Shown: positions 1-64,000 of the stretch, piece after piece
How positions within the stretch are numbered: position 1 is the stretch's first letter
How the letters are laid out: every line of letters starts with the position of its first letter
Assembly: GCF_006345805.1 (NCBI RefSeq)
Contig: NW_021832232.1
Coordinates: 186,001-250,000, forward strand
From: Octopus sinensis
Lineage: Eukaryota
Length of the DNA stretch: 64,000 bases
Direction of reading: 5' to 3'
The notes under the pieces: model-generated
What the model was told of the DNA's origin: nothing
Seen by the model: only the letters and a program-made list of their open reading frames with translations
Databases searched by the model: none
Position numbers and translations under genes: made by a program

Positions 1-39
1 GTTCCCAACCTGAAATTCAACTACAAACACGCAGATTGG

Positions 40-1110
40 GTGAAATTTGCCCACTACATTGACAAATCACTGATTAACTTTGATGTAAACTATTTCGATT
101 CGGTCGACAACGCCCTCAACCATTTCAACCGAACAATTTTGATTGGACAAAAATCATTCTTAAGAATAAGGAAAATTTATCCAAAACCAGTAAGAAAATT
201 TATTTCGAGGATTCTACCTCTAATCAAAAAACGGATCTCATTGAAAGATCGCTTACATCTTACAAGAGACAACCGGCATCGGATCAGACTACTGAATAAA
301 GTCATAGAACAGTCTGCAAAGGACAAACGGCACGGGAGGGGTGAAAAGTTCGCCAGAGTACTAAATGCGAAGGTCCCTCAAACAAAAGTATGGGCATCCC
401 TAAGAAGATTCACAAACTCGGAGAGATTTAAATCCGGTGAGGATAATGCGGCTCCCTTCACCAACAAATTGATAAAGTTCTACTGGGATCAGCAACATCC
501 CGCACAGGAAATATGATGGACCATGCTTGAAGTCGTTGAAACCTCGAAAATGTCGGGACATGATAATCCTCACCCATGAGGAAGTGTCTCAGACTATCAG
601 AAATTTAAACAGTCAAATTTATAACTTCTCTATAAACAACAACTCAATACCCACATTGAGGAAAATGGCACACATTCGTCCTATTCTGAAACCAGGAAGA
701 CCAAAAGACAACCCGGCGTCCTACAGGCCAATATCTCTCCTCTTTGTCCTATCCAAAGTTTCGGAAAACTTATACTCAACCACTTCAAACAATATCTCCA
801 GAATTTTGATTTTCAACATGGATTTAAATGTGGTAAATCAACCACTTTGCCCCTTGTCACTTTGACGAATTTCATCTCAGATGAATTGCTATCTGCCAAA
901 CCATATAACCAAAAAACGGTTATGTGCTCAGTGGATATCCATAAGGCTTTTGACTCCATTCCCAGGAAAATACTAACCAGGAAAATATACCTTAGTGGAA
1001 TTCACTCAAAACTGAAAAAGTGGCTAGCTAACTTCCTCAGCAGCCGAAGAGGCAGGATCCAACAAAACAATATCACTCCACTAGAGAATCTAATAAACAA
1101 ATCGATCTAG
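40..1110 (+). mobile_element. Decayed non-LTR retrotransposon (LINE) reverse transcriptase fragments
   Basis: Frameshifted ORFs carry PILKPGRPKDNPASYRPISLL and VDIHKAFDSI, which are LINE RT motifs. The element stops before the YADD motif. Confidence 0.85.
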
Positions 1111-1267
1111 TCAGAAATAGCAAAAGATATGTTGACAAGACATCTATTTTAAAATAAATTTTTAAGTAGTTTACAAAAGCACTGAAATAAGCTGAAATGT
1201 GAGAAAAGAATTGGCAATAAAATATAAAGAGAAGTGAGAATAAATAACCAAATGAAAATAAATTATA

Positions 1268-2492
1268 TCAGCCCCGTCTTTTCTTCCACTTTGTCAGTAG
1301 TGTATTGGAAGACGTATTCCTATCCATCTCGAACTCATTCAACTCGGTAGTTTCCTTTGCCACTCACATAACAACCACCAACTTTAAGACGTCGTTGATT
1401 GTCGCGGAAAGTAGCAATCGGGTCGTCGTACTGTCGATAGTACTCAATCACTGGACGGACATCACTCACATTACTCATAGCAATCACTACAATCAAAAAC
1501 CAGCCATACATTTCAAAAAGTCTCCCAAATCAAACAAAGTCGTGTCATCATCTTCTCCCTCCCATTTTTTAAGTTTAAGACAATTCTCCTCCTGTCCAGA
1601 AATAGCATCGGCATTCCAATCGACCATAATCACTTTGGACAGGTCGCGATTGAGACAACTCAAATCCTGCCTGAACCACTCAACACACCTTTATGTGCTT
1701 CCCTTCACATAACGCGTCGAGTCCCTGAAAAGTCTGTACATCACGCACTGCTGCTTGTCCACCGAGTCGATTAAGGGGAAGGCAGTCTAGGAATGACCCT
1801 CTGCCATACCATGCCCGACTCCTGAGTGAAGACCACCACTTCGAACAAGGAGGGGGCCACTTGCTCAAAAAAATAATCCACGCCGGGTCGCTTCTTGAAC
1901 CGCCACCCCGTGTCGAACTAGAAATGCGGAAAAACACGGACAGTCCAGTCGGGACTGAGGAGGACTCCCGTCAGTTCAATCACGAGGGTGTATGGAGGCT
2001 GGTAGTACGGCGGAGGGAGGGGGTCGGGGAGGAGTCGGGTACTTGTGGGGTCTTCAATGCTCTTTGATCGAACAACTCGAAATACCTTTTTAAAGCGAAG
2101 GGCAGCGTTGAGTGACCTCCCAATGTACCCCACCACTCGATTGCCTTACTCAATAGTGGAATGTCTTACTGTACTCGTCGGGGATCTGCCAAATATATTA
2201 TAATTATACCTCCTTGCCTTCGGAGTCCACTTCAGGGGTCCCTAAATAGGTTTCTCGTGTCTATCAAACCCATTACGGAAATAAACCAGACTCCGCCGCC
2301 CAAAATTGTCAGGGAAATGAATCCGAGGGAAAACTTCCATCCGTCTTTGGCAAATGTAAATTTTTTTGGATCGGGAGAATTGGCGTTTGTTATTCGTCGA
2401 ATGAGAGGAGTCCGAAAAAAGTTGGAAGGAATTAGTGGCGTTATACAGTTTTGGGGAACACAAGACAACTTAAGGCAAGCACGCGAAATCAT
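1268..2492 (-). CDS. TIMM50: Mitochondrial import inner membrane translocase TIM50 (multi-exon, 22-28 nt introns; one apparent 1-nt deletion near 1706)
   Basis: Spliced translation gives [57 protein letters not shown] and [16 protein letters not shown]. It also has an N-terminal presequence and a TM segment. Confidence 0.93.
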
Positions 2493-2687
2493 CAATAATT
2501 TATATTAAAATTATTAATATCATTTTTATTTATATAATCCTGTTAAAATATTCCAACAAATTGGAGGATTATATTTTTGACAGTATAAGATATACCGATC
2601 GAATGAGACATGTTTTGACTCAGAGATTATTTTGTAGATTATATTAACATTATTTAAAATAATATATTTTTGTTTCCAGGGTGATTG

Positions 2688-3446
2688 ATGGACAGGGATG
2701 TAATAACAGATGACCGATTGATAAAAGAACTCCGCACTCTTGGCTATGACAAAGTCACAAATCAACAACTCGATCAAATTCGTTCAGGTTGCCTACAACA
2801 AATCCACTTTCTAGCACTGAGTGGTCTATTTGCAGATTGTGAAAATTCATCGGACAATGTTTCAAGTCAAAAATCGAAGAGTAAAGATTGCCAAGTGTCC
2901 GATTTGGAGAGTGTTCCCTCAACGGTGACGAGTTCTCGCCAATACATCAAACGAAAGACTGTCAGGGAAGAATAATTCTCCCTATTGACAGGAGGAACGA
3001 CGGACAGCCTAGTTACATTGACGAATCGTACAGTGAGTGTGGAGGAGAGAGTGACGAGACAATGTCAATAACTTCAGTCCAGTCGACAAAACTCTTACGA
3101 AAACCGAAAAGTGAGAAATCAAGTTGGATATCTGATTCTGCCACATCAGGAAGAAGTTCAAATTGTACATTCAGTATGAAAGGGAGGGACCAAAGAGTGA
3201 GAACGGGCGGGACGCTCAAAACGGATCCAGTGAGTCGATATCACATGTACAACGACATGTGGAGACGGAGGGAGAGACAAAACAGTCTGGAGCAGAGGGA
3301 ACTGCTCTGGAATATACGACTTCAGACTTTCTACCGAAAAAACACAGTCGTTCCTCGTCGGGTTATTCTAATTATTATTACACCGCAAATAGGACGAATT
3401 TGCAGACTTTCACGATTTTTTCGAAGAATATTTTGCCACCAATTAA
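2688..3446 (+). CDS. HYLS1: Hydrolethalus syndrome protein 1-like centriolar protein (3' end approximate; reads to 3505 if the last intron is unspliced)
   Basis: LIKELRTLGY N-terminus, KRKTVR-RNDG...DES, and the HYLS1 C-terminal domain KTDPVSRYHMYNDMW...RELLWNIR. Confidence 0.8.
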
Positions 3447-3613
3447 TTTCCTTTTTGAGTAAAAATTCAATTTATAGACACCTGATTTCTTTGTTCCAAG
3501 AATAATAATTTGTTAGAAATTAGATGGTTGGGAACTATTCAGGAAATACAAAAAACAACAATTTGAATAAATTCACTTAAATTAACCAAAATTAGTGTTA
3601 AGATGAAAGTATT

Positions 3614-4912
3614 CTACTTAAAAAGACCATTCCAATGATTGGCAGATTTCTGATCATACTTTTTGCATAAGCATATGTAGAACAACGACACTACTCCACT
3701 TGCAACCAGGAAAAAGTATTTGTACGTAGATTTGACTTGATTATTTGGTGCATCGTTTTGGAAATGCTCAAACCATTCTTTTAGACACAAACTCAGGAAG
3801 ATGGCTGTGAGCACTGTCGTATAAGTAAAAAATATTCCAATTTTCTGAATTACAAAATTTGTTGCAATCATTTTTCTTCTGTATTTCAGGGAGATGAGTG
3901 CACACAGAAACGAAATGAGTATTGCTAGTGACATGGGTAGAAAGGTGAAATACAAAAGGAGATCGGAGTTCTTTAGGTGGCACAAATCCATTCCACTGTA
4001 CATATAAACAGCCCCAGAATGGACGGTGGCTAACAACCAGACTCCGAAATGCAGGAATATTTGGAAAGAAGATTCATAGTGGGGATTTACATGAAAGAAA
4101 TAACAGAAATATGTCGCCAGCCACCACAAATTCCCCGCGTGAAGGAAAAAATAAACGAGAACGAACCTGAGACTGCAGTAAGTCGTCGAATTAGAAGGGT
4201 TGTCGAGAATATTGACGACCAGACCAGTAGCCATAACAGCGTAGCAACAAGTCATAAACAAAATGCAATGCTCAATGTAAACGGAGGACATTGAGTGAAG
4301 GAAAGAGATGGCGATTGCGAGGAATATTGCAATACAGATTGTCAGCAGCAACTCAATTCCTTGGAGTATTTTTAGAAAATGATTCAATTTTCCAATAATG
4401 AGATTGCTGTTTGTGTCTGATTTGTTATTGGAATTTTGTATTTCATTCTCCGGAGATTTGGCTGTGGTGCTTTGGATTGATATTTTTTCGTTGGAGTTGA
4501 ATGATTTATTCATTTTGTCCACACAGACGTAGTGGTCTGCTTCAACGCTGGGAAGTGACAAGCAGTCCATATTTGAAAAAAAAGATTTCCACTTATTAAT
4601 GGCAGTGGGATTCTTGTTTGAACATTTTTGATTAATTCTTAAACACATTTCTCGGCAAGGATAAACTGGGAACTGGTAATTTGTGGCACAGATGGGGTAT
4701 AATAGAAGACAAGCAAACAACACACTTTCTTGGTCACATTCCACATTTAGTTGAGTCAGACTCGTTATCAGTTCAGTGCTGAATTTATTTGGGAACATTG
4801 TAAGGTTGTATCCAAACGTTTGACATATTTTATTGTCCACAATTCGACAGTTATTCTTGATGTATTCTCTGTCACTTAGAAAAGTATAGAAGAGAAGGAT
4901 AATTACTAACAT
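3614..4912 (-). CDS. Compact Frizzled-family receptor, single 432-aa ORF
   Basis: Signal peptide, then a cysteine-rich FZ domain (C..GYNLTMFPN..C..FAC.LLYPIC..PVYPCREMC..C..W..C..LP..C), seven hydrophobic segments (VYFFLHAGNLWW in TM3) and a KTxxxW-like KSANHW after TM7. Confidence 0.88.
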   Translation of the reverse strand: MLVIILLFYTFLSDREYIKNNCRIVDNKICQTFGYNLTMFPNKFSTELITSLTQLNVECDQESVLFACLLLYPICATNYQFPVYPCREMCLRINQKCSNKNPTAINKWKSFFSNMDCLSLPSVEADHYVCVDKMNKSFNSNEKISIQSTTAKSPENEIQNSNNKSDTNSNLIIGKLNHFLKILQGIELLLTICIAIFLAIAISFLHSMSSVYIEHCILFMTCCYAVMATGLVVNILDNPSNSTTYCSLRFVLVYFFLHAGNLWWLATYFCYFFHVNPHYESSFQIFLHFGVWLLATVHSGAVYMYSGMDLCHLKNSDLLLYFTFLPMSLAILISFLCALISLKYRRKMIATNFVIQKIGIFFTYTTVLTAIFLSLCLKEWFEHFQNDAPNNQVKSTYKYFFLVASGVVSLFYICLCKKYDQKSANHWNGLFK

Positions 4913-6769
4913 TTAAAATAAATGCGTATTATACGCCAGAATATTAGAAAAGCGTGTGTATACTTCGTTCCACGGTCAATAGCGTACATGTTGCCATCAA
5001 TTCTGTCATTAGTCTTTCAAAATCAGCAATTTGAACAAATCAAAATGCAACTTTGAGTCATAATGCTTCGACAGTCATTAACAAATGTGACAATTCAACA
5101 CGGAAACATGCAAATTCGATCAGAAAATGACAAGAGTGATAATTGGTACTTAATCAGACATACTAATTGTTAGTCAGTGGACACGAATGACAGGATAAGA
5201 AAAGAAAAGCAAGATAGCCATCATTAGCATGCCCACTTGAGCACACTTGCTAATTATCAGTGGCTACTACTCAATTGAACATTACTTGGCTTGCTTGTCA
5301 ATAGTGGAATATTGATTCATCTTAAAATATAATTACATATTATTTTGAAAACCGACATGTTAATATTGTTAAGGATTTTTATTGAAGGTAATCTCGCAAA
5401 GTCTGCTTAAACCCTAACAGTCTGCAAACTTATATTTTTCGTCTCAATATTGATACCCTCGAAAAAATATTTGACAAGTGAAACCAAAAATTACGGGAAT
5501 ATTTCGCCTTGTTTTTTTTCTCTCAATAGACTTTGCGCTTTCATTGAGTTGATATTAAACTTTTGAAAACATTATCATACTGGATAAAACATTTTTTGAA
5601 GGAATTTAGTGTTAAATTGAAAATGTAGTAATTCACACTCATTAATCATTATCATAATAGAAATCACAAAAATGATCAGGTCAACTAACATTCGACATAC
5701 ATTCGACATGTATATTTGTTATTCTTAAAATATTTTCACTTTTCATGATACTCCACTACACTCATAGTTGTCGAAAAATATTTTCTAACGCCCATCCGCT
5801 CTTCAATCAAGGCACGAGTACAAGGATCAGTTGGAAGCCGTGTGAATGATCTGGTGCAAGCAGAGTTCGTTAGTAAACTTCGTTTCAATTCAAATAAACT
5901 TCTGGTTTAAATTGGAATCCCAAAAGTTACGATCTCATCAAATGATTTCCAACCCAAATATAGAGCTGAAATATTCATTTTTTAAATTGTTGAAAGGTTG
6001 ACTCAACCTAAAAATGTTCCTTTGCAGTATTTTAAAGTTCAACTATTCTGAATTATTCAATTCTAAATGGAATAAAGAAAGAGCCTGAACTGGAATTTTT
6101 TTAGATATTTTGCGTAAAAGGGACAATTACCCAATGAATGTAGATTCCCAATGCGTAAATTTGATGAGTTATAAATGTAAAACTAATTAAAGATGGCCAG
6201 TCTTTATCAAACAAATAGTCAATAATTACTTTCGATTATCATAAACAAGTAAATATCATGTCGTGCCATATCGTTAGGAAATCAAATAATTGAAATCCTG
6301 ATCTCATAAATACTCATATCACAATTCGCAGAAAACAGCTGCCTACTTTCATCTACATAGGAAAGTTGGAGAAAAGTTATATTAAGTCAGGAGAAGCGTA
6401 TTCTTGGAATCGCCTTTTCCGTTAGAAATAACAGATTGAGGAGTTTTATATCAATTGGATTTTCTTTACTCTGTTTAAAGTGAGAGAACAGAGCATGATT
6501 TATAACAAATAGATTAATCATTTTACAGCAAGAATCAGACACTTTGTAAGCATCTTTCTGATCATTGTGAAGAAATGTCTAAAACCAAAAGAATGTTTTT
6601 CTTCAAGTCAATAAAAATAAACGGCAAAATAAGGATATTTTACGATACCTAAGATTTAACCATTAATATATAATCCCCCATAATTTAATTTAGTTAAGAT
6701 TTAAGCAATAAAATTTGGTATAAGAATGTTAATTTATTGTTAGTAAATAATTCGATATCATTTGTGGGA

Positions 6770-7953
6770 ATGCTGCTGTTCTGGTCGTTAATTTCGATGA
6801 CCGAGTGCTCCCAGTCATATCTGATTGTGCCACACGGAAGCACACTAACCCTCCAGATCCTAAACCCGACAATCATTCACAGGAAAAACAAAAGAATTGA
6901 CCTCTGCAGTGACCTCGACGACGTTCCATCTGCCTCATGCGGGTTTCGAAAGACAGTCAACTCGTCTGGCAAATTCATCCACTTTTCTAACATGTCCTTC
7001 AGTGATGCCGGAGTGTATGAAATTGAGACGGGCAGTCAACTCACACTTGTAAATGTGCTTGTAATTGGTTTTTGTTCGAGGAATGTCATTTTTAGGGGGA
7101 CTGACCCTCCACTGCTCCCTTCGGAACACACCTCTACTAGTGGAGGACAGTGGGAATGTTATCACATGTTCCCTCAAGTACAATCAGCCACAAATGACCA
7201 CAAATCCCATCTTCCTGGCCAAATTCTCCTTGGCGGGGGTAGACTTGGAGAAACGCGTCGATGAACTGAATTCCTCGAGTTATTCGGAAATCAAATATGA
7301 AATCGAACTGAGGAGGTTTGGAAGAGAACACAGTCACGGTCAATTCGAATGTCAGTGCAGTGTGGACTACATGACTGTGTCGGTGCCTCTGGGATGTGAC
7401 CACGCCTACCACTTGTTCGGTAATGGGAGTGACCTCACATTAGCCCCTCCTCTTCTTCGGAAAATAGAGGCACTCAACTACACCACGGAAACTGTCCGAT
7501 TTGTCTGTTTGAGTGATGGAAGACACTATCCTCCGAGACTACAATTCTCTTGGCTACTCAATGGAGACACTCTTCATCCTAAATTACTCAATTCGGCCGG
7601 AAATGATGTCCTTGTTGGATACTCGTCTTTCATTCATCACAGAAATCTGACTTGTGTGGCTCGCAACTCTGCCGGCCTGTCTTCGGTCACTTTTTTGGGT
7701 TCAAATTGGACTGATTTAGGCCTAGTAAATCTCCCAGTCGAGCCCGACTCGGTTTCGTTGTCAACGTCGAATGGTATGTTTGGACTAAACTATTTCAGCC
7801 GGACTGATTGTGAGGATAACCTCATTTATAACTCTGGTGGTGGTCGTCGCGTCTGCAATCGGTCTAAACTACATAGGTACGGACAGTAGAACTGGTCATT
7901 TCGCAGTCAAAGCTGGCTCTTTCGAAGAACACCAACATTTTATCCAGCGCTGA
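6770..7953 (+). CDS. Immunoglobulin-superfamily type I membrane protein
   Basis: Signal peptide MLLFWSLISMTECS; Ig motifs FSDAGVYEI, FECQC and FSWLLNG...NLTCVARN. Intron 7068-7095 joins the two track ORFs. Introns 7774-7798 and 7877-7906 give a TM helix (LIVRITSFITLVVVVASAIGL) and a short tail. Confidence 0.75.
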
Positions 7954-8059
7954 AATACACTTGTCTTGTATAAATCATTTTAACCTGTTAATAAATGACG
8001 ACATGTTCTTATATTGCCAATCTTAATATATTTGAATATATTGTGTTAGTTGTAGTGCA

Positions 8060-9027
8060 ATGCGACAGGGAATCGACAAGGCTCTCGACATAATTCGGGG
8101 CATGCCTCGCATTGCCTTGAACAATCTCAGAGACGTGCCTGCAGCCGCTGCCCTCAAGAAGAAACGGGTGCCAATAACTCAAACATCTTTAAGGAAAAAT
8201 TACGTCGGGGAGTCCGGGCTGGGGCCAATCGTGGATATGCCAGCAAAAATTCTTCCCACGGAACTTTGTTGCCCCCCTACGGATACGAGGGACGGCAGAA
8301 TGCTCTGATCTACACTACTCCCAACGAGCCCTACAACACGGACTTGACGTTTGGCTAGTTCTAATGCTGTGAAGGACTCGGAAACAATATATTCCACTCT
8401 CACTTCTGCAATTGCAGAGAGCCATCGACCTGGGCTTTGTGGACGCTGCTGAACCCATCGATCTGGCCTATTTGTGTGCCCGACTGCACGTGAGAGTGGA
8501 TCCGGATAAATGCGAGTACGGGATTAACCTGACAGAGGAGGTATGAGTGTGTCTGATCTGTAGGGGGATGACATATTCGAGAGTGTAGTTAACATTGAAG
8601 TGCAGTTTGCCAGTCCGGCCACGATTGCAGCAGTCGAGCGAGTGGGTGGCACAATCACTACTCGGTTTTATGACAGGCTTTCTCTTCACGCTGTGACTAA
8701 TGCGGAAAAGTTCTTCACCAGCGGTACTCCTATTCCACGGGGAAAGCTTCCTACTCGTGATGTGTTGGAGTATTACCTCAATCCTTCAAACAGGGGATAT
8801 TTGGCAGAACGGGATGAAATCAAGACTAAACGGTGGTTTTACATAAATATAATAGATATGAATTGGCTCAACAATTTGGTTATTCATTGCCACCGGACAG
8901 TCACCCGATCACCAAACATCCAGCACAAATATTCTTTGGATTACAGCCGGGCTGGGTGGTTGATTGGACTGACCAAGTCGTGCTTAAACCTACGTCTAAA
9001 TCACACACTGATTATTACCAATGTTGA
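8060..9027 (+). CDS. MRPL15: Mitochondrial ribosomal protein uL15m
   Basis: ALDIIRGMPRIALNNL, RKQYIPLSLLQLQRAIDLG, VNIEVQFAS, NRGYLA, QIFFGLQPGWVVD; introns of 23-26 nt (e.g. 8168-8193). Confidence 0.93.
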
Positions 9028-9880
9028 CTTGTTTATTTGCTAACCATCTTTTTCATTGATTGTGACATTCAGTAAGGCGTTGTGCATTCAATGTTTTGAT
9101 AAGTCTTTTGTATATGCTTGGACGCTTTCTTTAATCTGAAAAAGAGAAAATAGAAACATCTTATGACCGCATAATCATTAAATAAAAGTTTAATCAATCA
9201 TTCAGTCAAAATGTAAACCGATGTGACAAAACCGATATATAATTGAGAAAAAGACTGTTTTGAAGAAGCTGAATAACAGACGTGTATTGATTTTAAATTA
9301 TTGGGATCTTTATTAAAAACTACACAACTGTAAAATAAATGAATCAATATTTCAGAATCCTCCGCTGGGCGTAACCAACCCAATTAATTTGTTGCCAAGT
9401 GCAGAAATCAAAATTACAAAAATAAAATTACACATGTTAGATTGATCCCAAAAAATAGTCAAACAATGCCTTCAAAGTGTACTCATCATAAATCAGATGT
9501 CTCACTTACCTGTGAAAACTTCGATTTACGACAATCACTTTTTATTATAAATTCAAAAAATAATTATTTAGCAAAATATTACTGTTTTTGAATTCAATCA
9601 AGCACTTAATTTGATAGACAGCTCGGGATTAGTAAACATTTTAGTATCATTGTACCGTTGAAATGAATTTAAATAAATCGAGAATTGTATTTTCTTTATA
9701 AAAATAACGTTTATTTCAATGATCAAAATATCTATTTATGTTGAATGTTTAGGTCAATTACTTATATTTTATTTTGAATTGGAAAATATAATTGAGAATA
9801 AAATATTTGTGCTTAGTTATTTTTCAATTGATTTTTGTAATATTAAAAATATCACGACATTAGTTCGGAAAAGGCGTTTA

Positions 9881-11428
9881 ATGCCTTCAAAGAATAAGAA
9901 ACACAAATTTGAGGGAGCCGACGGTGTCCCGACATTTCAAAACACGATGGACTATGCAGTGCATATTGGCATAGACCCTGCGACTGAACCCCACCTAATG
10001 CACATTGCCCACGAAGGAATGCACTCTTGTTTACCAGAACAGTGGAGTCCGATGTATATGTCATTTATTCATGTTCTAGTTTTCAGGAAAATGGACAAAT
10101 CTACTACTTTAACTCTGAGACAGCCCAGTGCAAGTGGGAACACCCCTGCGACGAGTACTATAAAAACATGGCCGACACAGAACGAGCGGCCCATCAAAAA
10201 AAGACACGTTTTTCCGACATTGAGGTACACAAAACATTGCAAATTGCTGCTGTATATTGACACTACTCTAGACGAGTGTCCCCACCAAGCCAAGCGGAAG
10301 GCTTCCCCCGTTGAATTACCGTCCAAAGAAAGTGGAGGAGTACTCCCGTCTGGTCTCCCCGCCAGCCAACTCGGAAGCCATGGCGACGTCAGAATCATGT
10401 GCAATGTTGTTGTAATTATGAACCACCGATATAGAAAAGACTTGTTTAAAGGATTAAATGTCCCCGATATGAGGAAGGATGGGTTCTCCAGTGTGTCCCC
10501 AACTCCTGCCAGTTCGTTTAATTCAATGTAGTCACTTCCCTTCATTCAATAGGCCCGGAGATGTCCCCACATTTGGTGTCTCCACAGTCCCTCCTAAGGT
10601 GATATTTACAAATAAATTAATAGATTGAAATCACAAATGCTGCCTCATATTGCTCTAGTGTCAGTTATTCGGCCAAACCTGTCGACTCACATCCATTGGA
10701 GGTATACTCGACCTTCTATTGCCAGGAAGGGGAGATTGTATTCACGGAATCCACGTTTGACCTGCCCGACCCCCACAGTGGACGTTCTACACCAAACGTG
10801 GCACACCCTCCATCAGTAAAAAACGAACCTTCGAAGGAGGCATATTATTGTGTGACTAGTGACAGTCCTTAATGGAACGAAGGGACCAAGTTATAGCCCA
10901 GTTGATTGCAAGCAGAGATATTCCTCCACTCCATTCGACTATTCGGGTAGAGGATAAACTGGTTGTCATTATTTCTTATTAATAGGACACTCTCCTGGAC
11001 AAACTATCGACTTTGATTGACGTGCAGACGCGAATGCATAACAATGTGCTGAGAGACAGCAAAGACCAGGCTTGTGACACAGGGGATGAATACAGATCGG
11101 GGGAGGGACGTCACAATGTTTGGTTGTTGTAGTTATGTCTGGGGGATGATGGAGTGCCACTGTGCTTAGACCGTCGTGTTTCGGAGTTGTGTTTAACGGG
11201 TAGTCTAAGCCAACTTCCCGGAGGCAACAAGACGAGTTACGACAGTCGTATTCCCATGACGATGCTCAAGAGCTACGAGAGAGCAGAACGGGCATTGGAG
11301 GCACGGCAGTTGGAATATATGCAAACTGGTATGCGTGTTCTACCATAGTCAGGCAAACCTCCGAACAGACGGGGGCAGCAGAAAAACGTGTACAGTCACC
11401 GTCGGTGGATAACTCAAATACAGAATGA
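9881..11428 (+). CDS. CEP164: CEP164-like WW-domain centriole distal-appendage protein (C-terminal exons approximate)
   Basis: YAVHIGIDPATEPHLMHIAHEG..LPEQW followed by the WW domain IYYFNSETAQCKWEHPCDEYYK, matching the CEP164 N-terminus. The remainder is low-complexity. Confidence 0.75.
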
Positions 11429-11496
11429 AATTGAATCGCATTTGAACTCGTCGAGATAAATGAGTGAATGACATATTTATATTATAATTCTGTGAG

Positions 11497-38639: not shown

Positions 38640-39900
38640 ATAAACTCATGTAAACAATAAACCAAAGAAATTAAGCACACCTACCTATATATCCCCTGCT
38701 GAAGTTGCAACGGTGATTACCAGTACGAAATCACCCCTATCCTGTGGACCAGACTTGATTCCAACAACCTTGCTAAAGCACCTTGGTCCCATCGGAGTTG
38801 ATGCAGTGACAAACTTTTTCAACTATTCCGTTAACCAGAATTAAATACCAAATATATGGAAAAATTCTTTTATACCCCTAATTCTTAAGTCGGGCCGACC
38901 GAAGAACGTCCCCTCCTCCTATAAACCCATCTCACTTTTATGTTCAATTGCAAAGATTTTTGAAAAACTAATTATCGATTTGATCACCCCTATTCTCCCC
39001 CTTACATACATCCAACATGGTTTCAGGAGTAATTTCTCTACCTCGACAAATCTTAGCACATTAACCCAGTTTATAATGGAAGGTTTTGCAACTAGACCTC
39101 ATCTCAAATCAACTCAAAAAATATTTGTCTTATCCATCGATTCTAACATAAAACTCTGGTTTTCGAATTTTCTCAGCGGAAGGAGAGGGCGGTGTATGCC
39201 TGAGTGGAATCAAATCAATCTCAAGATTGCTTCTAAATGGAGTTCCCCAAGGCTCCCCCCTTTCTCCTGCTTTATTCAATTTATACCTATCCGACATTCC
39301 CTACCCTGAAATGGAAGACTCAATCATTCTCGCCTATTCTGACGACCTACTCATTGGATCACGTGATCAAGATATCTCGAAAGCTTCCAAAAAAGCATAA
39401 GATCTCTTATTACAAATTTGAACTTGGCTATATCAAAACAGGATGAACATCTCTCCGAAAAATCGTCCACTATCCTATTTACGTCAGACAAGAGACTTGG
39501 AATACGTAATGTTTATCTTTTTCTTGACAACGAAAAGATCTCATTCACGAAGAAACCTAAAATTCTGGGGGTCACTTTTGACACCCACATGTGTTTTACT
39601 GCCCATTTAGAGAAGGCCATCGAATCCAGTCAGAGAAAGATTGGACTTGGCGGACTAAAGAAACCATTCCCGGCTCTCGGCATTCTCTACAGACAATTCA
39701 TCGAACCGACAATTGGCTATGCCTGCGCCCCATTGGGAATTAATTTTTCATGGTCCAACCGCCTTAAAATTGAGACTACATTATGCCGAGCTGCGGCTAG
39801 CATAATGCATATTTTAATTTGAACAATATTATTCCAAATCCGCTTGACCACCTAATAAAGAAAGAGGGAAGAGCTTCTTAGCCATTCAACAGGACCAACT
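38640..39900 (+). mobile_element. Decayed LINE reverse transcriptase, related to the fragment at 40-1110
   Basis: LILKSGRPKNVPSSYKPISLL, QHGFR, VPQGSPLSPALFNLYLSDIP, YSDDL and PKILGVTFD across frameshifts. Confidence 0.85.
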
Positions 39901-40367
39901 GTCAAAAGACCATCATATGTCAATTAGTAACCAGAAGCACATCACCCCGATTCAATTCCTTACAAAAACTGTTCCTTGTCCGTCCCGCAATTGCGTTGGG
40001 TCCAGAGTCCAACATCGGGAAAAGCTGAGAAAGATCTTCAGAATTGTTGGAATCACCTAATTAATTACTCTAATTAACTGTTGGTGATTTTTGGGTTAAA
40101 TAAGAAAAATTAAAGAATCAAAGACGCAACGGCAAAAGAAAATAACTTTCAATTTTTTATTATGCCTTCTAACATAATTCCTATGTAACATCTTCTTGCA
40201 TCTATAGTCCCACAGTGGTCGCCAGTCTTTATCCATTTCATGCAATTTGAACATATTGAGTTATGTTCTCCAAAGAATAGATTTGTATCTTACACAATAC
40301 AGAATAAGCCTTTAGACTTGGCCTTTGTTTATCTAGTGACTAGAGTTTTTAACATTTACAAAATTCT

Positions 40368-40568
40368 CTATAACGCTTTTTTTATAAAATGGAATGCAGA
40401 CACTTCGACACCAACCACCAGTTTTTTGTCAAATAAAACTGATTTCTCAAGTAAATATTTGTGCTTTAAGTATTCTCCAATAATGGCTAAATGAATTTTT
40501 TCTAACATTTCGAGCTGCAGAATCGAGAAGCTTCTTTTGCAGGGACCAATTCTATTTTTTAAGACCAT
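40368..40568 (-). mobile_element. Possible Ty3/gypsy RNase H remnant
   Basis: LEKIHLAIIGEYLKHKYLLEKSVLF loosely resembles EKELLAIVxxLKHFRHYLLGK. Confidence 0.3.
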
Positions 40569-41413
40569 AAGGAATTTAAAAGCATACGCTCACTCAAAAA
40601 AGAAATTAAACCAATGCTCTTCCAAAATTGTTAACAGAAAGATATAATTTCTGTTTGTTACAAGGCTTTCTTAACATAGATTCACGCAGAGTAGAGTTTG
40701 TAACCGTTTTCTTTGTCTATCTTTTTGCTCACTGATGCTTGTTTCTTCCCCCTGGCACAATTTTCACGTTCCCAATAGATTTTCTGAAAGAAGTTTAGAG
40801 GCTTTAAGAAATTCGCTAAGCTTGGTATTTACATAATTGATCATTAGTTTATAGAGAGCTCAATCTCCACAGTCTGATCAATGAACTGTTTTTTCGGTTA
40901 AATATTCTATTCCGTCAAATTTTCCACATTTTTTGATATCCACTTGAATAAGGTTTTTGGTTCTGTTTTTTCAGTCCTCTATCAAACTCAAATGTTTATT
41001 ATCTAGTCCGAATCTCTTTATTAAAATTTATTTAACCTTGTAATTTAGTTAGTTAACTAATTAACCTGTAAAAAATTGAAATTATCAATTTTCAAAGTTG
41101 TTTTTAAATTTTAGAAATCCAATGTCTAGAAAACTAAAGCAAAGTGAAAAGATCAGAGTTCGCAAGGATATACAGTCGGGTCATAAGGATAAAATGACTT
41201 ATGAAGGATTTAACATCTCTAAAGAAATTCTATACCAACTCAAAAACAAAAGGGAAGGAATCCTAGCTCAAAGCTTTTCAACATCCGAAGAGGCAATTGG
41301 ATACGATTCTTAATGCAATGCCTAGATGACAAAAAATATTTTTCAAACTTTGGTTATTTTGATTTAACGAAGAAATGGGAGAAAAAAGAAATAGCATTGT
41401 TAATTGACAATTG

Positions 41414-41500
41414 ATACCGGGATTTAGGACACGTATTAATATTTTAGATCACAATCTTTATCTTTATTGATAACAAAACAATTACAATAATACAACAAAA
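41414..41500. repeat. 87-bp direct repeat, copy 1
   Basis: Near-identical to 43606-43692. Confidence 0.95.
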
Positions 41501-41819
41501 CTTTCCATGGTGTTTCTTTCAAACTCTAAATCGTCGACGTAATATTTTTTCAAATAATACAAATTCTTTAATTTAGCCATGTGACCAAGGTAAAAGACAT
41601 TTAAGAATCATTTCAATAACTTAACTTGAAAACGATTATCTAGAATACAAATCCTGCAGCGCAAATAGATGAAGCAATAAAGGGAATCACAATATTAAAT
41701 GTTTTTTCATGTTGAAAATTGGCCAATTCGGAGTCACACTGTAATACTCCAATTATAATTTTCTTATTATTTATAAAATATAGCTTCTAACATCTTTTTT
41801 CCTTAATTTTCATGATTAG

Positions 41820-42070
41820 AGCCTGGCTCGGCAGCAAGAAACTTAAACCTCGCAAAGTTACAAAATACTCGTTCTTGGCCAGAAATCAATTTTTGCTCCA
41901 ATAGCCGTGGAAACATCTGGGATCATCAATTCGGAATTGCTTTCTTTCCTTTGTCGGCTGGGGATAAAGATCGCTAAGAAAAGTAAAAATCCCAAAGAAA
42001 CTTGTCATCTTCTGCAAAGAGTTTTGTAGGCGATCGTCCGGAAAACTGTTAGGCCATCTTATGCCCCAGC
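41820..42070 (+). mobile_element. CRE-like non-LTR retroelement, restriction-like endonuclease C-terminal remnant
   Basis: Across shifts reads KYSFLARN..APIAVETSGIINSELLSFLCRLG..KETCHLLQRV, resembling the FVPLAVETLG..FLFQRIS motif. Confidence 0.55.
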
Positions 42071-43605
42071 AGTTTAATATAATTTTTGTCTGTGTTTTTT
42101 TTGCGTCAATAAAATGTGTTTCATTAATAAAAAATTTTGATACTTCTTATAATCACATCTAATTGATTTTATTATGGAAAAATACAGCCTGACAATTCAA
42201 AAAAATGAAACTATATTTTCCATTGCTCTTAATTTCATAATTTATGATTTATTAATTGAGACTTGAGTGTACTAAAATTTTTAAAATTTTATATTTTCAC
42301 TCCAAATTAAACCAAATCTCCTGATAAGAAGATACAATGAAATTTAATCCAAGCGGTTTTTATTCAACATTTTAATAATAATTATAATTATGAAAAAATA
42401 ACTAATTGTCTAATAATAAAACCGCAGATTATCTATCAATACATATATATTTTTTATCTATTCTCTTGTCTCAATTATTGTTAATTCTGTGGTTAAAAAA
42501 CGAGACGGAAAAATTCTATGGTAGAATACGATGGAAAAATATTTTGAAATAATATAATCAATTCAAAATTTAAAAGAAAATACATAACTAATATATTCTT
42601 GTTTTTAATAAACATAGTGATCGAGTTATTAAAACAGCAAATCAGTCTTAATACTGTTAGATAGTCACTTTAAAATAGTCACTTTTATAAAACTTTACAG
42701 ATTATGTGTAAATACCAAATGTAAGCTAAAATGCGATTATTATTATTTAAACAAGACCACCGTCTAAAAACCCAAAATAACTAATCAGGTCCTTCCCTTG
42801 TTCCCCCACAATTTCTGTAGGGTCGCTACGGGTGTGTCATTAGGAATGTCTTCCTCCCATTTCTTCGCAAGATCTCCTTAAAAGTGGTAACATTTAGTTT
42901 CTCGTTTGGTTCTTTCAGAGTTTTGCAGATTCTTGATTGAATTTTCGTAATTTTTTCCCGATTGCGATTAATTAAAAAGCGGAAAAGCGATATATTTAAA
43001 TAAATTTTCGTATTTAAAATTGATTTATTGCTAAATGGACTTATGGAATGGTTTGTATGCTATTCTAAAGTATTTAGTTAACCTTTTTCAAGACAATGAT
43101 GGAAATCCAATAAACAGAGTGTTAGTACTCTTAATCAACAATAAAAAATTTAGAGACAATAGATTATCATCAAGTAGAAAAAGAAATAATGAAGAAAGAC
43201 AAAATCGAGAATTTTCCTTTTCTCAAAATGAATCTAGCCGCAATGACTCGACTACTTTTAAAGAAATATGGAGCTGGGATAATATAAGTAAAAATTCTGA
43301 AGTGAATAACCCCGTTGGATATTCTGCATACAATAAGTTATATAACAATGTGATTTCTTGGTCTGATAAATGGGACGAGGAAAAGTTTTTAAATTTATTA
43401 AATTAATTTAGTTTGAAGAAAAAGAAGTCATCTAAAGCTAATAAATATTAATCTCATATAATCTTTATTTTATTTCTTGGCTTTAATTTAATTTCTTTTT
43501 TTTATTAAGAGTGGAAATTCTGCTCTTGTCCTTAAGTGCACAAATAAAATATTAAGAATTGATTTTTGTTATCCTTAAATAGATTAGATTGATTATATCG
43601 ATCAA

Positions 43606-43692
43606 ATACCAGGATTTAGGACACGTATTAATATTTTAGATCACAATCTTTATCTTTATAGATAACAAAACAATTACAATAATACAACAAAA
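43606..43692. repeat. 87-bp direct repeat, copy 2
   Basis: Near-identical to 41414-41500; I count two substitutions. Confidence 0.95.
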
Positions 43693-44369
43693 ATTGCGGT
43701 AGAATTTTTATAATTTTATTACACGCCTGAACCTTTTTTCTTAGTGAAAATAATCACTTTTTGATCTTTTTTAAGTAGTTAATCCAACCTGAGGATTTAA
43801 TGAAGGTCGTGTTTACGATTTCATAGTGATTAACGCCACTTTTGACAAATTTGACAGAATTTTAACCGACAATTCTTTCTAGAAGTTTAATCCTGAACTT
43901 GAAATAAAAAATCTTTCGAAATTTAAATTTATCTGATAAATAAATGAAATGTTTTGGTTGTTTATTGATTTTTTAGAATTAAAAACAAAATCACTTGGGA
44001 ACTATTTTTATAAAACCTACATATTAAAAATGACCAGCAGTTATACAAAATATAATAAATAAATTTACTTCATTTTGTACAGACATATCAAATTAACTTT
44101 GTCTAATAAAGATTTTCCCAGAAATCATTCAGGTCACGTCATCTGTTTTCGACGAATTGCACCAAGCTATCAGTTTGGAATGTCATATATGTTTTCATTT
44201 TTCGCGCGTATATTGGAGTAAGATAAAGACATTCCCTGAGGACACCCGTGCCTAAAGTAATGAATTTTGCCTTGAAGCCTCTGAAAGCGACGATCGATGA
44301 ATACTTAAAAAACGTAATTTATAATTTATTATTGAATGATAGAAATAAAAAAACCCTTGATTATCGATG

Positions 44370-44950
44370 CCCGCGTTGGTTAAAATTCAAAAATGGAAAG
44401 AAGACTATGTTAAATATGGTTTTACGAAGATAATTATTGAAGGAATCGATAGACACCATTGCATTTTTTGTGATGTATTTTTTCAAGTTCAAATTGTTAA
44501 CCATCAAAGTTGGACAGACATTTTAAATATATTTACCAAAGGCGAAACTTTCAGGAAATGATTTTGAGTGTTTAAAAGCCAAAGGGGATATCAAGGAACG
44601 CTTCCAAAATTTGAATTTACCTGCATTGACACTCTGTTACTTTTGGCATACCTGGATTGTCAACATATTTGGTTTCAAAATAGAGAAGAGTGGGGATAGA
44701 GAATAGGCTAAAGACAATTTGATTGAAATGCAAGCATGTACATTACTGTAAATGTTGAACAATTCAAATTCTGCGGAGGTTTTATGGTCCAGTTTGCAAG
44801 TTTGGTTTCCCAGCCTTGTAAAAAAACACTGAAAGTTCTGGTTCTATTTTCTACAACTTTTCTATATGAATCTGCCTCTTCATTTCTACTATATATAAAA
44901 ATAAGTACAAAAAAGATATCAGAACGGCACTAGCAAATTTAATTAAACCT
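44370..44950 (+). mobile_element. Internally deleted hAT (Buster/Charlie-like) transposase remnant
   Basis: KWKEDYVKYGFT..CIFC..PSKLDRHF (BED finger) is joined to KKTLKVLVLFSTTFLYESASS (dimerisation domain). Confidence 0.7.
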
Positions 44951-46479
44951 AAAAGGCCGAAAAAGTTCCAAGCAACGTAATTAATTTTTTTACATAAAAT
45001 CTGAATTCTGTTAGATTTAAAATCGTGAGTGAAAGCTCAAACGTTTTAGAATTTAAAATAAAAATATTTTTTAAAAACTCCAAAAAATCTATTTAATTGT
45101 GATTATTCTCTTGTTTTAATATCTGCAGCAATATTATAGCAAGTAATTTTGTCCCAATTAATTGTTGACTTTGTAATTGGAAGAATGCGTCTTAGTGACT
45201 TGAAATAAATCTGAAACGTGTCATCAAAAAATGAATTTGCTGAAGCTTGAAACTTGGTTTCGAACAAAAAAATTATTGAAACGACAGCCTCTGCGAGTTT
45301 TGGTTGCTTTTATATATTAAACAAAAAATACGTTTCTTATTTTCTGTGTAAATTTCTTTTCCACACAAAGCTGAACATTACCGTCCTCCATGTAATGCAC
45401 CCTTCCATTTATATTTCCTTCAAGCACCCAACCAACTTGTTCATTTCCTGCCAATTCCCACTCAGAAACAATTATACCACTCCTTAAAAATCGATTAAAA
45501 TTTTAAAAACCAAAAATTTCTTAAATTGACTCGAGATGAAGAAATACAAATATGGAACTCAGTGCCAGTAAAAACAACAAGGGATGCCCCCGAGTCATAA
45601 TGGGACTTGACGTACCCCTGTACTTGTTTTTGTAGGGATTTTGTAAGAAGACACTGGTTGCATTTATGATGACTGACTTTGCTGACTTTGAGAGTGAGAG
45701 GGTCAACACTAATTGATTTTTAGATCAAATTGACTTAAAAGATTTCATAATCGTCGGATCGAAGTATCGTCCTTCTTTGATTTGATTATATGGAGACAGC
45801 ACGACTTTAGTTCCCTCCACATTTACACAAGTGAAATGTTTCTGATGAAATAAATCGAATGCTCTTAAATAAAAAAATAAGTCAAAATACTTTTTTAAGA
45901 ATTTTTCAGTATTTCGATTCTTCGAGAGCTTCCGGAGGTCTATATGTTATGGGACTAATGGAAAACCCTTTAATATTTGTTCGGATTGACCAGGAGGACT
46001 TAAAAAAACAAGGTTGTAGATTATTTCCTAAAATGAGTTAATATAAGCATATAAAGACATTTGTTATTTTTATGATAAAAATACATGTTTTAAAGTTTTT
46101 TTGTTTAAATTTTTTGAGCAAATATGTTTTAAATATCTTATTTTTGAATTTAGCTTTATAACAAGTTTATGTAAAAAACCTTTAATTCTAAATCGTCCAT
46201 TTAACGTTGTTGAACAAAATATTGAATATTAATTTATCTATTTATTTTGGTAAACTATTATTAAAATAATTAAATTAATTAAAAACTTAATATTTATAAA
46301 TTATTAATATTACCAAATTGTGTTCGACATTTTTTTGACCATCACACTCCCTATTTCAAAATTAAAAATTGAGTGACTTCAGATCATGTTTGAGCAGCTT
46401 CTTTATAAATTTTCAGTATGCGCTAACTGAATAAAAGGTTCGACTGAATAGCCTTTTTACTATGGTCCCAGGGAAAGTG

Positions 46480-46620
46480 TTTTACTTAGAATTATTACGA
46501 ATCTGGTTTCTATTCATAGTGCCTAGATGGTCTATTTTTTTAGTCAACGGTTTACAATGAGGGCACTGTTTATTATGACCTTTGAAAAGATGCTTCCATT
46601 TTGAAGGAAGGAACACACGC
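46480..46620 (-). mobile_element. Non-LTR (R2/NeSL-like) retroelement zinc-knuckle remnant
   Basis: KQCPHCKPLTKKIDHLGTM resembles the CPHC..TVDHLAT motif that precedes the REL endonuclease. Confidence 0.4.
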
Positions 46621-47395
46621 TTTAAATTTTAGGGATATATTTCCTTATTAGAGATGTTAAAAAACTCAATTAAAGCAGCAATTTGTCAATTTCCTCGATT
46701 CTACTTGTTTTAAATTTACAGTGAAGAATTCTGTGATTGTGAAAATTGGTATAATTATTTTCAATTTTATTTTAAAGTCAAAAACATTTTCCGCTTTAAA
46801 GTCATAGTGACAAGTACTTTTTGAGGTTATTTCTTGGCGAATACCATTTCTTTACACGAGGCCACAGCTAATCTTTAAGTACGCGTATTGCTTCTTTACA
46901 AATTTATCTATTTTCTCGAGCCAAAATGATTCCAAATCTGAAAGACCAATTTAATCAAGCATTGAATAAATAGATCGACTGAGTTTAGTTTAGTTCTCGA
47001 TAATCTTTCGATTTTGAATTTCCTTATTAATATTTATGAGTACATTCCACTGAATTACCTAACTGGATGTGTCTTGTATTACTGCCAAATTCATTTGTTT
47101 GACCATTCCTCAATAAATAGCAATTTTGGCGGATTTCACAAAATACTCCTCCAGTCAATTTTGACGCAAATTTCAAATAATTTTTTCTCATGATTATATA
47201 GCGTAAAAAAGATCATAAACTATTTCTCAAATATTAAAAAACAAAGTTTAATGCTAGCTAGAATAAGTGACTAAAATGATAGTCAAAAGCATAAGGGTTA
47301 GCTCAACGACGCAACCCTGCGTATTGAATGGTAGTTTCCGCGGATCAGGGCGACCAAGATCATACACTAAATAACACAATTAAATTTAATAATTT

Positions 47396-48666
47396 TTATT
47401 TTGTCACATGATCGAGCATTTCAATATAAAAAATGTTCTTTTTACCAACCCTCAACAAATCTCCGTGACACAACAAGCGAGAACTCAGCTGAGATGAACT
47501 CAGTTTATCTCCGTTAACTCTTATACCTCCAGCATCAGCAACACGTACAAGACCACTCTCTCCATAGTGATTTGCGAGACGATTTTGAATGAATTCACTC
47601 ACACTCATTTGTCGTTCAATCACACATTTTATGGAATCCAGTTTGGGGTTACGATTAGAAAATGTCTCCACAAAATAATCCAATTCCTCGTTGGCAACTT
47701 GGTCTCCGTGATACCGGCGAGTAATTTCCTTAGCTAACATCAATTTGGCATCACGTGGGTTCCCTCCCTGTGTGATTTGGTTTTCAATGTCCTCAATTGT
47801 AGTGAGGGACATGGTTGTATAAACACGCAAATATCGGATTATGTGTTTGTCGTCTACTCTCATAGCCATACCAAACATGTCCCTTGGACTGAGATCAATC
47901 CCAATGTAGTTCCCCAGTGACTTGCTCTGTTTGGAAGCAGAAAGTCCTAACCCCGGGGTTATTGGAGTGAGGATGAGTGTCTGTGGTCTCTGGTTGTGCC
48001 TAGTCTGTAAATGACGGGCCATGTCCTCGTTAAAGTGTTGATCTGAGCCGACAACAGTAATATCACTCCCGAGTACGACGGAATCATATCCCTGAGGAGT
48101 GGATATATCAGTTCACTCAAAACAATCTCCTTAGACTGCTCCATCCTCTTCTGAAACATATCTCGTTCGATGACTCTGGCATGTGTCACCATCGAGGTTA
48201 GTCGAATAAAGTCAGGAACAGTCATTTTCTTGTACCATTCGGAGTTCCGATGCACACGCAACTTGGAAGAGTTTGTCAGAAGAATCTTGTCAATTTGTCT
48301 CAGATACGACAATATTGTATCCTCAAGACAGTCTCCGCCACAACGAGAGTTTAATTTGTCGGTAGGATCACCGACCTTTGTGGTGAAATCTCCGAGAACG
48401 AGATCTACTGCATGTCCTCGTTCTTGGAATGCCCTTAACAGCCACAGATTCACGGCATGTCCCAAATGTAGAGAAGGGCCAGTTATATCAATTCCATATT
48501 TCACGTTCAAAGAATTTCCACTTTCGAGTTTGGCTTGTAATTCTTGACGTGTAAACAATCGGTCGATATAACGGGAATTTTCTGAAATAAACGAAGAAAA
48601 TTTATTGGAAATTGGGCGTGTGTGATGTATAATAACTTTGTTCAGAAATCGAACAGTTTTCCACAT
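47396..48666 (-). CDS. tyrS: Intronless bacterial type-2 (TyrZ-like) tyrosyl-tRNA synthetase with N-terminal presequence; 1-nt deletion near 48094 splits the ORF
   Basis: KYGIDITGPSLHLGH (HIGH), GDFTTKVGDPT, YPLL/QGYDSV, GSDQHFN, KQSKSLGNYIG (KMSKS) and a C-terminal S4-like domain (GGIRVNG..RVGKK). Confidence 0.9.
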
Positions 48667-49345
48667 GTTTAATAAAACACGTCCAAATTACTTTACTTAA
48701 TTTAAATTTTCGATATTAATTTTTTAAAAATTAATTATCTTATGAGGTTAAATAAGATTCCTGTTTTGCGTTATTAAATAATTCCAGTAAAGCCATTTAA
48801 AAGGAGATCGACAGGTTAATTTATGAAGAATTGTTCACTAACAGAGAAATATAATAATCAACGTAAAAAGAAATGAGGACAAATCTAGAGGGCAGATCGC
48901 GTTGAGATATTTTTTTTCTTTATGAAAACCAAAAAATTCAGTATTTTCAGATTTACAAAAGTAAGTCATAATAAATGGAATCTATAATTATTAAAAAAAT
49001 CGCATTTAACTACAATACTGGGAAAAATAAATAAATATAACCAATTGATGATCGAGAAAGGACAGTTAAAAAAACTACCATTTAGAAAATATTTCCAAAT
49101 CAAATAAATTCAGATGTAAAAATGGAAAAAGTTTTTCTCAAAGAATGGGAGGAAGATCAAATTATCTCTACCTTATGTGGCTCAAATAAACATGGGTTTT
49201 ACTCCAATTCTTCATCAAAATAATGTCTTACTATCAATTCCGCAAGTCAGCTAAAGACCATTTAGCCTTTATAAGAAAGAACTGATTTATTAAAAAGAGA
49301 AAGAAATTAAACGTAGACTCATTCCTAAGCATTATAACTAGAAAA

Positions 49346-49913
49346 TCAAACAGGGACGTAATACTCCCCTTCAACCAACAATCTGGTGACTTCCTTGGGA
49401 GGCTTGTTATCGACAGTGCAACCAATGGACATGCACGTGCCTTCCAATTACTCAAACTGACTACCCAAAATTTCCTTGACTACACAAAACAGGGAATTCG
49501 ACAGACTCTTGAAACGCATTGAACGAGCGATTTCTATTACGTCATCGAACGTGATATTCCCGTTGTGTTTTATATTCTTGACTTTCTTCCGGTCTCGGGG
49601 GGTTTCCTTCAGAGCCTAGGCACATTTTTTGTATGAGGGACCTTCATTATTAGTGCAGAAGAGGAGGGGATGATCGTCATGGTGTACTGACGGTTCTGAA
49701 TTCGCAGTTGGACTGCTATTTTTATTCCTTTCCAGTCAGTTGTCGACTTTGCAATGTCTTCGGCCACTTTCTTGGCTGGAAGTCCCAGAGGGGCTATTCT
49801 TGGGGCAATTGTAGAGCTTGCGCCAATTTCACCACCGACTACTCGTAGTTTGACTTGACTATCACGGAGTGAAATATACCAATATGAACTGCAGTTGGAT
49901 CGAACTTGGACAT
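49346..49913 (-). CDS. RPL12: 60S ribosomal protein L12 (uL11)
   Basis: Not in the ORF track. Spliced: [70 protein letters not shown]; three introns of 24-26 nt. Confidence 0.95.
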
Positions 49914-50601
49914 CACAACAAACACACGTGTCTGATAATTCTATAAATTAAATCTTATTTTTATAAAATTAAATAATTAATCACATTTTAAAATATGCAG
50001 TTTAAAAATAAATTTGATTAAAAATAAAATGTGCGACCCACGAAAAGAATAAACAATTGACAAATCAAGACGAATAAATACATTAAAACCTTTTAGCAAA
50101 CTTGGCGTTTCTGATCTAAAACTATCTCAGGTGAGGGGACTAAACATAAAGCACACTAATACTTATTTTCTCCCGATAGCTTTCAGGATATATCTCAGAA
50201 AAGTTATCCGGTCATCAACAGCGTTTTCATAATTCTTTAGTCCAATTAATTATCTTAACGTTTTCCCTGGTTTTGTATAATAATAAGACAGAAGGTCATC
50301 GGGGGCATGTTACTGAGAGATTATTGAAGAAGTATATAATCTTATGAAGAAGGCGACAAACTAAGTGGTCAGAAAAGCTTGTTGAATCAAGTTTAAAGAC
50401 AAATAAAAAACATAGAATGGGTTGAAACGTTTTAGACCGGAATGAAATGTTGTCTCACAGCCGTTAGTAAAACCTACAAATTGGTGCAAAGTTAGTTCTT
50501 CGGTCAAAAGAGAACCTACACAATATTTCTCGAAAATAAAATAAATTCAAGCCATCTGAAATCTAAAAAATAGATTACGAAAACAAAATTAATAAAAAAA
50601 A

Positions 50602-50654
50602 GGTACTGGGAATTAAAACCAGGACCTTCCGCATGCCACTAGACGACATTCCCT
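50602..50654 (-). pseudogene. Truncated tRNA-like fragment
   Basis: Minus strand GGAATGTCGTCTAGTGG-CATGCGGAAGGTCCTGGTTTTAATTCCCAGTACC has A-box-like and degenerate B-box-like sequence, with about 16 nt of the D/anticodon region missing. Confidence 0.35.
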
Positions 50655-50952
50655 TTATCCGAATAAGTTACACTTTTAACCTCCTAAACAGATAAATTCA
50701 ATTGATCTAATTAAGACAAAATAAAAAAACTACTCGCCTGACTTTTGTCAAAGAACGTTATAATTTTTATATCCTAAATTGGTCCTTCTATTAAAACGCC
50801 ACTGCTTATTCTTGCTTTTCTAATTAGTTCTAAAAAATGGTTTTTGAAAATTGGGTGTAACTTTGATTAGCTATATCATGCGATCCATAAAAATTATTTC
50901 CATGTGAATAAGTAATATAAGAATAGTCTGATTTTATGCAAAACAAAAATAC

Positions 50953-51660
50953 TCAAGTGATAACTATTCCGTGAAAAACTGTCTTTGAAACACGGGAATC
51001 AACAATCGTTGGCCACACGAAATAATCAATTCTATCTCGAGTGGGATCAGCTGTGGAATGACGAACATGGCGCATTGCACAAAACTCTTGATCAGAATAT
51101 TTATAAGCAAAAAAACGGTGGCACACCTTTAATCTCCAACTGAATCTAAGGCACCTCCTGATGAATTCCCTCAACTGCAAACAGTCTCCGACTTGCTTAA
51201 AATCCACCAAACTAATCAACAGTTTGTCAGCTACAGCCTTTTCGAGTTTTTCCAAATTAAAAACTTTGGAGGTATCAGTTAGAAAGGACGTGATATGTTG
51301 CTGTAAGGACTGGATCTCCTTATTTTCTTCGATTTGCCAGTTAGTAGAAACTGGTAGATACAACAGCTGTTCTAAACTTGTCATGATCCCTTCGAGGTGT
51401 TGAACAGTCAATTTATGAGACAGAAGTAAGATCGTGATCATTATTTTGTCCTGGAGTGCAATTTGACCATCCAGTGCGGGCATTTTTCTCAGTCCATCCA
51501 TCACTGTTGCACGTGAAAAATTATACAAATCACGATATTCGTCCACGACAGTAAAACAAGATCGAGAATTCATTTGCATTGATGTTTTTCTTTGATAAAT
51601 ATCCTGAGGTTGTTTCCTGTACGACTCATCCATACAACTTATTTTTCTGATGCTTCCCAT
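50953..51660 (-). CDS. MIEAP (SPATA18-like) C-terminal domain protein, single ORF
   Basis: VVDEYRDLY..R..MDGL, KIMITILLLS, LREFIRRCLRFSW, HVRHSTADP..IDYFVWPTI..VFHGIVIT, matching the MIEAP domain pattern ending in VxT. Confidence 0.72.
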   Translation of the reverse strand: MGSIRKISCMDESYRKQPQDIYQRKTSMQMNSRSCFTVVDEYRDLYNFSRATVMDGLRKMPALDGQIALQDKIMITILLLSHKLTVQHLEGIMTSLEQLLYLPVSTNWQIEENKEIQSLQQHITSFLTDTSKVFNLEKLEKAVADKLLISLVDFKQVGDCLQLREFIRRCLRFSWRLKVCHRFFAYKYSDQEFCAMRHVRHSTADPTRDRIDYFVWPTIVDSRVSKTVFHGIVIT

Positions 51661-53287
51661 TCCAAAACAGCAAGCAAACGTAGAATGTAAAGCCGTTACG
51701 TCTACGAGTTTATATATTATCGAATTTCACAATAATTGTTCGTATTTTACGAACAACTAACAACTTAAAATGCATTTTTTGCACATTTTAACTAATTTGT
51801 GGTTAGTCTTTTATGTGGAGTGATATAAAATGGACAGCATTCTCTCTAGAAAAGACTAAACAGACCCTTTTTGTTCATAATGTGATTTATTTGAATTAAT
51901 GTTGATCAATACATCGATTCCCATTGTCTGAGTTGCTTCGTTGTCAGCATATGGATTTGAATAATCATCAATATTTGAAATTTTTTTGAAATTATTCCAA
52001 TACAAATAAGCAGTATTTTCATAATCATCTAAATACATATCTTCATTTATACATTTTTTTACTTTGAAAGCGTTCAGTATTAAGGTCTTTGATCATGAGA
52101 TTTATTTGTAGCAGAAAACCTAAATGTATAAATTTCTAGTAAAACTCAAATGTTATTTATTTTAGATATCAGCTGAAAAATCAAAAAACCATTATTTAAA
52201 GATAATAATATTTTAATTCTCCGATTTCAACATCACCTATTCGAAACTGTATTCCTTGTCCCGATATTGCTTACTGTAAGACGAAAATGTGAATATAGAA
52301 ATCTCAATTGGTGGCTTTGGAACGGAAATAAAAATCGTGTGTGGGTCATTTGATAAATGTGGGGAAATTCTTAACAGCGATTAGAGATAACAATGTGATG
52401 CATTCACTTGCATCTCTGTAGGAAGTATGGAAACAGCAAAGTAAAAAATTCAAGGATACTTAGTTAAGTCAATTATATCTACACAAAATGTTCGAATACG
52501 CGTCGATTCTCAAATAATTACAGAAAAAAGTAACAAACCTGATATTTTTTGCGTATGAATTCAAAGTAAAAGATGAATCTTAAGCAAATAAAATGTTAAT
52601 TAATTAGTTTTAAATTAACTTCCATAAATCAGTTAAAAATAAAAAGAACCTATTCACACCTTTATCTTCGTTTTTTCATACTTATTGCAAAGGGGGATCT
52701 CATCAACTTGTTATGCCTCCATGTATAATCATGGCAAAGCGTACTTTCTTACTTTGTGCCAAACTAGTTAAAAGTCATCACTTTGCTTTTACAGTGATTA
52801 TGCTGTTTCTGTTGACTATTAAAAAGGTTTCTATTCTTCAAATATTATAATAATCCGTTTGATCGGGGAGATTTATTCTCATATTTCAGCCACGTTGATG
52901 ACGATGAGTCAATATGTAGATTGTCCAGTCTGCTAAAGAGAGTTTTGTGTAGGACTTTTAAGATGATCTTATTAATTAGGGAGTTCCTTTAAAAAACTTA
53001 GTTCACGTCCGTATATTCGCGGGACAGGTATAATCTCTCCTTACTGCTAGCCAACATGTGGTTCTCTCTTAGTAGTCTTCGGAGAATAAAGTTCATTTCA
53101 TTGTACTCACTCTGCTCAAAAAGATGTCATTATATTATTAAATATTTATGTAAAATCAATATAAAATAAGAAGAATTGTTTTGAAAACCACGAATTATGT
53201 AAAATTCTGAATCATTTAAAGCACTTATCATTAACATATTCCAAAATTATAATTAATAGTTATTCCGTTTTCGTTATTTGTAGTGTT

Positions 53288-53560
53288 TTATTCCATCAAC
53301 CTTATCCTCTTAGGGCCCACGTTCAGTGCACGGATGGGCAAATTTATGTCAACGCGCAGTCTAGATTCAGGGGCTACCTCTTCAACAGGCATCGATAACC
53401 CGTGCCTTGTCTCGGCTTGCATGCTTTCTAAGGTCTTCCGCAACACCAGTGTCTGGATGTATGTGCCAAGCACCGCCAGATGGTTTTTGAAGTATTTTGA
53501 CACTATTCCTTCCCAGGTCATGACGACAGGGACGACCTTTACGTTCGCCCGGGATTAACA
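53288..53560 (-). mobile_element. Non-LTR (R2/NeSL-like) retroelement 3' end fragment
   Basis: VKVVPVVMTWEGIVSKY..YIQTLVLRKTLES, a recognisable REL-element C-terminal motif. Confidence 0.6.
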
Positions 53561-54809
53561 TATTAAATAATCTAAATACATGAACAATAAAAAAACAAGT
53601 TCAAACAAAAAATATTGAAGTATGCTTAAAAATTAGCGAAAAGAATTTGTCTCCGTTATATATTCTAATTATAGGGACAATATCATTAATTCACCGAATG
53701 ATTAAATTAAAGAACATTTATTGAAAAAACTCAAATAATCTAAAATTATAACATAATTTATCAGATGGCTGTACCAGAGATTATCGTTAGCAATCTTGTG
53801 AGATAACTCGCTTGCTATCCGCGGTGCGGCTACTGGCGAATCCTGATTTTCAAATTATCAGTTACGATTAAAACATTGATTTGAATTAAGAATGAAAAAA
53901 ATTGTAAATGTTGAAGCATCTATCCAAAACAAGTCTTTGTGTAATTTTTAAGTCTATTTTATAAAACATCTTATCCGAAGTATAATTGATTTCTTAATGA
54001 AGATAAAAAGGTGAAATTTGTTAAAATAGGAAAAAAAAGTTCAAGAAACGCGAAGGCTTATTTTCTGATAAGGTGCGATATTAGAGTCGTCTTTATATAT
54101 TTCCTATTTATTTGTGGTGTAATTTCTATAAATCCGTTTAATCTTGAATACATGAAACAATGAAATTTAATTAATAAATGAAATGATAATCGCTTTCAAT
54201 GAAAGAGTCTGAGTAAATACTTTGTAAACATTCTTCGTGGAAAGTTTCATTTGTCTAGGCAATTAATCACTTGATATTGTTGCTTAAAATTAGATCCATT
54301 AAAATTAATATAATAAAGAAATACTTCAAAAGACAATTATTGTTATATAAATGGGATTTAGTCATTCTACTAGTAATTAAGAAACAAATCCACTCGAACA
54401 GTCGTGAAACGAGCTGGTTTTTTAGCGGATATCGTTTGCGATATTACGTGGAAATTGCCTGTCCATTCGCTCGACGACTCATCTGATTTAGTTAACTTTA
54501 CTTTGTAGAAATTAACAATTATTATCCAAAAAAAACAATGATCGCAATTGATTCTTTTTCATATTATAAATAAGTCGATTGAGAAGCAATTTCAGCCACA
54601 AAATTTTAAAGAACCAAAAATGACCAATTTATGCGAGTCGAGTGTAATAATACAAGTTCGGCAAAGGGAATAAAATATTTTAGTCGTTGTTTTTAACATA
54701 AAAATTGAATAATTTTGTTAACGTAATAGCCAAATAGAATTAAGGTGTTAACTGGCGTAAACCCATTAGGATTAACTTGATATATATTCTGAAAAATATC
54801 TGATTTCAA

Positions 54810-55842
54810 ATGCACAAAACCTGTAAATCCATGTCAATCATAAACATTCATCTTTTTGCGGTTACACCAAATAAATTAATGTTTAGATTTTATTCCTTAT
54901 GTCTGGATACATGGTTTGGATTATATATTCTAAAAAAATGGGTCCATTATACTTGTTCGAAAATTATATTTTTTTCTTTGGAGGAATGATGCTGTTTATT
55001 TTGTGTGTCACTATTTTTGGAATATCTAGTGGAATCTTATTCATTTTGAAAAACAGGAAAGTATACAAAAAATTAGTAATACATTTATAATATTTTAAAG
55101 TTTTACTTTTCCATGCTTACCATAATGAACTGTATTGCTGGAATGACTCTGGGATATTTTACGCTTAAAGAAATGGTAAGCATAGAGATTTGACATTCAT
55201 TATAGATACTTTGGTTTATTGATTATAAATTTACAACAGCAGTAAATAATTATACTAATAACTCATACGGAGTCGATTATTGGCAGAAAACTCTTTCATG
55301 TTGTGGGGCCAATTCAAGTCATGACTACAAAATTGCACAAATTCCTTTCTCTTGTAATACATCATCAGAAATATTCTCATCAGTTAGTTTAAAATTATAA
55401 TTATTCCTAAGGGGTGTGTTGATAAATTCGCGAGACTGGCTAATGGAGCTGATATCTATATCCTAATCGGGAGTAACATATCTCTCGCCAGTTTTGTAAT
55501 CTCATTTGATTATTAAAGTTCATCGGATTACTATATGTTGTAAAAGAAAAAATTGGTCAAGCACCTAAGAATTATCGAAAATCAATAATATATGTCGAGG
55601 ACAATGCGAATCCAGACTCGTTAATTAACTTTTTAAAAATATTTAGACCTTCACAACCTTCCAAAGGCATGTTCCTCAAATCAGCTCTTTTTGATACTAA
55701 GGTTTCTGACGTATTGCCAGATTGCCAAACATTGTATGACGATCCTATTAGAAAGGAGACTTTAAAAAGCTATTCATCTGGATATACTGAGGCCGAGCTA
55801 TATGTGTTCCATAAAAATCCTCCAAATTATTCTCGAAAATAA
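54810..55842 (+). CDS. Tetraspanin with long C-terminal tail
   Basis: Manual splicing through five introns (e.g. 54861-54886) gives four TM segments and an EC2 loop DYWQKTLSCCG..IPFSC..GCVDKF (CCG, PxSC, GC). Confidence 0.85.
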
Positions 55843-56694
55843 ATAGGAAACATTCCTCCTAATCACTAACATATCTTTGGGATAATTTTGAAACTTTATA
55901 GGTTTACCTGTTCTTAAAAATTCCATATTTAAGTTTAAATAACCTATTTTTGAATTTTTCTAAACAAATTATTAATTAGGCAAACGACAATTCAGAATTA
56001 TTGTATCTTGTCTATTCATACTACTTATCTACTCTTGTAAGCTGATAAAATGTGTTCAGGGGTTAAATGTACAGATCCCACAGGACAGTTTTTATGTTAG
56101 AATGAATAGTGAATAGATTCCAAAAGTTCGAGAGTAAAATGGAATTTTTTAAAACAAAATATTTTTCTTTTTTAAAATTTATTTTTGCAGAATAACCATT
56201 TCTTTTATAAAATTTAGTGCAATAAAAGCAATAAAAGTCGTGAAAAAAAGAATTTGCTAATTCTTTCCGAGCATCACATCAGATTCATATTACGTCTCTT
56301 TTTTCTTTATGAACATCATTAAAAGTCATTGAGGCTCTTTTATTCAATCTTTTTCTTGCCAGGTCACCCTCTCTTGTCTTTTTTTGAGATACTAATATTT
56401 TTTTTAATTTAATATAACTCCTTCTGTGTTAAATCGTTATCTCGGCTCAAATTTTAACAATTTTTGCTTTTATGGCATTATTGTTTTGTGGAGCCGGTCC
56501 TCTTTTGCAAAATAAAATTTTCAAAACAACGATTTTATTCTGTTTCAATATATTTAATTATTCCATAAACACGAGACATTTGCTGTTTAATTATCGGACA
56601 AGGTTTTTTTACTGCTCAAAGTATTTTTATTTTAGTAAAAAATTTTCTTATTTTTTAATAGTTTCGATTTAAATTTTTAGTCACATCTAAAGTA

Positions 56695-58016
56695 CAGTAA
56701 AACCTCTGGTGCTCTCGCCATTTCGGGACCAAAGAAAAAATGGCGAGCAATAAAATTTGGCAAGCATTGAAATAATCAATAAATTTTTTGACTTTGAAAT
56801 TTTGAAAACATCTCGGTTTTCGATACTTTCCGATCATAAGTGAGCCTTCCAAGTCATATTTGAGTAAAGAACCAAAGAGAATCGAAAGAAATTAAAAGGA
56901 AAAAATTAACTAAAAATCTTTAATAGTTTTTTAATTCAGCCATATTTCTAATACGGTGTCGTTAGTTTCAACGAATTTATATCAAAAAGAAAATTTTGAT
57001 AAAAGAAATGACTTTATTCTTTTCAACATTTTCAAAGCCTCTCTAAATTCACATGAGATTCGTCATTATGATATCTTCATCGTCATATTTTTGTGGGAAA
57101 GAATCTCCAGCAATATTAAGGTAATCTTCAATTTCTATATTTTCGTAAATTCATGATTAATAAAATCATATTTATCCACCGGGTCCATATTTTCAAGATA
57201 TTTACCATTTGATCATAATTATCAATTTCAAACAGTTTGTCTTTCGAGTTGATTTTCACATTCGATCCATTTTGAATGTCCGAAACATTTGTAATGTTTG
57301 TCGTTACTTTTTTCCAGGCAAAATATGTAAAAAGAAGACCGTCTTTTAAGGTTATTTTTTATGAGCTTCTAGTGGATTTTCTCCATTTTCGATTTTTTCT
57401 AACATAAACTCAAATTTAGTTTATTAAAATGTCCTTTGAAGGATCTAATGATTCCCTGATCCATTGGTTGTAGAATTGTTGAGTCTCGAAGGTAGGTAAC
57501 GACTCTAAATCAGCGTAAAGTTTATGGGATGGGCATCGATCCACAACTAAAGAATTTTTTCGTTTTTTTAAATTCCTATCCCATGTTAAAAGCCATTCTT
57601 TAAAACTTTTAAAGCAGCCAGGTTCTGGAACTTTCCAATCATAATTGGAATTTTTTTTGTCTGTCCCAGTCTATTTGAGCATAGTAACAAAGAAAATCTA
57701 AAAATAAATAAAAATTAAACCGTCTTTAAGGATTTTATGTCCATATCGAACCTTCTGACAACACTTTTTGAAGGGATAGATTTGTAAAAAATCCCAGTTT
57801 CATCAGCGTTTAAATGTTTTCAGCATTATATGTTGAATCTTTGCAGAGATCAGAAGTAAATGCATCAATTTCTTGTTTCTGATCACTTTTATATAAAAAA
57901 TAGTTTAACCAAAAAAATATTTTTAAAAATTAATGGCGAGAAAATAAAATTTTCAAAATTTACTAGAAATTTATAATTTTTTTTGAAAATATTGGCGAGC
58001 CCCAGAGGTTTTACTG
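56695..58016 (-). mobile_element. pogo/Tigger-like DNA transposon, decayed
   Basis: TIRs CAGTAAAACCTCTGG..CTCGCCA with TA on both flanks. Internal DDE_1 pieces: NADETG-like, IPIMIGKFQNP, QPMDQGIIRSFKGHF, MIGKYRKPRCF. Confidence 0.85.
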
Positions 58017-58249
58017 TATGAGTAATTTTTCTAATTAAATAAAAAATAAGTGGTTATATTGGAAAAAAACCTTACAATGAAACATATTTAAAATATTATA
58101 TATTACTCCTGAACATTTCCTCACGACAACTGTCCATTTAACCCCTGAACACATGTATACTACCCTACCTTAAATGGGCTCACAGATTACACAGAAATAT
58201 AAACTTTAAGTCGAAAAATTAAGCTCAATGGAGCAACGTAACAAATATG

Positions 58250-61200
58250 TCATTTATTTGTCTTCGATGCAGTTTCTCTATCTACATAAAGCTTGACCAA
58301 TTTCTTCTGCAGATGATTTAAAGGGAAATCTTCATAAATTTTACTGCCAATCACACTGAACATATTGACCAAACAATATACAGTCGTCATCCTCATCATA
58401 CTCTGCTCGTGTGAAAAAGTCTACAAATCTACTGAACAAACTCACTTGAGTCAGATTATCGACAAATGACGGCATTGAGTTGTACAATATGTCCACACTG
58501 CATTCTCTTACAAGCTATTAGTAATACAACAACAAACAGACAACCAAAGACAAGAACTTTAACGCCGAATAACAGAGAGGGTATGGACTGGTCTTTATCA
58601 TATCAAAGAAAAATTCCAACAACACTAATTTCGGACCATCCTTCACGATTTTCGCAATGCAAGGACATTTTGGCATTGTCTTAAATTATACATATTATAA
58701 TACTTTTGTCCGATTTTCAGGGGAATAGTAGCGAATGAGCACACCAACCACGTTCAACAAAATAACATCTTCAAAAAAACAAAAAAAGTTGTCCATAAAG
58801 TATAAAAGGGTGTCCAAAGCCGTGGAATTTAACAATTCCTTTAATTATAACCAAGTAAATTTAACCTCGTAGGTATCAGATAAAATTTTCAACAAAACAA
58901 ACAAAATCGAGTCAAAGTCAGACGACCTGATCTCCGAAACGTGATATTCCTTAATAGCCTTCAACAGACGCACAAGCTGAGGACCGGCTGGACAATCTTC
59001 AATTTCATGCACCAAATCTCTAATACTCCCAACTAAATATCGATATTTAACAGTTAAACACAACCTTCGTGAATCATGTTCGTACTACCGTTACCACTTC
59101 GACTGAAAGCTGAAAAATTATCACTACCTATGAGAAAATTCAATAATATCATTCACATCCGTGTTGACCTCAATGATCGGAATTGATGCGGCACTAAAAG
59201 CAACATTGACAATTTTCTAAACACATGTTAATAAACTAGACAAACCAAATTGTCCGATGACATAGTTTCTACCAATTCGACAAACTCCTTTCTAAACTTG
59301 GAATATAATTCAGTTATTAGAGTGAATCCCGACTCCCTGACTTTCATCGAAGAGGAGGACGACACATTCTCGAAAACCGCATCCAGAATAGCGACAAACT
59401 GACTATTTTTCAGAAGCAGACTATCATAGTCGAATTCCAAAAGGACAGGCAGATAGTCAATGATGGGCAACAGAATCTCGAATTATAACAAGCTAAAATA
59501 CAAGAGTGGAGTTCATTAAAAAACGATCCTGCATCAGTTGGTACACAGCTGTAATAAGATTTGAAATTGGAAATATTTTTCTAATTTTTAGTCATACAAC
59601 GACTACAGTGTCAAGTCAATGAGAGATTTCACATTCTTTTGAACAGAAGACAATAATTTGGATCCTGATTTTAAAAAAAGCTGTTGGAGCAGTCCTGGTG
59701 CCAGTGTCGGGTCCAACCTATCCTTGAAAGTAGTCATTATTTGTCGACATGAGGTTAGGCATACGGAAATGTTCTGACATATATAACGACTTATCACCAT
59801 TTCCGGATCCTGAATCATTTTGATGGCCTGCTTCATCATCAATTCAAGTTGAACATCCCTAAAAATGAATTTAAATAAGCTATTACGTAATATCGACTTC
59901 ATTTTCAATTGCTTTTTCCAGAAGCGAGAGCCCGGTTCGACGGTCAGTGGAATTCTTGCTCATAATAAGGGAAATAATATGACTTATATCCTTTATATAC
60001 ACATAAACAGGCATCACCACGTTTATGCAGCTATTAGACCCTCCACCATCATATGATGAATCAATGTTCTCTTTCAAACTCTAAGATAAAAACCAGTCAA
60101 TAAACTCGATCAAATCTGAAAGCCCTGGTCCTCGATGTACTCCTCCTTCCTAAAACGGTCGATTAATACAAATAACAGACTTTCGGACATTGGAGTCTTT
60201 AAAAAGTCGTTGGAAATTAATGAAATGTCGGAAATACTCGACGCACGACTGGCAGCCTTCTTTTGAGAGCCAATCGATCTTCCAAGAATTTGACTCTTCA
60301 ATCCAACACGTGGAATGCGTCTGTCCACGCTTATGGAACGATTGAAGTCAGTTGTTCCCCCCACAACTTGTTCCAATAGTTTTTCCCGATCTACTTCAAC
60401 TGGAAATGATGTGAAATTCTCAAAATCAGCTTTCAATGCCTTTTGTTTGCTGAAATCGAGTTTTGAATAAATAAACGACGCCTTTGCTGGGAAATACGCA
60501 GAGAAAACCCAAAAAGTACTAAAAATCGAATTTGCTTAGCAAACTTTCTACTAAATGTCCTCGACAAACTGTCGGAGTCTGCTATTCCCTTCTCGATGGA
60601 TGTTTGTAATATAATCACGTTTTTTTCGAGTAACTGACTCGGCCATGTCTTCATAATATTGCAAATAAATTCATAGGAATGCCTATAATAAGATTTCAGA
60701 AAAACTTTCGAATCAAAATAGATTTGTCGTCATGTGCACTAATAATACTCGGGATTATCCTCGAGGACTTGACATTCTATGAAATGACAGAAAATAAGTA
60801 TACATTGATTATATAACTCATACAGACTACACACGAAGTCATTACCACTTTGGCACTGTTCTGAATGTTGTGAAGAATGGTCGGGATTAGCATTTCTGCC
60901 ATGTTTACAAATTTATTCGTCAATTTGGTCGACAGAAAACTACAATTCTCAGTAAAGTAAATACGATATTGTGATTGCAGACTCCCTCACAACTTGTGAT
61001 CGCAAATCAGCCAGACCCGCCTTTAGTGATATTGCCCACGAACGGAATGAGGATGCCTCGAACAGAGAACTTGCTTCTTGGAAATGATTCTCCACCAAAT
61101 AACGAATTTGCTTGAGCTTTAATAATTTTAAAAATGCACGAACAGCGACAGTCCTGTCATTCCAGTCGCGATTGCTGTTTCCAATCAATACACGAATTTT

Positions 61201-62282
61201 ATTCAGTTTTTCAGCAAGATCTTTAGACCCGGAGAACTTTTCAATAAAAAACAAATAATTTAAACATTGAAAGACACTTGATCCTTGAATGCCTCAAAAA
61301 ACATTTCTTCAGTGACAACTCCGGCTATTAAAATTAAAATAAGTCCAAACCTTCTGTATTCTGAGGCTGTCGAGATTTGACTGGTATATTAACCTGTCGA
61401 ACACATTTCTGTACGTTTGATCTGACAGAACTAGACGGTTCTTTGGATTGTTCATTTCTGACTTTTGATTTATCAAAAAGTTTGTTCATTTGAGATATTC
61501 TGACACAATCAATCACAAATCGTACTTTTCAGAAGACAGACACGCCTGTTTGTTTATCAGACTACGAATTCGAGGACCGCCGAGCTCATAGCAGTTGATC
61601 AAAACCCCCTTGGCTTCTTCTTGTGTCTACAATTGTCGTTTCTCAACAAAATACATTGAGAGACGAATCAGAAAGCAAAGTACAAATAGATGGAATGCAC
61701 TTTGTGGTAAGATAGTCTTCAAATCCATATCTAATTATAAAATAAAAAAATAAACCTGGAAATTATTTCTTTAATGATGATTAAAGACTGATGCCGTATA
61801 CTCACAAGACGATGAGTAAGACCAACATCAAGCATGCCGACAACAAACTAATTTCACTTAACAAAAACCAATCGAATTATCGAATCAGCAGCTGTTACTA
61901 CCTTTTGGCCAGAAATGACTGACATTTTCAAAATGAGATCTCTTAAACTATTCTGAACACACGTTCTCTGATCGCCCAGTTTTTCGATAGCAATGGTTAC
62001 AACTGAACATACAAAAAGTAAATAAAAACCACTAAAGACGTATGGTTTAAAGTTGTTTTTCATTCTTTCTGAGAACAACATGAGAATTTCAATTCCTTTT
62101 AAAGCGATTTTGTAATTTCCAGACCGAAGCCACCCAATAACTCCGTCAATGAGCATTTTTAAGTTTTCACATGAAAGTGAGCATGTCTCGTTGTTAAGGT
62201 GATTTACAAGTCTGGTGCCGACAGCCACACGTGCGTTGATATCAGTGGAACAGACATCCGAGAGGAAGACATCAAGCGACAT
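58250..62282 (-). CDS. CLASP: CLIP-associating protein (CLASP/Orbit), many exons
   Basis: TOG1 N-terminus (RVAVGTRLV..LIDGVIGWLRSGNYKIALKG..EKLGD), TOG2 (DWNDR..LADLRSQVVRESAIT..SDSLSRTFSR) and C-terminal LQKKLVKLYVDR. Confidence 0.9.
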
Positions 62283-63176
62283 GGTAAACCTTAAAAATAG
62301 AATGTGTGATTGTATTTATATGACAATAAACATCACAAACCGACAAGGATAAAAAACAATATTTTATTGAAATATTATTTACATTATTGTTAAATCTATT
62401 TAATATATAATAAGTAATTAAGGAGTAAAATAATTTAATTAGAAGACAACAAACCAATATGATAATAAACCGACTAATAAACTATTTCTTCATATTAATA
62501 ATTTGAATAAATTTAATATAATTTTTATTTATAAAAGAATGTAATCATTTCATCCGAAACCACAAAAAATATACAAAACAAGTTACATAGATCGGCAAAA
62601 AAGAGCATAAAATATACAATATTTAAAGCCAAGTTTATTAGTAGCCCTATATCCACAATTTTCTCTGATTACCCAAAAACAATGCAAAATGCAAACTTCC
62701 ACGATGAAAAGGATCATTTTGGACGCATTTGCCCTACAAGTCTGAGATCACTTATTTAATTGTCCTTCTTGTTCTTTCTATTATATGATTAGTATGTTTA
62801 GTTTGTGTTATTTGAATAACCGTAATATAATCAAGTAAACTTAATCTTTTTGTTTTCAATAATATACTTACTTCATATACTTCACAGTATGTATAAACAT
62901 ATTGCAGTCACAGTTTAAAAACGTAATTCGGATTATTAAGTAGATTCCATAAAATAGATTTAAAATCACTAGTAAGAACCAAACAATCTTCAATGCCGAT
63001 TTCTCCCCCCGACTCAAGAAATTGAAGAAATTTTGTGGTCCACGAAAAACAAACTTTGAGTTAACAAGAAAACATTAAAGAATGACATCACAACCTAATT
63101 TTTATTCACACTCAGTATGAATAACTACCAATAAACTATTCTTGCACAAACTAAGAAATTGTTAACTAAATTATAT

Positions 63177-64000
63177 TCAATCAAAAGGCCTCCAGTCCAA
63201 TTTATCGCGATGTTCAACAAAGTGATAACATTCAAGTTTGTCACCAACTTGGAAATTAAAATCCCCCGCCACCCTCAGACCGCACTCATCTCCCCTTTCA
63301 ACAACACTCACGTCGACTCTTTGCTTTTTCAACGACGAGAACTCGCCGTCATGAACAACTGATCTTTTTCCAGATTCTCCTTCTCTCCAAACTCTCAATT
63401 TTGACTTACGTTCCAAAACTCCGTTGGAAACACGACATCCAGCAATTGGCACTCTTTTCCCCCCAATTCCATACATAAAAACTTGAATTACAACAGCCTC
63501 GCCTGTTTTTTATATATAAATGTAAACCTAAAGTCGTTGCCACCTGTTTTGGAGGCAGACTGTCCTCAATTTGTTTTACAAGTGAATCCACGAGATGATA
63601 AATCACGTGATGTTCTTCAATTGACACGTTCACATTTTCAAGATATCGCCGAGCAGAGGGCTCGACAAGAGAATTGAATACAAAAATACTTCCTGGAAAC
63701 TTGGTTTGATAAAAACCTTTAAAAAATTCGCAGGTTTCAACATCTCGGACAGTTAAACTGCCGACTTGACAACTAATCACTTTCAACTCACATTTCTCGC
63801 TTTTATAACTCGACAAAATTTTTTCGACTGCTTCACAAGACCCCATCGTATCACCTTATGCACAATTTTAACAAATAATTCAACAAACATCGAATCAAAG
63901 CACAGAACTGTGTTTCTGAAGATTGTCCTTCTTTCATAGTTTTTTCAGGTTTTTGAACTTTTCTGGAAGACTGAAAATTCAGTGGAAAATATAAAACTTT
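63177..64000 (-). CDS. MTIF2: Mitochondrial translation initiation factor IF-2, 3' part (5' end beyond the window)
   Basis: GSCEAVEKIL, VGSLTVRDV, HHVIYHLVD, IAGCRVSNG, SLKKQRVDV..GDECGL..GDKLECY. Confidence 0.9.

Follow-up and report, generated by a model that had tools for sequence, protein, structure and literature searches.

The window analysed here is a 64,000-nt stretch of DNA that is 100% identical to part of a 552-kb contig in the Octopus sinensis assembly. At 47396–48666 on the minus strand it contains a gene for a bacterial type-2 tyrosyl-tRNA synthetase (TyrRS), which encodes 423 aa once two ORFs are joined across a single-nucleotide frameshift. We infer that the gene passed long ago from a bacterium to a dicyemid mesozoan, that it now specifies a functional mitochondrial TyrRS and that the frameshift is a consensus error; taken as a whole, we would place this reading a little above an even chance.

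A bacterial type-2 TyrRS gene

The gene is present as two overlapping minus-strand ORFs, 47959–48666 and 47396–48022. Its N-terminal part was called from the ORF and its translation, from Pfam and TIGR matches and from an alignment with bacterial homologues (alignment A1); the C-terminal part, which contains GSDQHFN, the KQSKS loop, a helical anticodon-binding domain and an S4-like C-terminal domain, was called from translation, A1, AlphaFold and Foldseek (Table 1). Over its full length the protein is colinear with the bacterial homologues and A1 shows no intron-sized insertion, so the gene is intronless. The first-pass annotation had placed an intronless gene of bacterial type at this position, and ORFs, profiles and alignment bear it out; the signature motifs that it quoted are likewise found in the translated protein (KYGIDITGPSLHLGH, YPLL-GYDSV, GSDQHFN and KQSKSLGNY). 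HLGH, KQSKS, GDFT, YPLL(Q)GYDS and GSDQ all lie in invariant columns of A1, with Q192, at the frameshift, assumed. The KQSKS variant is common to the nearest bacterial relatives. Downstream of the AATAAA hexamer that overlaps the stop codon there is an ATTAAA at 47385–47390; in DNA this AT-rich, the hexamer is weak evidence for a poly(A) signal.

Table 1. Features of the TyrRS gene and of the neighbouring RPL12 gene (window positions).
Feature	Position	Strand	Details
TyrRS CDS, N-terminal part	48094..48666	-	codons 1-191: presequence-like extension, HIGH motif, Rossmann fold first half to YPLL
TyrRS CDS, C-terminal part, -1 frame	47396..48093	-	(Q)GYDSV to stop
Presequence-like N-terminus MWKTVRFLNKVIIHHTRPISNKFSSFIS	48583..48666	-	net charge +5, Asp/Glu absent, Ser/Thr-rich
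HIGH signature HLGH, residues 67-70	48457..48468	-	H67, G69, H70 invariant in alignment A1
Frameshift, 1 nt missing between Leu191 and Gln192 codons	48093..48096	-	reads ...CCACTCCTCAGGGATAT...; expected ...CTC CTN CAG GGA TAT...
KMSKS-type signature KQSKS, residues 246-250	47918..47932	-	K246-S250 invariant in alignment A1
AATAAA hexamer over TyrRS stop codon, possible poly(A) signal	47395..47400	-	
RPL12 (uL11), host neighbour	49346..49913	-	4 exons, 163 aa
RPL12 GT-AG introns	49854-49879, 49616-49641, 49441-49464	-	26, 26, 24 nt

Residues 51–335 of the protein match PF00579 (Pfam, E 6e-53), and residues 39–417 score 247 bits with TIGR00234 tyrS, for which the cutoff is 114. Residues 340–420 align with the bacterial homologues as an S4-like C-terminal domain in which G408 and K409 are invariant; they were modelled at pLDDT 78–90, and Foldseek returned a 439-column full-length alignment with Thermus TyrRS. 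The Pfam S4 model did not match the TyrRS protein. In a Foldseek comparison using the AlphaFold model of the protein (pLDDT 81.7), the top matches were full-length Thermus TyrRS (1h3e), while human mitochondrial TyrRS ranked only 48th. This ordering, with type-2 enzymes above type-1 and YARS2, agrees with that obtained from sequence: among PDB sequences the type-2 structures scored 176–211 bits and type-1 structures at most 86, with human mitochondrial YARS2 (2pid) at 64–65 bits and 20–21% identity. In the PDB alignments the two types are discriminated here by K(M/Q)SKS as against KFGKT and by GxDQxFN as against GSDQWGN. Membership of the bacterial type-2 group (Thermus/Helicobacter/Acinetobacter-like), as proposed in the first-pass annotation, is therefore upheld by the PDB scores and Foldseek. 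The motif reasoning behind that proposal survives in part: the type-2 call stands, whereas GFDPT...LH does not serve as a mark of type-1, since GFDPT...LH.GH also occurs in type-2 structures.

The best sequence and structural matches are the TyrRS of Thermus thermophilus (1h3e), Acinetobacter baumannii (6bqy) and Helicobacter pylori (6byq). With these the window TyrRS has in common the order of a Rossmann catalytic, a helical and an S4-like C-terminal domain, together with HIGH, K(M/Q)SKS, YP.(L/V)QGYDS and G.DQ.FN. It differs from them in being only 29–38% identical, in having KQSKS for KMSKS and in carrying a basic, acid-free N-terminal extension; moreover, it lies in an animal genome, uses host codons and has one assembly frameshift. 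Human YARS2 and Neurospora CYT-18 (1y42) presumably do the same job, being nuclear-encoded, imported, bacterial-like class-I TyrRS that charge mitochondrial tRNA-Tyr, but they belong to a different, type-1-like subfamily and match the window TyrRS at 64–71 bits and 20–23% identity. In view of that subfamily and of the low scores and identity, the window TyrRS is not a YARS2 orthologue.

The frameshift and the integrity of the gene

The frameshift falls between YPLL and (Q)GYDSV in the protein. We regard a consensus error as more likely than a real lesion, because a single lesion in a long-constrained gene is rarer than a residual indel; the argument is one of prior odds, the comparator being a residual indel in the long-read consensus of a co-assembled organism.

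The alternative, which we consider unlikely, is that the gene was acquired horizontally and has very recently become a pseudogene through a genomic 1-nt deletion, mitochondrial tyrosylation being carried out by another enzyme such as a retained YARS2. An uninterrupted TyrRS frame is not found in the sole available assembly copy, and the conserved coding sequences of neighbouring genes in the window are free of frameshifts over ∼4.7 kb in total (6PGD, 1.45 kb; SERCA, ∼2.75 kb; RPL12, 0.49 kb), from which it follows that the local rate of indel error is not high. Nor does the lesion lie in a long homopolymer. Compared with 13 diverse bacterial homologues, to which its overall identity is ∼44%, the protein is also changed at 18 of 102 bacterially invariant positions, and some of the substitutions are radical (G103D, V135K, E137R, L211H, D259L, K267M); these changes could reflect relaxed constraint. 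Against loss of function, the lesion is the only one: the two halves of the gene (191 and 232 codons) contain no stop codons in an AT-rich genome, and the remaining 84 invariant positions (82%) and all the catalytic motifs are kept.

A further point for the pseudogene interpretation might be that neither a transcript nor an intact copy came to light. The protein-collection homologues included no second copy or orthologue, exact-product look-ups of the half-ORFs and of a control intronless ORF returned nothing, and a DNA pattern spanning the frameshift, with 0 or 1 extra base, had no match in JGI metagenome contigs. However, a control search of the protein collection with RPL12 gave no match above 64% identity. 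The collection is thus evidently without dicyemids, and the missing TyrRS orthologues are uninformative.

Relatives, genomic setting and host

Among 6637 homologues drawn from 5.8 billion proteins, with the public model of the locus excluded, the best are bacterial and at most 47% identical. All of the relatives listed with a source name are bacterial, as are all the GTDB matches. The GTDB relatives were retrieved from 185,579 GTDB species with the pattern KQSKS[LI]GN[YF], and those named, at 39–46% identity, belong to the Chlamydiales, Simkaniaceae, Francisellaceae, Alphaproteobacteria, Bdellovibrionales and Patescibacteria. The closest sequences (43–47% identity) are a clade of KQSKS/YGVDVT TyrRS from uncultured bacteria (P0002, P0003 and GTDB MAGs); P0002, the closest of all, sits among densely packed bacterial genes. 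The window TyrRS has in common with this clade the variants KQSKSLGNY and GSDQ.FNE and colinearity over the full length, but its branch is much longer (mean distance 1.03 versus 0.71) and bacterial N-termini are acidic, unlike its own.

A neighbour-joining tree of 140 sequences (200 bootstraps) gave no supported sister clade for the window TyrRS, the best bootstrap value being at most 44%. A weak grouping at this level with Saccharibacteria/Patescibacteria was not adopted as indicating the donor, because it is probably due to long-branch attraction. The low sister support and the long branch leave some room for an indirect origin, either from the organellar TyrRS of another eukaryote or by older spiralian inheritance. 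We judge it quite improbable that the gene has such an origin, or that its product acts outside mitochondria or moonlights in another capacity. An indirect origin sits poorly with the uniformly bacterial named relatives and GTDB matches, and the mitochondrial TyrRS whose structures have been solved from animals and fungi are distant. As for a role elsewhere, a TyrRS of bacterial type would be expected to be incompatible with eukaryotic cytosolic tRNA-Tyr.

In the assembly the gene is linked to host genes. RPL12 lies upstream on the same strand, with 679 nt between its end and the TyrRS ATG, and is followed by its own AATAAA at 49291; a MIEAP-domain ORF is also found upstream, and further host genes lie downstream. 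Linkage to an intron-bearing RPL12 and micro-introns in the neighbouring housekeeping genes had both been reported in the earlier reading of the sequence, and both are seen: RPL12 has three introns of 24–26 nt, 6PGD has 8 of 22–25 nt, and in SERCA every frame switch coincides with a gap of ∼20–25 nt. The composition of the TyrRS gene is that of its surroundings. GC3 (41%) is inside the host range, and relative synonymous codon usage correlates with that of the host genes at r = 0.60, as compared with 0.28–0.46 when a single host gene is set against the rest; the flanks are 26–31% GC. Scans near the gene for bacterial promoters and terminators, and for tRNAs and Rfam families, gave nothing above chance. 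Given the position of the gene within animal DNA, a codon usage like that of the host and the bacterial nature of its close relatives, horizontal acquisition, as first proposed, is the best reading, and transfer from bacteria is well supported by these comparisons.

These same observations make it highly improbable that the gene comes from a bacterium resident in the octopus or its parasite and was brought into the record by contamination or a chimeric join. The lack of introns, the bacterial type of the enzyme and the mixed-organism sample behind the record would fit such an explanation; yet only this single ORF of 1.27 kb is bacterial, and it sits 679 nt from RPL12, within a 552-kb contig and between AT-rich, host-like flanks. 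Its codon usage is that of the host, neither the 5.8 billion proteins nor the 185,579 GTDB species include a bacterium more than 47% identical, and the basic N-terminal extension is eukaryotic in style.

Almost certainly the host is a dicyemid mesozoan whose DNA was assembled together with that of the octopus in the Octopus sinensis genome record; the evidence, which is indirect, consists of the introns, the GC content and a very divergent RPL12. All 11 introns mapped exactly in the window are 22–26 nt long with GT-AG ends. GC content in 1-kb windows is mostly 26–47% and reaches 51%. For RPL12, no database protein exceeds 64% identity, and the best mollusc reaches 59%. Among animals, introns shorter than 30 nt are known only in myxobolids and Dicyema (PMC13644364), and the median intron of a Dicyema species is 27 bp (PMC6543705). 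Dicyema japonicum inhabits O. sinensis and has a GC content of 36.7% (PMC6736024). With these literature values as the yardstick, dicyemid nuclear DNA would be expected to have introns mostly below 30 nt and a GC content of about 37% and to come from a cephalopod sample, and the window agrees with this. The labelled animal is accordingly replaced as host by a dicyemid: a genuine octopus gene, as the title of the record and the protein name at NCBI would have it, is barely credible when all the checked genes of the window carry 22–26-nt introns, RPL12 is so far from its molluscan counterparts and the octopus harbours a dicyemid, a member of one of the two animal groups for which such introns are reported.

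The public protein model of the locus (P0001, 'tyrosine--tRNA ligase-like [Octopus sinensis]') is an artefactual chimera of RPL12 and TyrRS. It bridges the frameshift with a 100-nt 'intron', a reading that we reject because it would cut out 33 catalytic-core residues conserved with bacteria, including YPLLQ, and because host introns are 22–26 nt long. The fusion itself requires an 'intron' of ∼1.1 kb, which was rejected on the same grounds of host intron length; RPL12, moreover, continues normally to its own AATAAA. At least 552 kb of the Octopus sinensis reference assembly would be parasite DNA annotated as octopus, which could mislead studies that draw on the assembly for cephalopod gene content or for horizontal transfer.

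A putative mitochondrial enzyme

The basic, acid-free sequence quoted for the N-terminus in the first-pass annotation matches exactly, and its character is unusual: none of 119 bacterial homologues reaches the charge of the first 28 aa (+5, with 0 acidic residues) or their acid-free length. The length of 28 aa given there for the extension did not hold, since 55 residues precede the KYG.D motif as compared with a bacterial median of 38, an excess of ∼17 aa, and some bacterial homologues have N-termini as long. The hydrophobic moment of the region is unremarkable, and residues 1–19 are predicted to be disordered (AlphaFold pLDDT <50). The mitochondrial minicircles of Dicyema carry trnY (PMC6543705), and a mitochondrial TyrRS is therefore needed. 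It is plausible that the window TyrRS serves mitochondria, its import being suggested by the N-terminal composition and the predicted disorder.

On our preferred reading, a dicyemid living as a kidney parasite of Octopus sinensis would carry in its nuclear genome a type-2 TyrRS gene that came long ago from a bacterium. There the gene would have acquired host codon usage and host-type flanks while staying intronless. The enzyme would have kept its HIGH and KQSKS motifs, its tyrosine-binding residues and its C-terminal S4-like tRNA-binding domain, and would have gained after the transfer the basic, acid-free extension that directs it to mitochondria. Its most likely function would be that of the mitochondrial TyrRS: once imported, it would load tyrosine onto the minicircle-encoded tRNA-Tyr by the two-step class-I reaction, in which tyrosyl-adenylate is formed and the tyrosyl group is then transferred to the 3' end of the tRNA.

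We further suggest, tentatively and at somewhat less than an even chance, that the dicyemid replaced or supplemented its ancestral type-1 YARS2 with the transferred type-2 enzyme, which would serve a highly aberrant minicircle mitogenome. Organellar aminoacyl-tRNA synthetases (aaRS) of mosaic or transferred bacterial origin are documented mostly in protists and plants. In those cases, as in our reading of the window TyrRS, a bacterial gene lies in the nucleus and carries a targeting peptide; in contrast to them, no metazoan mitochondrial TyrRS case was met in the literature, a search for horizontal transfer into dicyemids or of metazoan mitochondrial TyrRS having found nothing relevant. Replacement of YARS2, if true, would on the searches made here be an undescribed case of a bacterial aaRS swap in animal mitochondria.

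A functional gene here would be a rare and clean instance of a bacterial housekeeping enzyme recruited to animal mitochondrial translation, in a lineage that already shows extreme reduction of its mitochondrial and nuclear genomes. As such it would be relevant to the question of how readily the aaRS/tRNA pairs of mitochondria can be exchanged.

The tyrosyl-tRNA synthetase gene and its subfamily

The tyrosyl-tRNA synthetase (TyrRS) gene occupies two overlapping frames, which fuse seamlessly at ...SELIYPLL / (Q)GYDSVVLGSDITVVGSDQHFN... when one base is added at 48093–48096. The 423-residue conceptual product, hereafter the window protein, gave a Pfam tRNA-synt_1b match (E 6e-53) and, over residues 39–417, 247 bits (cutoff 114) with NCBIfam equivalog TIGR00234 tyrS. 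From about residue 30 to its end it is colinear with 13 diverse bacterial homologues, with no intron-sized insertion in that alignment, whose invariant columns include its HLGH, GDFT, YPLL(Q)GYDS, GSDQ.FN and KQSKSLGNY. The joined frames, family matches and alignment thus bear out the motifs, N-terminal peptide and frameshift described in the first-pass annotation.

Against type-2 enzymes, the window protein scored 210 bits for Acinetobacter baumannii 6bqy, 192 bits for Thermus thermophilus 1h3e and 176–181 bits for Helicobacter pylori 6byq (Foldseek identities 37–38%, 29–30% and 35%, respectively). Scores were ≤86 bits for the type-1 enzymes of E. coli, Bacillus, Staphylococcus, Neisseria and Mycobacterium (∼20–24% identity), 64–71 bits for fungal mitochondrial enzymes (∼19–23%) and 64–65 bits for human mitochondrial YARS2 (2pid; 20–21%). 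An AlphaFold model built from the bacterial alignment had a mean pLDDT of 81.7, with predicted disorder limited to residues 1–19 and two loops; its top Foldseek matches, spanning 439 aligned columns, were full-length Thermus TyrRS, with the human mitochondrial enzyme in 48th place. Both sequence scores and Foldseek order class the gene as a type-2 bacterial TyrRS rather than a YARS2 orthologue, as had been proposed. The motif argument behind that proposal held for the assignment but not for GFDPT as a non-type-2 mark, since solved type-2 enzymes have GFDPT...LHLGH; the subfamilies are told apart in these alignments by K(M/Q)SKS and G.DQ.FN in type-2, against KFGKT and GSDQWGN in type-1.

Features of the window, in window coordinates
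Feature	Position	Strand	Description
ORF	40-865		resembles non-LTR retrotransposon reverse transcriptase fragment
Fz	3614-4912		Fz domain, then membrane region
DHHC	11674-13016		with ankyrin repeats
SERCA	~15.7-18.9 kb		SERCA2 residues 82-990; each frame change at a gap of ~20-25 nt
CARD	20256-20612
6PGD	~21.1-22.8 kb (21125-22767)		6-phosphogluconate dehydrogenase; eight introns, 22-25 nt
Repeat array	23367-23554		21-nt unit TTTTCGAATCAATATAATAAT, ~9 copies
ORF	23795-24268	minus	integrase-zinc-finger-like
Transposase	24520-25411	plus	Tc1/mariner-type; HTH and DDE_3 domains
Repeat array	25623-25814		reverse complement of the 21-nt array, ~9 copies
Tandem repeat	31217-31439		57-nt unit, 3.9 copies, 84% identity; two TGACGTCA palindromes (CRE-like) per unit
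ORF	38980-39822		resembles non-LTR retrotransposon reverse transcriptase fragment
TyrRS ORF 2	47396-48022	minus	208 aa; overlaps ORF 1
TyrRS ORF 1	47959-48666	minus	235 aa; overlaps ORF 2
RPL12	49346-49913	minus	three GT-AG introns: 26, 26, 24 nt
MIEAP	50953-51660	minus	mitochondria-eating protein, full domain (E 3e-27); intronless, 235 aa; directly upstream of RPL12

The organism carrying the gene

The sole near-identical database protein is P0001, a Gnomon model named "tyrosine--tRNA ligase-like [Octopus sinensis]" and encoded on contig VCDQ01002185.1 (552,228 bp; assembly GCA_006345805.1), to which window positions 37396–62096 are 100% identical. This model is an artefact, a chimera of RPL12 and TyrRS. 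It starts with RPL12 exons 1–2, then skips ∼1.1 kb and resumes at an internal acceptor immediately ahead of NSRYIDRL, which leaves out the natural TyrRS N-terminus; it also treats 100 nt as an 'intron', losing 33 catalytic-core residues (VTHARVIERDMFQKRMEQSKEIVLSELIYPLLQ) and thereby bypassing the frameshift. We rejected the intron because bacteria share these 33 conserved residues and introns of the host measure 22–26 nt, and the fusion likewise on intron size and because RPL12 has two further exons and its own AATAAA, 55 nt after the stop codon.

Animal introns shorter than 30 nt have been reported solely for myxobolid myxozoans and Dicyema (PMC13644364), with a median of 27 bp in Dicyema sp. 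(PMC6543705). O. sinensis is the host of D. japonicum, which has a repeat-rich 67.5 Mb genome of 36.7% GC (PMC6736024), and the GC profile of the window is consistent with that genome. Removal of the 6PGD introns leaves a single 482-codon ORF matching sheep 6PGD residues 2–481. The spliced RPL12 protein is ≤64% identical to any protein in the collection (best mollusc, 59%), a divergence far too great for a cephalopod ribosomal protein. The Fz, DHHC–ankyrin, CARD, MIEAP and Tc1/mariner ORFs of the window are of animal type. From the intron lengths, GC profile and divergent RPL12 we infer, indirectly, that the window, which is gene-dense, consists of nuclear DNA of a dicyemid, assembled together with that of its octopus host; by implication the entire 552-kb contig would be parasite sequence that was submitted and annotated under the name Octopus sinensis. 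The bacterial TyrRS gene has to be assigned to this parasite and not to the labelled octopus.

The 6PGD start codon and first coding exon were not located; another micro-intron probably lies upstream, since the conserved ORF starts directly after an in-frame stop. The inverted 21-nt arrays and the two ORFs between them (23367–25814) are probably a single transposon with repeat-array termini. The reverse transcriptase resemblances were seen by eye; two pieces compared with Pfam had no match.

Transfer, constraint and the frameshift

Among 6637 homologues (E ≤ 1e-10), the best after P0001 were 43–47% identical to the window protein; the closest, an uncultured-bacterium TyrRS (P0002), has a dense bacterial gene context, adjoining ndk and heptosyltransferase genes. 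A GTDB scan with one genome per species returned bacteria only, at 39–46% identity, the best being Chlamydiales, Simkaniaceae, Francisellaceae, Alphaproteobacteria, Bdellovibrionales and Patescibacteria MAGs. In a neighbour-joining tree (140 sequences, 200 bootstraps) the window protein had a long branch (mean distance 1.03 versus 0.71) and a weak Saccharibacteria/Patescibacteria affinity (bootstrap ≤44%), probably a product of long-branch attraction.

The gene is compositionally at home in the host genome: GC is 42% and GC3 41% (host range 39–60%), and its RSCU shows a correlation of 0.60 with that of host genes, higher than for any single host gene versus the rest (0.28–0.46). With genes of the bacterial homologues the correlation is weaker (0.23–0.48 for AT-rich ones) or negative. 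Its flanks are 26–31% GC, and an AATAAA hexamer overlaps its stop codon. Contamination or a chimeric join is very unlikely, given this host-like composition, the distance of all bacterial relatives and the lack of bacterial promoter or terminator signals above chance near the gene. The original proposal of a type-2 bacterial source and horizontal acquisition is thus well supported, and the transfer looks old.

The window protein keeps 84 of the 102 positions invariant in the 13 homologues, at an overall identity of ∼44%; when left out in turn, each bacterial homologue keeps 94–100%. The 18 changes are mostly conservative, with a few radical ones (G103D, V135K, E137R, L211H, D259L, K267M). This pattern indicates prolonged purifying selection together with accelerated evolution.

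Neither half of the gene contains a stop codon, and its sole lesion is one missing base, outside any long homopolymer. A genuine lesion is the less likely reading, though a substantial possibility; we favour an assembly error, judging from prior odds and the assembly's basis, which we take to be PacBio, because a single disabling lesion after long constraint should be rarer than a leftover indel in a minority organism's long-read consensus. The assembly is not riddled with errors, however, as ∼4.7 kb of nearby conserved coding sequence (6PGD, SERCA, RPL12) is free of indels. No second TyrRS copy was found in the protein collection, by exact look-ups of the half ORFs or in JGI metagenome contigs, databases that hold no dicyemid sequences, as the RPL12 control search indicated.

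A putative mitochondrial role

In the window protein 55 residues precede KYG.D (bacterial median 38, 90th percentile 43), and its first 28 residues carry a net charge of +5 and no acidic residue, neither value being attained by any of 119 bacterial homologues. The modelled fold begins at about residue 21. A mitochondrial presequence, as suggested, would fit the basic, acid-free N-terminus and its predicted disorder; the hydrophobic moment is not distinctive. By the established identity rules of tRNA-Tyr, bacterial TyrRS is not known to charge the cytosolic tRNA-Tyr of eukaryotes; bacterial-like organellar tRNAs are compatible with it. Dicyema needs a mitochondrial TyrRS, since trnY is encoded on its mitochondrial minicircles (PMC6543705). 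Together with the N-terminal composition, these points make mitochondrial use plausible as the most sensible function of the enzyme. In that role it might have displaced a native YARS2, as first proposed.

The reference cephalopod assembly thus appears to contain parasite DNA, and it contains a chimeric protein model. Transfer of bacterial aminoacyl-tRNA synthetases to eukaryotes is a known phenomenon; its occurrence in an animal is unusual.
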